Source: an uncultured delta proteobacterium
GTDB taxonomy: Bacteria; Desulfobacterota; Desulfomonilia; Desulfomonilales; Desulfomonilaceae
Length of the DNA: 64,000 nt
NCBI GenBank assembly: GCA_963789265.1
Contig: CAWBKB010000001.1
Location: 1,216,001-1,280,000, forward strand
Direction of reading: 5' to 3'
Numbering within the stretch: the first letter of the stretch is position 1; each line of letters starts with the position of its first letter. The notes beneath the pieces are model-generated. The model made no database searches. It was not told the origin of the DNA and was given only the letters and a program-made list of their open reading frames with translations. Made by a program: the position numbers and the translations under genes. Below, piece by piece: positions 1 to 64,000 of the stretch.

Positions 1-588
1 AAATGGGTTGCCGGCTGGCCGAATGGGTATGCTTCAGCATTTCACAACCTTGCGGCATACTACCATCAGGCGGTCCTGGAAATTCGCCGCATGCGAAAAC
101 CGGTGATTGCCGCAATCAACGGAATCGCGGCCGGGGGAGGGTTCTCGTTGGCGCTCGCGTGCGATTTCCGTATCATGGCGAAGTCTGCGGTTATGAGGCA
201 GGCATATACCTCCAACGGATTATCCATTGACGGCGGAGGGACTTTCACTCTCCCAAGACTCGTCGGGTTGGCCCGTGCCATGGAAATAGCGGCTTTCGAC
301 AAACCCATCACTGCAAAGCAAGCTCTGAAGTGGGGCCTGATAACCAGAATCGTAGAAGACGGGGAAGCTCGGCAAGAAGCCATAAAGATGGCCGAAGACT
401 TGGCCCGGGGCTCGTTGCAGTCTTTTGGGGCTTCCAAGCAGCTTCTAACAGATTCATTCAGCAATTCTTTGGAGACTCACCTCGAGTTGGAGAGGAGCGC
501 GCTGCGATCGTGTGCGGCGCATCCCGGCGGGAAAGAAGGCCTGGCAGCGTTCGTGGAAAAGCGCAAGCCTGTATTCGGTCGGCTGTGA
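1..588 (+). CDS. Enoyl-CoA hydratase/isomerase family protein (5'-truncated by window edge)
   Basis: Frame open from base 1; KPVIAAINGIAAGGGFSLALACDFRI and EGLAAFVEKRKPVF crotonase motifs. Confidence 0.92.
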   Translation, partial: KWVAGWPNGYASAFHNLAAYYHQAVLEIRRMRKPVIAAINGIAAGGGFSLALACDFRIMAKSAVMRQAYTSNGLSIDGGGTFTLPRLVGLARAMEIAAFDKPITAKQALKWGLITRIVEDGEARQEAIKMAEDLARGSLQSFGASKQLLTDSFSNSLETHLELERSALRSCAAHPGGKEGLAAFVEKRKPVFGRL

Positions 589-641
589 GGGATCCCGGAG
601 TTGTGGCAGTTTGGTGGGACAGACAAGATGTTGGGATCACA

Positions 642-901
642 GTAGGGTGGGCATCTTGCCCGCCATTAAATGACAGGCAGGATGCCTGTCCCACCAGATC
701 ATTAGTTGTCTACACGAGAATCCTTTAGGTAGTTGCGTAGGATGTGGTGAACCCCGCTGGGCGCGGGGGAACCGCATCTGTCAAGAAATGACAGCGAATC
801 CACTATTCCGCGCGGCAAGGCAGTACCTTCTTCAGCGGCGACGGGCATCTTGCCCGTCATTAAATGACAGGCTATCCCGCGCCTCGCGGGGCCGTCCCAC
901 C
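642..901. repeat. Cluster of REP/REPIN-like palindromes (642-695, 837-901)
   Basis: GTAG/GTGG-led hairpin GGGCATCTTGCCC plus GACAGGC..GCCTGTCCCACC; related copies at 4306-4361, 14421-14478, ~19873, ~34137, ~42257, ~44255, ~46648. Confidence 0.85.
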
Positions 902-911
902 AATCGCGTCA

Positions 912-1514
912 TCACCTTTCCCGCTCCTGACCCCACTTGAACGGATGTGATGTATTGCCGGTTCCATGATCGGTTGTCTGAGGTGCCGGACGACTTATTG
1001 CCCGTGGCGGCTTCAGGCTATTGGCGTTAGAAAGCGACTGACCGGCTTCAGGGGGAGGGGAAGTGATGCTCGCGGGAATCCCCGTGCGGTTAGTACTGGG
1101 TGACCGGGAAACGCTGAGTTCAGAAGCCTGTGGTCTGCTCTCCTTCAGTCGAGGCTTCGGAGCTATCGAAGCGGCGGGTCTGCTCTCTCTCAGCCGTGGC
1201 ACCGGGGCCATCGAGGACGCGGGCCTGCTTGCGCGACGCCGCAGTCGGATTTTGTGTGGATAGGGTGCGGGCTGCCCGCAGTTGAGGCACGGCCCCACAT
1301 CATGGCTGGGAATAGGTGGGTTGGGCGACTCATACTGCGGTAGGAAATCCATCGGGCCGAAACAGTAGCCGCAGCAGCAATCGTCAGGCGGGAAATAGTA
1401 AGGTGCGAAGTATACCCAGGGCCCGAATCTTGGCTCCGGGTACGACGCGGATTGTGCAGGAACCGCATAAACTATCATGAAAACGCATAGTAAAAGGATT
1501 TTACTTGTCCTCAT
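912..1514 (-). CDS. Hypothetical exported protein, Cys/Pro-rich N-half and Ser/Pro-rich low-complexity tail
   Basis: 200-aa ORF with signal-peptide-like N-terminus (MRTSKILLLCVFMIVYAVPAQS) and a consensus promoter upstream. Confidence 0.7.
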   Translation of the reverse strand: MRTSKILLLCVFMIVYAVPAQSASYPEPRFGPWVYFAPYYFPPDDCCCGYCFGPMDFLPQYESPNPPIPSHDVGPCLNCGQPAPYPHKIRLRRRASRPASSMAPVPRLRESRPAASIAPKPRLKESRPQASELSVSRSPSTNRTGIPASITSPPPEAGQSLSNANSLKPPRAISRPAPQTTDHGTGNTSHPFKWGQERER

Positions 1515-1568
1515 AAGCGTATCCTTACTTTATATACCGAAATACTTGTAAAAAATAACTACAGCTTT

Positions 1569-1598
1569 ATTATATCAATTATATCTTGACATTGTCAA
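1569..1598 (-). promoter_or_regulatory. Sigma70-type promoter for 912..1514
   Basis: Minus strand TTGACA-N18-TATAAT in an AT-rich tract; the -35 lies in the palindrome TTGACATTGTCAA (1586-1598). Confidence 0.7.
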
Positions 1599-1816
1599 CG
1601 TTTTATTAACAAAGTAAGTATCTATTTAAGTATCCATTCGCCCACGCGAGGATCCAGCCTGTAGAGGCACGGCATGGCGGCTGTCTCTAAAGTGCAGGCC
1701 GAGTCGAGATCGTGACACGAAAGTGGCGAGAGTTCTGGTTCCCAATCTCGCGTGTCACGGGACTGGGAACGAGAAAATGTTTTTTCCTCGTAACCATTCA
1801 TTTACCGGCGGGAAAA

Positions 1817-1913
1817 TGTCATTGCGAGGAGCAAAGCGACGAAGCAATCTCGGTTTTGGACGCTCTCCAGAAAAGAGATTGCTTTCCCGCGTTCCGCTGG
1901 ACTCGCAATGACA
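1817..1913. repeat. TGTCATTGCGAG...CTCGCAATGACA palindromic element
   Basis: Terminal inverted repeat with inner GAAGCAATCT/AGATTGCTT stem; other copies at 4266-4400, 14356-14498, 50873-50952. Confidence 0.9.
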
Positions 1914-2072
1914 CCGGTCGGAACAGATCGATGCCCCCAAATAACTGAAAGGATGCTTTTCCTCGCTTTTGAAGCTTGACTCACGGGGAGATATTATGAT
2001 TTAGTAAATAATTTATGAGCACAAGTTCGGACGTCGGAAGTCGTCCGGTGTCCCGTTTCCCAAGGGGTTCCA

Positions 2073-4157
2073 ATGAAGCAGTACAAAACCGAGGACGTGC
2101 GTAATGTTGCGGTCGTTTCCCACGCCGGTTCAGGGAAGACGACACTGTGTGAAGCCATGCTCTTTGATGCCGGAGCAGTTGATCGTCTGGCCAAGGTCAC
2201 CGACGGGTCTTCAAATTTCGATTTCGAACCTGAAGAGGTGAAGCGAGGTCTCACGATAAGTACTGCACTGTTCACGGCTGAATGGAAGAAAAAAAAGATC
2301 AACATCCTGGACACTCCCGGTGACCCGAATTTTGCCGCTGAGGTAACTGCTGCACTGCAGGCAGCAGACATAGCCATCCTGGCGGTGGATGCAGTGGATG
2401 CGGTCAAACCGCTGACCGAAAAAGTATGGGCAGGGATTGAGGCCGCCGGCTGTCCCAGGCTCCTTGTCATAACTAAGATGGACAGAGACAGAGCTGACTT
2501 CGATAATGTGGTCAACAACGTCAAAGAGACTTTCAAAGTAAAGCCTCTAGTTTTACAGGTTCCTATTGGTAGGGAAAGCGCGTTCCAAGGAGTAATCGAC
2601 CTGCTTTCCATGAAAGCTGTGACGTTCGATGGAGATGGCAGGAACCCATCCAAAGTCGATATCCCGGACGAGTTGAAAGATGAAGCCGGATCAAGGCGCG
2701 AAGTCCTCATCGAAGACCTCGCCGAGGTTGATGACGCGCTTATGGAACGCTATCTGGAAGGGGACGAACTTGGGCCGGAAGAACTTGCAGCGGCTCTTCG
2801 AGAGGGGATACTCCGCAGAGTCTTTTTGCCGGTGCTCGCATGTTCCGGGTCTTTGAACAAGGGCATCCAACCGGTTCTGGACATTATAGCCGATGCGTGC
2901 CCTTCGCCCGCGGAAATGCCGGCCGTCGTCGGAATCACTCCAGCGGGTGAGGAAGCGTCGCGGGCTCCATCGCCTGACGAACCCTTCTGCGGGTACGTGT
3001 TCAAAACTCTCGCCGACCCCTACGCCGGAAGGCTCTCCCTCTTTCGTATTTTCTCCGGAACACTTACTGCTGATTCGAACTTCCTCAATGCAAGCCGAGG
3101 AGTCAAAGAGAGATTCGGCCAACTTCTAACTGTTCAGGGGAAGCACCAGAAACCGCTGGAATCGGCTCAAGCAGGAGACATTGTGGCGGTGGCGAAACTG
3201 AAAGAGACACTTAGCGGGGACACGCTGACGGACGAAAAAGCTCCGATAAAGATCCCGGTTGTCGCCCTTCCTCAAGCAGTTATATCCTTTGCCATAGAGC
3301 CCAAAGCGAAAGGGGATGAAGAAAAGATCACCCAGAGCCTTGCCAAGCTCGTGGAGGAAGACCCCACTCTAACCATAAGCAGAGATCCTCGGACTAATGA
3401 GTTTCTTATCTCAGGAATGGGGCAGGTGCATATTGAGGTAGTTGTAGAAAAACTGAAGCGAAAATTCGGTGTGGATGTAAACCTCAATACTCCGAAGATT
3501 CCTTATAAGGAGACAATCAAGGGGAAGGCCAAGGTCGAAGGCAAACTCAAGAAGCAGACCGGTGGCCGGGGTCAATTCGCCGTGGCCTGGCTTGAGCTAG
3601 AACCGCTCGGCCGCGGCCAGGGCTTTGAGTTTGTGGACAAAATAGTGGGTGGCGTCATTCCTCGCCAGTACATCCCGGCTGTGGAAAAAGGGGTGATCGA
3701 GGCCATGCAAGGGGGCGCATTGGCCGGGTATCCTGTCATTGATGTCAGAGTGACGGTCTTTGACGGGAAGTACCATGATGTGGATTCCTCGGAGCAAGCG
3801 TTCAAGATTGCCGCATCCAAAGGATTCAAGAAGGGCGTGCTTCAATCCACTCCGGTGCTGTTGGAACCCATCATGAACATGGAGATCATCGTGCCTGAAG
3901 ACTGCATGGGCGACGTGATGGGGGACTTAAATCCGCGGCGGGGCCGAATCAGCGGCATGGACGCGAGAGGAGGCAGCCAGGTTATCAAGGCCCAGGTGCC
4001 GATGTCTGAAGTTCTGAAGTACGCTTCGGATCTGACGTCCATGACTTCGGGGCGTGGCATCTTTTCGATGGAATTTTCGCATTACGAAGAGGTTCCCGCA
4101 CACATCACAGAGAAGATAGTGGAAGCCTCCGGCAAGACAGCGGAAGAAGAGGACTGA
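2073..4157 (+). CDS. fusA: Elongation factor G paralogue (EF-G2-like)
   Basis: 694 aa; SHAGSGKT, RGLTI, DTPG, TKMD, GMGQVH, KKQTGGRGQF, YHDVDSSE, LLEPIM; not in a str operon. Confidence 0.92.
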   Translation: MKQYKTEDVRNVAVVSHAGSGKTTLCEAMLFDAGAVDRLAKVTDGSSNFDFEPEEVKRGLTISTALFTAEWKKKKINILDTPGDPNFAAEVTAALQAADIAILAVDAVDAVKPLTEKVWAGIEAAGCPRLLVITKMDRDRADFDNVVNNVKETFKVKPLVLQVPIGRESAFQGVIDLLSMKAVTFDGDGRNPSKVDIPDELKDEAGSRREVLIEDLAEVDDALMERYLEGDELGPEELAAALREGILRRVFLPVLACSGSLNKGIQPVLDIIADACPSPAEMPAVVGITPAGEEASRAPSPDEPFCGYVFKTLADPYAGRLSLFRIFSGTLTADSNFLNASRGVKERFGQLLTVQGKHQKPLESAQAGDIVAVAKLKETLSGDTLTDEKAPIKIPVVALPQAVISFAIEPKAKGDEEKITQSLAKLVEEDPTLTISRDPRTNEFLISGMGQVHIEVVVEKLKRKFGVDVNLNTPKIPYKETIKGKAKVEGKLKKQTGGRGQFAVAWLELEPLGRGQGFEFVDKIVGGVIPRQYIPAVEKGVIEAMQGGALAGYPVIDVRVTVFDGKYHDVDSSEQAFKIAASKGFKKGVLQSTPVLLEPIMNMEIIVPEDCMGDVMGDLNPRRGRISGMDARGGSQVIKAQVPMSEVLKYASDLTSMTSGRGIFSMEFSHYEEVPAHITEKIVEASGKTAEEED

Positions 4158-4265
4158 GAAAAGTGTAAGGGCCGAGGGACGTGAAGCAAGTAGAGCCGGG
4201 GAACACTTTTCTACACAAAAGATTATGCCTTTAGCTCCGTTTGAGGATACGAGGGGCGACGAATA

Positions 4266-4400
4266 TGTCATTGCGAGGGCTCTAGCCCGAAGCAATCTCA
4301 TCTTCGGTAGGACCGGCATCTTGCCGGTCATTCTAATAGACAGGCTGGAGCCTGTCCCACCAATGGAGATTGCTTCGTCGTTTCACTCCTCGCAATGACA
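4266..4400. repeat. TGTCATTGCGAG element with a REP doublet nested in its loop (4306-4361)
   Basis: Direct sequence match to both repeat families. Confidence 0.88.
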
Positions 4401-4537
4401 ATACTGGACGACCGCATCCTGAAACAAAGCTTGCGCGCCACAATTCCACAAAATCAGCAAAGTCTGCGGAGCAAAGGAAACAGTCTATTACACAAAAAAG
4501 GGTTCCCTGGTAACTTTCCTAGAAATCGAGGTATTGA

Positions 4538-4975
4538 ATGTCTGTAGGAACTATAGTAGCGGTATGCACGAGCAAGAAGAAGGGGACGCCTAAAGCTGAT
4601 GCGGGATCCGGCCTCCTGGAAGAGGGGTTTGGGCTGAAAGGCGATGCTCACGGCGGCGACTGGCACCGGCAGGTTTCTTTGCTTTCCATTGAACAGATCG
4701 AGACCATGAAAGCCAAAGGGCTTGACGTCAAACCCGGGAGCTTTGCGGAGAATTTCACGACGAGCGGCTTTGACCTAGCGTCAGTCAAAGTTGGGGATCG
4801 ATTAAAAATAGGTGAAGAGGCCCTGATAGAGGTCACGCAGATTGGAAAGGAATGTCACACTCGCTGCGCGATCTACAATAAAATAGGGGAATGCATCATG
4901 CCGGAGCAGGGGGTTTTTGCCAAGGTGATCAACGGCGGGACTGTGAGGCGCGGTGATTCTATCGGTTTTGCCTGA
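4538..4975 (+). CDS. MOSC domain protein
   Basis: GLKGDAH, RQVSLL, FAENF, QIGKECH motifs. Confidence 0.9.
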   Translation: MSVGTIVAVCTSKKKGTPKADAGSGLLEEGFGLKGDAHGGDWHRQVSLLSIEQIETMKAKGLDVKPGSFAENFTTSGFDLASVKVGDRLKIGEEALIEVTQIGKECHTRCAIYNKIGECIMPEQGVFAKVINGGTVRRGDSIGFA

Positions 4976-5054
4976 CGAAGAAGATCTTCCCGAATTGCCG
5001 CCCGGACAACGGGGTTGACACATTTGCCGTCCTTGTAGTATATGTTTCGATGAT

Positions 5055-5129
<75 letters not shown>

Positions 5130-5246
5130 CTAACTGACTAATATCATTAAGAGCGACCCCCGAAAAAGTGAGCAGCAAATGGGCAGCTACTTTGACGGGG
5201 GTTCTTGGTATCGGACCGGCCGAACTAGTCACTTTAGCTCAGAATA

Positions 5247-6131
5247 TTAAGGCCGGGTTCGCTTATTGGCTCGAAGAGCATTCTTCAGTATAGTCACCCA
5301 CTGCCAAACATCCAGGCCGATCAGGATTGAGGCTCGGTGTATCGGCCCCATGTCCGCAAAATGGATCTTTCGATAGAACAGCTTTGTTGACTTGAACATT
5401 TCCCGGATCATGGCGGAACTTTTCTGGTTCCCGCTCTGCCCTTTCAAGTGAACAGTAGTTGCTTCGGGGTGGTAAACAATTTTCCAGCCGGCCTTCCCGA
5501 AACGATAGCACCAGTCCAGGTCTTCGCAGTACATGAAGTAGTCCTCATCTAGGAGGCCGACTTCCTCAACGGCTTCACGTCGCGCGAACATAAAAGCTCC
5601 GTTGATTGCATCCACCGGACAGGTTTCATGGTCGTCCAAGTACGTGAGATTGTATCTAGCCAGCAGGCGGCTGTTGGGAAACCAGTGGCTCAGGCCGGAC
5701 GCGCGGCAAAAGCCGTCCCACAATGATGGAAATGCACGGCGACAGGCGAGGTCGAGCGATCCATCGCCGGTGACGAGCCTGCAAGAGACCATGCCCACAT
5801 CTTTTTGCCGGTTCATAAAGCTGACCATTTTAGACAATACATCCGGTTCAACGACGGTATCCGGATTCAGGAGAAGAATGTACCTGCCGGTGCACAGTCG
5901 GATCGCCTGATTATTGGCCCGGCTGAATCCGGCGTTAGTCTTATTCGCCAGGACCCTGCATTGCGGGAACTCTCGCCGTATTGCATCAACTGTTCCGTCG
6001 ATGGACGCGTTGTCCACGACGAAACCTTCAACTTCGACATCTCCTGTAGAAGAATATACGGAGCGAAGGCAATTAATCAGTATATTCCTAGTGTTATAAC
6101 TCACTATAATAACGGAGATTCTAGTCATCAC
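5247..6131 (-). CDS. Glycosyltransferase family 2 (WbbL-like)
   Basis: SVIIVSYNT, VVDNAS.DGT, LLLNPD, YFMYCEDLDWC. Confidence 0.92.
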   Translation of the reverse strand: MMTRISVIIVSYNTRNILINCLRSVYSSTGDVEVEGFVVDNASIDGTVDAIRREFPQCRVLANKTNAGFSRANNQAIRLCTGRYILLLNPDTVVEPDVLSKMVSFMNRQKDVGMVSCRLVTGDGSLDLACRRAFPSLWDGFCRASGLSHWFPNSRLLARYNLTYLDDHETCPVDAINGAFMFARREAVEEVGLLDEDYFMYCEDLDWCYRFGKAGWKIVYHPEATTVHLKGQSGNQKSSAMIREMFKSTKLFYRKIHFADMGPIHRASILIGLDVWQWVTILKNALRANKRTRP

Positions 6132-6132
6132 T

Positions 6133-7323
6133 CTATTTGGCTGGCCTCCGAGAGGACAAAAGCTCTTCTATGATTTTCTTGTGTTCAGGCCACAGTCGGT
6201 CGCGAGTGAACCGTGCGGCCCGTTCTTTACCTCGTCTGACCAATTCGTTAGCAAGTTCTTGGTCCCTCAGAATACGAACGACTGCCGCACCAAGCTCCTT
6301 GGGATTGCCGGGCGTATGGAGTAATGCCGCCGGCGGGTTTCCCACAATTTCAAGTGGTCCGCCAATTGCCGGGGCAACTAGAGGCGTACCGTACCACAGC
6401 GCCTCAAGCACGGTAAACCCAAAAGCTTCCGGTACGGTAGAGCAGCAAACAACGGTGCTGGCGGCCCGCACAAGCGAGCCCAGGTCTTCCGCGTGCCCCG
6501 CGAAAAATACTCTTTCTGACAGGCCGGCCTTGTGGATTCGAGCACGGAGTTGCTCGGGATATTTTTCCCGGCCCCTACCCTTTACTACGTCACCCACAAA
6601 AAGAATGGTTGCCTCGGGAAGCTCCTTCAGGATCTTCGGGGCGGCCTCCACCAGGACGTGCTGCCCTTTCAGGGGCTCCATACGAGCCGGCATGAGCACA
6701 ACCCGGGCAGATGTATCAATGCCGAAACGTTTGAATGGATTGGCGCCGCCATTATGCGTGCCGGGGCCTATGTTGTCCTCGTGCCAGTCGTACACGGTAA
6801 GAACTCGATCTTGAAAACGTGGCAAATCACTGAAATCTGCACGTCGAACTGCTTCGGATACGCATAGCACCCTATCCGAGGCCCAGGCAAGCAAGGTCAT
6901 GTACTGACGTCGAATCCATGCGGGGAGCCTGAAAACAAAGCGCATGCGCATGAATCGTGGCAAGCCGAGAAAGCGTCCTGCCAGCATAGCAGGCAATTCA
7001 TTAAAATCGTTGGCAACCACCAGATCGGCCCTCTCGCGGGAGAACAGTCGTACCAGGCGCACCGTAGTTACAAAGAGAGCCAGCACCCATTTGGGATAAA
7101 AGAACGGGTTTAGAGAGCGAGAGAGGCGAGGCATGGGGACCTGATGAACCGTGACATTCTCTCTTTCATATCGTTCACTGATAAGATTGTCTCGCGAAAT
7201 CACTACCACAGGATCGTAACCTTCGTCCCTGCAAGCACGCACAACGCGCCACATGGCGACATCCGATCCGCCCACGTCGTCGTTGTTGCTGTGTACAAAC
7301 GCAATCTTAGGCATATAACGCAT
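6133..7323 (-). CDS. Glycosyltransferase family 4
   Basis: GG loop, RMEPLKGQ, EAFGFTVLEA. Confidence 0.9.
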   Translation of the reverse strand: MRYMPKIAFVHSNNDDVGGSDVAMWRVVRACRDEGYDPVVVISRDNLISERYERENVTVHQVPMPRLSRSLNPFFYPKWVLALFVTTVRLVRLFSRERADLVVANDFNELPAMLAGRFLGLPRFMRMRFVFRLPAWIRRQYMTLLAWASDRVLCVSEAVRRADFSDLPRFQDRVLTVYDWHEDNIGPGTHNGGANPFKRFGIDTSARVVLMPARMEPLKGQHVLVEAAPKILKELPEATILFVGDVVKGRGREKYPEQLRARIHKAGLSERVFFAGHAEDLGSLVRAASTVVCCSTVPEAFGFTVLEALWYGTPLVAPAIGGPLEIVGNPPAALLHTPGNPKELGAAVVRILRDQELANELVRRGKERAARFTRDRLWPEHKKIIEELLSSRRPAK

Positions 7324-7372
7324 GTACCGGGGATCTAGGGTTTGGGAAGCCCCTACGACCCTCGTCTTCTCC

Positions 7373-8215
7373 TCACATCCTGGTCCACACGGGTGGTCGC
7401 CCGGTTAGTTGACGGTAGAAATCACCGATTCGACAGAACGCCTCGTGTCCCACGCATCGCTGGATTGAGTATCTGGCCAATGCCTTCGTAAACACCCAAA
7501 GCCAGGCTGGAGGATGAACCGGGAAACCGTTCAGCTTTCTGGCGCGAGCTTCTTCCATTGGAACATGAAGCGCTTCAGCCGGCTTCGAACTGGCCCCACC
7601 CAACTGAATCGCAGCCACGATTATATCTGCCATAAACCTAGCGGGCCGATCTTTCAACTCACGAAGCAGCATCTCGTAATCGCCCGACACGCGAAAGGAC
7701 TCGTCGAAGCCGCCGCGACTTTCGAAAAGAGAGCGCTTATGGAATATACCCTGATGACAGATCGGCATTACTTTGTGGAGCTTGCGCCTCGTTAGCTCAT
7801 AGTTTTCACCTTGAATGGCCAGCACCTGACCGGTACGCGACACTATTGCCACTTTACCGTAGACGATCCTTATCTCGGGTTCACAAGTCATCAGATTCTC
7901 GGCTACACGGCTCAAGACCTCGAGGTCCATAAGATAGTCGTCCGCCCCCAGGAAGTAGATCCACTCGCCCCCGGCATGGGCGATCCCTTTGTTAAAGGCG
8001 TGGTAAATTCCGCGATCGGGACAGGATTCCCAGTAAGATAGTTGACCAGCGTTCGTCTGCAGAATATCTACAGTGCCGTCGGTAGAGCCACCGTCGATAA
8101 TGATGAGTTCCTTGCGTGGATATGTCTGGTTGGCAACGCTGTCAATACAGCGTTGTAGCGTAGCCTCCCGATTGTATACCGCCACGATTGTCGAAATTTG
8201 CGGTTGCAAGAGCAT
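7373..8215 (-). CDS. Glycosyltransferase family 2 (WcaE-like)
   Basis: IIDGGSTDGT, DRGIYHAFNKG, FLGADD, CHQGIF; start uncertain (ORF extends to 8284). Confidence 0.9.
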   Translation of the reverse strand: MLLQPQISTIVAVYNREATLQRCIDSVANQTYPRKELIIIDGGSTDGTVDILQTNAGQLSYWESCPDRGIYHAFNKGIAHAGGEWIYFLGADDYLMDLEVLSRVAENLMTCEPEIRIVYGKVAIVSRTGQVLAIQGENYELTRRKLHKVMPICHQGIFHKRSLFESRGGFDESFRVSGDYEMLLRELKDRPARFMADIIVAAIQLGGASSKPAEALHVPMEEARARKLNGFPVHPPAWLWVFTKALARYSIQRCVGHEAFCRIGDFYRQLTGRPPVWTRM

Positions 8216-8365
8216 GAAAGGCCGCCTCGCTACTTCGAAGGAAATTCGATTGGCGCAGGACCAATTACTGGTTTTCGCAAACACCGTCGCGTATTCAGAA
8301 CCCTCTTTCGGTGGGACCGGCCTCCCCCGCGGGACGCGGGGACAATTACGGTCCGCCGGCAGGGA

Positions 8366-8575
8366 GAAAGTGTCTCAAAACTAATTTGATGCCCAGAATC
8401 GTGCCACGATTAAGCCTGGTCAGCATTTTCGGTGCCCTCACCCCAGCCCTCTCCCAGAGGGAGAGGGAGCTGATCCAAGGGCTCTATTAGCGTCCCCTCG
8501 CCCTTTGGGAGAGGGTTAGGGTGAGGGAATTTCGTGTTACGATTGCGTCCAGTTCAAGAATTTTGAGACAGTTTC
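8366..8575. mobile_element. MITE family A (210 bp) inserted in a REP hairpin
   Basis: TIRs GAAAGTGTCTCAAAA / TTTTGAGACAGTTTC; 4-bp duplication GGGA (8362-65, 8576-79); internal CCCTCTCCC..GGGAGAGGG hairpins; second copy at 32419-32627. Confidence 0.88.
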
Positions 8576-8797
8576 GGGACGCGGGCGCTACCGTACAATT
8601 GGCACTGTACTTGTGAAACTCTGAACTAAGTCCTTAAAAAGTTAACCGTAGCACAAACCCCTCCAAAAGTCATTTAAGAGACGAGTCCCAGGGGCTCGGG
8701 AAAAGGGCCGATTCTTGACTGGATTGTCTCATCGTGTTATTTGTAGGCTGCTTATCGTCTGACGAGAACGCGTTGATACAATTTGGAAAGTTTCCTG

Positions 8798-9881
8798 ATG
8801 AATTTGGCTTCGGATAAACGAGCACTTGTAACAGGAGTCACTGGTCAAGACGGTGCCTATCTCTTAGAGTTCCTGCTCAAGAAGGGGTACCAGGTCTGTG
8901 GAGTCAAACGGCGTGCATCTCTGATCAATACCCAGCGGATTGATGGATTATACCAGGATCCTCATGTAGATGATCGGCATCTTATTCTCGAATACGGCGA
9001 TATGACCGATTCCACCAATCTTATTCGCATAATCCAACAGTTTCAGCCGACCGAAATCTACAATCTTGCCGCACAGAGTCATGTGAAGGTATCATTTGAG
9101 ACTGCCGAATATACCGCAAATGCGGATGCGTTAGGAACATTGCGTCTCTTGGAAGCTATCCGCATTCTGGACCTCGGGAAGAGGGTTCGCTTTTACCAGG
9201 CCTCAACGAGCGAACTCTTCGGCCTCGTGCAAGAGAGCCCTCAGCGAGAAACCACGCCATTTTATCCAAGAAGCCCATACGCGGTGGCGAAACTGTACGG
9301 ATACTGGATAGCTCGTAACTACAGAGAAGCTTACGGTTTCTTTACCTGCAATGGAATACTTTTCAATCACGAATCTCCCATGCGCGGGGAGACCTTTGTA
9401 ACCCGAAAGATCACCCGTGCGGTGGCTCGCATCAAGCTCGAAATGCAAGACAGCCTCTACCTCGGAAATCTGAACGCTCGACGCGACTGGGGATATGCCG
9501 CGGACTATGTCGAGGCTATGTGGCTTATCGTACAGCATCATGAACCGGACGATTTCGTTGTGGCTACCGGAGAAAACCATTCTGTCAGGGAATTTGTGGA
9601 ACGTGCCTTCAAGGAAGTCGGGATCAAGATTGCCTGGCAGGGGGAGGGGATAGACGAAAAAGGCATTGACGCGGGAAACCGGCCGCACACTAGTGGCTGT
9701 AGATCCCCGATACTTCCGTCCCACCGAGGTGAATGAATTGCTCGGAGACGCGACAAAAGCCCGAGATGTGCTTGGCTGGAAACCAAGGGTCACTTTCTCC
9801 GAGCTTGTCAGACGTATGGTAGTGGCTGATCTCCGAGAGGCCGAAAAGGAACAGCTCTGTCGAACTGCGGGCTTCCAATAA
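8798..9881 (+). CDS. gmd: GDP-mannose 4,6-dehydratase (one-base frameshift ~9673-9675)
   Basis: [32 protein letters not shown]-terminus [11 protein letters not shown] continues in a second frame. Confidence 0.95.
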
Positions 9882-10828
9882 TGATACTCAGCAAGCCTTC
9901 ACTTAGAATCTATGTGGCCGGTCACACGGGGATGGTAGGATCCGCCATTTGCAGACGCCTCGCCCGGTCCGGCTACTCGGTCATGAAACCTGCCTCCCGG
10001 GTGGATCTGTGCGATCAGCAGGCTACTCAGAAGTTGCTCGGCGAATTGAAGCCCGACTGGATATTTTTGGCCGCGGCCAAGGTCGGAGGCATTCATGCCA
10101 ACAATACGTACCCGGCTCAATTCATCTATCAAAACCTGACCATTCAAACCAATGTCATTCATGCGGCATACGTGAACAAGGTCAAGAAGCTCCTTTTCCT
10201 CGGCAGTTCGTGCATCTACCCCAAGCTGGCACCGCAGCCCATCAAGGAAGAATATCTGTTGAGCGGTTACCTGGAGCCCACCAACGAAGCGTATTCGATT
10301 GCCAAGATAGCCGGCATCATCATGTGCCAATCATATAACAGGGAGTACGGAACAAATTTCATTTCCCTAATGCCGACCAACTTGTACGGCCCGGGAGACA
10401 ATTTCGATCTGCAGAACGCCCATGTCATCCCCGCATTACTTCGGAAGACCCATGAGGCTCACGAATCGGGAGCGGAATACGTGGAGATCTGGGGGAGCGG
10501 CAGGCCGCGTCGGGAGTTCCTGCATGTGGATGATCTCGCAGATGCCTGTGTGTTCATGATGGAAAATTATGATTCGCATGAAATTGTCAACATAGGAGCC
10601 GGTATTGACATTACTATCCACGATCTGGCTCTGCTTATTAAGGACGTAGTTGGGTACAAGGGAGATATCCGGTTCAACTCAAATATGCCCGACGGCACTC
10701 CACAAAAGCTTCTTAATGTGAGCCGAATATCTGAACTCGGTTGGAAGCCCTCAATACCATTGAGAGAAGGACTGGGGGCCACGTACAGGTGGTTCATTGC
10801 TAATCGGCAAAGTGTGCGGGAAATTTGA
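9881..10828 (+). CDS. fcl: GDP-L-fucose synthase
   Basis: AGHTGMVGSA, AAKVGGI, GSSCIYP, YSIAK, RREFLHVDD; coupled to gmd. Confidence 0.96.
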   Translation: MILSKPSLRIYVAGHTGMVGSAICRRLARSGYSVMKPASRVDLCDQQATQKLLGELKPDWIFLAAAKVGGIHANNTYPAQFIYQNLTIQTNVIHAAYVNKVKKLLFLGSSCIYPKLAPQPIKEEYLLSGYLEPTNEAYSIAKIAGIIMCQSYNREYGTNFISLMPTNLYGPGDNFDLQNAHVIPALLRKTHEAHESGAEYVEIWGSGRPRREFLHVDDLADACVFMMENYDSHEIVNIGAGIDITIHDLALLIKDVVGYKGDIRFNSNMPDGTPQKLLNVSRISELGWKPSIPLREGLGATYRWFIANRQSVREI

Positions 10829-11020
10829 CATCAACGCGGGAATGCCTTTGCATTGAGCAAAATAGGGATTCCACCCATAGGCGTTAAAATAACGAACCTA
10901 TGCCCTCTAACCCCCCTTTAGTAAAGGAGGGAAGGGGGGATTTTGAATGCGAATTGGTTTGAGTCACCGGTGGGCAGTTCAGGCGACGGTGTCGTCTTCG
11001 GCCGTATGGAGGTGGTCACC

Positions 11021-11287
11021 ATGCAGAAAGAGGTTACATGTTGCGATTCTTGTGAGAAGATCCTCACCCGAGGCGGTATCAGGATGCATACCGGGACAGA
11101 TGGAGAAACGGTTGACTTCTGCCCTGATTGCATTGCTGCACTTCTACCCGATTACGCCGCTCGAACAAAGACCAGCTTCTTGACAGTTCAGATCTCGCGA
11201 AACGATTACGTAGTTCTTGCGGCAAAAGGCCGGGAAGACCAGGCATCGGAAGATGACGCCGAAAACGGAGGAGAAGGGGTTGCCTAG
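11021..11287 (+). CDS. Small hypothetical protein with two CxxC pairs (putative Zn finger)
   Basis: GGAGG SD before ATG 11021; CDSC...CPDC. Confidence 0.65.
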   Translation: MQKEVTCCDSCEKILTRGGIRMHTGTDGETVDFCPDCIAALLPDYAARTKTSFLTVQISRNDYVVLAAKGREDQASEDDAENGGEGVA

Positions 11288-11311
11288 CCAAGCTCAGGGG
11301 GGCCTTACGGC

Positions 11312-11343
11312 AAAAAAAAAGCAATCCAAGTAGGAGGATTGCT
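11312..11343 (-). terminator. Rho-independent terminator
   Basis: AGCAATCC-8 nt loop-GGATTGCT followed by a T8 run on the minus strand. Confidence 0.85.
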
Positions 11344-11373
11344 AAAGGGTATGGTTTAGGAGTCGTTGTTGCC
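11312..11373 (-). ncRNA. Candidate sigma54-dependent sRNA (~62 nt)
   Basis: Bounded by a consensus sigma54 promoter and an intrinsic terminator; no convincing ORF inside. Confidence 0.65.
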
Positions 11374-11383
11374 TATTGTTGTT

Positions 11384-11400
11384 AGCAACTACCGTGCCAA
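11384..11400 (-). promoter_or_regulatory. Sigma54 (-24/-12) promoter
   Basis: Minus strand TTGGCACGGTAGTTGCT matches TGGCAC-N5-TTGCW exactly. Confidence 0.85.
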
Positions 11401-11607
11401 GGCATAGAACATGCTGTTATTGTTGGGTCTGCCGGCAAATCAGGGCTTGCCGCGAGTCTGCTGGATGGTTAATTATTTCTCACCTTACAGGCAGGTTTCT
11501 CCTGCAGTGCGCAAAGTTTTCCCAGGTTGCCCCCGTACCGGGTAACCGAAGTGTTGCTTGCCAAAGCAAACAATTCACGGAGGTTGCGAACACGATGAGA
11601 ATGCAGT

Positions 11608-11817
11608 CTATCCACAGGTGTTTATAACTTCACTGGCTCTGAGCTTACTCAGAACCATGCTCTCCGGATTTCGAATAGTTATGCTTATCGTTTGATATTG
11701 CTGATTAAACCTAACTGTCCCGGTTTGGAGCAGATCGGTCCGAATCTTGAAACTCCGCTGAGTTATCAAAATTATCCACAACTCTACCATCAAGTTATCC
11801 ACAGGCTCTGTGGACCC
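11608..11817. promoter_or_regulatory. DnaA-box cluster (candidate oriC or DnaA regulatory site)
   Basis: Perfect TTATCCACA at 11772-80 and 11795-803; CTATCCACA at 11608-16; TTATAAACA (minus) at 11619-27; weaker boxes at 11763-71 and 11809-17. Confidence 0.65.
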
Positions 11818-12100
11818 CCCGCGCAAATTGGATGTCAAGAATTAATTTTTCTTCGGAACCTTGGACGAGGCTGAGTGTCCTAACCAACAAGCCCATGTGC
11901 GAAAGGCATCTACATGCCTGTTTCCGGGTGCTGCGGAAGGAATCCCCCGAATATACTATCATTCGTCTTTAGGCGAGATTCCTTCGAGGCAGAATGCGCG
12001 CATGGGCTTTCGACGTTCTTGGGTGGGTGTCCCGGGAGGATTAATCTGAAAATGTGATATAGTGGCAAACTGATACAGGCTTCTTAGTTCAGAGGTTTTC

Positions 12101-14230
12101 ATGGGAAATTGCCGGCCCCCACGCGGAGATTCTTTTGAGAGCACGGAATCAATCGACGTGGGCGATTTGTTGATCGAAGACGTAACCTCGTCCGGCAGCT
12201 TCGACTTAATGCAATTTGGCACCACTCCTTTCGGGAAATTGCTCCAAGCTTTGCCCGTTCCCGTCCTGTTGATCGACCGGTCCTTTCGCATAATCTTTGC
12301 CAACCGAGCATGTGGCAAAATAAACGCGGAATATGAAAGATTTGTGAGCGGCCCCGTCGACGTAATATCTTCCGATACGCACTCGATAAAGATCGTCCGA
12401 TCCCATTTAAAGGAAGTTTTTTCCACCAGAAAACCGCAGACTTGTGAAGCCGTGCTCCGGACGGGAAGAATCGGCGTCTGGGGTCGCTTATCTTTCCGGT
12501 CTATTAGGAGTGAAGATGAGCGCCTGATACTATTGGTTGTCGAAGATCTTACCGCCGAGAAGAAACAGCTCATTATAAGTGAGAGATACCAGGATGAATT
12601 GCAGAAGGAAGTCGTCGAGCGCAAGAAGGCGGAACGGGCGCTTGAGCAAGCGAATCGGGAACTGGAAGATCGGATAGAACAACGCACATTGGAGTTACTG
12701 AAACTAAACGACCAGATGGAGCAGGAAATCGCTGAACGAGAGCGTGCCCAGAGGCTATTGTACGAGAGTCAGGAGAGGCTCGAGTTGGCGCTGAAAGGAG
12801 CGGATCTTGGGTTATGGGACTACGACATAGAAAAGAATGTGGGATTCGTTGATCAAGTCTGGGCGGATATTTTCGGTTACTCCCTCGAAGACCTGCCGCC
12901 GGACATAAACTTGTGGAGAAGCTTGCTTCATCCGGAAGATAGACCCGCCGTAATTGAAGCATGGAATGCCCACCTGGAAGGCCGTAAGCCTTTTTACGAG
13001 GCGGAGCATAGGGTAAAGGCCAAGTCGGGAGAATGGAATTGGGTCCTGTCCCGGGGGAAGGTTGTAGAACGAGACAGGCACGGCAAGCCTTTACGAGTCT
13101 CCGGAACAGCCTATAACATCTCGGATCGCAAGCTCGCGGAAGAAAAACTTTTGCAAATGTCCAAGGTCTTCATGGAATCGATAGACCCGATCTTCATTAG
13201 AGACCTGGAAGGCAACATAATCGATCTGAACAAGGCGGCTGAAGATACTTACGGATGGTCTCGGGACGAGTTGATCGGCAAGTCTGTCAAGACAATCGTA
13301 TCCGCCACTCGGCACGACGTAGTGGACGAGTTACATGAGAGATGCAAGCGCGGAGATAAAGTGGAAAACGTGGAAGCGCTCCACCGAAATAAGTCGGGTG
13401 ATGTCATACCTGTCCTGGTAAGCCTTTCTCTCTTGACGAACAAGAAAGGTGAGCCGGTGGGCATTGCAAGCATTGCCAAAAACCTGAGCGATCTCAAGCG
13501 GACCGAGGAAATGCTTCGAGCCAAGACCGACGCGTTGGTGCGCAGCAACAAGGATTTGGAGGAGTTTGCTTATGTTGCAGCGCATGACCTGAGGGAACCA
13601 CTTGTCGGAATCGCCGCTTATTTAAAGGTCCTGGAGAAGCGCTTCAAAGCCAGACTCGACCCGGAGGCTCACAAATTTGTCTCCCGTGCACTGGAAATAA
13701 CTATCCGAATGGACTCCCTGGTGCAAAGCCTTCTGTCTTATGCGCGTTTGGGGACTGGGACAAAGTCGTTTCAGCCGACTGACTGTACGGTGGCGCTGGA
13801 GCGAGCCCTATCTAACTTGAGGTCTGCGCTGGAGGAAATCCACGTCAAAGTCAGCAGAGGGCCACTCCCGACCGTGATGGGAAATCTTTCGCAAATGGTC
13901 CAATTATTTCAGAATCTTGTTAGCAATGCCATCAAGTTTGCCGGAGACAGACCTCTTGAGATTCATATCGGCGCGCTGCCGGATGAATCCCAGTGGAAGT
14001 TCTATGTGAAGGATAATGGAATTGGCATCGAACCACCATATTTCGACAGGATCTTTAGAATCTTTCAACGGCTTGAAGCGACTCAGGAACGCGCAGGAAC
14101 GGGTATTGGCCTGGCTAGTTGCAAAAGGATTGTGGAGAGCCACGGTGGGCGAATTTGGGTGGAATCCGAACCCGGCAAGGGCTCGACCTTCTTCTTTACC
14201 ATACCGCGCTCCAAGGAATCCGTGACTTGA
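12101..14230 (+). CDS. Multi-PAS sensor histidine kinase
   Basis: PAS/PAC segments, FAYVAAHDLREPL H-box, NLVSNAIKF, DNGIGI, GTGIGL. Confidence 0.95.
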   Translation: MGNCRPPRGDSFESTESIDVGDLLIEDVTSSGSFDLMQFGTTPFGKLLQALPVPVLLIDRSFRIIFANRACGKINAEYERFVSGPVDVISSDTHSIKIVRSHLKEVFSTRKPQTCEAVLRTGRIGVWGRLSFRSIRSEDERLILLVVEDLTAEKKQLIISERYQDELQKEVVERKKAERALEQANRELEDRIEQRTLELLKLNDQMEQEIAERERAQRLLYESQERLELALKGADLGLWDYDIEKNVGFVDQVWADIFGYSLEDLPPDINLWRSLLHPEDRPAVIEAWNAHLEGRKPFYEAEHRVKAKSGEWNWVLSRGKVVERDRHGKPLRVSGTAYNISDRKLAEEKLLQMSKVFMESIDPIFIRDLEGNIIDLNKAAEDTYGWSRDELIGKSVKTIVSATRHDVVDELHERCKRGDKVENVEALHRNKSGDVIPVLVSLSLLTNKKGEPVGIASIAKNLSDLKRTEEMLRAKTDALVRSNKDLEEFAYVAAHDLREPLVGIAAYLKVLEKRFKARLDPEAHKFVSRALEITIRMDSLVQSLLSYARLGTGTKSFQPTDCTVALERALSNLRSALEEIHVKVSRGPLPTVMGNLSQMVQLFQNLVSNAIKFAGDRPLEIHIGALPDESQWKFYVKDNGIGIEPPYFDRIFRIFQRLEATQERAGTGIGLASCKRIVESHGGRIWVESEPGKGSTFFFTIPRSKESVT

Positions 14231-14355
14231 GCTTTCGGCAGCCCAGCCTTTTCATCCTCAACATCGCACGGATTGATCCATCCCAATTTTGAAGCGACTA
14301 AACACTTGTCGAGTATCCTTCCAGTTATCCGGGGTCAGCGATCCGTTCCAACCGG

Positions 14356-14498
14356 TATCATTGCGAGTCCCGCGGAACGCGGGAAAGCAATCTTTTCCTT
14401 TAAACGCCGCTTAGATTGCCGGTGGGACGGGCATCTTGCCCGTCATCCCTAATAGACAGGCTGGAAGCCTGTCCCACCATGCACTCCTCGCAATGACA
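14356..14498. repeat. TCATTGCGAG element with nested REP doublet (14421-14478)
   Basis: Match to both repeat families. Confidence 0.85.
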
Positions 14499-14644
14499 AT
14501 TTCCCGTCCGTAAGTGAATGGTAACGTTGTCGATCAAAAACTCCTTTGCATTGTCTAATCGAATGTGCTACGGCTCCTGTCATTGGATCCTCGCTGCCGG
14601 GGATTTTATGCTTATGTGAGTAGTGAGGTAGGAGTCGAGTAGTT

Positions 14645-14953
14645 ATGCTGAAATACAAATGCCTGTTGTGCGGAATCGAGTGGGGCGACCCAAGAGCGTC
14701 GGAATCCGACATCTCCCACGGATACTGCCCTACCTGCATACGAAAACAGTACACGAGTAGGATTCATAGGGCCCAGCGAGAAGCCGGGTACTCTGATTGT
14801 TTCAACCGCGGGCACAATGACTGCGCGGAACATGCTTGCTGCTTCAGAACAGCATGTCAAGAGGATTTGGTAAAAAGCTGGAAAAGGGCAATCATTCAAG
14901 GAGACGCAGGGGTGGAACCCGAAGGATTGATCTGCGATGCTGCGACCGCATAA
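14645..14953 (+). CDS. Small Cys-rich hypothetical protein
   Basis: AGGAG SD; CLLC..SHGYCPTC and DCF..C..CC..C. Confidence 0.75.
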   Translation: MLKYKCLLCGIEWGDPRASESDISHGYCPTCIRKQYTSRIHRAQREAGYSDCFNRGHNDCAEHACCFRTACQEDLVKSWKRAIIQGDAGVEPEGLICDAATA

Positions 14954-15040
14954 GTATTGCTTGATCTCTCTGTCCATGACTGATCTCATCACTCCGGAGC
15001 GCCGTAGTTGGAACTGCGTGCTTCGTATTCCGATGGCGGG

Positions 15041-16211
15041 TCAAAGAGAAGGACTCTGTTCCCATCGCAGCGTCAGGATATAGTCGTCACTCACTTCGAC
15101 GTGGGTCCCAAAGGCAGCACCTTCCCGATTCAACATGGCGCTCAACCACAGTGCATCGGCCCTCGAAGCCAAGTCTACCTTGAAGCGTCTGATCTGTGTG
15201 GGTACCATCCGTAGAAGGACGAGTTCCCCGGTCGGGGGATTCAAGCTGACAAAATACATTAGACCCAGGTCTCCCCGAAACCCCTCATGGCCGCCGATGC
15301 CCTCGTAGTCATCCAGGAAATCACCACAACCGTAGATGACAAGTTTGCTTTTGTAGACTTCTATCCCTTTCACATGGTGTGAAGAATGCCCGTGGATTAG
15401 GTCAATCCCGGCGCGGTCGATTAGATTGTGAGCAAAATCGACTTGCTCACCAGCGATTCCATAACCCCAATTGCCGCCCCAGTGGACTGAGGCAATGACC
15501 GCGTCTCCCGGCCGCTTGACTTCTTTGACCCTCGTTTGAATAGCTCTTATCGCTTTCTCCGAAAGATCGTTCAAGAGATTTACCCCGGGTCTACTTGGCG
15601 AAGCTGCCCAGGAAGGGGGAATTCCACTTGTTGGTGACCCGAAGGAGAATACTATCACTCTCCCCTTACCCCGGGCTTCCAATACTGCCGGGGATGTAGC
15701 CTCTTCCAGGTTCCGGCCTGCTCCGGCGCTCTGTACCTTTCGCGGTCTTTAGGGTTTCCAATGTCTCGATGAGACCGGCGAATCCCCAGTCCAGAACATG
15801 ATTGTTGGCTAGAACGCAAAGGTCCGTCTTGGCCGCGGTTATGCAAGGCGCATTCTGTGGATGCATTCTGTAGTTTATTCCCTTGCCTCTCCAGTAGTCC
15901 TCACTGGTGGTTATACTCGTTTCAAGATTAATGATCCTGAGGTCCGGCGCCATTCTTTCCAGTACGTCAAGTGCATCTCCCCAAATGTAAGAATGACTCA
16001 CAGGTTTGGGAATGGGACCGTTCGCCCTTTCAGCCAGGTGCACGTAGTCTACGGCATCTTTTACGTAAGGCTCATAAAGGACAGGCTTGCTAGGGTGAGG
16101 CAACACCTGATCAATGCCTCTGCCTGTCATGACATCACCGCAGAGGAAAATCGTGATCATGCGGGCCGTGTCCGATGATCCGACAAAGGGTTTTGATTCA
16201 ACGTTATTCAT
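15041..16211 (-). CDS. CapA/poly-gamma-glutamate-type metallophosphoesterase (frameshift ~15740)
   Basis: GDVMTGRG, INLET, LANNHVLD, SVHWG, GHSSHH spread over two frames. Confidence 0.9.
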
Positions 16212-16243
16212 CTTGGGATATAACCCCTCAGCAGCGATCTCGC

Positions 16244-16522
16244 TTCACCGCGGAGGGCGCCAAGAACGCAGAGAAAAGAAGATTTAGAGATTCCCAAAAG
16301 TAATCACGGGAAAAGAAAATGATTGGGTGGTGACGCCCCGCGCTGAACGCGGGGCTGCCCGTCCATCAGCGACAGTTTGTCCCGCGCCTCGCGGGAGTGT
16401 CCCAACCAGCATAAGTTAAGTGCCAAGACGCATCCAAACACGACGACAATTCTTTCGGAGACCCACTGTGGACGTACGGAGAAGACAGAATTCTCCGCGG
16501 TCTCTGCGTCCTCCGCGGTGAA
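16244..16522. repeat. CACCGCGGAG/CACAGAG-type inverted repeat element with an internal REP-like insert
   Basis: 13-bp perfect IR TTCACCGCGGAGG/CCTCCGCGGTGAA; relatives at ~33840, 61523-61595, ~62864. Confidence 0.75.
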
Positions 16523-16556
16523 CTTTTACTTTGAATTATAAGTCCTCTCCCGCACT

Positions 16557-17012
16557 TCAGCCTTTGTTTTTTACCTCTTGAGGCAATAATTCCGAAAGCA
16601 ATCCGCTCCAGGGCAGAATAACCTTTTCAACGATAATGGAGATCGACAGGCCGTTTCGTCCCTGACGTTGGAGTTTTCCCTCCAGAGTCAGCAATTCGCT
16701 CGTATAAATGACGCGTGCAGAATCTTTCTGAGCTTTGGGAAATACCGCGGCGTCCCACAACCCTGTCTCATCCTCTAAGGTTAGGAATATCACTCGCTTA
16801 CCACTTTTAGTGGGCGGAGTATGTGCGATTACGAGTAGACCACTAACCCGCACCCTTCGTCCTGAAGGGATTTTACGTAGCTGGCGAGCCGTAACAACCC
16901 CTTGCTCCCTTAGCTTGCGTCTCAGCACCGCCAGAGGATGCGTACGACAAAAGACGCTCATTGATCCGGCTTCTCTCAAAGCTGCAGCGGCATCCGACAT
17001 TTTATCCTGCAT
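16557..17012 (-). CDS. Stand-alone OB-fold protein equivalent to the DnaE2 C-terminus
   Basis: HPLAVLR, VRVSGL, PPTKSGKRVIFLTLEDETG; own GGAGG SD, overlaps the upstream stop. Confidence 0.85.
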   Translation of the reverse strand: MQDKMSDAAAALREAGSMSVFCRTHPLAVLRRKLREQGVVTARQLRKIPSGRRVRVSGLLVIAHTPPTKSGKRVIFLTLEDETGLWDAAVFPKAQKDSARVIYTSELLTLEGKLQRQGRNGLSISIIVEKVILPWSGLLSELLPQEVKNKG

Positions 17013-19617
17013 CGCAGACCTCCCGAATCAGCGTCCATTCTTCATCCAGCCGTTCCAATGCACCTGCCGCGGAAAGAGGACCGAGTATCCTTTTCGGCGG
17101 AGAGAAACGAACTAAAAAGTCTTGCAGACTGCTGAACAGTCCCCTTCTTTCGCGCTCGGCTATTATTCTCCGAGCTGTTGCCTCGCCCACTCCGTTTATC
17201 ACTCGGAGAGGAACTCTGATGCCCCGACCTTCAGCCTCATACTGCAAGCCGCTGTAATTCACATGGGGAGGATACACAGGGATCCCTTTTCTTCTCGCTT
17301 CATTCAAAATCACATACGGTGGATACGAGCCGACCTGACCCGCATTGAGCAAGCCTATGTAGAATGCCTGGGGATGGTGGGCCTTCAGGTATGCGCTCTG
17401 GTACGTGATGTGGGCAAAGCTGGCGGCATGAGCTTTACAGAACCCAAAACTGGCGAACGCGGCGATTCTGTTGAAGATCTGTTCGGCAAGTCTTCGACTA
17501 TACCCCCCCTTAGTAGCCCCCTCAATGAATTGGTGTTTTAGGGATTCCATCGCGCCCGACTTGCGATCCTTCGTCATAGCCCTACGGAACAAGTCTGCGT
17601 CGCTATACGGCAAGCCAGCGAAGGTATGTACGATACGCAACACCTGCTCCTGGAAGAGAATCACTCCATACGTATCGAAAAGAATGGGAACGAGGTCGTT
17701 GTGAGGGATTTTGACAGGTTCCTGCCTGTTCCTTCTTTTCACATACACCTGAACCATGTCCCCCTCAACAGGCCCAGGTCTGAAAAGGCTGATCTCATCT
17801 ATCAGATCGCCGAAGCGTCTCGGCTGTAGGTGACCGAGCAAGTTTCTCTGGCCCGGTGATTCGAGCTGGAAAACTCCGAGAGTCTCAGTAGTGCGGAGAA
17901 GGGCATAGGTCTTTTTGTCATCCAGGGGCATTCGATCGAGGTCCAAGAATATCCCCTTATTCTTAAGCAGTTTCAATGCCTTCCGAATAGCTGTGTGCGT
18001 CCTTAGACCTAAGATGTCCAATTTCAACAACCCCAGAACATCAACATCGTCCTTATCCAATTGCCCAACAGGGAGTTCGTGCGGTGACAGCCCCACCGGA
18101 GTCCAATCCTTCACATCCCTCGGTGCGATGACTACCCCGCCGAGATGTGTCGAGCACTGGAACGGGAGACCGGTCAGTTTCGCGGCAATCTGAATGAGTC
18201 GGTCTTCTTTCTTGAGCGGTGAGTCCTTTAATTCAGGCAGATTTCCAAGTGCTTCATTCAGATCGTGGCCTCGGAGCGACCAGGGAAGGCATGTGGCAAG
18301 GCGATCTATTTCGGTCAAGGAATAGCCGAGGGAACGAGCCGCCAGTCGCACGGCGCTCCGTACCTTGAACGTATGAATGGTACAAACCATTGCCGTTTGC
18401 CTGGGGAACAAATTCATGAGGTGGCGGATAACCTCGTCCCGCCGATCGGAGTCAAAGTCCACGTCAATGTCCGGTAGATCGCGCCTGCCTTCGTTGATAA
18501 AGCGTTCAAACAAAAGATTGTGGCGTATCGGGTCCACTCCGCCCAACAGGAGATGAATCACCAAACTACCGGCTGCGGATCCGCGAACGCTGTGGCGAAT
18601 GCCTTGTTTGCGAGCGAATTTAACTACTTTTCGGATCAAGAGGAAAAAGTCGGCCAACTTCAACTGGTTTATGACGGTTAATTCATGGTCTATCTGCCGT
18701 AGATAATGAGTCGGAATGGGGCGATAACGTTTGGCCGCCTCTTTATAGGTCAGAATTGTGAGATCCTTTGATGCTTCACCGGAACGACGAAACGACGGCG
18801 GATGGAGCCGTCCTATAGGAAATGAGAAGCCGCGGCAGAGTTCCGCGATAAGGGATGTATTCTCAAGAGCCTCAGTATATGGAACACGTCGCTTCATCTC
18901 CGAACCTGAAGCCAAAAAGTAGCGATCGTTGGGTAGTGGTTCAATAAAGCGGTGATGATGATGGTTTTGAATTCCCACAAGAGTTTGATGAATTATGTAA
19001 TCTTCAGGCTTGAGAAAAGCCACGTCATTGGTCGCGACAGTCGGGATACCCAGGCTCCCGGATATTTCCAGGGCCTGTTCCATGACCGAATATGCTTCCT
19101 TCGCCGGTTCTTCAGGCTGAGCGTGGTTTTGGAGAATCAGAAACAGCGACTGCTTCTCATGCAGAACTTTCCTTATTTCAATTAAGGACTGCCTTGCAGC
19201 ATCAATCCTACCTTTTTCCAACAAGTTTTTAATGATCGAGCCCCTGCCGCCGGCGAGGCATATCAATCCCTCGCTCCAGTGGGACAAGTCCTGTTTGGTT
19301 ATGAAGTTTGTCTGAGATGTTCCGCCTTCCAGGGCAAGGGAGAGAAGACGGCAGAGATTTCCATACCCTTGGAAGTCTGATGCCAGAAGAATCACCGGGG
19401 AGCCGTCCCATATCGAAATCTTAGCTCCAACAATAGGTTGTATTCCGGCAGCGATGGCAGCCTTATAAAACCTGATTGCCCCGTGAACGCCGTCATCCGT
19501 GAGGGCCACTGCCCTTTGACCGAGGGCAATCGTCTCTTCAACCAGTGCTTCCGGTGTAAAAGTTCCCCAGAGGAAAGAGAAGGCGCTTTGAACTTCAAGA
19601 TGTACGAAATTATCCAT
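17002..19617 (-). CDS. dnaE2: Error-prone DNA polymerase III alpha (DnaE2-like), lacking OB domain
   Basis: Degenerate PHP domain, RGSAAGS, PDIDVDF, KLDILGL, FQLESPGQ, FGFCKAHAASFA. Confidence 0.9.
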   Translation of the reverse strand: MDNFVHLEVQSAFSFLWGTFTPEALVEETIALGQRAVALTDDGVHGAIRFYKAAIAAGIQPIVGAKISIWDGSPVILLASDFQGYGNLCRLLSLALEGGTSQTNFITKQDLSHWSEGLICLAGGRGSIIKNLLEKGRIDAARQSLIEIRKVLHEKQSLFLILQNHAQPEEPAKEAYSVMEQALEISGSLGIPTVATNDVAFLKPEDYIIHQTLVGIQNHHHHRFIEPLPNDRYFLASGSEMKRRVPYTEALENTSLIAELCRGFSFPIGRLHPPSFRRSGEASKDLTILTYKEAAKRYRPIPTHYLRQIDHELTVINQLKLADFFLLIRKVVKFARKQGIRHSVRGSAAGSLVIHLLLGGVDPIRHNLLFERFINEGRRDLPDIDVDFDSDRRDEVIRHLMNLFPRQTAMVCTIHTFKVRSAVRLAARSLGYSLTEIDRLATCLPWSLRGHDLNEALGNLPELKDSPLKKEDRLIQIAAKLTGLPFQCSTHLGGVVIAPRDVKDWTPVGLSPHELPVGQLDKDDVDVLGLLKLDILGLRTHTAIRKALKLLKNKGIFLDLDRMPLDDKKTYALLRTTETLGVFQLESPGQRNLLGHLQPRRFGDLIDEISLFRPGPVEGDMVQVYVKRRNRQEPVKIPHNDLVPILFDTYGVILFQEQVLRIVHTFAGLPYSDADLFRRAMTKDRKSGAMESLKHQFIEGATKGGYSRRLAEQIFNRIAAFASFGFCKAHAASFAHITYQSAYLKAHHPQAFYIGLLNAGQVGSYPPYVILNEARRKGIPVYPPHVNYSGLQYEAEGRGIRVPLRVINGVGEATARRIIAERERRGLFSSLQDFLVRFSPPKRILGPLSAAGALERLDEEWTLIREVCDAG

Positions 19618-19632
19618 TTAAGAGCCTCTTGA

Positions 19633-19722
19633 TCACGGTTTAAGGCGAACCACCCCGATCAGTTTCCCAAGGATTCTGATCCTGGCTCGATCCTTGCCTT
19701 TGAAAGCTGTGATGATGCTCAT
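19633..19722 (-). pseudogene. 29-aa mini-ORF resembling the LexA C-terminal strand
   Basis: MSIITAFKGKDRARIRILGKLIGVVRLKP; RILGKLIGVVR resembles the S24 peptidase/LexA end; lies between the SOS box and dnaE2. Confidence 0.5.
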
Positions 19723-19753
19723 GAGACACCGCAGAACAAATATTTTCATTCAC

Positions 19754-19782
19754 AATATGGAGAACATTTGTTCTGGTGTCAA
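19754..19782 (-). promoter_or_regulatory. dnaE2 promoter with LexA-type operator in the spacer
   Basis: TTGACA-N17-CATATT on the minus strand; AGAAC-ATTT-GTTCT at 19761-19774. Confidence 0.8.
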
Positions 19783-19962
19783 GAAAAATGCTGTCCTTAA
19801 CAGAGGTAATCATTCTCACAGGCAGCAAAAGCTTGTCATTGTGAGGCCGCGTCTCGCAAGATGAACCCATCAGTAGGATGGGCGTCCCGCCCGTCGATTT
19901 GTGATAGGATGGGCCAAACTGTCGCTGAAATTTTCAGATCCGCCGGATAGAAGGAAATCGTC

Positions 19963-20886
19963 ATGGACACTCGTCTGCAACGATCCCTGTTGATATTGCC
20001 GGTCAATGTCCCTCGCTTCGTTGAAAAGGCATACCTGCGCGGAGCGGACGCGATTGTGCTCGACCTGGAAGACTCAATACCCCCAGGAACAAAAGCAGAA
20101 TCCCGCAAGCTCGTGAAGCAATCAATCGAACTCGCGGGGCGTGGCGGGGCTGATGTCTTTGTCCGGGTCAATAATGAACCGTCGCTCCTCGACGATGATG
20201 TGGAAGCATCAGTCCATCCGGGTCTGCATGGGATCTTCATGCCCAAGGTCGAATCACAAAGGGATGTGAGTCGTCTTGAGGCTCACGTACTTAAGCTGGA
20301 ATCTGCGCGAGGAATGGAGCCGGGCCGAATAAAGTTATCTTTGCATATCGAGAGCCCGACCGGTCTTCTCAGACTCGAAGAAATCGCGGCAGCGAGTCCC
20401 CGCATCGAATCCATAAGCCTGGGCATGGATGACTACTGTTTGAGCCTCAGCGTTGAACCATCCCCGGGGGGAAGTGAACTGTTCTTCCCGCTCTGCATGA
20501 TAGTCACGGTTTGCAAGGCAGCGGGCATAGGAGCGATCGGGATACTGGGCAGCGTAGCGGAATTTCGCGATCTGGGAGTTTTTCAGAAAGCCGCGGAAGC
20601 AGGGCGACAACTTGGCTGTTCCGGAGCCTATTGCATTCATCCGCATCAGGTGCAAATACTGAACCGTGTGTTCTCTCCTTCCGCGGAAAAGATTGAATAT
20701 GCACGCAGGGTGGTCGAAGTATTCGAAGAAGGGCTGAGAAGAGGCAGAGCTTCGATGACTCTGGACGACCGGATGGTGGACACACCTATCTACAAACAGG
20801 CAAAAGTCGTGCTTGAACGCGCTGAAGCAGTGGCTGCGGTTGAGCGCAGGAAAGCGGACGCCATGAAACTTCTTCAGAATTGCTAA
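19963..20886 (+). CDS. CitE/HpcH-HpaI family CoA-ester lyase
   Basis: ADAIVLDLEDS, VRVN, MPKVE, IES, CIHPHQV. Confidence 0.9.
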   Translation: MDTRLQRSLLILPVNVPRFVEKAYLRGADAIVLDLEDSIPPGTKAESRKLVKQSIELAGRGGADVFVRVNNEPSLLDDDVEASVHPGLHGIFMPKVESQRDVSRLEAHVLKLESARGMEPGRIKLSLHIESPTGLLRLEEIAAASPRIESISLGMDDYCLSLSVEPSPGGSELFFPLCMIVTVCKAAGIGAIGILGSVAEFRDLGVFQKAAEAGRQLGCSGAYCIHPHQVQILNRVFSPSAEKIEYARRVVEVFEEGLRRGRASMTLDDRMVDTPIYKQAKVVLERAEAVAAVERRKADAMKLLQNC

Positions 20887-21166
20887 ATGGAGTAAAATAG
20901 GGCGGGCTCTACGTATTGCAAAAATTTTTTTCCGATTTGTGGAATTACACCGTCACCCCGGACTTTGATCCGGGGTCCAGCCTGGATTCCCGCGTGCACG
21001 GGAATGACGGCGAAGCGCCCATCACGGTTCGCCTTGAGGATTCTATGCTTGGTACGGCCAAACGGACATTATTTTTGGCAGACGCTATAATTGCGGAAAA
21101 CAGGGCAACCTCTGGCGTAATGAGCGGTTGATAGAAGCTATTTCCTGGGAGTTTCACGAGGAACCA

Positions 21167-22714
21167 ATGGTAAAATCAGTCAATGCTTCGTGGTGGGTGC
21201 AGCGTTGGAGCGAGCTTCAGCCGGAAAAGACGGCAATCGTTTTCGAAGGCCGGCGCATATCATATAGGGAGCTGAATGCTCGGGCTAACCGAACGGCCTG
21301 CTGGTTGCAATCTTTAGGGATCGAAAAGGGGGACCGTACCGCTGTTTTTTTGCAGAACGGTCCTGAATTTGTAGAGCTGTATCTCGCATGCTCGCGGCTC
21401 GGGGCTATCTTCGTCCCTCTGAACTTCAGGCTTGCCCCGCCCGAGGTGGATTACCTGATCAAGCACTGTCGCCCCAGGTTGCTTGTTTTTAGCCGGCTCT
21501 TTGAAAAGACCGTCCGCGCCTTGAACCTGGGCCACTACAGGCCGCCACTCCTTGCCGCGGTTGTCGGAAATAGCGGGAAGACTGAGGGTATTCTGGACTA
21601 TCGAACAGAGACAGAATTATTCAGCGGCCAAACTCCGTTCATAACACCTTCGCTCGGCCCAGCAGATCCGGAGGAACCCCATGTGATCATGTACACTTCC
21701 GGGACTACCGGTCGCCCAAAAGGTGCGGTTTTGAGCCATCGCAAAACCTTCTTCAACTGTCTGAATGCCGAGGTCTTCTTTCAATTGTCCTTTGACGACC
21801 GGATGCTTATCTTGTTGCCGTTGTTTCATTCCGGCGGGCTCTTCATTCAGGCTTCACCCTGTCTCTACAAGGGGGCCACTCTGATCATTCATCGCCGCTT
21901 CGACGCAATAAAGGCATATCAGGATATCGAAGAATTCGAGGTGACAAAATTCCTGGGAGTGCCGACGGTTTTTCGCTCTTTGCTTCAGGTGGAGGCGGAA
22001 CGACGCGGAGATGTAGCTTCTCTCGCGGTCTGTGCCATCGGCGGAGAAAAGGTGACTGCCGAGCTTCTGTCCGAATGCAGACAAAACGGCTTTCCGTTGC
22101 GGCAGATCATGGGCCAGACCGAGACCTCGATCTTGCTGTGGGCTTCCGAAGAGGAATCTCTCCAGAGGCCCGGTACAGTGGGGCGGCCTGTCTTCCATGC
22201 GGAGGTAAAGCTTGTCGACCGGCAGGGGCGTCGAGTGAGACCCGGGCACATAGGTGAAATAGTGGTCCGAGGCTCAATCATGATGAAGGAGTATTGGCAA
22301 GATCCGGTGCAGACCGAGCAAGTTCTCGAAGGGGGATGGCTGCGCACCGGAGACCTGGCTCGAATGGATGAGGATGGCTATTACTATCTGGTAGATAGAG
22401 CAAAGGACATGTACATATCGGGAGGAGAGAACGTCTACCCCGCGGAAATCGAAAGAGTTTTGAGCGAACATCCCGGCATTGCGGATGTGGCGGTGATAGG
22501 TATACCGGACGAGACCTACGGCGAGGTGGGGCATGCGTTCATAATTGCCGAGGATCAGGCCGAGCTGTCCGAGGACGATGTGATTCTGTACTGTAAGGGA
22601 AGACTGGCGGGTTACAAGCTGCCCCGAAAGGTGACTTTTTGCCGGGACTTCCCGAGAACTCCACTTGGCAAGGTTCGCAAGTTTTTATTGAATGGGAAGA
22701 GCAAAGAAGATTGA
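21167..22714 (+). CDS. Acyl-CoA synthetase (AMP-forming)
   Basis: YTSGTTGRPKG, GQTE, TGDLA, SGGENVYPAEIE, GKVRK. Confidence 0.95.
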   Translation: MVKSVNASWWVQRWSELQPEKTAIVFEGRRISYRELNARANRTACWLQSLGIEKGDRTAVFLQNGPEFVELYLACSRLGAIFVPLNFRLAPPEVDYLIKHCRPRLLVFSRLFEKTVRALNLGHYRPPLLAAVVGNSGKTEGILDYRTETELFSGQTPFITPSLGPADPEEPHVIMYTSGTTGRPKGAVLSHRKTFFNCLNAEVFFQLSFDDRMLILLPLFHSGGLFIQASPCLYKGATLIIHRRFDAIKAYQDIEEFEVTKFLGVPTVFRSLLQVEAERRGDVASLAVCAIGGEKVTAELLSECRQNGFPLRQIMGQTETSILLWASEEESLQRPGTVGRPVFHAEVKLVDRQGRRVRPGHIGEIVVRGSIMMKEYWQDPVQTEQVLEGGWLRTGDLARMDEDGYYYLVDRAKDMYISGGENVYPAEIERVLSEHPGIADVAVIGIPDETYGEVGHAFIIAEDQAELSEDDVILYCKGRLAGYKLPRKVTFCRDFPRTPLGKVRKFLLNGKSKED

Positions 22715-22738
22715 CGGGTTCGTTGGCGACGAAGGGGG

Positions 22739-22984
22739 TCAGTGCCATCCCTTAGTGGGCTTTTTCATCTCCACAAATGCTTCCGACACTTGGCTCTTGG
22801 TCACACATAGCCTCTGGGCCAATTCCATGGGGCCGATGAAGCCGCCGACTATGATTTTTCGGAAGACACGTTGTAATTGCCTGAAGGATAGCCTGTACTT
22901 GGTCATCAAGGCTTCGTCATCCATTCCCGATCTGATGTCCTGAACTACATCATGCGCGCTTACGACTACGCGGCGTCTTCTCAT
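22739..22984 (-). CDS. Small hypothetical protein, 'DIRSGM..LM.KY.LS' family (copy 1)
   Basis: GGAG SD; paralogous to 39680..39916 and 40104..40343. Confidence 0.75.
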   Translation of the reverse strand: MRRRRVVVSAHDVVQDIRSGMDDEALMTKYRLSFRQLQRVFRKIIVGGFIGPMELAQRLCVTKSQVSEAFVEMKKPTKGWH

Positions 22985-23247
22985 GCCAAACACTCCAGCT
23001 TCTACGTGGTTCTTAGCATACTTCTTTTCTGAGCCGGAGGGAAGATAGGAGAGAACCTCTTTGTCGGAGTAATCAAGAAAAATCTGGAAATCCCGGGACA
23101 CCTCGCCTAGTTCTCGAATCAGCTCCTGTCCGCCGTCTGGCATTTTTCAGTTCTGCTTTATCGCGAATGTTGCAGAAAATTTCGTGATGACGATAATGGT
23201 ATCACAATTTGTTGCGGCCCTGAGATGGCAAAAGGCTGAAGGAGAGT

Positions 23248-23499
23248 ATGATGGAAATTTGCAAACTCTATACGCTGAGCACTTGCAGTCACTGCAAATC
23301 GTGCAAAAGATTTCTCGGTGAGTGCGGAATTGAATATGAATTTACGGATGTCGATCTCCTGCCGGAAGCCGACAAAGCCGAAGTCATGGACGAGATCAAA
23401 CGGCTTACCTCCCGGTGCGCATTCCCAACCATCATTATCGGGGAGAAAGTCATCGTAGGGTTCCGGGAACCGGAACTCAGGCAAGCTCTGGGCCTATAA
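23248..23499 (+). CDS. Glutaredoxin family protein
   Basis: TCSHCK, AFPTIIIG, IVGF; AGGAG SD. Confidence 0.92.
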   Translation: MMEICKLYTLSTCSHCKSCKRFLGECGIEYEFTDVDLLPEADKAEVMDEIKRLTSRCAFPTIIIGEKVIVGFREPELRQALGL

Positions 23500-24039
23500 T
23501 GCGCCATAAGAGCTGCCAAGATGTCCAGCCCAATTTGGAATACACACGGGGTCACCCCAAACTTGATCCGGGATGGTAGTGGCGACCGGTGGTCGCCCTG
23601 GGCGAATGCCATTCGCCCCTACAAATTCCTGCCTTCACAGGAATAACTGTGAAACGTCTATGACGATTACCCCTGAGGATTCTGTAAGTAGACCACCAAC
23701 ATGTCACTATCCTCGCCACCCGTTCCACAGCCCTAGATTTATTGGCTATCAATCGCGAAAGCTACAATCTCTTGCCCAATAGGCCCAAAATTCCTATCAC
23801 GATTAGGTACACGGCTACAATTGTTGCTAATAAGCCGGGATAGATCAGGATCAATATGCCGGCAATTAGCGCGACGATGGCTTGAAATCTCGAGTGCGAG
23901 AACATACCAGACTCCCTTCATGGTTGATCTTCCATCAACAAGTTACTGTTATTCGCAAAGTACGTACCGCTTCCTCGATTGTCAAATTCTCTATTAGAGC
24001 TTTAGTACCAAAATTGTACCGATCCGACACCGGCCCTGT

Positions 24040-25156
24040 TCAACAAGTCGTGGGTTCGTTTTCGTGGGCCTCCATCAACAGATACTCCTGAATCAGCCTG
24101 TTCAAGTCACCGTCCAGGACAGCACTCACGTTGCCAATTTCAATGTTGGTGCGGTGGTCCTTAACCATCTGATAGGGCTGCAGAACATACGAGCGGATCT
24201 GTGAGCCCCATGCAATATCCTTCTGTGTTTTGTGGAGAGTGTCCTTCTCTTCCTGTTTCTTCTTTAACTCAAGATCGTACAGCCTCGACTTGAGAATCTT
24301 CATGGCCATAGCCTTGTTCTTGTGCTGGGATCTCTCGTTTTGACATTGCGCGACTATGCCGGTGGGCAGATGTGTGATCCTGACGGCTGAATCGGTCTTG
24401 TTCACATGCTGGCCGCCCGCGCCCGAAGACCGATAGGTGTCTATTTTCAGGTCCGCGTCATTGACTTGAATATCTACCGAGTCGTCCGCGCTTGGGAAGA
24501 CGAAGAAGGCAGCAAAAGAGGTATGCCGCCGCGCGTTTGCGTCAAACGGGGAAATCCGGACCAACCTGTGTATGCCAACTTCGGCCTTGAGTCGGCCGTA
24601 GGCATATTCGCCGTCTACGGAGAATGTGGCAGACTTTACACCTGCTTCTTCACCGGGCAAGGTGTCCAGAATCTCCGATTTGTAGCCTTCGCGCTCTGCC
24701 CAGCGGAGGTACATCCTGAGGAGCATCTCGGCCCAATCTTGAGCTTCCGTGCCGCCAGCCCCCGCGTGGATCTCCACAATCGCGTCGCCGATGTCCTCCG
24801 GTCTCGAGAAAAGCCTCTGGATCTGCAAGCCGCGAATATGCTCCTCCAGGGAGTCCAGTTTCTCTTCTACTTCCTTGATAACAGAATGGTCCTCCTCCTC
24901 CAATGCAAGTTGTAGGAGAATGGCTGTTTCGTCGAGTTCCTTGTCAAGACCTAAAAAATTCTCAACCAAGACTGAAATCTGCTTCTGTTCCTTGAGTAGT
25001 GTCTTGGCGGCGGTGGGATCGTTCCAGAATTCCGAGTTTTCCTGGGTCTTTTCCAGTTCGGTCAGGCGGGATATCTTGGCGTCGAGGTCAAAGATAACCT
25101 CGAAGTTCACTGGATTTTTGCCGAATTTCGGCCAGTCTTTCTTCAATCTCCAACAT
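24040..25156 (-). CDS. prfB: Peptide chain release factor 2 with programmed +1 frameshift
   Basis: SPF and GGQ motifs; first frame MLEIEERLAEIRQKSSELRGYL ends at GAGGTTAT-CTT-TGA-C (25087-25093). Confidence 0.97.
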
Positions 25157-26138
25157 CATTGTCCTCCTCGGTAATGGACTGGCTTCCGGCGAAAGCCCGT
25201 CCTTCCAACCATTTATTGTAAGCTGTGAAGCCGTCGAGTTCCACGGATTCAAGTGCTTCATTGATTATTTTGAGTTTGGCATCCAAGTCGTCGATGCAAT
25301 GCACCAGGATTGCCTCCCTCGTCAAGGGCTTTACCGGTGAACCGAATTGGGTCTCTCCGTGATGCGACAGCAGAACATGTTCCACTTCGCGAAGCCAGGG
25401 TTGATCGACAATGCCCTTTTCCGAGGCCGCGTCTCGAACCATACTAAGGCCCAGAATCAGGTGCCCAATCAGCCTGCCCTCGGTGGTTCGACCTCCACCG
25501 GTAGGGCTGAGTTCGTATACCTTTCCTATATCATGGAGTATCGCGCCTGCCAGCGCAATACCCCTGTTTATGTTTTTCTCCAGCTTGAGAATCGCCTCCA
25601 TCTTCCTAGTGACTGTGGCAATGTGTTCGATCAGCCCCCCCCGGTAGGCGTGATGAACCATTCTGGCAGCGGGAAATGTTTTGACGGCATCCGCGTGACG
25701 ATCCAGAATCTCGGTCACCAATTCTGCTAATTCAGGTGGATCCAGACTGCCGGCCGTTACCTTCAACTCTTCGAACAGAGATTCGGAGTCGTATGGACTC
25801 ATTCGTAACAAAGCAGAAAGATCCGGCACATCCGAAGGGTCCGAGCGTCGGATTTTGCTGACCACAAGCTGAAGATGGTCCCGGTAGGTCTCTACGCCGC
25901 CCTCAATTTTCACTACGTCGCCGGGGCTGAAATCTTGGCCCCACTTGCGGATGGACTCCGGCCACATCTTCGCTGAAATCGCGCCAGTGGCGTCTCCCAC
26001 CACAAGGTCGAGGTAAGCTTGGCCGGAGCGTGTTTTGCGTGGCTCTTTCGACCTCAACTCGAAATACTGGAGTAAATTATCGCCGGCCTTGAGGTCCTTG
26101 ACGCAAATTAGGACGCTATTTGTGTCGTCACCATTCAT
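25143..26138 (-). CDS. yhaM: OB-fold + HD domain 3'-5' exoribonuclease (YhaM family)
   Basis: N-terminal OB fold, HHAYRGGLIEH, LHDIGK, SHHG; start could be as far up as 26213. Confidence 0.88.
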   Translation of the reverse strand: MNGDDTNSVLICVKDLKAGDNLLQYFELRSKEPRKTRSGQAYLDLVVGDATGAISAKMWPESIRKWGQDFSPGDVVKIEGGVETYRDHLQLVVSKIRRSDPSDVPDLSALLRMSPYDSESLFEELKVTAGSLDPPELAELVTEILDRHADAVKTFPAARMVHHAYRGGLIEHIATVTRKMEAILKLEKNINRGIALAGAILHDIGKVYELSPTGGGRTTEGRLIGHLILGLSMVRDAASEKGIVDQPWLREVEHVLLSHHGETQFGSPVKPLTREAILVHCIDDLDAKLKIINEALESVELDGFTAYNKWLEGRAFAGSQSITEEDNDVGD

Positions 26139-26209
26139 TTGTGGGCTTCTTTCGCCGCGAGCGGTCTTCGCCTCGTACCTGGGGTGCAAGCGAAACCGAG
26201 TCCGCTCTG

Positions 26210-28592
26210 TCAAAATAGATGGGATCTGGATCTAATAGTGGAAGGTAAGGGATGGTTGAACTTTTCGGTCAAAGCGTCCAGGCATTTTTCGATAAATCCG
26301 TCCACGTCTACCCGTTTGCCGCCGTGCAGGATGGCGTAGATCTCACCTAGAATCGGGGGATAAAAGCCTCGCTGTGAGGCTATTCGCTGAGCGAAGCGCG
26401 ACGCCTCAAAGCCTTCGATGGCTATCATTTTCTTGCGATACTGTTCGAGAAGAACGCGGGCCGGTATGGATTTGAGGTTTTTTTCGTCCATCTGGGCAAG
26501 GTCCCGGCCAAAGCTGGCGGATCGGCCCCCTCGGCATGTGGCGAGCAGGTCGGCCATCCACACTTGGCTTTCCGCGTCGAAGGTGTCGGGAGATGCTCCC
26601 AGGAGAATTCCGAATTGGCGTATCTCGGCCGTTACCAGAGTGGCATAAGTGGCCAAGAAATTTTCAGGGGCGCGCTTTGAGCCTTCCAGTATCCCGAATC
26701 CGATAGCGTACACATTCTTCAAAGCCGCTGATATTGTTGTGCCGATCACGTCGCCGGAGTAGACGACGCGAAACCGGGAGGTCTCTATAAGAGGCCTGAG
26801 GCGTTCGAAGGTCTCATAGTGCTCGCATGCGATTTGCGTAACCCCAGCCCCTCCATACACTATCTCGTGGGCAAGATTGGCCCCGGAAAGGACAGAGACC
26901 CTCATCCTTTTCCCCAGGCGTTCCATCTCCTGGTGTGTGGTTTGACACGGGAGCAACCCTGTTTCAGGGATAAAACCTTTGGTGGCGATTACAAAGTCGC
27001 TTCCATCCGGAGCGAGTTCCAAAACTTTTACGAGCGTCGAATAGAAGTATTTACTCGGCGTCACGATCAGAACAAGCGAAGTGTCACCAACCGCGGCGAT
27101 AAGGTCCGCCTCGGGTCTAACCGATCTCGGAAGAGAAATATCTCTGTAGTGCCACGGGTGCTTCCCTTCGACCGTGAGCTTCTCGATAAGGTCCTCTCGC
27201 GAATCATACAGGATCAGCGAATGCTCTGATAGTTCCTCCTTCTTCAATAGATTCATGCCGATATGAAGCGCAAGAGTGTATCCCCAAGCCCCGGCATTCA
27301 CCACGGTCATGGTGTTGCGCCCACTCAGGGGATAAATTCTCCTATCTGCATGATACGCGTAGAATCTCAATAGGGGAATATTCCGAGGGGCGTATGCGCG
27401 CCTGAGCAGGGGCTTGGAGATGGCCCTGCGGCTTGTTAATAGCTTGAGACCGATCTTTATCGCTTCCGGCAAGTCAGACGTAATCAAAGGGTGAAAAGGC
27501 GGCTCTCTCCGATATCTCATTCGGAAAAAAGACGTGGTATTCGAAACCTCCTCATCGACGTTTTCACGAAGCGCCTTCATGTTGAGTCGCTCCAAACCCT
27601 GCATGGCTTTAGCTACCAACTGAGTCGGGTGAATAGTCTTGTTGCGCGCGATCTCCTCGATCGCCCGGTGCGAAATTCTCTGAAGAGTGAGAGAGTTGTC
27701 GTTCGTAAGTTCAAACGGCTCGCCCACGTTCGTCACTTACGTCGCCAAATGCCCGATCCAGCCCCTTAAAGATTTTGTCCGGATTCCCCAGTCCCAACAG
27801 CATCGAAAGAAGCACTGTCCAACCTCTGGGAAACATTGACATAATTGGGAAGAACCCGGACGCCGTCAGATAGGTGTCTTCCGGAATGACCGAATAAGAA
27901 ATCGCTACCGGAACCACCAGCGCCCGACCCGCAGCCTTTACTGAGGCCAAAACTCCATGGGGAACATACGGCTCTCGAAGGATGCCGTCTCTCGAGCGCA
28001 CGGCATATCTGCTGGTTCTCGCAAATAGCGCCTGAACTTCTCCCGCTTCCGCCAAAGCCGCACAATACCAGGAATAGCCGCGGTGCTGAACCCCGGCGAA
28101 GCTCTTTGGCACGATGACTCTGCGGAAGCCCTTAAGCCAATGGGACATCCAGCCCTTGGTAAGACTTCCGGTGACGTGAACGATCGGAGTGCGGAGGAAG
28201 AGGTGATGGATCAGTTGCGCGGTCAGGAGATAATCAAAGTACGACGTGTGGCCGACGAAGAAGAACACCGGACCGTCAAACTCCGCTATCCTGCGCCTGA
28301 TCTCTACGGGAACCGGGCTGGACACATCCTTGAACAGCGTCTTGCCCAGAAATGCAAGCATAGCCCAAGTCTTGTGGAACTCATTCAAATCGAATGAAAC
28401 TGCGAGTTCCGACAATGCTCGCTGTAGCTCGCTGCGATCGCCTTTCGGCTCGTACGTTTCCGCCAGCTTTAGGGCCCGTTCGCGTAAAAATCTCTGATCC
28501 AGAGCCACGGGAGGGATCACTGACAGAGACTTCTTGAATTGTCTGAATCCCTCGTGGGACTCGAAGAGCTCTAGTGTGCGACGGAGATACAT
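26210..28592 (-). CDS. Acyltransferase (PlsB/PlsC-like)-glycerol-3-phosphate dehydrogenase (GpsA-like) fusion, frameshift ~27735
   Basis: HTSYFD, RSRDG, VPVAISY in the first frame; NAGAWG, SGANLAHE, LKNVYAI, DLLATC in the second. Confidence 0.8.
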
Positions 28593-28642
28593 CTTTTCCT
28601 GACCCCATCAAGGCGGTTGTCACAATGGCAGAACCGATTCAG

Positions 28643-29564
28643 TCAGTTCACGATACCGGTCGCGGGCTTCTCGGGTTCCCTCACAGGTGCCCTGGGACCG
28701 TGGCGAGGGGATGGAGGCGGTTGCAATTGCCGCGCGGGCTGCTCTTGCTGAACCGCGGGCCCTGATCGTGGGGCCGCGGAAGGGGGAGCCGGAAGGCTTT
28801 GCGGCTGGGGCGAGACCGCCGGCGGCTGAGTCGGCTGAACCTGAGGTTGTATTGGCCCGGTAGTTGGCAGGGACGGCTGAACCTGAGGTTGTATTGGCCC
28901 GGTAGTTGGCGGGGACGGCTGAACCCGGGTGGGAGGGGCCTCCAGCGCGGGTGCCGGAACGGCTTGAGGTGTCGAGGGCTTAGTCCCGGCTTCAGCTCCC
29001 GTGAACTTGACCGATACGAGGACATTATTAAATATGTCGTGATATTTTTCCATAGCCTTGGAAGGTGCCAGACAAGCGATCCGGAGAAGAGTCTGGTCGT
29101 GCTTATAATACACTATGACGACGTCCATCCAGATCTTGGGCTTGTTCTCAGGGGCCTGAACATAGAAATAGTACGCGTCCGGGACATCACACTTGAACTT
29201 TCCCTCGTCGATAATCCGGACTTCCTGTTTGTCCTTTGTCCGTGTTCTCTTTTGTAAGTCTTTGATACCGTTGCGTAGTTCCTGCAAGTAGAGAACTCAA
29301 GGGATCTTTTGAAGGTTTGTGCGCGGCAATCTGAATACGATCTCTGAAGCCATCAGTCAGATCAGGAGCTTGAAAGACCACATAATAATTTCCTATTGGC
29401 CTGTCCAGCTTGACCCACGACGCGGGATATTTCATGGTGAATCCATATTCTTCACTGGTAAAAACTTTGTAATCTTCGGCTGAAGAGATCGCCGGAATTA
29501 CAAGGATCACCATAGCGAAAAACAAGGGGATTCTCCAAGAGAACCCTATCCTCGGAAAGTGCAT
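28643..29564 (-). CDS. Exported PsbP-like protein with Pro/Gln-rich tail (frameshift ~29295)
   Basis: Signal peptide and YGFTMKYPASW; continues in a second frame. Confidence 0.65.
28832..28925. repeat. 42-bp coding tandem repeat, ~2.2 copies (PTTGPIQPQVQPSx)
   Basis: CGGCTGAACCTGAGGTTGTATTGGCCCGGTAGTTGGC(A/G)GGGA repeated. Confidence 0.95.
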
Positions 29565-29728
29565 CTAACCGTCTCCTTTCGAGCCAGGCCTCGCATAATC
29601 AAGATCGCATAATATCAGGAAAACCTCAACAGGGTCAACGCTTTTCTCTCGCTATGTCTCGATATCTAATGCAGATTCCAGGAGACAAATTATTCGAGCC
29701 ACGTGCACCAACACGTGGTCGAGCGATT

Positions 29729-30905
29729 TCACCGATAGCGTGATCCTCGCCACAGAATTTCTCTGTCCATCAGTACGGTCCCTAGCGTGCTCGCCGCTAC
29801 CCAGGCCCCCACGAGGATGCCTGCGGGTGCCAGGAGGCCATACAGCCAGTTCCCATGTTCCAGCTTTATAAACAGACTGTATGGAATGATTACTGCGGCC
29901 ATGGCAACGGTCGACATGACGAAAAGCTCCGGAATAGGTGTGGTGATGTTTCCAACGAGCAACAGAGCCCCGGAGAACACAAAGAACACAGTAAGAAGAA
30001 ACTAGCGAAACATAATTAACAATCAATCTCATAATCTTGGGTATGCTCCGCTCCAGAGCCCCATAAAAGGTTCTCCTCCAAAAGCTGCACACTTCAGACA
30101 GGCTTTCAAACGGTCTGGTTCGAATCAGGTCGCCACCGCGCATCAAGCCCATCTTCAACCCGTTTGCCTTGACGGCCTTGGCCAAAGCCACGTCCTCAGT
30201 CAGTTGATCCTTGAATGTTTCCCACGTACCAACCGTGTGGTAGGCCGACCGGCTGATCATGATAAAACAACCCGAAGCCACGGCTGCCGGTTTAGTCGAG
30301 TCGTTCACCTCCGTCAATGGATAAAAATAGGATAGGCCCAGAGCCAAATGAGGATATATCGCATCCTCGAGAAGCCCCCTATTTGTGAAGCCCGGCAAAA
30401 GACTTATCATATCAAAATTATTAGCTAAGAAAAACTCCAGAGCTTTCGATATAGTATCCGGCCGAAAGACTGCGTCCGCATCGCTGAAAAGCAACACGCC
30501 CTCCGACGCGTGCCCTGCAGCCTGGAAAATAGCGTGCGTTTTTCCAGTCCAGCCCTGGGGAAGCTCTCGGATGGAAAGAACAGTTATTCTAGTATCTTCC
30601 CTGGCCAAACGCTCCATGATTTCAAAGGTCCGGTCTTTACTGCGATCGTTTATAAGTATCAAGTGGATGGCAGGATGGTTGGATGCCAGCACGGACCGAA
30701 CGGATTCTTCAAGGTGACGTTCTTCATCCTTGGCAGCAACGATCACCGTCACCAAAGGAAGGAGGATAGGCGTACTCCCGGTCTTTCCATCTGTCAGGCT
30801 AGGCTCTTTCCTCAGCACCCATACCAACAGAAGATTCATGTAAAGCAACTTAAGTAAGACTAAGAGGACGAAAACAATTCCCGCCCACGCTATCCATATT
30901 GTCAA
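29729..30905 (-). CDS. Membrane glycosyltransferase family 2 (frameshift ~29995)
   Basis: INDRSKDRT, GWTGK, FSDAD, TEDVAL, C-terminal WRGSRY in a second frame. Confidence 0.88.
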
Positions 30906-31616
30906 TATTCAAATCCCTTTCTTCGGCCCTGTGAGCCGGCGGTCAGAAACGAAGCCGGGCGATTATGGGAACGAGCTCCTCAAGGCGGTGTCAAAACAAG
31001 GCCTTGCCCGAAAATAGTAGCACGTTGCCTACTTTCCCGGCAATACCGTGTTCCACGCGGGACCACGGTACCTATCGACCGTCCCCCCGGGGCTCCTGCC
31101 ATTCGAGCTCAGCGGGGCCATTGAAAGTGGGCCGCTGCTGCGGCGCGGCTATCATCGCGGCGCGATTATCGGAATCATAGTATTCGCAAGGATTCTAAAG
31201 GCCAGGCAGCACCGAACCAACCGTCGCTCGGCAAAGAAACGATGCCGGAAGATGCTGATCCAGCTCTAGTGAGACGCATCATATTTCGCTCTTTTCCTTC
31301 GTTCTTGATCGGCCGCGGCATGTTGCACACAAATGCAAAGCGGTATTCGATGCAGCTTGCCAAAAGTGGACGCACTCTATTCGGTTAGCTATGTTTGTCC
31401 GCAGGAAAGTTGGCTGTCGGGAGCTCTTTTTCGGTCCCGGACAAGCCTGAAGAAGATGTATTTTCTCGGGCCTAATCTCGGGACACGCGGGTGCGTCGTC
31501 TCAAGGGGCTCAAACCGACACCGCTCCGGTTCCACAGCCGTCATGATTCCCTACGGCCTCGGTAGAAAGTGGCATAACGGCGTAACGGGCCCTCAAGTGC
31601 GGTCCAATCCCTCGGC

Positions 31617-32216
31617 CTAGCGGAGCGTAATGCGCTGCTCTCTGAAGAGTTTCTCTGCAGTAGCGCGATCTTGCCGGGCCAAGTCAGGTCTGTGTATCTT
31701 CTCTTGGAGCAAGGCCCGATTTTGATATGCACGAAGATTCCGGGGATCGAGCCTTATAGCAGCGGAGAAATAAGCGCTAGCGGCCATATACTCCCCCTTG
31801 TTCATCAAATCTTTGCCTTCAGCCAGATAGATTTCGGGGCGTGCCGATCCATCGTCGTAGACTAATGCCTGTTCCCCTGAAAATCCGCTTTCTCCTCGCG
31901 GATTCCAGGCCGTAACGGCAAAGAAATACAGCTTCTCATTTTTCAAACCGCGAAGCACTAATGCAGATCTGTCACAGTTAACCAAACCCCTGTAGTCTTC
32001 GCGATTCGATCCCCAGAAGACCGTATAGTGGGTAGCACCCGACACCGGTTGCCAGGTAATTTCAAGTCCTTGAGGTACAATAACCAGCCCCACATGTGTG
32101 GGTGCCGCAGGCGGATTCCGCACCGTCCCGGGAGTGATCGAAGACGAACACGACAAAAGCAAGAGATGCGACAGCGCTAATACAGCGACCGCTAACTTAC
32201 CAATTCTCTCCACCAC
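31617..32216 (-). CDS. Lipoprotein with fibronectin-III and TPR domains
   Basis: LLLSC lipobox; W.PVSGA..Y.V.W...YFFAVTA.N..GES; FSAAIRLDP..AYQNRA. Confidence 0.8.
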   Translation of the reverse strand: MVERIGKLAVAVLALSHLLLLSCSSSITPGTVRNPPAAPTHVGLVIVPQGLEITWQPVSGATHYTVFWGSNREDYRGLVNCDRSALVLRGLKNEKLYFFAVTAWNPRGESGFSGEQALVYDDGSARPEIYLAEGKDLMNKGEYMAASAYFSAAIRLDPRNLRAYQNRALLQEKIHRPDLARQDRATAEKLFREQRITLR

Positions 32217-32418
32217 TAGAGCAACCCCTTCAACTAATAATCAACTTTTTTATTATAGATGCTTTTATCCTGAGAGGCAACAGGAGAATGTGCCGGGGTA
32301 TTCTACCATAAGACGGGTGGTAGCGTCCTAATTGAGGATGTTGATCGTCATTTCGCCGTACGCGGGAATCCAGTGGGACCGGTTTCCGTGCCGGTAGCTT
32401 ATGAGCCGCCGGCAGAGA

Positions 32419-32627
32419 GAAAGTGTCTCAAAATCGCGCATAAACGAAATTCGTAGCACGAAATTCCCTCACCCTGACCCTCTCCCAAAGGGCGAGGGGA
32501 CGGTAATAGAGCCCTTGGAACAGCTCCCGCTCCCTCTGGGAGAGGGAGCGGATGAGGGCAGCAACTATACCAATCAGGCGCAAGCGTGCCACGATTCCGG
32601 ACATCAAAATAATTTTGAGACAGTTTC
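32419..32627. mobile_element. MITE family A (209 bp), interior inverted relative to 8366-8575
   Basis: Same TIRs; 4-bp duplication GAGA (32415-18, 32628-31) in a REP hairpin loop. Confidence 0.88.
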
Positions 32628-32726
32628 GAGACGCCGGCGCTACCCCCTGGATCGGGGTCTTGGGTGACGATTGGTGAAAATAGCCGATGTGTCCCAAATT
32701 AGGACACTGCCAAACGGCTTACCAAT

Positions 32727-32755
32727 TTGACTTGATTGGAGCCTTGTGATATAAC
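32727..32755 (+). promoter_or_regulatory. Sigma70-type promoter for the PPIase gene
   Basis: TTGACT-N17-TATAAC with an extended -10 TG. Confidence 0.65.
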
Positions 32756-32827
32756 GCTTCAAGCATCAAGGATAATCCCTTGTGATATTTAAGGGTTAAC
32801 CCTAAGAGACGACAAAAGGAGACCCCC

Positions 32828-33756
32828 GTGTCATCAACCACATTCGTTTCCAAGGCTTTCTGGGCGCGGCTGCCCTGCTGATCTTTCTGCTTTCAGGCAT
32901 CGCCCCTTCTTTCGCCGGCGATGAAAGTCAAGTCCTGGCTAAAATCGGCAATCAGACCATAACTGGAGCGGACTTGCAGGAATGGGTGAATGCGGTTCCG
33001 GACAGATTTCGGCAGCAGGTTCAAACCCCTGGAGGTAAGAAAAGGGCTCTTGACTACATTATCAACATACAGCTCATGGCCTCAGAAGCCCAAAGGCAAA
33101 GTATGGACAAGGCGCCGGATATTCAAAAGCTGCTGCAGCTCACCCGAAATGATCTTATGGCACGAATTTATCTAGACAAAATGACCAAAAACCTTCCCGC
33201 TCCCACTGAGCAAGAGGCAAAAGCCTATTACGAAAAGCATCGGAGCCAGTATGTTGTGCCGGAAAGTGTACACCTCAGCCACATACTTCTCAAAACCGAA
33301 AAGGAGGCGAATGAGGCTCTTGGAAGGATCAAGAAGGGGGAAAAGTTTGGAGATGTCGCAAGGCAGGTCTCAATATGCCCGAGCAGGACTAACGGGGGAG
33401 ACCTGGACTGGCTCCCCAAGGGCAGGCTGGTAAAGGAAATTGAAGATGTTGCCTTCTCTATGAAGCCCGATGAAATCAAGGGTCCTGTACATTCGAAGTT
33501 TGGATGGCACATTTTGCTTCAGCAGGGCAAGAGGCCGGCCCAGGAGAGTTCTTTCGATCAGGTGAAGGATTACATTATCGAGCAGCTCAAGTTTCAGAAG
33601 CAACAGGACGAATATGAAAAGCTGGCCGAATCCTTGCGTAAGAAAGCAGGCGTGCAGGTGATGTTTAACCCTGCCGCCTCAGCGGGTCCGAGCGTCCCCA
33701 AACAGCCGGCGACCAACGCACCCGCGCAGACCGGCCCAGCTCGGGGGCCTAAGTGA
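32828..33756 (+). CDS. Parvulin-type peptidyl-prolyl isomerase (PrsA/PpiC-like); indel in signal-peptide region
   Basis: SHILL, GGDLDW, SKFGWHIL; AGGAGA SD and GTG at 32828 out of frame with the body. Confidence 0.9.
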
Positions 33757-34608
33757 TCTCGGCCCGGGTGTATTAGAAAGAAAAACGTTCATCGGGAAAG
33801 CAGGATTCACCGTCGTGTGGGAAGTGGGATGCTCGGGGGCCGCAGAGAAAACATGATTTTCTGCGGTCTCTGCATTCTGCCCGGTAATCCGGATTGTAGA
33901 GCACGGCATGCCGTGCATCTACGGAACGTTGTTATCCCCCCGCATGCGGGAATGCAGATTGTTTCTCATTCCCGCGCTCTGCCCGCAAACTGGCTTCATT
34001 TCACTATCATAGTCGAGGCAGAGCCTCGCGACACGCATTCCCAGGCAGAGCCCGGGCACGAGAAACAATCGGAAAATATTTTGACAATTGGTATGACGTA
34101 TGCACCCAGTTACAGCAGGAATTAGCGAGTGGCTTCGTGGGGTGGGCTTTCTAGCCCGCCATTGAACAGGGGTTTTCCCGGCAGGCTGTCCCGCGCCTCG
34201 CGGGACTGCCCCACAAGACTGAATGGTTCCGCTATGATTTGAAATTTTGTTGACCTTCATGGTCGAATTGCTTATTCTCAATAAGCATGTAAGCTCCTTA
34301 TAATTAGCTGATTTGTACCACCTCAGCCTGAGGGGGCGAATGGGCATGTTTCCGGGCATCTAACGCAAATCCAGACTTCTAATTAATTTCCCCCGAGGGA
34401 CAGCGCATGGGGAGGCCAAAAGCGTCGGAAGCTGTGCTATAAGCGTCGTGCACGGGAGTTGTCCGGAATGAGGCTCGCCACCGAGCTTTCTTGGGCACCG
34501 CATGATTCGTACTAAAGCACGCCGAGCTCGCTATCAACAAGTGTTAGCGGGAATGAACGACCAAGGGTTCTCTTAACTGCGTTCCCCTGGCTTTTGCAGA
34601 GACGACGA

Positions 34609-34845
34609 ATGAAATGTTCTCAATGCGGATTTAGAAGTACCAGGGAAACAAGGTTCTGCGGTACATCCGGCGTCCGCTTCGAAAAAGCTTCCGCCTTCGG
34701 CTGCAATGCTAACAGACCGGCCGGTTCCGAGGTTAATCGAAGGGGCCGCGTAAATGTGCGTATATCTTTAGTGCCAACCGGGGATGAGGATCCAACTCAG
34801 CTTTTCGGGTACCGAAAAAGCCGTTCGCTTTTATCCGGCTCATAA
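34609..34845 (+). pseudogene. Degenerate double-zinc-ribbon fragment
   Basis: MKCSQCGF......RFCGTSG resembles MKCxxC..FCxxCG N-termini but has lost cysteines. Confidence 0.4.
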
Positions 34846-34955
34846 AGAATAAAGACCGGAAAGGGAGGATTAAGAGTGCGAAAATAATGCCTATCTCAGC
34901 GCCTCAGATGCGGAAACTTCTGGAATAGGGATATTACTCTTGAGGGGAAACCTAC

Positions 34956-36197
34956 ATGAATTACAAGGGCAGGAGGAGAAAGGACCTTGTCCACGAGTTG
35001 GAGGAATTACGCGAACGAGTGGCCGAACTGACAGCCGGGAAATTAGGCCGAAATATCTCTGTCGAGGCCCTTCGCCAAAGTGAAGAAACCTCTCGGACCC
35101 TTCTGAATGCCACTACGGATGCAGCGTTACTCATGCACCCCGATGGTACCCTGCTTGCCCTGAACGAGGTAGCCGCACAAAAACTCGGCGGAACTGCTCA
35201 AGAACTAGTAGGCCGCAACTTGTTTGAGTTGTTGACGTATGACATGGCCGAAGAGTTTAGGGCGCGAGCCTCGGAGGTCACTAAATCAGGAGCCTCCGTG
35301 CGCTACGTGTATGCGAACGGAGGACAGTTCATCGACAACAGTCTGGTTCCGGTATTCCATGGAGCGGGCAAGGTAGACAGACTGGCGGTCTTTTCTCGAG
35401 ACATCACGAAGCAGGCGCTGGTCGAATTGGAACTGCACAAAGCCAGACAAGCTGCAGAAAGCGCCGACGTTGCTAAGAGCAGTTTCCTGGCACAGATGAG
35501 CCATGAATTGCGCACACCGCTGAATGCGATTATCGGCTTTTCGGAAATTCTTGAAGACCAGACTTTTGGCCCATTGAACGAACGACAGTTGAGATACATC
35601 AGCCACGTCCATGCCAGCGGGAGACACCTACTCGAACTCATAAATCAAATTTTGGACCTCTCCAAAGTTGAAGCCGGCAAAATGGAACTTCACGTTTCAA
35701 CGGTAAACATACCTCAACTCTTGGAGAGCGGCTTCATTATGGTCATGGAGAAGGCCAGAAAGCATGGGATCGAAATTGCTCTTCGTATTGAGTCCGAGCT
35801 CTCAAGGACCGAGATCCAAGCTGACGAGTTGAAGCTCAGGCAGATAGTCTTCAACCTTCTCTCCAACGCTGCCAAATTCACTCCGGACGGCGGCCGCATT
35901 GAACTGTCGGCCTGGAAGGAAGGGGGCGAACTCATGGTTAGCGTTTCGGACAACGGCATTGGACTCAGGCCTAAGGATTTGGAGCACATCTTTGTTGCAT
36001 TCGAGCAATTGGACTCCTCGTACGCAAGAAGGCAGCAGGGCACAGGTTTAGGGCTGACATTGGCTCAGAGCCTCGTGGAACTGCATGGCGGCAGAATCTG
36101 GGCGGAAAGCGAAGGGGAAGGCAAAGGCAGTAAGTTTACCTTCACAGTTCCGATCGTAGTTGCTTCAGGGATCTCGGAACAAAGCCAGGCCGTTTGA
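34956..36197 (+). CDS. PAS sensor histidine kinase
   Basis: MSHELRTPLNAIIG, NLLSNAAKFT, GTGLGL. Confidence 0.95.
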   Translation: MNYKGRRRKDLVHELEELRERVAELTAGKLGRNISVEALRQSEETSRTLLNATTDAALLMHPDGTLLALNEVAAQKLGGTAQELVGRNLFELLTYDMAEEFRARASEVTKSGASVRYVYANGGQFIDNSLVPVFHGAGKVDRLAVFSRDITKQALVELELHKARQAAESADVAKSSFLAQMSHELRTPLNAIIGFSEILEDQTFGPLNERQLRYISHVHASGRHLLELINQILDLSKVEAGKMELHVSTVNIPQLLESGFIMVMEKARKHGIEIALRIESELSRTEIQADELKLRQIVFNLLSNAAKFTPDGGRIELSAWKEGGELMVSVSDNGIGLRPKDLEHIFVAFEQLDSSYARRQQGTGLGLTLAQSLVELHGGRIWAESEGEGKGSKFTFTVPIVVASGISEQSQAV

Positions 36198-36471
36198 CCG
36201 GTCGGGGGCAGAAAGTATTTGGGGCTTGTTTGTGAAATGTGTCTTTCACACACAGGCGATGCCTCAACCGTGAAAGTGAAGTAAAGGCAGTTTGCGGGCA
36301 GAGCCCGCTGGGCTAAGTTTGCGCTTATAGGGCTCTGACACCGGGTCCGTAGCGGCAGTCCCGAGAGGCGCCATTAATGCTGTGGAGCAGACTTTCCAGT
36401 CTGCGGACTTCCTGCGGCCGAATTTTCGATATGAGTGATGGCAAAATACCGCATTAGTTGGGGTAGCCGAG

Positions 36472-36858
36472 ATGAAAAAGAAGAAGGTTCTAGTGGTCGA
36501 GGATGACTCATTCAGCATGGAACTGGTCACGGACTTGCTGGAGGTAGCAGGTTTCGAGGTGCTCCCGGCCGAGACCGCAGAAGCAGGGATAGAGATAGCG
36601 AAAGCAGGAGACCTTGCGCTTATTCTAATGGACATTAGACTTCCCGGCATCGATGGCTTGGCCGCGACCGCCATACTGAAGGACGACCCTCGGACAACCA
36701 ACATCCCTGTGGTTGCTCTGACCGCCTCCACCATGAGAGGGGACGAGCGAAAATGCCTGGAAGCCGGCTGCACAGGGTACATCGCCAAGCCCATAAACAC
36801 GAGAGGATTTGCGAAGGCGGTGGCGGCATACATCAGCACCGTCGGTGGCACCAACTGA
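36472..36858 (+). CDS. Single-domain response regulator (DivK-like)
   Basis: VVEDD, LMDIRLPGIDG, ALTA, AKP. Confidence 0.95.
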   Translation: MKKKKVLVVEDDSFSMELVTDLLEVAGFEVLPAETAEAGIEIAKAGDLALILMDIRLPGIDGLAATAILKDDPRTTNIPVVALTASTMRGDERKCLEAGCTGYIAKPINTRGFAKAVAAYISTVGGTN

Positions 36859-36899
36859 GAGGACCTCGCCTAACGCCGTCCTCGGCAGGAGGATGCTTC

Positions 36900-38687
36900 A
36901 TGAACCCGCGAAAAAGAATCTTGATAGTCGACGATGACGAACAGAATCGGGAGTTGCTGGAAGCCATGTTGGAGTCTCTGGGGTATAGGTCCGACCTGGC
37001 TGATAGCGGGATTAGCGCGTTGGCCAAGCTGAACGCGGACATCGATTTAGTGCTTATGGACATCATGATGCCCGGAATGGACGGTTTCGAAGCAGTCCGC
37101 AGAATTCGCAACCTTCCGGAAGTTGGAGACATTCCCATCATCATGGTTACCGTGCTCGGCGGAAAAAAGGACCGCCTGGAAGCAGTAGACGCCGGAGCCA
37201 ACGATTTCATCACCAAGCCCGTTGACAAACTCGAACTCCGGGTACGGGTTGCCTCTCTGTTGCGAATGAAGGAGGCGCAGGATGCAATCAAGCGCCACAA
37301 GGCCGAGCTCGAGGCAGAAGTTGAAAAACGGACTGCCGAGTTGAAGGAAAGCGAAGAGCGCTTCAGATATATTTTCGAAGCCGGCCAGGACTGTATGTTC
37401 GTGAAAGACGGGGACCGGAGATACTCTCACCTCAATCCCGCCATGCTTGCCATTGTGGAAAAGGACCCCACGGAAATCATCGGAAAAACAGATGAGGAGC
37501 TGTTCGCTGTGGAATGGGCGGCCCGGATGAAAAGCGTGGACGAGCGGGTCCTTCAAGGACAGCCGGCAGAATCCGAACTGAACCTTCTTTGTAAAGACCG
37601 GCCTACCACTTTCAACATTGTCAGATTCCCCATGCGAGATGGTTCGGGCAAAATAATAGGCCTGTGCGGGATAGCTCGTGACGTCACCGAACGCAGAGCG
37701 CGGGAATCTGAAATGAGAATTCGCTCTGGTCCTCCGGGCTCCAATATTATGCAGACCACGCTGGAGTTGGTACGCCGCGCGGCCAAGACTGACAGCTTGG
37801 TCCTTTTCACAGGCGAGAGCGGGAGCGGAAAGGATTATCTGGCTAAATACCTGCACCAACATTCAGGTCGGATTTCAGGTCCTTATTTCGCGATAAACTG
37901 TGCGGCCATTGCCCCAAATGTCGCAGAATCGGAACTTTTCGGACACGAAACGGGGTCTTTCACAGGCGCTCGTGGGCGCAAGCGGGGACTTCTTGAGTTG
38001 GCAGAAGGGGGAACCCTGCTGCTGAACGAGGTTGGCGAACTCTGTCCCGAGTTGCAGGCGAAGCTCCTCACGTTCATGGACACGCATACATTCACGCGAG
38101 TTGGCGGTGAAAGCAACATCCGGGTGAATACCAGAATCGTGGCCGCCACCAACCGTGACCTTGAAAAGGATGTTGAATCGGGAAGGTTCCGAAAAGACTT
38201 ATTCTTTCGGCTCAACGTCTTCCAAGTGACAGTCCCGCCGTTGCGGGAGAGAATAGAGGACTTGCCCACATTGATTGACGAGATACTCCCGGCTTTGGCT
38301 GAAAAAATTGGGCTTCATGATGCCCCCGCGATCGATTCCGATGCCAGGGATGCCCTTAGAAACTATAGCTGGCCCGGCAATGTCAGAGAGTTGCGCAACA
38401 CGCTGGAACGGGCGCTGATTCTCTGCGACAAGAAATATATCACCTCGAAGGACTTGTGCATGCATTCGGAGACGGAACCTTCCTCCGGACGCAAAGGAGA
38501 CATCTCGTTGACGCTTCATCTGGGCCGGGACGATTCAATGCACGATATACTGACGGAAACGAAGAGGTATCTTGTAACGGAGAGCCTGAAGCGATCCGGA
38601 GGCAGTATCAAAAAGGCGGCACAGTTCCTGGGGATTACACGCGACTCGCTTACCCACCACATGAGATCCCTTGGAATCCGCAAGTAG
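36900..38687 (+). CDS. Sigma54-dependent activator (REC-PAS-AAA+-HTH)
   Basis: GESGSGKD, ESELFGHETGSFTGA, WPGNVREL, C-terminal HTH; Walker B reads LLLNE. Confidence 0.95.
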   Translation: MNPRKRILIVDDDEQNRELLEAMLESLGYRSDLADSGISALAKLNADIDLVLMDIMMPGMDGFEAVRRIRNLPEVGDIPIIMVTVLGGKKDRLEAVDAGANDFITKPVDKLELRVRVASLLRMKEAQDAIKRHKAELEAEVEKRTAELKESEERFRYIFEAGQDCMFVKDGDRRYSHLNPAMLAIVEKDPTEIIGKTDEELFAVEWAARMKSVDERVLQGQPAESELNLLCKDRPTTFNIVRFPMRDGSGKIIGLCGIARDVTERRARESEMRIRSGPPGSNIMQTTLELVRRAAKTDSLVLFTGESGSGKDYLAKYLHQHSGRISGPYFAINCAAIAPNVAESELFGHETGSFTGARGRKRGLLELAEGGTLLLNEVGELCPELQAKLLTFMDTHTFTRVGGESNIRVNTRIVAATNRDLEKDVESGRFRKDLFFRLNVFQVTVPPLRERIEDLPTLIDEILPALAEKIGLHDAPAIDSDARDALRNYSWPGNVRELRNTLERALILCDKKYITSKDLCMHSETEPSSGRKGDISLTLHLGRDDSMHDILTETKRYLVTESLKRSGGSIKKAAQFLGITRDSLTHHMRSLGIRK

Positions 38688-38901
38688 TTTTCACGTACCG
38701 AATTGGGAACTATATGTGAAAATCACTCATGCTAAGGTTTGCATATCCTATCATTTTCTCACATAGCGAGCAGTATATGTCCTTTCCACTTATTTTCTAA
38801 CGTCTACGCATTGCCTCCGCTTCCGCCCCCGTGATTCGCCGGGCAGTGCAAGCCATTAGATTTCCTGCCTAATGACAGCTACATCTTACCGCATTGCCTT
38901 T

Positions 38902-38917
38902 TGGTACATCTCCTGCA
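38902..38917 (+). promoter_or_regulatory. Sigma54 promoter
   Basis: TGGTAC-ATCTC-CTGCA (GG-N10-GC) ~215 bp downstream of the activator gene. Confidence 0.65.
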
Positions 38918-38927
38918 CAACAGATAA

Positions 38928-39092
38928 GCAAGTCAGTTCCGGACCGAGGTCGTGACAGATCCGAGTTCAATCCATTCCTTCAGTTGAACGCGACCAAGGT
39001 TGCAAGGGGGGGAACAGACACCGCGCCGATGATGCGCGGAAAAGGGGGAGAGCAGCTTTCGCCTTCTCTCCCCCAGCCTGTATCGTCCGGAA
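38928..39092 (+). ncRNA. Candidate multi-stem structured RNA/leader
   Basis: Closing stem 38937-44/39085-92 enclosing three hairpins, starting at the predicted sigma54 +1. Confidence 0.4.
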
Positions 39093-39222
39093 AAGGCGGC
39101 GGGCAGTCCTTCGGGTTGACTCCCTCGTGAGGACATAGCTTACGGGAATCGCTCTTGGGCCGATGCGGCAACTGATAGACGGGCAGGATGCCGTCTGCTC
39201 CAAATTATTAAGGAGAGGAACG

Positions 39223-39615
39223 ATGAAAAGCAAAGATACCTTGGGAAAAAGAGTTGTCCGGTCAATGGGAACAATCATGATGGTCACTTGGATGCTGATC
39301 CTTGGGCCGATAGGCGCTGTGTTACTCGGAGCCGTGGCGTATTCCATGCTGGCGAAAAATCCCATTCAGGGCGTGCTTTGCGGCATTCTGCTCTTTCTTC
39401 CCCTTTTCCTAACCATAGCTTGGGGGATTGAGAGGTGGCTCCATGCCCGCCGAGAACAGAACCTCCAAAGAGCGGCCCTTCTTTTGGCAACCGAGCCGAT
39501 TGGCTCTCCAAATCCTTCAATTGAAGAGCGGGAAAGGGTTGGAGGTGCGCTTATGAACGGAGGCGTTCTTATTTTTTGGCTACTCGGCACGCTCATATAC
39601 GAGCTCTGCAACTAG
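39223..39615 (+). CDS. Hypothetical membrane protein (about 3 TM)
   Basis: AAGGAG SD; hydrophobic segments. Confidence 0.7.
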   Translation: MKSKDTLGKRVVRSMGTIMMVTWMLILGPIGAVLLGAVAYSMLAKNPIQGVLCGILLFLPLFLTIAWGIERWLHARREQNLQRAALLLATEPIGSPNPSIEERERVGGALMNGGVLIFWLLGTLIYELCN

Positions 39616-39679
39616 CACGCCTATCAGCCGGTGGCCGTATCTCGACCGCATTGTCGGGTCCGCCTGGAGGATAATACCA

Positions 39680-39916
39680 ATGAGCGCTCACACGACACGA
39701 GATTTTCTTATCGACCATGGCAACGGACTGCTGTCCCAGGAACTAATGCTGAAGTACCATCTGTCCGACAAGGGGCTTGAGCAGATCTTCCGTATGCTGA
39801 GGCGATCTGATTTGCTTGTTCTGAGGAGGCTCTGGGAACAGGACAAACTGACAGACGCCGAATTTGCGAGGGCTTTCGATGAAGTAGAAAACCGCCTCGG
39901 CGACGATGAACAATGA
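39680..39916 (+). CDS. Small hypothetical protein, 'LM.KY.LS' family (copy 2)
   Basis: GGAGG SD; ELMLKYHLSDKGLEQIFRML. Confidence 0.75.
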   Translation: MSAHTTRDFLIDHGNGLLSQELMLKYHLSDKGLEQIFRMLRRSDLLVLRRLWEQDKLTDAEFARAFDEVENRLGDDEQ

Positions 39917-40103
39917 CGTTTCCGATAGAGATTCCCTATGTGGCTCCGGGACCAGCGAAAATACTTTGCCATAGGCCATTTTGAAATTTTAAATGAAATC
40001 GGCGGACAAGATCGAGATTACGCCTCCGTCTGTAAGAAGACGCTGATAGTACGGCCGCTGTGCTAAGGTCAATTGCTTGTCCTGACATCGACGGGGGAAG
40101 AGT

Positions 40104-40343
40104 TTGGTAAAGCGAGTGATAAAGGCCAAAGAAGTCGTTGCCGATATTCGAGACGGTATGACCGACTTTGCATTGACCGAAAAGTACGATCTCAGTCCTC
40201 GCGGGTTCGAAAGACTCTTGAGTCACCTCGTTGACTCGGGGTTGCTTGGTGAGCGGGAACTTGAAGAGAGAGAACAACTCACGACCAGTCAAATCATTCG
40301 AGCTTTTATCAATTCGCGACGGGACAGAGAAATCCTCGGCTAA
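40104..40343 (+). CDS. Small hypothetical protein, 'DIRxGM..KY.LS' family (copy 3)
   Basis: KAKEVVADIRDGMTDFALTEKYDLSPRGF. Confidence 0.75.
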   Translation: MVKRVIKAKEVVADIRDGMTDFALTEKYDLSPRGFERLLSHLVDSGLLGERELEEREQLTTSQIIRAFINSRRDREILG

Positions 40344-40439
40344 AGGGTCATCAGAGTTCGCCGGCAATGGCCGAATCTGCTCAGGATGCGGCGAACTCCG
40401 CGCGAGACACGGCCTGGCCTGGACCCTGGATCGTCGTCC

Positions 40440-40624
40440 CGCAGGCGCTAACTTAAGGGCATTTCGTTACCTCTTGAGAGGTCCAACGGGCCATGCGCAT
40501 CAAAGTCCCTCTTTTTTAAAGGGGGATTTAGGGGGATTTTCAATGGCTTAGCTCAAAATCCCCCCTGACCCCCCTTTACGAAAGGGGGGAATCCAGCGCC
40601 CGCGTGGCTAAGTTAGCGCCTATG
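40440..40624. mobile_element. MITE family B (IS4-like ends)
   Basis: AGGCGCTAACTTA / TAAGTTAGCGCCT TIR; flanks GGATCGTCGTCC / GGATCGGTGTCC (10/12); homologous to 62908-63085 in the opposite orientation. Confidence 0.8.
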
Positions 40625-40726
40625 GGATCGGTGTCCGGGGTGACGGTTTCATTCCCTCAAGGTACACAAAGATTTTGTGAATTGTCATAATCGCCCCAAG
40701 ATTACGGGTCAATGAGACCCAAGAGT

Positions 40727-41528
40727 CTACTCTTCCAATGGCACGAACATGTCCTCGGCCTCTTCCGTCAAGGCGCTCACGTCTCCCACCTGGTCATGGA
40801 TTCTGTCGAAGGCATCTTCCGCGGTACGAGTCTTAAGGTCTTCCTCGCGCAACATGATGGAAACCAGCTCGTTAAAGTACGTCTCGTCCGCCAGGTGGAT
40901 CTTGGTAAGAATATCCAACGTCTCTTCGTCTGTAACCTCGAGATCGTCAGGCTTCAGCTCGCCGCGATCGAGTTTGACCAGGAAATCCGCAGGGAAGGAA
41001 CTATCTTCTTCGTCTTCGGCCGTATCCTTGGATTTCGCCCACGGTCTCAGCACCTTGTCCTGAAACGCTGAGGCCACCACCTTAATATCGAGATTCTTCA
41101 AGAGTCGGGCAAAGTCTGCATCTCCCTCCTCCAGGAAACTTACCATCCAATGGTAAGCGGTCTGCGGATCAGTGATGCCTTTCGTGGAAAATAACTCTTG
41201 ATCGAGGTCTAGTACCCGACTGCACTCGCTCGGGGTTCACCAGGGAAAGCACCCCGATGTGAGTAGAGCTCTGAGATTTCATTATCCGAAAGAGGGTCCT
41301 GTCGCCCAAACCATCGACAATCTCCCGGCTTTTGTTGTCATCCAATAGGAAAAGCAGCTCCTGCGCGGCTTTGGGATCGCGTAGAGCCTGGTGGCTCACC
41401 AGCGATATTTGCTCCTCGCCTGTGAGCGCTTCCATGAGTTGAGCCGCTTCGCGCGGATCTGTCTTGATCAGATCCAGGACGCGGCTTCCTCGCTCGGAAA
41501 TCGGAGCAAGGTACGTGTCCTGCCGCAT
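40727..41528 (-). CDS. Hypothetical acidic helical protein (possibly DUF6178-like), frameshift ~41215
   Basis: GGAG SD; VQSVLDLDQELF..AYHW read across two frames; family call is from recall only. Confidence 0.6.
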
Positions 41529-41533
41529 ATCTG

Positions 41534-42070
41534 TTATGTCTCCTCTGCTGTCGTCCAACGTGGGTCTTCGATGGAGCGCACTGTCTCCAGCATGGAGTCG
41601 TCGCCGCCGAAGTCTTCCGGAGTCCATCCCTCTTCGGGTGGAGCATAGGATTCCCCGAGATTTAGGGCGACTCTTCCGCGCTCCCTACCGATTGTCATCA
41701 ACTGGAAAGCCCTGACCAGATTTGAGCTGATCTCTTTATCAGGGACGTCCCGAAAGGAGAAAATGACCTCTCTCAAGGTAGGGGCGTGAGATTTGTCCAG
41801 TTGTAGTCCTTTTACCGCAAGGACGTCTTCGAGTGGCGGCATAGAATCATCGTTCAACGATCCGAGCAGCATGTCCATCAAGCCTCTGGACAGGCGAACG
41901 AGGTGCCGGATACTGAAGGCCAGGGTCACCGCGTCCATGTCGAGGGGATTCTTGCACACCACTTCCAGGTACTGCAATTCGCGGCCCGTATTCTCAGAGC
42001 AAAACTCTTCGAAGCTCGCGAAATCCTCGCTTATTTCCGGACTTACCGGGATCTCATCGTCTAAAGGCAT
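41534..42070 (-). CDS. Hypothetical acidic protein
   Basis: 178-aa ORF, GGAGG SD, coupled to the downstream gene. Confidence 0.7.
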   Translation of the reverse strand: MPLDDEIPVSPEISEDFASFEEFCSENTGRELQYLEVVCKNPLDMDAVTLAFSIRHLVRLSRGLMDMLLGSLNDDSMPPLEDVLAVKGLQLDKSHAPTLREVIFSFRDVPDKEISSNLVRAFQLMTIGRERGRVALNLGESYAPPEEGWTPEDFGGDDSMLETVRSIEDPRWTTAEET

Positions 42071-42469
42071 ACAGTCCCTCCCGCCACTTTAAAATTATTG
42101 TAACTCGATTCCTGGAAAGGTTTCAAGAGCAGTTGGCTCGGCCGCGTCTTCCCTCGACAGAGACTCAAGCAATCGTATACTTTAATCATAGAGGTGATTT
42201 CGACAGAAAATCAACCGAGATCGTATGCATTCAGTTACTGCCGGAATTTGCGGGTGGTGGGGTGGGCTTTCCAGCCCGCCATTGAACGGGGGGTTCCCCG
42301 GCAGGCTGTCCCGCGGAACTGCCCCACAAGGCTGAATGGTTACCCGAGATCAGGATCGACATCTTCCTGGAGAGCCTTGGATTGAAGAAACCCCGCTCAT
42401 CGGGCAACACATAACCGCTGCGAAGGGGCCGAAGGGCGTTCGGGCTCTCAAGATAAGGAGGTTTCCTAT

Positions 42470-43246
42470 ATGATCACCGCAGGAATAGACTGTGGCGCCA
42501 AAGGCACGAAAACAGTCATTCTAAAGGACGGGAAAATAATCGGAAAGGCTGCCGTGCCAACCGGATTCGAGCAAGCTCAAGCCGTCAAGGAATCCTTCGA
42601 ACTCGCGTTGAAGGATGCCGGGATAACGAAGGATCAGATAGAACACATCGGCGGCACAGGCTCCGGCGCGAAATCCATTACTGAAGCCGATATAATGGTT
42701 AATGACATCAAGGCCATGGCCATGGCCGCACATTTCTCTTTTCCCAACGCTCGAACCGTTGCAGATATTGGTGCGGAAGAAAGTCGAGTCGCAAAATGTG
42801 ACGAAAACGGGAACGTGGAGGACTTCGTCATCAACGACAAATGTGCAGCAGGCGCCGGCGCGTTTATCGAAGCCATGGGACGGGCCCTTGAGACTTCTCT
42901 CAACGAGATGGGGCCTCTGGCCTTATCCTCGAACAATCCCATCCCCATGAATGCACAATGCACTATTTTTGCCGAATCCGAAGTAGTAGGGCTCATTCAC
43001 GCCAATACTGAAAAGAAGGACATCAGCAAGGCTATTCACGATGCCATGGCGAGCCGCATCGGTTCGATGATTCGTCGCATCGGTGTTACCCCTGACATCG
43101 TTATGATCGGCGGAGTGGCGTACAATCCGGGATTCGTCAGTGCTCTCCAGAAGGAACTTGCTGTGGACAAGATCTATATCCCGGATTGTCCTGAATTCGG
43201 GGCCGCAGTGGGAGCGGCCGCGGTCGCGGCGCGGGACGGCCGATAG
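42470..43246 (+). CDS. bzdP: ASKHA ATPase activator subunit, benzoyl-CoA reductase BzdP-like
   Basis: AGIDCG, DIGAEE, NDKCAAGAG, QCTIFAESE. Confidence 0.8.
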   Translation: MITAGIDCGAKGTKTVILKDGKIIGKAAVPTGFEQAQAVKESFELALKDAGITKDQIEHIGGTGSGAKSITEADIMVNDIKAMAMAAHFSFPNARTVADIGAEESRVAKCDENGNVEDFVINDKCAAGAGAFIEAMGRALETSLNEMGPLALSSNNPIPMNAQCTIFAESEVVGLIHANTEKKDISKAIHDAMASRIGSMIRRIGVTPDIVMIGGVAYNPGFVSALQKELAVDKIYIPDCPEFGAAVGAAAVAARDGR

Positions 43247-43279
43247 CAAGTATAGAAAGCGAGATCGAAGGATATACTC

Positions 43280-44167
43280 ATGGCTGAGGAACAAAAACGG
43301 GAATTCTGGAGGTGGTCAGAAACCAACTGGGTTGATCCCGATATAAAGTGGGAGGATGCCGAGTTCATCACAGTAGGGATTGATGTGGGATCGGTCAGTT
43401 CTCAAGCGGTAGTGATGGCTGACGGTCAATTCTATGCTTATGGCAACATGAGGACCGGCTCCGACAGCCCTAACAGCGCTCGAAACGCCCTCAAGTTTGC
43501 CCTGGAGAATACCACTTTAACCGAAGACAAGATCCATTATTGCATCGGCACCGGCTATGGGCGCGTCAACGTCCCGATGGCCGACAGAACCGTAACCGAA
43601 ATCGCTTGCCATGCAAGAGGGGCCAACTTCATCTACGGTCCCGCTGTACGGACCGTGCTGGATGTCGGAGGGCAGGACATCAAAGCCATCCGCTGTGATG
43701 ATAAAGGGAAGGTGACCAACTTCTTGATGAATGACAAGTGCGCGGCAGGAACCGGCCGAGGGATGGAGGTACTTTCAGATCTCCTCTCCGTGCCGATTGG
43801 TGATGTGGGTGACAGATCTTTTCAGATCGCCCACGAACCGAAACCTGTTTCGAGCACATGTGTGGTTTACGCCAAGTCCGAAGCGACAAGCCTGTTGCGG
43901 AAAGGACTTGATACCAATGAAGTCCTGGCTGCGTACTGCTCGGCAATGGCTGACAGAATCTACTCTCTTCTGGAGCGCGTCGGCGTGGAGCCGGAATTCG
44001 CCATAACCGGCGGCATGGCCAAGAATCGCGGAGTTGTCGACAGGCTGAAGAAAAAGTTGGGCCTGGAACCCATGAAGACCAAATGGGACACACAATTGGC
44101 CGGCGCGGCCGGCGCAGCACTATTCGGCCATGCTCTCTGCAAGAAGGGCAGAGCACGCGGTGAGTAG
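43280..44167 (+). CDS. bzdQ: Benzoyl-CoA reductase Bzd-type subunit Q-like
   Basis: EFWRW.E..W N-extension, GIDVGSVSSQAV, GTGYGR, EIACHARG, MNDKCAAGTG. Confidence 0.85.
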   Translation: MAEEQKREFWRWSETNWVDPDIKWEDAEFITVGIDVGSVSSQAVVMADGQFYAYGNMRTGSDSPNSARNALKFALENTTLTEDKIHYCIGTGYGRVNVPMADRTVTEIACHARGANFIYGPAVRTVLDVGGQDIKAIRCDDKGKVTNFLMNDKCAAGTGRGMEVLSDLLSVPIGDVGDRSFQIAHEPKPVSSTCVVYAKSEATSLLRKGLDTNEVLAAYCSAMADRIYSLLERVGVEPEFAITGGMAKNRGVVDRLKKKLGLEPMKTKWDTQLAGAAGAALFGHALCKKGRARGE

Positions 44168-44408
44168 AGGACCTGTGCACGCATCCGGTAGGCCAGTGGG
44201 CCCACAGGGGTGGCCTCAAGTTCCAGTTCCCCTCCTCCACCATTAGATTGCTAGTGGGGCGGACTTTCCAGTCCGCCAAATCGCAGACAGGAAAGTCTGC
44301 GCCACAAGCTAGTTCCTGCGCGTAACTGAATAGCAACAAGTGGCGACTCAGGGACACCCTTCGCGGCCATGGTGACCCCCGGCCCATTCAAGAGACAGGA
44401 ATGAAATC

Positions 44409-44699
44409 ATGCTCGCTAACTACGGTTATAGTGACGGTTCAGGGAATTATTTCGTCACCATCGACACGGACAAGTGCAATGGTTGCCGTGATTGCGTGAC
44501 TGCCTGCCCCGCCGAGATCTTCGAGGTGGTGGACGAGGACCCGAACGATCCCATGAACGAGGAGCCTCTTGCCGTTGTCAGGCAAGACAAGAAGAAAAAG
44601 CTCAAGTACGAATGCGGTCCGTGCAAACCCCCGAAGGACAGACCCGAGCTTCCATGTATGGCGGCGTGCAAGGCCGGCGCTATCTCACACTCCTGGTAG
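44409..44699 (+). CDS. bzdM: 4Fe-4S ferredoxin, BzdM-like
   Basis: ANYGYSDGSG.YF.TIDTDKCNGCRDCVTACP...CGPC...C..AC...AISHSW. Confidence 0.8.
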   Translation: MLANYGYSDGSGNYFVTIDTDKCNGCRDCVTACPAEIFEVVDEDPNDPMNEEPLAVVRQDKKKKLKYECGPCKPPKDRPELPCMAACKAGAISHSW

Positions 44700-45262
44700 A
44701 GCAGTTGCCAAAAATAATGTCCAATTGGAAAAACGAGATGAAGACCCCAGGAAGCCCGCCGACGGGCCTCCCCCCTCGTCATTCCGGCCAGCTCCGGACC
44801 GGAGTCCGGGGCAAGAGCCGGAATCCAGAATCTGGACTCCGGATCGGAGTCCGGGGTGACGGACTCACTACCCCAAATCGGACAAAAATTTTGGCAATTG
44901 CTATAAGTGCATGCGGCGGAACAAAACGGAGGGGACAGACAAGGTGGCCGGTCCTACCGGAGGGGGGGTTAGGTCTTCGAGCGTCGTCCGCATCAAAATA
45001 CGCGACCGAAGCTATGAAGGAGGGCATTGAGCGCCGTCTCTCATTCTCCGATTCTCACTAATTGGAGAGCCGGACGAACACGTAGCTGAAGAATGAGATA
45101 TAATGGACAAAAGAGAATGCCTCGTTAGTCGTCAAGGTTTTCCCATCGCACGTTTTTCCCTTCGTCGCTGCGACCGGCGGGCATTCTCTATAATAATTTA
45201 GTCATATTGGACACGAAAGAGCCGAGTTGTCAGCGTCGTGAATATTCGTTTGAGGAGGTACT

Positions 45263-45826
45263 ATGATCAGGCAGGTTGAATACTTTGAGAAGCCCGGTAG
45301 GGAAAACACGTCTCGGTGTTTGGAGATAGTCTCCGGGCTTGTAGATGAAGGTTTCTCCCATCTCGTTGTGGCCACGACTGCGGGCGAAACCGGGTTGCTG
45401 TTCGCCAAGAAATTCGAGGGGAGGGCCTTGAGTATCGTGGCGGTTACACACAACGTAGGCTATGCAGGGCCAAATCAGGATGAATGCCCTGCTCAAGCAA
45501 GGCAGGAGTTGACCCGTCTCGGTGTCAAGATCTTCACCGGAGCCATTCTCAGTCGTGGAATCGAAGCCTCCTTCATGAAAAGGCATCAGGGGGTCTATTT
45601 GGGCTACATTGTCGCTCAAACGCTGAGACTGCTGGGCCAGGGCATAAAGGTTTGCGTTGAGATTGTTGTGGAAGCCTGCGACGCTGGCATGATACCGGAA
45701 GGGGAAGATATAATCGCGGTTGCCGGGACCGGAAAAGGCGCGGACACCGTGGCTATAGTCCAAGCTCATCCGTCCGACCGATTTCTTGACGTGCGGATCA
45801 GGCAAATCGTAGCCAAACCTTTATGA
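45263..45826 (+). CDS. Pyruvate-kinase C-terminal-like (PK_C) stand-alone protein
   Basis: YFEKPGRENT, VVATTAGETG, GQGIKVCVEI, GTGKGADT. Confidence 0.8.
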   Translation: MIRQVEYFEKPGRENTSRCLEIVSGLVDEGFSHLVVATTAGETGLLFAKKFEGRALSIVAVTHNVGYAGPNQDECPAQARQELTRLGVKIFTGAILSRGIEASFMKRHQGVYLGYIVAQTLRLLGQGIKVCVEIVVEACDAGMIPEGEDIIAVAGTGKGADTVAIVQAHPSDRFLDVRIRQIVAKPL

Positions 45827-45938
45827 CACGCCGTGAAGACCGAGAGATCTGTTATTGGAAGCCGGACGGAGCGAGATTTTCTTCTTCGGCATGACGATAG
45901 CGTAAGAACTTCTTCTCAACCTGTGAAAGGAGTAGCCT

Positions 45939-46511
45939 GTGGATCTACACACTGCCATAACGGGACGCCGGAGCTGTCGCAACTTCTTGCCGGATGCCCT
46001 GAGCAAGGAAAACATTGAGCAGCTTCTTGAAGCCGCCACCTGGGCACCCTCTCCGGCCAACAATCAGCCGTGGGAATTCATGGTCATTGCCAGCCCCGAG
46101 CTCAAGGCAAAAATCTTTGCAGAAGCGGAAAACCGGCGACGGATGCTCTATGAGAAGAGCGGCTGGAAATGGCTGAACCGCTATGAAGTGGGCTTTATCA
46201 AAGAAGTGCCTGTGATTCTGGCCGTGATTGGAGATCCGAAGAAATCCGGGGCTGACATGTTCCTGAAGGATGGCGGCGTGGCCTACCAGCACACGTGCGC
46301 CGCGGCCATCCAGAATATTCTCTTGACGGCTCATTCCCTCGGTCTTGGAACCCTGTGGTTCACGCTGTTTGAGAAAGACGCTCTCCGCGAGATACTGAGC
46401 ATAGAACCGGAAAAAGATCCTTTAGCATTGATCTGTGTGGGCAAACCGGCAGGCGAACCGTTCCAGACTCCCAGAAAGACTGTTCAGGAAAAGACTACTT
46501 ACCGAGAGTAA
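45939..46511 (+). CDS. Nitroreductase family protein
   Basis: RRSCRNF, APSPANNQPWEF, AAIQNILLTAHSLGLGT. Confidence 0.93.
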   Translation: MDLHTAITGRRSCRNFLPDALSKENIEQLLEAATWAPSPANNQPWEFMVIASPELKAKIFAEAENRRRMLYEKSGWKWLNRYEVGFIKEVPVILAVIGDPKKSGADMFLKDGGVAYQHTCAAAIQNILLTAHSLGLGTLWFTLFEKDALREILSIEPEKDPLALICVGKPAGEPFQTPRKTVQEKTTYRE

Positions 46512-46737
46512 AGTGAAAGAGTAAGTCAAGCTGACAGTTACAGAGAGGGTAGGGCGGGCGTTCCGGAGCCGGCCTCCCGCTTTCCGTGAGCCATTTTGAA
46601 CGGGACTAATACTGATTCGCTTTCAAACAAGTGACACCGTGTTTCTGGTAGGGGCGGGTTTCAAACCCGCCCTTACATGTCGTCATGCCCGCGTACGCGT
46701 CCCGCGCGGGATGCTCCACCATATCCTCCCGGGATTG

Positions 46738-48947
46738 TTACTTGTGTGATAGCCCACTGGCATAAGGTAATCTTGCCAACGGCTTCCTGGGCACCAATTT
46801 TCCCATTGGTACTTTCTCAATAGCGCCATTAGTACCAGGAAAGAACACCGACATGGGGGATCTTAGGACAGGCCAATTGCCCTTCAAAACATTTACCGCC
46901 TTATCGCCCTCGAATACGAGATAGCTGTAGTTGTGGTAGTGCGGGAGTTTTCGTGCCAGCTCGCGGATGGCATCGGCCCGGTCACTGCCAATCCATGTCA
47001 AGGCAAGCTTGCTGTTTTTCGGATCCCTGACGGTCATGGCCACTGAGTGCCCCGTTTTCGGGACTCGATTTTCTCCAAGCGCCAAGATGTCGTGTTCGAG
47101 TCCGACGCCATATTTCGCCAATGGTGGAAACATTTGACTGCGAAAACGATTTTCCCATCCGAGAATTACGACTGAGGCATCCGATGGCAGTGTGTGCATT
47201 TCCGAATCCCTAACGACCTTCACCTCATCCGGGCCGGACTCACGCCAGGCTTGCGCGAGCCCTTGAAATGCCTTCATCAGGGTATCCGTGGCGGTGGACG
47301 GGAGCACTATCGTGAGTCTCTTGGCCCCGAAAACCTGCGACAACGCGGGGGGAACTTCTTCCGGCGAAAGCCTGCGGAAAAGGTCGAATTCTGGGTCCAC
47401 ATCTATCCGCAGAGGCAAGAGAGGTAACCTGAATTCCGCTTGGTGCCGCCTCTTCGTCATGCGCACCACGGTCTGATACGCACGATCTTGTCTCTTCATG
47501 GTTATCGCCACCGAAATATTCAAGCAGTAAGGTGCATCGGGCTGAACCTGTTCAAAAAGCACTTTGGCAAGATAACCCTTTCGTTCAGTCGTCACCCTGG
47601 CGTTACTTATCCTCAATTGCGGGGCGCCGGGTCTATCAATCCACTGGTGGAACACTCTGCTAAGATCTTTCCCGGAAACCGTTTCAAGGCTCTTGCGTAT
47701 GTCATCGAACGAGGCAAATTTAAATTTGTAGTTTTGGTAGAACCCGCGCAAACCCTTGACAAAAGCGTCGTCTCCGAGTTCCGTCCGCAACATGTGGAAA
47801 AACATGAGAGCCTTTCCATAGCCAATCGCTTCGGTGGCGGTACTGTGGCGAGATCTGAATTTGGTCAGCGGAAAATCTTTCCCTTGGGACACGTAGTCCG
47901 CGAACTTCTGTAAGACATCCCGTCGATACAGGCGTGCGGTGCCTCGCTGTTCCTGCATGAGATGATCGGCAAGGTATGCAGTCAGTCCCTCTGACCAATT
48001 TCCATTTCTCGAGTCGGGAAAGACGCCGTTCCCCCACCAATTGTGCAATATTTCATGAGGATAGGATGTGTAGACAATGAATGGCAGGCGGATCACTTTC
48101 GGCCCCATGAGTGTGAAGGACGGCATTCCATAACCTGTCTCCCAGAAATTCTCCACCAGTGCAAACTTCTTGTACGCATACGGCCCGATCATCTTTTCGT
48201 ACATGTCGAGGTATCGAGCGGCAGCAGCGAGATACGTGTCGGCAATTTTTCGGTCGTCCTCGCGCAAAAAGACCATCAATTCAATGTCTCCAGCCGCCCG
48301 GGCGTATTCAAAAAATCTTGCAGCAACAGCGAAGATCTCTTCCTGGGGATGTTCACATCGCCAGGTCACGCATTTGACATCGCCTTCCACCTGGTGTGAT
48401 GTGCGTTTCCCTGGCTCACGACGTCCCAGTCTCGTGGCAAATTGACTTCGAGGGTGAATGTTATCAACCCCTCCCCGAATTGGGGATACCAGTGCGAAAC
48501 TCCGGCTAGAAATACTCCTTCTTTTGAAATCATGCCTGGAGTGTCCCGCATACCTCCTGCGATTTCCTGTCCCGAAGTAGAGAGCGGATGGTAGATTTCT
48601 CCATCGAATTTGAGAACGAATGTCCTCGTACCCTCCGGCAGAGTGACACGGTAAGACTCAATCGGAACCTCTTGTTGCCCTCCGGACTCCCGAACTGCGG
48701 TCACGTTGGGTGTCAGAGAGACCGGTTCAAGTCCCTTGTGCAACGAGAAGTGAAGGACCCGCGGCCGGCTTTCAGGAACCGTGATCGTATCTTCAGCAGT
48801 GAAACGACGGCCTTCGGGGTCTAAAAAAACCTTGAGTTCATGATTGATGAGCGAATTGTCCCGGGACGAGTCATTTGCGACCGCAATTTCAGGCTTCACG
48901 ATCGCCGGCAAGAGCAAAACCAGCATAGTGAAAAGCACTCTTCGCAT
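46738..48947 (-). CDS. Exported M1 family metallo-aminopeptidase (frameshift ~48405)
   Basis: Signal peptide; GYGMP, HEILHNWWGN...NWSEG. Confidence 0.9.
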
Positions 48948-49061
48948 TGGATACTTTCATTTCCCTTCGCCACGGTCTCACCAATCACCCCCATTGATCC
49001 CCCTGTGGCGATCCGTTATGATAATCATGACACCGAATCAATCAAGGGGATTTGGGGCTTG

Positions 49062-49748
49062 TCAAGACTCTTCTTCCGACGACACTTCGATACAATCAGG
49101 AGCATCATAGCCGGCTTTGTTCACTTTGGGGTTGGCCGGAAGTGCTACCATCTCGTTCGATGGATAGGGGCGCAGGAGAGGATTCAATATCTTGGGTTCC
49201 TTGACCTCTGTGTCAAGCCACAGGTCATAGTCCTCCGGTTTGAGTATCACCGGCATCCGGTCATGGATAGGTCGAGTCAAATCGTTGGCATCGGTAGTGA
49301 GAATTGTACACGATTCGATGGTCTCACCCTCCGGTCCCTTCCAGCTTTCCCAAAGCCCCGCGAAAGCAAAGGGACTTCCCTCAGCATTTCTGACAAGATA
49401 GGGTTGTTTCTGTTTTCCTTCTGTCTTCTTCCATTCATAAAAACCGTCTGCAGGTACAAGGCATCTCCTGGTCTTGAAAGCTGACCTAAACGCCGGTTTC
49501 TCCGCGGCACTTTCTCCCCTTGCGTTTATGAGTCTATTTCCAATTGAGGTGTCCTTAGCCCAAAACGGGATGAGACCCCATTTGACCTGTACCAAGCGTC
49601 TCTGAAGCGTATCCCGGTCTAGTCTTATTATCACTACCATCTGCGTGGGAGCGATGTTGTAGCGAGGTTGCAGATCGGGGACTTCTTCCAGCCCGAAACG
49701 TTCCGCCAGGTCTTTGGCTAGCGTCATCAGTACCAATCTCCCGCACAT
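49062..49748 (-). CDS. SOS response-associated peptidase (SRAP/YedK/HMCES family)
   Basis: MCGR N-terminus, RYNIAPTQ, INAR, GFYEW, IHDRMP. Confidence 0.95.
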   Translation of the reverse strand: MCGRLVLMTLAKDLAERFGLEEVPDLQPRYNIAPTQMVVIIRLDRDTLQRRLVQVKWGLIPFWAKDTSIGNRLINARGESAAEKPAFRSAFKTRRCLVPADGFYEWKKTEGKQKQPYLVRNAEGSPFAFAGLWESWKGPEGETIESCTILTTDANDLTRPIHDRMPVILKPEDYDLWLDTEVKEPKILNPLLRPYPSNEMVALPANPKVNKAGYDAPDCIEVSSEEES

Positions 49749-49832
49749 TTTGGATTCCCCAAGCAAAGAATTCCATTTCCAGACTATAACATTATGCATT
49801 ATAAAGGAGTTTTACAATTAGAGGAGGTAACT

Positions 49833-50126
49833 GTGGCACTGACCAAGGCAGGCATAGCCCCAAAAGTCGCCAATGACTGCGGGTTCATGAAAGACCAAGC
49901 GATGGAAATGGTTGAAAAATTGCTAGAAATCATGAAGAAGAGTCTCATCGCTGGGGAAAACGTAATCATTTCTGGCTGCAGTAAGTGGAATGTCAGATCC
50001 AAACACGCTCGGAGGGGTAGGAACTCCAAGACCGGCGAGGAGATGGTGCTTGATCCCCGGAGGGTTGTGACGAGGAGTTATTCTCCTTGCTCGAAGATCG
50101 CTGTAAATAGGGGCTTGAAGAAATGA
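49833..50126 (+). CDS. IHF/HU family protein, degenerate
   Basis: GAGGAGG SD + GTG; ALTKA, GENVIISG, ARRGRN.KTGE; GFG and RNP motifs altered. Confidence 0.75.
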   Translation: MALTKAGIAPKVANDCGFMKDQAMEMVEKLLEIMKKSLIAGENVIISGCSKWNVRSKHARRGRNSKTGEEMVLDPRRVVTRSYSPCSKIAVNRGLKK

Positions 50127-50509
50127 AGAAAAGAGAAAGTGTGAAGCGAGATTTCACGGAAAACATGATAAACCACGCGGTCCTCAATCATTGGTGGGAA
50201 CTCGTTCGGGCTGTGGAGTCCATACGAAACAACAGGGATGACCGGCTAGCCGGTTTTAATCTTGGCACAGCAATCCAAGGTCTTATATGTCTGAGCCTTG
50301 AATATGGAACTCATCGGTTATTGAAGGCTCTGCCACCTGAACAAAGGCACCGGTTGGAAACCATCATAGTAGATGGGACAGAGTTAGCCAGAGATGCTTT
50401 TGAAAATGGGACGCCTCTTTTTGAGGGGATGGATTTCCCCACGGCAGACAGCATTTTTGAACTCATTTCAGGAATAAGCCTTCGGAATTATGCGCTTGAC
50501 AAGCCCTGA
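50123..50509 (+). CDS. Hypothetical protein
   Basis: 128-aa ORF overlapping the IHF-like stop (ATGA). Confidence 0.6.
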   Translation: MKKRESVKRDFTENMINHAVLNHWWELVRAVESIRNNRDDRLAGFNLGTAIQGLICLSLEYGTHRLLKALPPEQRHRLETIIVDGTELARDAFENGTPLFEGMDFPTADSIFELISGISLRNYALDKP

Positions 50510-50872
50510 GGCCAGCCAAACGGATACTTGTCAAAGAACCTCTCTCCACGAGAAGTACAGGCTACCGTGTGTTGTACGTATCCTGTAGGCCCGCCCAAAG
50601 CCGTCTCGGTCCACAAATGCCCCATCGGTTGGGGAGGCCAGGATCGCCGCTAAAATCCTTGCCGCAAATCTCATCATGGTAACCAGCTTGTTCATTTGCC
50701 GACTCCCCTCCCGTCGAAGTCTCGTCGTTGTCCTCATTTGTCGTAATCGGCCAAGGCAGGTGACACAAGGTATGCCAACGGAGAAAAATAGATGTACTTC
50801 GGGATCTTCCGCGACGCTCCGCCCGTATCCTGTAACCCTTCAGTTACAGGCGGCGGATGCTCCATCCGGCCA

Positions 50873-50952
50873 TGTCATTGCGAGCGCAGCGAAGCAATCT
50901 CCCAGCCTGTCCAAGAGGGGATTGCTTCGTCGTTTCACTCCTCGCAATGACA
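50873..50952. repeat. TGTCATTGCGAG palindromic element
   Basis: Uninterrupted copy of the family. Confidence 0.9.
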
Positions 50953-51311
50953 CCGTCGACAGAATTCTCCCCGCGGAATTGAATGCTTGCTGTATCCTGC
51001 AAATAAGCCTTTACAATTCAAGTTATTAAAGACATACTACGCACCGCAGGGTTCTCCCAGGAATAACAACCAATACGATTCCGATTTTCCAGAGGGGGTA
51101 TTCATGAACGGACGTAGGCACTGGTTCAGTTGATGAGGGTGGCTCGAACGTTCATCTTTTGCCTATAGGGGATTCTTTCCGCCATTATCCGGTGTCACGT
51201 TTCATTCGCAAATACGACTAAAGAGTTTTGATGTCCGAATAATCTGATCCGAAGATAAGGTTCACGCTGGTTTATGAGGGAAACCACTCAAGGATGTTTC
51301 AGGAGGCTGCC

Positions 51312-54300
51312 ATGTTCAAGCGAATCGTAATTGTCCTGGTAATAGTGGCTGCGCTTTGCGTTCTTTCGTCATCCCCAACCGTGATGGCCCAGTCCAGGAA
51401 CGATGCCTTTCGTCTCCACAACGAAGCCGTCCGATTGTACAAAAAAGCCCAATCCAATGAGGACGTGAAGAGGGCTGTCCAGAAGTTCGAAGAAGCGGCA
51501 CGCATATACAGAAAGGTCGGGTATCCGCGAGGCGAAGGACAAGTCCTGAACAACCTCGGAGTCGTCTACCATGACAGGGACCAGTACGCCAAGGCAGTAG
51601 AGTATTATGAGAAGGCTCTGCAGATTGACCAAAACCTTGGTAACGTACGGGGACAAGGGATGACCCTGATGAACCTGGGTAACGTCTATTTGGATCAGGG
51701 CCAGTACGCTAAGGCAGTTCAGTATTATGAGAAGGCTCTAGAGATAAGCAGGAAGACCGGAGACGTCCGGACCCAAGGGCAAACCCTGGAGAACCTTGGT
51801 ATTGTCTACATGCAATGGGGTCAATATCCCAGGGCAGTGCGGTACCATGAGAAATCTCTGGAGATTATGAAAAGAGTTGGAGATGCAAGAGTGGAAGGGA
51901 ACATCCTGGGCAACTTGGGCGAGGTCTTCATGCGTTGGGGTCAATATGCCAAGGCCGTGGAGTATTTTGAGAAGTCTTTGAGGATAGCCAAAAAGGTTGG
52001 GGATGTTAAGACTGACGCGAAAGCCCTGGTGGGCCTCGGTTTGGTCTATAATGACTGGGGCCAGTACGCCAAGGCAGTAGAGTATTATGAGAAGGCTCTG
52101 CAGATTTACAAGAAGGTTGGGAAGGTAAGCGGAGAAGGGGTTGCCCTGGGCAACCTCGGTAATGTCTACGGGAGCTGGGGTCAATATGCCAAGGCGGTGG
52201 AGTATCATGAGAAGGCTCTGGCGATAGTCAGAAAGGTTGGGGATGTTAAGGGAGAAGGGCAAGAGCTGAACAACCTCGGTAGCGTCTATAGTGACTGGGG
52301 TCAATATGCCAAAGCCGTGGAGTATTTCGAGAAGGCTCTGGATATAACCAGGAAAATTGGAAACGTCGAGACTGAAGGGATAGCACTGGTATCCCTCGGT
52401 ACCGTCTATGGAGACTGGGGTCAATATGCCAAAGCCGTGGAGTATTTCGAGAAGGCCCTGGAGATTGACAAGAAGATTGGGGACGTACCCGGAGAGAGCT
52501 ATGTGCTTGGCAACCTCGGTATAGTCTATAGAGAGTGCGGTCAATATGCGAAAGCTGTGGAGCATTATGAGAAGGCTCTGCTGATAGCCATAAAGTTAGG
52601 GGATGTTCAGTCAGAAGCGACAGCCCTGCACCACCTCGGTCTCGTCTATGCAAGTCAAGGTCAATACTCGGAGGCCCTGACTAATTTCCAAAAAGCACTT
52701 GAGATGTTGAAAAGGATCGAGGTGCCCGCCAATCGGCTCAAGGATTCAATAGGCAATCTCTACCTCGACAAGGGTGACTTGGCAAGGGCCGAGCCGTTTA
52801 TCAGGGAGTCAGGAGATGCCGATTCCCTGGGACGACTCGCTCTCCTGAGGTCGGATTACACCAAAGCAAAGGGTCACTATGAGGAACTCCGCCAATCCGC
52901 AGATAAGAACCGAGCTGCATCCAGCCTCTTCACAGCATATACCGGCATCGGAATGGCATGTGAAGGGCTTGGAGACCTTCCAGGCGCAGCAGAGCATTTT
53001 CGCAAGGCTATCGATTACACGGAGGAGCTGCGTGCCGGTCTGAGTCCTGCCGAGAAAGCGGAGTTCTACAACGTCAGGGTCAGCGGCTTTTACAGAACCG
53101 CTCCGTACGAGGGCCTTGCCCGAGTGCTGGTGAAACTCAACAAGCCTCTGGATGCATTAAAGGAATCCGAATACACCAGAGCCCGTATGTTTGCCGAACG
53201 CATCTCAAAGCGAGCAGAAGGGTCTGCTCCGCACATTCCACAGGACGTGCGGGAAAAAGATTCTCACCTCAATCACAGTCTCGCTGCTTTGAGCAAAAAT
53301 CTCCAGAAAGCGTACGAGAAGCAGAACAAAGAGGTCATAGCCGCGCTTGAGCCCCAGGTGAAAACGGCCAAAGAAAACCTTGCCGCGCACATTGACATGC
53401 TCCGCAAACAGTATCCTCTCTTTGCCGCAACCAAGTACCCGGAACCGATGGGTTTGGATCAAACTGGCCTGAAAGATAACGAATGGGTGTTGGCGTACCA
53501 TGTTACGGACCCCGGTATCATCATCTACCTCACTAAAGGGAAGAATCTCGTAAAGGCGCTGTACAAACCGACTCCAAGAAAAGAGATTGACGAACTGGTC
53601 CGGAAGTTCCGCCAACCGATGGAACTTGGGCCGGATGATTCTCTCGCAAAGAAACTCAGTCAATTTGACTTCAAAACCGGTAAGAAACTATCGGACATTC
53701 TTCTTTCCGACATCCCTCCTGTCCTGCCCAAGAATACTCCGGTTATCATTGTCCCTGATGGTTCTCTCGGTGTCGTGCCGTTCGAGATGCTCGTCTTAAA
53801 CGATGGTGGAAAGATCGTAACAGACAATAAAAGACCTCAGACCTCAGGTGCTGAATTCTTCGGCGATCGCAACCCGATTTCGTATTACCAGTCGATCACG
53901 GCCCTGACTCTCGCCCGTACCCTTGGAAAACAACATAAACTCGGCGAAAAACTGCTCGTGATGGTGGACCCTGTTTTTTCTAGTGACGATCCTCGTCTGG
54001 TCAAACTTGCCAAACAGGAGAAGGACAGGCTTTTGGCTACTCTTCCAAAAGACCTCACCATGTCTATCGAGAGTGAGAGTGGGCTTACTTTTCCCCGGCT
54101 TCCGCTCACCGCTGAACTCGGCGAGTCCTTGAAGCAATCCGACCCTTCTAAGACCGATCTGTACGAAGGAATGACCGCCAAAAAGTCGGTCCTTCTAGGA
54201 AAAGACCTTACTCCGTACCGCTCCGTGGTGTTCGGCACACATGGGTATTTCGGGAAAGACCTTCCCGGAATACAAGAGCCTGTGCTGGTGCTCAGCCTTG

Positions 54301-54662
54301 TCGGTGAACCGAAGGGTCAGGATGGTTTTCTGAGATTGAGCGAGGTTATGGGCCTGAAGATCAACTGTGACATAGCTGCACTTACCGCATGCCAAACCGG
54401 GCTGGGACGACGCATCTCAGGCGAAGGCACGATGGGAATGGGAAGAGCTTTCCAGTACGCCGGTGCCAAAAGCGTGTTGATGAGTCTCTGGTCTGTGAGT
54501 GAAACGGCGTCGGTCAATCTGGTGGAGAGTTTCTTCAAGCATCTCAAGGAAGGAAAGAACAAGCTGGAGGCTTTGAGACTTGCCCGAGAAGAGATACGCA
54601 AGGCAGGTTACGACCATCCGTTTTATTGGGCTCCATTTATTCTGGTGGGAGAGGTGGAGTAG
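51312..54662 (+). CDS. Exported TPR-CHAT (caspase-like) protease A
   Basis: AGGAGG SD, signal peptide, ten 40-aa TPRs, IVPDG.L...PFE, FGTHG, LTACQTG, SLWSV, HPFYWAPFILVG. Confidence 0.93.
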   Translation: MFKRIVIVLVIVAALCVLSSSPTVMAQSRNDAFRLHNEAVRLYKKAQSNEDVKRAVQKFEEAARIYRKVGYPRGEGQVLNNLGVVYHDRDQYAKAVEYYEKALQIDQNLGNVRGQGMTLMNLGNVYLDQGQYAKAVQYYEKALEISRKTGDVRTQGQTLENLGIVYMQWGQYPRAVRYHEKSLEIMKRVGDARVEGNILGNLGEVFMRWGQYAKAVEYFEKSLRIAKKVGDVKTDAKALVGLGLVYNDWGQYAKAVEYYEKALQIYKKVGKVSGEGVALGNLGNVYGSWGQYAKAVEYHEKALAIVRKVGDVKGEGQELNNLGSVYSDWGQYAKAVEYFEKALDITRKIGNVETEGIALVSLGTVYGDWGQYAKAVEYFEKALEIDKKIGDVPGESYVLGNLGIVYRECGQYAKAVEHYEKALLIAIKLGDVQSEATALHHLGLVYASQGQYSEALTNFQKALEMLKRIEVPANRLKDSIGNLYLDKGDLARAEPFIRESGDADSLGRLALLRSDYTKAKGHYEELRQSADKNRAASSLFTAYTGIGMACEGLGDLPGAAEHFRKAIDYTEELRAGLSPAEKAEFYNVRVSGFYRTAPYEGLARVLVKLNKPLDALKESEYTRARMFAERISKRAEGSAPHIPQDVREKDSHLNHSLAALSKNLQKAYEKQNKEVIAALEPQVKTAKENLAAHIDMLRKQYPLFAATKYPEPMGLDQTGLKDNEWVLAYHVTDPGIIIYLTKGKNLVKALYKPTPRKEIDELVRKFRQPMELGPDDSLAKKLSQFDFKTGKKLSDILLSDIPPVLPKNTPVIIVPDGSLGVVPFEMLVLNDGGKIVTDNKRPQTSGAEFFGDRNPISYYQSITALTLARTLGKQHKLGEKLLVMVDPVFSSDDPRLVKLAKQEKDRLLATLPKDLTMSIESESGLTFPRLPLTAELGESLKQSDPSKTDLYEGMTAKKSVLLGKDLTPYRSVVFGTHGYFGKDLPGIQEPVLVLSLVGEPKGQDGFLRLSEVMGLKINCDIAALTACQTGLGRRISGEGTMGMGRAFQYAGAKSVLMSLWSVSETASVNLVESFFKHLKEGKNKLEALRLAREEIRKAGYDHPFYWAPFILVGEVE

Positions 54663-54735
54663 TATCGGCTGTTAAGGTTTTCAAGAGATTAGCAACCTGG
54701 CTTTGCCAGTACTGTGCATGAGATGGGGGTAACTT

Positions 54736-57706
54736 ATGTTAAGATTCCGGGTTTTCAGATCGATTCACGTTGTGCTCATTGTTTTTGGATTCATCCTTAT
54801 CCTTTCTGGACCCATTCAGCAAAGGGCTTCAGCCGCCGATTCAGACCATGCGCAAATTCAACGTCTTCAGAAGGTTATGGAAATCATCAAAAAGAACTAT
54901 TTGCGAGAAGTCCACGATGAAGAGCTACTGGACGGGGCCATCAGGGGGATGCTCCAATCATTGGACCCTAATTGCTCCTACTTCAATGCGGAAGCTTTAA
55001 AAGTATTACAAAGCGAAAACAAGGGTAGGTTCGGGGGGATAGGTGTGGAAATCACGCTGAAGGATGGCGCACTAACAGTTGTGAGCCCTTTAGGCGGATG
55101 TCCTGCCGACAAAGCAGGTGTCGAATCGGGAGATAGAATTGTAAGCATAAATGGCGAAACGACCCAGAACATCACCTTGCCCAATGCGGTTAAGTCGATG
55201 AGGGGCACTATAGGCAGCATCGTAACGCTTACTATAATGAGGGAGGGATTTCAGAAGCCCAGGGATTTCGTGATCACTCGGGACGAAATCCATGTCTCCC
55301 CGCTCAAGAAGGTCCTACTCGAGGAGGGCTATCCATATATTAAGCTTGTCAGCTTTCAGGAAGGAACAGACGAGGAACTCAGTAAAGCTTTTAAAGACTT
55401 TCGAAAGAAACACCCAATCAGGGGCCTGATCCTGGATTTGCGTGACAACCCCGGCGGGCTGCTTGATCAAGCAGTCAAAGTGGCCAATCTGTTCATAACC
55501 AAAGGTTTAATCTGCTACACCAACGGCCGATTGAAAGAGCAGCGAATGGAATTCCGAGCACAAAAAGGTGGTGAACATTACGAGTTCAAAATGGCGGTTC
55601 TTATCAACAAGGGATCGGCAGGTGCTTCCGAAATTGTCACAGCAGCTTTGCAAGACCATAATCGAGGTTTGGTCTTTGGCATCCATTCTTTTGGTAGAGC
55701 TGCAATACAGACCATCCATCTTATCGGTGACGGGTCCGCCCTGAGATTGACGACGGCACACTATTACACCCCAAATGGCAAGGATATTGACAAAGAAGGC
55801 ATCTTACCGGACGTAGATCTAGAAAAGGAAATCGTAGCCCGGACGTCAGTCACTGCGGGCGGCAAAAAAGCGGCAGCCAATATTAGGGAAAATCCGGGTA
55901 ATGATATTGCGATCAGAAAAGCTCTGCAATGGTTGAAATCCGAAACTTCGGTCATCGCGTATAAGGCGGCCAATCGGTCGCCGGAAGCATCAGCTCAATC
56001 ACAGAGCCAGCCGATTGTCAGCGCCGAGGCTCAAAAAAGAGAGATAACGAGAAAGGGGCGTCCGAAATACCAGGAGCTTGAGGCATCCAAAGATTACAAA
56101 GAGGCAAGGAAAAGATACCGTGTGGCCGCTGAAAGGGGTGATTTGGAAAGCCAAGTCTCTCTTGGGTATGTATACGAAAAGGCCTTGGGGGTGCCTAAAG
56201 ATTACCAGAAGGCGGCAAAATGGTACCGTATGGCGGCTGAGAAGGGGAACGCCAACGGTCAAGCTCTTCTGGGCCTGATGTACAAAAGAGGCTTAGGGGT
56301 TGCAAAGGATCTGGAAGAAGCTCGCCAGTGGTTCAAGAAATCCGCGGAACAGGAAAACCCCCTTGGCCAGAACGAGCTGGCTAACCTGTACTCGGAGGGG
56401 GTGGGCGTTGGTGAAGACTATGCCGAGGCACTAAGGTTGTATCGCAGATCCGCTGAACAGAATTATCCTGCGGCCCAATACAACATCGGCAGAATGTATC
56501 AGTACGGCAAGGGCGTACCAAAAGACGAAAAAGAAGCGGCGCAGTGGTATTTGAAAGCGGCTGAGCAGGGACACTCCCTGGCGGAAGATGGATTGGGAAG
56601 AATGTACAGGGACGGGGTAGGGATTCCCAAAGATGAAAAGGAGGCTCTCAAATGGTTCCGAAAAGCTGCTGAAGCTGGGTCGAAATATGGTGAGCTTGAT
56701 CTCGGATTGATGTATGCGCAGGGCCTTGGAGGGCCGCGCAATTACGAGGAGGCATTAACCTGGTTCAGGAGGGCCGCAGGCGAGGGTCTTGACGAGGCGC
56801 GTTACCGCATTGGACTCATGTATCTCGACGGCTTGGGAACTGAGAAAGATATGGTTGAAGCGGCCATCTGGTTTTCTAAGGCCGGGGCGAACGGATTCGA
56901 TAAATCGAAGGAAAAGATAAAAGAACTGATGGACCGGTTTCGTCCGCGTGCTGAAAAAAAGGATGCCGAGGCCCAGTATAATCTCGGAGTTCTTTATGAG
57001 GCCCAGGGAAACATAGAGAAGCATACAGGCCACGTTGCGGATGCCGTTAAGAGCTATGCGTATAATCACAAATGCTACATTCTGGCGGCCAGACAGGGAT
57101 ATGCCCCGGCTCAGTACCGTCTTGCATTAATTGCAGCAAATACCGGTAGCCCTGACGAGGCCCTGTCGTGGTGCCGCAAGGCGGCAGATAAGGGCTATTT
57201 TCGAGCCCAAGCGTACATAGGTGATCTTTATTTGATCGGCAAAGGAGGATTAAAGCAAAGCCCCGAGGAGGCTGCGAAGTGGTTTCGCAAGGCCGCGGAC
57301 CAGGGATTCGCGTACACGCAGAACAATCTCGGATTTTTGTATCTAAAAGGACGTGGTGTTCGTCAGAAACACCGACGAAGCGATAAAATGGTTTAGAAAA
57401 TCGGCCCAGGGGGGCGAGCCCATGGCTCAGACTTGGCTTGGATCTATGTACAGAAACGGGGTTGGACTACCCGTAAACTATCGGGAGGCTATGAAATGGT
57501 TGCGCAAGGCTGCCGATCAGGGTGAAGTAGGCGGGCAATTATTTCTGGGAGAAATGTATTTGAAGGGTATGGGCATGCCAAAGGACGATGCTGAAGCAGT
57601 GAAATGGTTTTCCAAAGCCACCACGCAGGGTAATGACAAAGCAAAGACGTATTTGCACCAAATGACTCTGGAGCTTCCCGAAGGTGCTCAAAGCAAGAAA
57701 CAATGA
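54736..57706 (+). CDS. Exported PDZ/S41 (CtpA-like) domain fused to SEL1 repeats (extra A at ~57368)
   Basis: FGGIGVEI, LDLRDNPGGLL, SAGASE, FGRA, then many LG.MY..G.GV..D...A..W..KAA repeats. Confidence 0.9.
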
Positions 57707-58035
57707 CCTGAGGCATTTGAAACCGTCTTGAAAAACGGTGAGCAGGTGCCCGGCACAGAGTCTAGGGCTCCACTATTTGGCGGCCAGAAAAATCCCCCCT
57801 GGCGCCCCTTTAGAAAGGGGGGGAACGGGAGGTATTCCTATTCACCATTTATAAATAGGGTACGGGGATTCTGAAAGCACGTCCGACGCGCGCCCGGCTG
57901 TAAGAGCTTTGATCCAACGATGTGCATATCGGAGGTTCATTGACGTTCGGCCCCTGTGGTGACGCAACCATCAAGGAGCGTCACTACGAATTCCGAGTCA
58001 TTTTTGCGGCAGATGCCACCTCACAGGAGATTGTC

Positions 58036-61000
58036 ATGTCCAAGCCAATTCTAGTAGTTCTCACAATACTGTTGTCGTACTTTCTTGTCGGAGGGGAAAT
58101 GGCCCTGGGCCAGTCAAAAGAAGAAGGGATCAAAATCTTCAACGAAGGAAAGGCATTACAGGATGAGACCAAGTCTATCGCCAATCTAAAAAAGGCCGCT
58201 GAGAAATACCAGCTCGCTGGGAAAATCTTCGAGAAAGCTAAATTCGACAAGGGGACCGCGGCGGTAGACAACAACTTGGGCATGGTCTACGCCAAGTTGG
58301 GGGAGTACTCTAAGGCTGTGGATTACTGTGAGAGGGCGTTGACCATTTTCAGGAAGCTCGGTGATACGGAGAATGAATTCAATACCCTTACGGGGTTGGG
58401 AAACATCTACAAAGGCTGCCGACAATATGCCAAGGCGGTAGAACATTACGAAAAAGCATTGGCCATCGCCACAAAATACAATAACTTAAGTGCTAAACGA
58501 GAAAGCCTCACAAACTTGGGGAATGCCTATGAACACTGGGGTGAATACTCCAAGGCTGTAGAGCATTACCAACAAGCTTTGAAAATTGCTGAAAAGCTCG
58601 GAGACCGGGAGGGGACAGGGACAATTCTATTCAACCTGGGGTTTGTTTATGAAGCCTGGCGTCAATATTCGACGGCCGTAGAATGTTATGAAAAAGCGTT
58701 GGCGGTAAAGACAAAAGCTGGCGATAGGCTGGCTGAAGGGCAAATTTTCAACCAATTGGGCAATATCTACAAAGATTGGGGTCAGTACTCCACGGCTGTC
58801 AATTATTACGAAAAGGCGTTGGAAAAGGCCAACAAGTTACATGACCGGGAGGGTGAAGGGATAATACGATCCAACCTGGGAAACGTCTATTACTACTGGC
58901 GTCAATATCACAAGGCTGTAGAACATTACAAGAAGGCGCTGGATATCGCGAGAAGCATCGGGGACGAAGGGACGATTGGAGGGTGCTTCAACAATCTGGG
59001 GACCGTTTATAAAGATTTGGATCAACCCTCAAAGGCCGCAGATTATTTTGAGAAGGCCTTGGAGATTTGGAGAAAGACGGGCTACTCGCTAGGGCAGGCC
59101 GAGGCCCTCATGAATCTGGGTGTCATTCATAAGGACGACTGGGGCCGGTACTCAAAGGCTGTCGAGTATTATCGGGAATCCTTAAAGATTTTCACGGACG
59201 TCAAAGATACGAACTATGCAGGAGAGGCCTTGATGAACTTGGGGCACGTATATAAAGACTGGGGTCAGTATTCCAAGGCGATGGATTATTACAAAAAGTC
59301 ATTGGAAACATTCAAGACTACCGGTGTCCTGAGGGATGAAGGCACAGCCCGTGCAAGCCTCGCCGATGTTTATGCGATCCGGGGTCAATATTCCAAGGCA
59401 ATTGAAGGTTATCAAAGGTCACTGAAAATATTCAAGAAGCTCAAAGACACGAAGTTTGAAGGCGGAGTCCTAGGGGGACTGGGCGATGTTTATGCACAAG
59501 AGGGAGAATATGTGAACGCCCTGGAAAACTACAAGGCTGCGCTGGTCAAATGGAAGGAAGCTGGGATACCGGCCAGTACACCCGAGACACGCATAGGCGA
59601 CTTGTACCTCGATATGGGCGACGCCGCAAAGGCTGAGCCTATTCTCAAAGAAAGCCGGTCCAATTTGTCATTGGGAAGACTTTACCTTTCCAAATCAGAT
59701 TACCAGGCTGCGAAGAATTGCTATGCAGAGGTTCTCAAGTATGCAGAAGAGAGGGGTAACGTGGATGGTCTGTTTACCGGCTATACCGGGCTGGGGACAG
59801 TCTTTGAAAGGATGGGCGATGTGTCAGGAGCGAGGGATAGTTACGTGAAGGCGACGAAGCTGACCGAAGAGCTCAGGGCCGTCCTCAGCCGTGCTGAACG
59901 GGAACGGTTTTTTGATGTACGAATAAACGGTTTTTATAGGACAGCGCCTTACAAGGGACTAGCTCGAGTACTGCTACGCATGAATAAGGCTCTCGATGCT
60001 TTCAAAAATTCCGAATATACCAAAGCAAGAACGTTTGCCGACGCTATCTCGATATTTTACCAGGAGAAGAGATTTGGTGTACCACCGGAAATCCTAAAGC
60101 AAGATAATGATCTAAATGATCAGGTTGCAGCTCGGAAAAGGGCCAGGCAAAAAGCCTATGAGCAGGACAATAAGCAAGCCATCACCACTTTGGAGCCTCA
60201 GATAAGGCAATTGGAAAACGAGCTCGCGGCCCATATACGATTGCTAAGGGACCAATATCCCCTGTTTGCAGCCACAAAGTACCCTGAGCCTATGGACATT
60301 GATCAGACCGCTCTCAAGGATGACGAGTGGGTCCTGACTTATGACGTTACCGATTCTGGCATCATGATATACCTCACCAGAGGAAAGCGACTTGTGAAGG
60401 GCTTATTCAAGCCGGTGTCCGATAGGCAGCTAAAGGAGCTGGTGGACAAGTTCCGTCAGCCGATGGAGCTGGGTCCTGATGATTCTCTCGCAAAGAAGCT
60501 TGCGTCCTTTGACTTCAAATCCGGTAAGAAACTCTCTGACCTTCTCCTCAGCGACATCCTTTCAGATCTCCCCAAGGATACTCCTGTAATCATCGTCCCC
60601 GATGGCTCCCTGGGAGTCGTGCCGTTTGAGATGTTGGTCTTAAACGATGGCGGAAAGGTCGTAACGAACGGCAAGAGACCTCAGACTTTAGGTGCTGAAT
60701 TCTTCGGAGATCGCAATCCGATATCCTATTACCAGTCAATCACAGCCCTTACCCTCGCTCGTACACTGGGCAAACAACAGAAGCCGGGCGAAAAACTACT
60801 TGCAATGGTGGACCCTGTTTTTTCTAGTGACGATCCTCGTCTGGTGAAACTTGCCAAACAGGAGAAGAACAGATTGCTGGCTACTCTTCCAAAAGACCTC
60901 ACCATGTCCATCGAGACCGAGAGCGGGATTACTTTTCGTAGGCTTCCGCTCACCGCTCAACTCGGTGAGTCCTTGAAGAAATCCGACCCTTCGAAGACCG

Positions 61001-61506
61001 ATCTGTACGAAGGAATGACCGCCAAAAAGTCCTTACTTCTTGGGAAAGACCTTACTCCGTACCGCTCTCTCGTGTTCGGCACACATGGGTATTTCGGGAA
61101 AGATCTGCCCGGAATACAAGAGCCTGTGCTGGTGCTCAGCCTTGTCGGTGAACCGAAGGGACAGGATGGTTTCTTGAGGCTCAGTGAAGTCATGGGCCTG
61201 AAGATCAACTGTGACATAGCTGCACTGACCGCATGTCAAACAGGTCTCGGGCGACGCATCTCCGGCGAAGGCACGATGGGAATGGGCCGGGCATTTCAGT
61301 ACGCAGGCGCGAAAAGTGTGTTGATGAGTCTCTGGTCTGTGAGTGAAACGGCGTCGGTCAATCTGGTGGAGAGTTTCTTCAAGCATCTGAAAGAAGGAAA
61401 GAATAAACTTGAGGCATTGAGGCTGGCGAGAGATGAGATACGCAAGGCGGGCTATGACCATCCGTTTTATTGGGCCCCGTTTATTTTGGTGGGCGAAGTG
61501 AACTGA
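58036..61506 (+). CDS. Exported TPR-CHAT protease B
   Basis: AGGAG SD, signal peptide, eleven ~40-aa TPRs, same CHAT motifs. Confidence 0.93.
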   Translation: MSKPILVVLTILLSYFLVGGEMALGQSKEEGIKIFNEGKALQDETKSIANLKKAAEKYQLAGKIFEKAKFDKGTAAVDNNLGMVYAKLGEYSKAVDYCERALTIFRKLGDTENEFNTLTGLGNIYKGCRQYAKAVEHYEKALAIATKYNNLSAKRESLTNLGNAYEHWGEYSKAVEHYQQALKIAEKLGDREGTGTILFNLGFVYEAWRQYSTAVECYEKALAVKTKAGDRLAEGQIFNQLGNIYKDWGQYSTAVNYYEKALEKANKLHDREGEGIIRSNLGNVYYYWRQYHKAVEHYKKALDIARSIGDEGTIGGCFNNLGTVYKDLDQPSKAADYFEKALEIWRKTGYSLGQAEALMNLGVIHKDDWGRYSKAVEYYRESLKIFTDVKDTNYAGEALMNLGHVYKDWGQYSKAMDYYKKSLETFKTTGVLRDEGTARASLADVYAIRGQYSKAIEGYQRSLKIFKKLKDTKFEGGVLGGLGDVYAQEGEYVNALENYKAALVKWKEAGIPASTPETRIGDLYLDMGDAAKAEPILKESRSNLSLGRLYLSKSDYQAAKNCYAEVLKYAEERGNVDGLFTGYTGLGTVFERMGDVSGARDSYVKATKLTEELRAVLSRAERERFFDVRINGFYRTAPYKGLARVLLRMNKALDAFKNSEYTKARTFADAISIFYQEKRFGVPPEILKQDNDLNDQVAARKRARQKAYEQDNKQAITTLEPQIRQLENELAAHIRLLRDQYPLFAATKYPEPMDIDQTALKDDEWVLTYDVTDSGIMIYLTRGKRLVKGLFKPVSDRQLKELVDKFRQPMELGPDDSLAKKLASFDFKSGKKLSDLLLSDILSDLPKDTPVIIVPDGSLGVVPFEMLVLNDGGKVVTNGKRPQTLGAEFFGDRNPISYYQSITALTLARTLGKQQKPGEKLLAMVDPVFSSDDPRLVKLAKQEKNRLLATLPKDLTMSIETESGITFRRLPLTAQLGESLKKSDPSKTDLYEGMTAKKSLLLGKDLTPYRSLVFGTHGYFGKDLPGIQEPVLVLSLVGEPKGQDGFLRLSEVMGLKINCDIAALTACQTGLGRRISGEGTMGMGRAFQYAGAKSVLMSLWSVSETASVNLVESFFKHLKEGKNKLEALRLARDEIRKAGYDHPFYWAPFILVGEVN

Positions 61507-61674
61507 CAGGAAGACAAGAATTAACCACAGAGACACGGAGGACACTGAGAAAGAAAAATAATGGTTTTCTCTGTGAACTCTGTGCCTCTGTGGTGCATCT
61601 TGATTGCCTGCTGAACGGTTGCCATTTTTCTTATGGGCAGAGGTCCGCATTTTTCTCGGTGTAAGAATATCGGG

Positions 61675-61965
61675 CTATTCCGTCTCTCCCGGCTTCCAGT
61701 CCGGAAATTTCAATCCCCGGAATTGGCCGTCTGACAACCGGAAACAAATGCTTCGAGGGCGGCCTCTCTCTACCTGCAATTCTTTCATTTGGACGTCGAT
61801 CCATTGCCAGGCCGATTTCATATCATCGAGTGTCCGAGGGGGCACTGGTATGGTTCGGATCTCGCCGTCGTCCCATGCGAACGTTACCGATCCCGGTTTC
61901 ATGCTGCAGATGATCTCTTCGTCCCAGAATGAACCACCCGTCCCCATGTTTCCTCCCGTATGCAC
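61675..61965 (-). CDS. Small hypothetical protein
   Basis: ORF downstream of ecfT; GGAGG SD before an internal ATG. Confidence 0.55.
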   Translation of the reverse strand: MHTGGNMGTGGSFWDEEIICSMKPGSVTFAWDDGEIRTIPVPPRTLDDMKSAWQWIDVQMKELQVERGRPRSICFRLSDGQFRGLKFPDWKPGETE

Positions 61966-61989
61966 GCGCTCGATCTGGAACTATTAACT

Positions 61990-62799
61990 TTATCCGAAGA
62001 TGAAGAGACGGCAAAGAGAAAAAACCGCAAGAAACAGAAATGCTTCGTAATCGGGCTTGGTAAAGCGCAGTGGTCTATATTCCGATCGGGGTAGCCCGGG
62101 CTGAAAACCCCTGGCGGTCATCGCAACGGCCAGCAGGTCGCCGCGCCTCAGAGTCCCTGTCAGGGCAGGGACAAGCACAGCGATGAGGTCTCTGCACCTC
62201 GAGACGATCCCTCCGTGCCCGAATTCCACTCCTCGGGACTTCTGGGCGTCAATTGTAGCGCTCAACTCCTGTTGAAGTAACGGCACAAAGCGCATCGCCA
62301 GCAACAGTACCATTCCAATTTCTTCAACCGGCACGCGAAAACGCTTCAAGGGGCGGGCCAGACGTTCGAAACTCCTGGCAAGGTCCTGCGGCATGGTGGT
62401 AAAAGTCAAAACCATAGATAGGATTATTGCCTGCATAATCTGACCGGCAAACATCAGACCGCTTTGAAGCCCCTGCTGAGTTATGGGCAGCGTCCATCGG
62501 CCCAAAACCACAGGTTGGCCGCCCCTGGTGAAGGCAATGTTCATTCCTGCGGCAATTATCAGCATCCACGAGAAACGAAGCAAGCCCCACCACCAGACGC
62601 GCCATCCGATCCCGGACAGAAGAATGAGCGCCGGCATAAGGCAAAAGGTGGCAAGAAGGGTGCTCCATGTGCGGGTGGTAAACACCCAGACGAGCAGCAC
62701 AGCCAAGCCGGCCAACTTGGTCCGGGGATCGAGTCCGTGCAACACCGAGTCGCCTGGAATATAGCCGCCTATGAACACGTCCTGCATCAATTTGTTCAT
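61990..62799 (-). CDS. ecfT: ECF transporter transmembrane component T
   Basis: LHGLDPRTKL, LAMRFVPLL, AQKSRG, AMTARGF. Confidence 0.93.
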   Translation of the reverse strand: MNKLMQDVFIGGYIPGDSVLHGLDPRTKLAGLAVLLVWVFTTRTWSTLLATFCLMPALILLSGIGWRVWWWGLLRFSWMLIIAAGMNIAFTRGGQPVVLGRWTLPITQQGLQSGLMFAGQIMQAIILSMVLTFTTMPQDLARSFERLARPLKRFRVPVEEIGMVLLLAMRFVPLLQQELSATIDAQKSRGVEFGHGGIVSRCRDLIAVLVPALTGTLRRGDLLAVAMTARGFQPGLPRSEYRPLRFTKPDYEAFLFLAVFSLCRLFIFG

Positions 62800-62907
62800 G
62801 TTGGAATTCCCGCCATATTGAGTCTACGTAACACCTCTGTAAGGTCAGCTCGATTGTAATAGGCACCGCGGAGTACGCAGAGATCGCAGAGCATCCCGCG
62901 TCCTGCG

Positions 62908-63085
62908 CATGGGCGTTAAGATAACGATTTATTCCCCCCTTTCGTAAAGGGGGGCCAGGAGGGATTTTGGGATAACTCATTGAAAATCCCCCTAAATCCC
63001 CCTTTAGAAAAGGGGGACTTTGATCGCTCTCGGCCTGCATTCACCTCTTGAAAAGGAACGAAATTGCCTTAACTTAACGCGAATG
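62908..63085. mobile_element. MITE family B (178 bp)
   Basis: CATGGGCGTTAAG / CTTAACGCGAATG ends; duplication CGCGTCCTGCG / TGCGTCCTGCG (10/11); internal CCCCCTT..AAGGGGG hairpins. Confidence 0.85.
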
Positions 63086-63394
63086 TGCGTCCTGCGGGAC
63101 GGTGATCCCCGCGGACAGCAGGATTGTTTGCCGGGCGAACGGTTACAGTGGATTATACACCAACTGGATGGAGCTTGTAGCTTGACCCTGAACTCTGCCG
63201 CACATTACACAGGAGCTGCCGTCCGGACTGCCCCACAAACCCCGGAGAGGGCTTCAGCTTGACCATTATCGTTTAAGGCGATAGTCTTTGAAGTGGCGTC
63301 AACTGCAAGATGCAGGAAACATTTGACGGTAGGAGAGGAAGCTGCGCGAAAGAGCACAAAGGTTTTACCACCAAGTATTCAAGTTGTTAAGTCC

Positions 63395-63821
63395 ATGCCC
63401 AAAGATGCCTTTGATAATCTGACGGTACTCAAGAAATCGAGCACGCCATGTCCTGACAGTCCCGATAAGGCAAAACTCGAGAAGCTTTCCTAACATATAC
63501 TCGTCTCGTGACTACACCATTACGTTCGATTGTCCGGAGTTCACCAGCCTTTGTCCTGTAACGGGGCAGCCTGATTTTGCAAAAATCAGCATCGTTTACA
63601 TTCCGGACCTCAAGTGCATCGAATCCAAGTCGTTGAAACTATACCTCTTTTCCTTTAGAAACACAGGAATGTTTCACGAAGAGATCACGAATCGAATCCT
63701 TGACGATCTGGTAGCTGCTTGCGGGCCCCGGTGGGCCCGGGTACGGGGTGTGATGAATGCCAGAGGCGGGATCTCCATTGAGGTTACAGCGGAATACTCC
63801 AAGCCCGGCTTCGAACGCTAG
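63395..63821 (+). CDS. queF: preQ0 reductase (extra base ~63482)
   Basis: PEFTSLCPVTGQPDFA, IESKSLKLYLFSFRN, FHE, RGGI. Confidence 0.93.
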
Positions 63822-63867
63822 CCTTGCTTCAACCGAACCCTTTCGTTGGCAATTCTAGTGCCGCATT

Positions 63868-63998
63868 CTACTTGAAAAGTGAGAGTGCGAACCAAGGCGG
63901 CAACAAGTGGCCCAGCAAAATGCCCACAGCGGCAATTCCCCCAAAGGCCGCGATCCTCAGCAAAACATTCCTGGTGACAATCGCAGGGCTTGGCGAGA
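63868..63998 (-). CDS. C-terminus of a membrane protein (partial)
   Basis: Open frame from the window edge with hydrophobic RIAAFGGIAAVGILLGHLLPPWFALSLFK. Confidence 0.4.
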   Translation of the reverse strand, partial: SPSPAIVTRNVLLRIAAFGGIAAVGILLGHLLPPWFALSLFK

Positions 63999-64000
63999 GA

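Follow-up and report, generated by a model that had tools for sequence, protein, structure and literature searches.

The Qrr1-5 small RNAs (sRNAs) of Vibrio are encoded in multiple copies, are transcribed with sigma-54 and LuxO, and carry a long invariant seed that pairs, in the manner of Hfq-type sRNAs, at translation starts; qrr1 adjoins luxO. Two further sRNAs, GlmY and GlmZ, are structured molecules of about 150 to 200 nucleotides (nt), the first acting by protein mimicry and the second by activating its target. Excerpts of PMC3045617 place GlmY/GlmZ of the Enterobacteriaceae under sigma-54 and GlrR, and PMC10162802 concerns the Qrr sRNAs of Vibrio. In the parts of PMC3333781 and PMC4641369 that concern Desulfovibrio vulgaris Hildenborough, sigma-54-dependent noncoding RNAs (ncRNAs) include Dv_sRNA2, under the response regulator DVU0679, and others under DVU0653, DVU1419, and DVU2359; their functions are given there as not known. 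Here, we analyzed a window of 64,000 nt (the whole stretch of DNA under study) from an uncultured delta proteobacterium of the family Desulfomonilaceae. A full-text literature search found no sRNA report for the Desulfomonile lineage, which consists of largely uncultured anaerobes that respire organohalides and reduce sulfate. An earlier note, made from the letters of the window, had proposed a novel trans-acting sRNA that is transcribed from a sigma-54 promoter under enhancer-protein control and blocks ribosome-binding sites. Our analysis confirmed that the underlying observation is real: the window holds a gene for a noncoding RNA of 62 bases with a sigma-54 promoter. We consider it highly probable that this gene belongs to a genuine family of sigma-54-dependent sRNA genes.

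The Desulfomonilaceae RNA resembles the Qrr RNAs in occurring as several paralogues per genome, each with a sigma-54 promoter and upstream activator sites, and in combining a long, invariant, single-stranded seed with a Rho-independent terminator. It differs from them in lacking any sequence or Rfam relationship, in lineage, upstream-site motif, and targets, and in being shorter, with a single hairpin; unlike qrr1, which lies beside luxO, no copy adjoins an activator gene. With GlmY/GlmZ it shares the existence of homologous sRNA paralogues expressed from sigma-54 promoters with upstream activator sites, but it has no sequence relationship to those longer, structured RNAs. As in D. vulgaris, an sRNA with a sigma-54 promoter occurs here in a relative of sulfate reducers. 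The D. vulgaris ncRNAs have dedicated enhancer-binding proteins (EBPs) and lie beside or near regulator genes in the excerpts describing them, whereas the Desulfomonilaceae sRNA is not near an EBP gene, a distinction drawn from these descriptions. The upstream-site words of the Desulfomonilaceae loci had no match in the running text of two Desulfovibrio papers.

The unit lies on the minus strand (Table 1). The sigma-54 promoter that had been read there does match the consensus, with GG at -24 and GC at -12 in the spacing TGGCAC-N5-TTGC, and because the C of its -12 GC is at 11385, transcription is predicted to begin at G11373, in agreement with the start that had been proposed. Downstream of the promoter come 11 variable, unconserved bases and then GGCAACAACGACTCCTAAACCATACCCTTTAGCAATCCTCCTACTTGGATTGCT followed by T8 (11373-11312); the RNA region also reads GGCAACAACGACTCCTAAACCATACCCTTTAGCAATCCTCCTACTTGGATTGC, then the T run that ends at 11312. 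The 8-bp hairpin with U8 described in the earlier note was recovered both by a terminator scan (stem 11343-11320, 8 pairs of which 4 are G-C, loop of 8, T run next) and by folding. In the folded 62-nt RNA, the terminator is the sole hairpin (-11.9 kcal/mol; z, -3.9; equaled by none of 200 shuffles), and the first 30 nt are unpaired, which bears out the description of an unstructured 5′ half. The 62 nt include neither ATG nor GTG, and their single TTG falls within the hairpin's 3′ arm; the RNA therefore contains no open reading frame (ORF), as had been stated. The next downstream gene is a convergent ORF of 114 amino acids (10943-11287, plus strand), which argues that the sRNA unit is not a leader. 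A histidine kinase gene is divergent from the window copy; this synteny is found only in the closest relative (G001).

Table 1. Features of the sRNA unit (window coordinates), sRNA copies in the genome, and candidate target sites (contig coordinates)
Feature	Position	Strand	Remark
Distal upstream activator site (candidate EBP site), TGGGAAAACTTTGCGCA	11508..11524	-	Center -118 from promoter GG
Proximal upstream activator site (candidate), TGAGAAATAATTAACCA	11466..11482	-	Center -76
Sigma-54 (-24/-12) promoter, TTGGCACGGTAGTTGCT	11384..11400	-	Consensus match
Predicted sRNA, 62 nt	11312..11373	-	+1 G11373 to end of U run
Core seed, AAACCAUACCCU	11346..11357	-	In unstructured 5′ half
AUCCUCC anti-Shine-Dalgarno stretch	11333..11339	-	Last four pairs of stem 5′ arm and first three loop bases
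Intrinsic terminator	11312..11343	-	8-bp stem, 11343-11336 with 11327-11320; 8-nt loop; U8, 11319-11312
Canonical sRNA copy	C3:702962-703023		92 bits
Window sRNA copy	C1:1227312-1227372		77 bits (model R1, 77.4; E, 8.9e-14)
C1b sRNA copy	C1:1544575-1544635		61 bits
C5 sRNA copy	C5:316522-316581		58 bits
Candidate target T1	C3:882976		
Candidate target T2	C3:882262		
Candidate target T3	C7:389987		
Candidate target T4	C7:66485		
Candidate target T5	C7:65908		

Within the window, neither the promoter nor the terminator alone is significant. The pattern TGGCACG-N4-TTGCW, with at most one mismatch, occurs once, where 0.60 occurrences are expected, and it turns up one or more times in 46 of 100 shuffles; between 9000 and 14000 there are 3 terminator-like sites against 5.0 expected. 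The combination of the two, and above all its conservation in relatives, lies far beyond chance. BLAST searches with 101 to 121 nt of the locus found matches in 24 of 41 relatives (23 of 24 within the family, none of 16 in the sister family). Across the family more broadly, the locus was matched in 67 of 70 genomes, the window's own included, in all 36 genomes of high quality, and in 25 of 26 genera. A covariance model (R1) built from 54 distinct copies matched 66 of 69 family genomes and none of 52 from the sister family, with 1 to 6 copies per genome; the three family genomes that had no match to the model are 73 to 85% complete. The earlier note had pointed to conservation of promoter, seed, and terminator in relatives as informative, and it is this conservation that we observe, in 67 of the 70 family genomes for the locus and in 69 of 70 loci for the promoter.

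Applied to a 151-genome sample of the phylum, the covariance model gave matches in the family only, plus one marginal match of 26 bits. An exact scan for the seed pattern in all species-representative genomes returned 62 stretches, whose titles name Desulfomonile, Desulfomonilaceae, and Desulfomonilales or carry the older or broader labels Syntrophaceae, Syntrophales, delta proteobacterium, Thermodesulfobacteriota, and Pseudomonadota; one further title is from Opitutales. The Opitutales stretch (L065) has neither the promoter nor the terminator and was set aside as an expected chance match. Judging from the seed scan, the covariance model, and the phylum sample, the sRNA family appears confined to the Desulfomonilaceae. 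All four paralogues in the genome of the window carry -24/-12 promoters. The window copy is a divergent paralogue, scoring 77 bits against 92 for the canonical copy; its seed contains an additional A, and its upstream sites depart from the palindrome at 2 and 4 positions.

At gathering level, Rfam 15 has no family at the sRNA locus, its only match in the window being a tRNA elsewhere. The best permissive Rfam match over the locus, to RF01489 (sbrA of Listeria), scored 12.9 bits where the gathering score is 45, and had an E value of 6. Like the RNA described here, the sRNA sbrA is short and combines a terminator with an unpaired, C-rich stretch (CCUAAAC); the match falls so far below the gathering score that we treat it as a chance resemblance and rejected membership. 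The novelty that had been claimed for the RNA thus holds in Rfam at the gathering level and at the E-value level alike. The sRNA represents a new family of a known kind, one that belongs to no Rfam family, and it is very probably a regulatory RNA.

Conservation begins about 3 nt past the predicted +1 and ends at the U run, and the flanks and neighboring genes vary among genomes. This limitation of conservation to the RNA supports an independent small RNA and gives comparative support to the trans-acting role that had been suggested. Information content is 1.9 to 2.0 bits at TGGCA and TTGC, only 0.1 to 0.6 bits between -12 and +1, and rises from AACAACG onward. The consensus RNA consists of GAACAACGACUCCUAACCAUACCCUCUUAGCAAUCCUCC, a variable loop, GGAUUGCU, and U8-9. 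In the alignment of the 54 distinct copies, 30 columns are invariant, CCAUACCCU is identical in 54 of 54 distinct homologues, and the seed includes CCAUACCC; C5-type copies have seeds of 15 to 16 nt. The same alignment has 1-nt indels inside the conserved part, and such single-base changes in homologues argue that the RNA is not coding, in keeping with the ORF-free reading of the window copy.

The terminator helix is paired in 98.8% of the cells of the alignment. Two of its eight pairs show compensatory changes from AU to CG (three sequences each), and four of the eight never vary. The CCUCC motif persists at 66 of 69 loci, even in copies with a different stem sequence. At the 5′ terminus, AACAACGACUCCU is nearly invariant, almost as conserved as the core, and it is not accounted for by the five candidate targets described below. 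The distal face of Hfq binds A-R-N-like repeats, and we note, as speculation, that the AAC-AAC within AACAACGACUCCU resembles such a repeat. Three short contigs of a run that is probably DNA cover only about 11309-11373 before diverging into flanks of different sequence, including one with a further sigma-54 promoter; because of these flanks, we regard the contigs as DNA copies from relatives and not as evidence of expression.

The promoter is conserved as TTGGCAC(g)-N4-TTGCT; of 70 non-redundant loci, 69 have GG-N10-GC at a fixed distance, and the -12 C stands 17 to 18 nt ahead of a conserved AACG in 66 of 69 loci. Most loci have, in addition, two palindromic sites that approximate TGCGAAA-N3-TTTCGCA, with centers near -115 and -75 relative to the GG and a spacing of 40 to 43 bp. 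Both positions agree with the 70 to 150 bp or so upstream at which activator sites for an EBP are expected. Allowing up to 4 mismatches in 14 positions, at least one such site was counted at 55 of 67 loci versus 6.6% of shuffles, and at least two at 32 of 67 versus 0.2% of shuffles. Several loci scored as site-less show related, more diverged sites at the same places. In the window, 2 of the 14 specified positions are mismatched at the distal candidate and 4 at the proximal one, which makes the latter a weak match; the 42 bp between them fall within the family pattern. Proximal sites in the family range from -72 to -76, and the distal position, -114 to -119, is filled in most homologous loci. 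C5-type copies are without TGCGAAA-N3-TTTCGCA sites and may for that reason answer to another activator.

The genome encodes rpoN (Sigma54_DBD, 204.9 bits) and hfq (85.7 bits) and has 43 Sigma54_activat matches, of which about 38 are full-length EBP genes. None of the 43 matches lies beside any of the four sRNA copies, and 26 kb separate the window copy from its nearest EBP. A tblastn search with two EBP AAA+ domains likewise found no EBP gene in 104 sRNA-related loci (0.4 to 1.5 kb of flank). The pair of sites with a sigma-54 promoter occurs once more in the genome, at C3:655914(-), where it precedes a long leader, a small ORF, and a gene for an M3 peptidase. The fixed promoter distance in 69 of 70 loci, the paired upstream sites, and the presence of rpoN support the view that an enhancer protein would control the sRNA, and this part of the original proposal gains comparative backing.

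Candidate targets were surfaced by a whole-genome complementarity (duplex) scan, which we used for candidate finding only; its energies are inflated because long interior loops were allowed. The five candidate sites (T1 to T5) are translation starts of small secreted proteins of 124 to 165 amino acids, whose signal peptides open with MVK[KR] and whose bodies are rich in Cys, Pro, and Gly. Each of the five has the form AAAGGAGGAU(0-3 nt)GGGUAUGGUUA, and they have AAAGGAGGAT(0-3 nt)GGGTATGGT(T/C)AA in common; GAGGGUAUGGUUA is perfectly complementary to UAACCAUACCCUC. The invariant core of the sRNA, (U)AACCAUACCCU(C), forms a 9- to 16-nt perfect complement of the start-codon region of the five genes, the seed being complementary to GGGUAUGGUU(A) over the AUG. 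In addition, GGAGGAU(UG) at the target Shine-Dalgarno sequence is complementary to (CA)AUCCUCC of the sRNA. The complementarity of an invariant core to the start codon and Shine-Dalgarno sequence of five conserved genes lends comparative support to the suggestion that the RNA blocks ribosome-binding sites.

The earlier note had singled out two anti-Shine-Dalgarno-like motifs, and these fared differently. UCCUCCU at the hairpin does match GGAGGAU, although part of the AUCCUCC stretch belongs to the terminator stem, and contact with the Shine-Dalgarno sequence would require this stem to open. ACUCCU, in contrast, is not the main seed, a role that falls instead to (U)AACCAUACCCU(C). Complements of at least 9 nt to the 5′ 19 nt were found at 12 of 8661 crude ORF starts, none of them conserved-looking, and ACUCCU targets were judged, without a shuffle test, not to be enriched.

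Perfect pairing with the five sites extends over 9 to 13 nt for the canonical copy, 9 to 16 nt for the C5 copy, and 9 to 11 nt for the window copy, compared with a maximum of 9 to 11 nt in 300 shuffles. Seed-only duplexes range from -16.7 to -26.8 kcal/mol across the four copies, and the real mean energy was reached by 6 of the 300 shuffles with the window copy, by 1 with the canonical copy, by 15 with C1b, and by 1 with C5. Duplex energies thus exceed those of composition-matched shuffles only moderately, as a C-rich RNA is set against a G-rich site. When the 8661 crude ORF starts were ranked, four of the five targets took places 1, 2, 5, and 7 with the canonical copy and 2, 4, 7, and 12 with the window copy; T3 fell outside the top 14.

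The start-site motif itself, GGAGGAT-N0-3-GGGTATGGT, is present in 68 of 69 genomes of the family, usually at five sites per genome, versus 2 of 52 sister-family genomes, once in each; a reversed control pattern had no match in any listed genome. Within the family, the sites are mostly arranged as two tandem pairs and one singleton. Across 39 sites in 27 loci, the gene groups diverge upstream of -20 and past codon 4 and have the core in common; codon 2 is GTT at 37 sites and GTC at 2, and never GTA or GTG. T3 was found in 66 of 69 family genomes versus none of 52 from the sister family. Because the sRNA, the start-site motif, and at least T3 are limited to the same family, their co-occurrence is not independent evidence, and because seed and start site are both invariant, no compensatory change links the two. 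The five targets, being of one start-site type, amount to roughly one observation. Neither Pfam nor NCBIfam has a family for any of T1 to T5, the ESM Atlas returned no usable match for T3, and an AlphaFold model from a 14-sequence T3 alignment was unusable (mean pLDDT, 30.4). An ECF sigma/anti-sigma pair lies downstream of T1/T2 and is kept only within the genus. On the basis of the complementarity and its distribution, we lean toward regarding the five start sites as true targets that the sRNA would repress.

A different view of the targets accepts a genuine sigma-54 sRNA and holds that the five start sites are not physiological; the RNA would then act through AACAACGACUCCU on other mRNAs, or by activation, sponging, or protein binding. 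We think this unlikely, even though it would make sense of AACAACGACUCCU, which is almost as conserved as the core and yet is not needed for the proposed pairing, and even though the energies of the window copy stand only moderately above shuffles (6 of 300 reach the real mean) and the single start-site type of the targets deprives them of independence. Such a view leaves unexplained the perfect complements of 13 to 16 nt centered on the AUG, the ranks of 1, 2, 5, and 7 among 8661 ORF starts, and a start-site motif found in 68 of 69 family genomes, and the ACUCCU complements through which other mRNAs might be reached (12 of 8661) were judged, again without a shuffle test, no more numerous than expected. 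Sponging in particular is hard to reconcile with the single GGA in the RNA, unlike a CsrA/RsmA sponge. A protein-sequestering sRNA of the CsrB/RsmZ type was considered and rejected, since it needs multiple GGA motifs in loops and the one GGA here is in the 3′ arm of the terminator.

The pattern of conservation bears on whether the locus makes a free RNA at all. It could be a DNA-level or cis element, that is, a docking site for sigma-54 holoenzyme or an EBP, or the leader or attenuator of a neighbor, and excerpts of PMC4591121 report that many sigma-54-bound sites drive no obvious genes. Conservation is, however, higher in the transcribed part than in the spacer that separates -12 from +1, and a strong terminator keeps its pairing through compensatory changes, which makes this explanation very improbable; its leader version is further at odds with neighbors that differ between genomes and with a next gene in the window that is convergent. 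A very small protein was considered since short conserved transcripts sometimes hide small ORFs, but 62 nt with no ATG or GTG, with their only TTG in the 3′ arm of the hairpin, and with 1-nt indels in homologues leave that idea next to no credibility. Accidental proximity of one promoter-like and one terminator-like site would fit the within-window counts, in which each element alone is unexceptional; it is refuted by conservation of the whole unit in 67 of 70 family genomes and by the multiple paralogues, and we assign it a negligible probability.

The explanation that we favor, and regard as likely from comparison of the genomes, is that the RNA is a lineage-specific trans-acting sRNA of about 60 nt that is controlled by an EBP and serves as a translational repressor, probably assisted by Hfq. 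An EBP bound to the palindromic pair, at about 75 and 115 bp upstream, would activate sigma-54 RNA polymerase, and transcription would proceed from about G11373 to the intrinsic terminator. In the free 5′ half, the invariant core (U)AACCAUACCCU(C) would then pair with the five mRNAs in the region of their start codons, and AUCCUCC of the hairpin may also contact the target Shine-Dalgarno sequence. The predicted outcome is that ribosome binding is blocked, probably with the help of Hfq.

More tentatively, and with somewhat less than even expectation of being right, we suggest that these elements form a self-contained module, in which a multi-copy sigma-54/EBP sRNA family emerged jointly with a regulon of its own, made up of five small, secreted, Cys/Pro-rich proteins specific to the lineage. 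Each start site would be held by the sRNA in a two-point clamp, with the single-stranded seed on the AUG and the sequence-invariant 5′ arm and loop of the terminator (CAAUCCUCC) on the Shine-Dalgarno sequence, and the paralogues may take different enhancer-protein inputs. If true, the two-point clamp would explain why the terminator stem is frozen in sequence across 26 genera.

To our knowledge, hardly any regulatory RNAs are known beyond a handful of model phyla. The computational find described here is unusually complete, in that it brings together a promoter class, activator sites, RNA ends, a seed, paralogues, and a small, conserved candidate regulon, and the resulting regulon hypothesis is unusually explicit and testable. 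The covariance model is ready for use in annotating the sRNA family. For the Desulfomonilaceae, the family offers a first handle on five conserved secreted proteins and on one of their many orphan EBPs.

The predicted 62-nt sigma-54-driven small RNA (sRNA) is separated from the divergent PAS/PAS histidine-kinase gene by an unusually long gap of ~700 nt (window 11400-12100), in which Rfam gave no match. This intergenic sequence matches that of the closest relative (locus L004) to at least ~330 nt upstream of the RNA, and the conservation reaches well past both activator sites, palindromes resembling TGCGAAA-N3-TTTCGCA. Two small Cys-rich ORFs flank the sRNA and kinase genes, and Pfam returned no family for either. 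The 114-aa ORF shows 80% identity in the related genome G001; the start site of the 102-aa ORF holds TAGGAGTCG, a 9-nt complement to the 5' part of the sRNA that probably reflects chance. The nearest gene for a sigma-54 enhancer-binding protein (EBP) lies 26 kb from the sRNA.

The canonical sRNA copy is found, in many genera, directly 3' of a gene ending ...DGFFAAR(F/L) (loci L014, L015, L018, L035, L040, L043-L048, L069, L075, and L096, among others), an ending that seems by eye to resemble the C terminus of an RsmB/Sun-type methyltransferase. Some relatives carry tandem sRNA pairs, each copy with a separate sigma-54 promoter; at one of these (L084), the downstream copy has one activator-like site, located between the two sRNA genes.

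Activator-like sites also accompany other sigma-54 promoters in the window's own genome. On contig C3, two TGCGAAA-type sites (GTGCGAAAATATTTCCCAC and AGTGCGAAAATATTTAGCT, spaced 42 bp apart) accompany the promoter TTGGCACGACCATTGCT, behind which a predicted leader of roughly 250 nt, including ACCCUCUU...AAGGGAGAGGG, which could form a hairpin, precedes a small ORF and a gene for an M3 peptidase. This unit is possibly coregulated with the sRNAs. The promoter just outside the window has one weak activator-like site ~90 bp upstream and is followed by an ORF for a membrane protein, next to the sugar-nucleotide and glycosyltransferase genes of the window.

Positions of the features described
Feature	Position	Strand	Remark
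tRNA gene	window 5055-5126	+	Rfam, 71.9 bits
Cys-rich ORF, 114 aa	window 10943-11287	+	CxxC pairs; convergent with sRNA
PAS/PAS histidine-kinase gene	window 12101-14230	+	divergent from sRNA
Cys-rich ORF, 102 aa	window 14645-14953	+	CxxC pairs
EBP gene, 682 aa	window about 37740-38228; C1:1253740-1254228		sigma-54 EBP
Sigma-54 promoter TTGGCACAATTGTTGCT	G000 C1:1215184	-	~800 nt before window start
Paired TGCGAAA-type sites and sigma-54 promoter	G000 C3:655600-656040	-	L132 about 3600-4040
Candidate target genes T1-T5	G000 C3:882976, C3:882262, C7:389987, C7:66485, C7:65908	-	loci L129-L131
Tandem sRNA copies	L084		~210 nt apart
Tandem sRNA copies	G008 C22:18157-18217 and 18363-18427		

Five genes (T1-T5), arranged in the window's genome as two tandem pairs and one singleton, are the candidate regulon of the sRNA. 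Their products are small (124-165 aa), secreted, and rich in Cys, Pro, and Gly, and neither Pfam nor NCBIfam assigned any of them to a family. T3 is single-copy, with 53-90% identity across the Desulfomonilaceae genomes, and a search of the sister family did not find it. Besides their candidate role as a regulon, these proteins are interesting in their own right.
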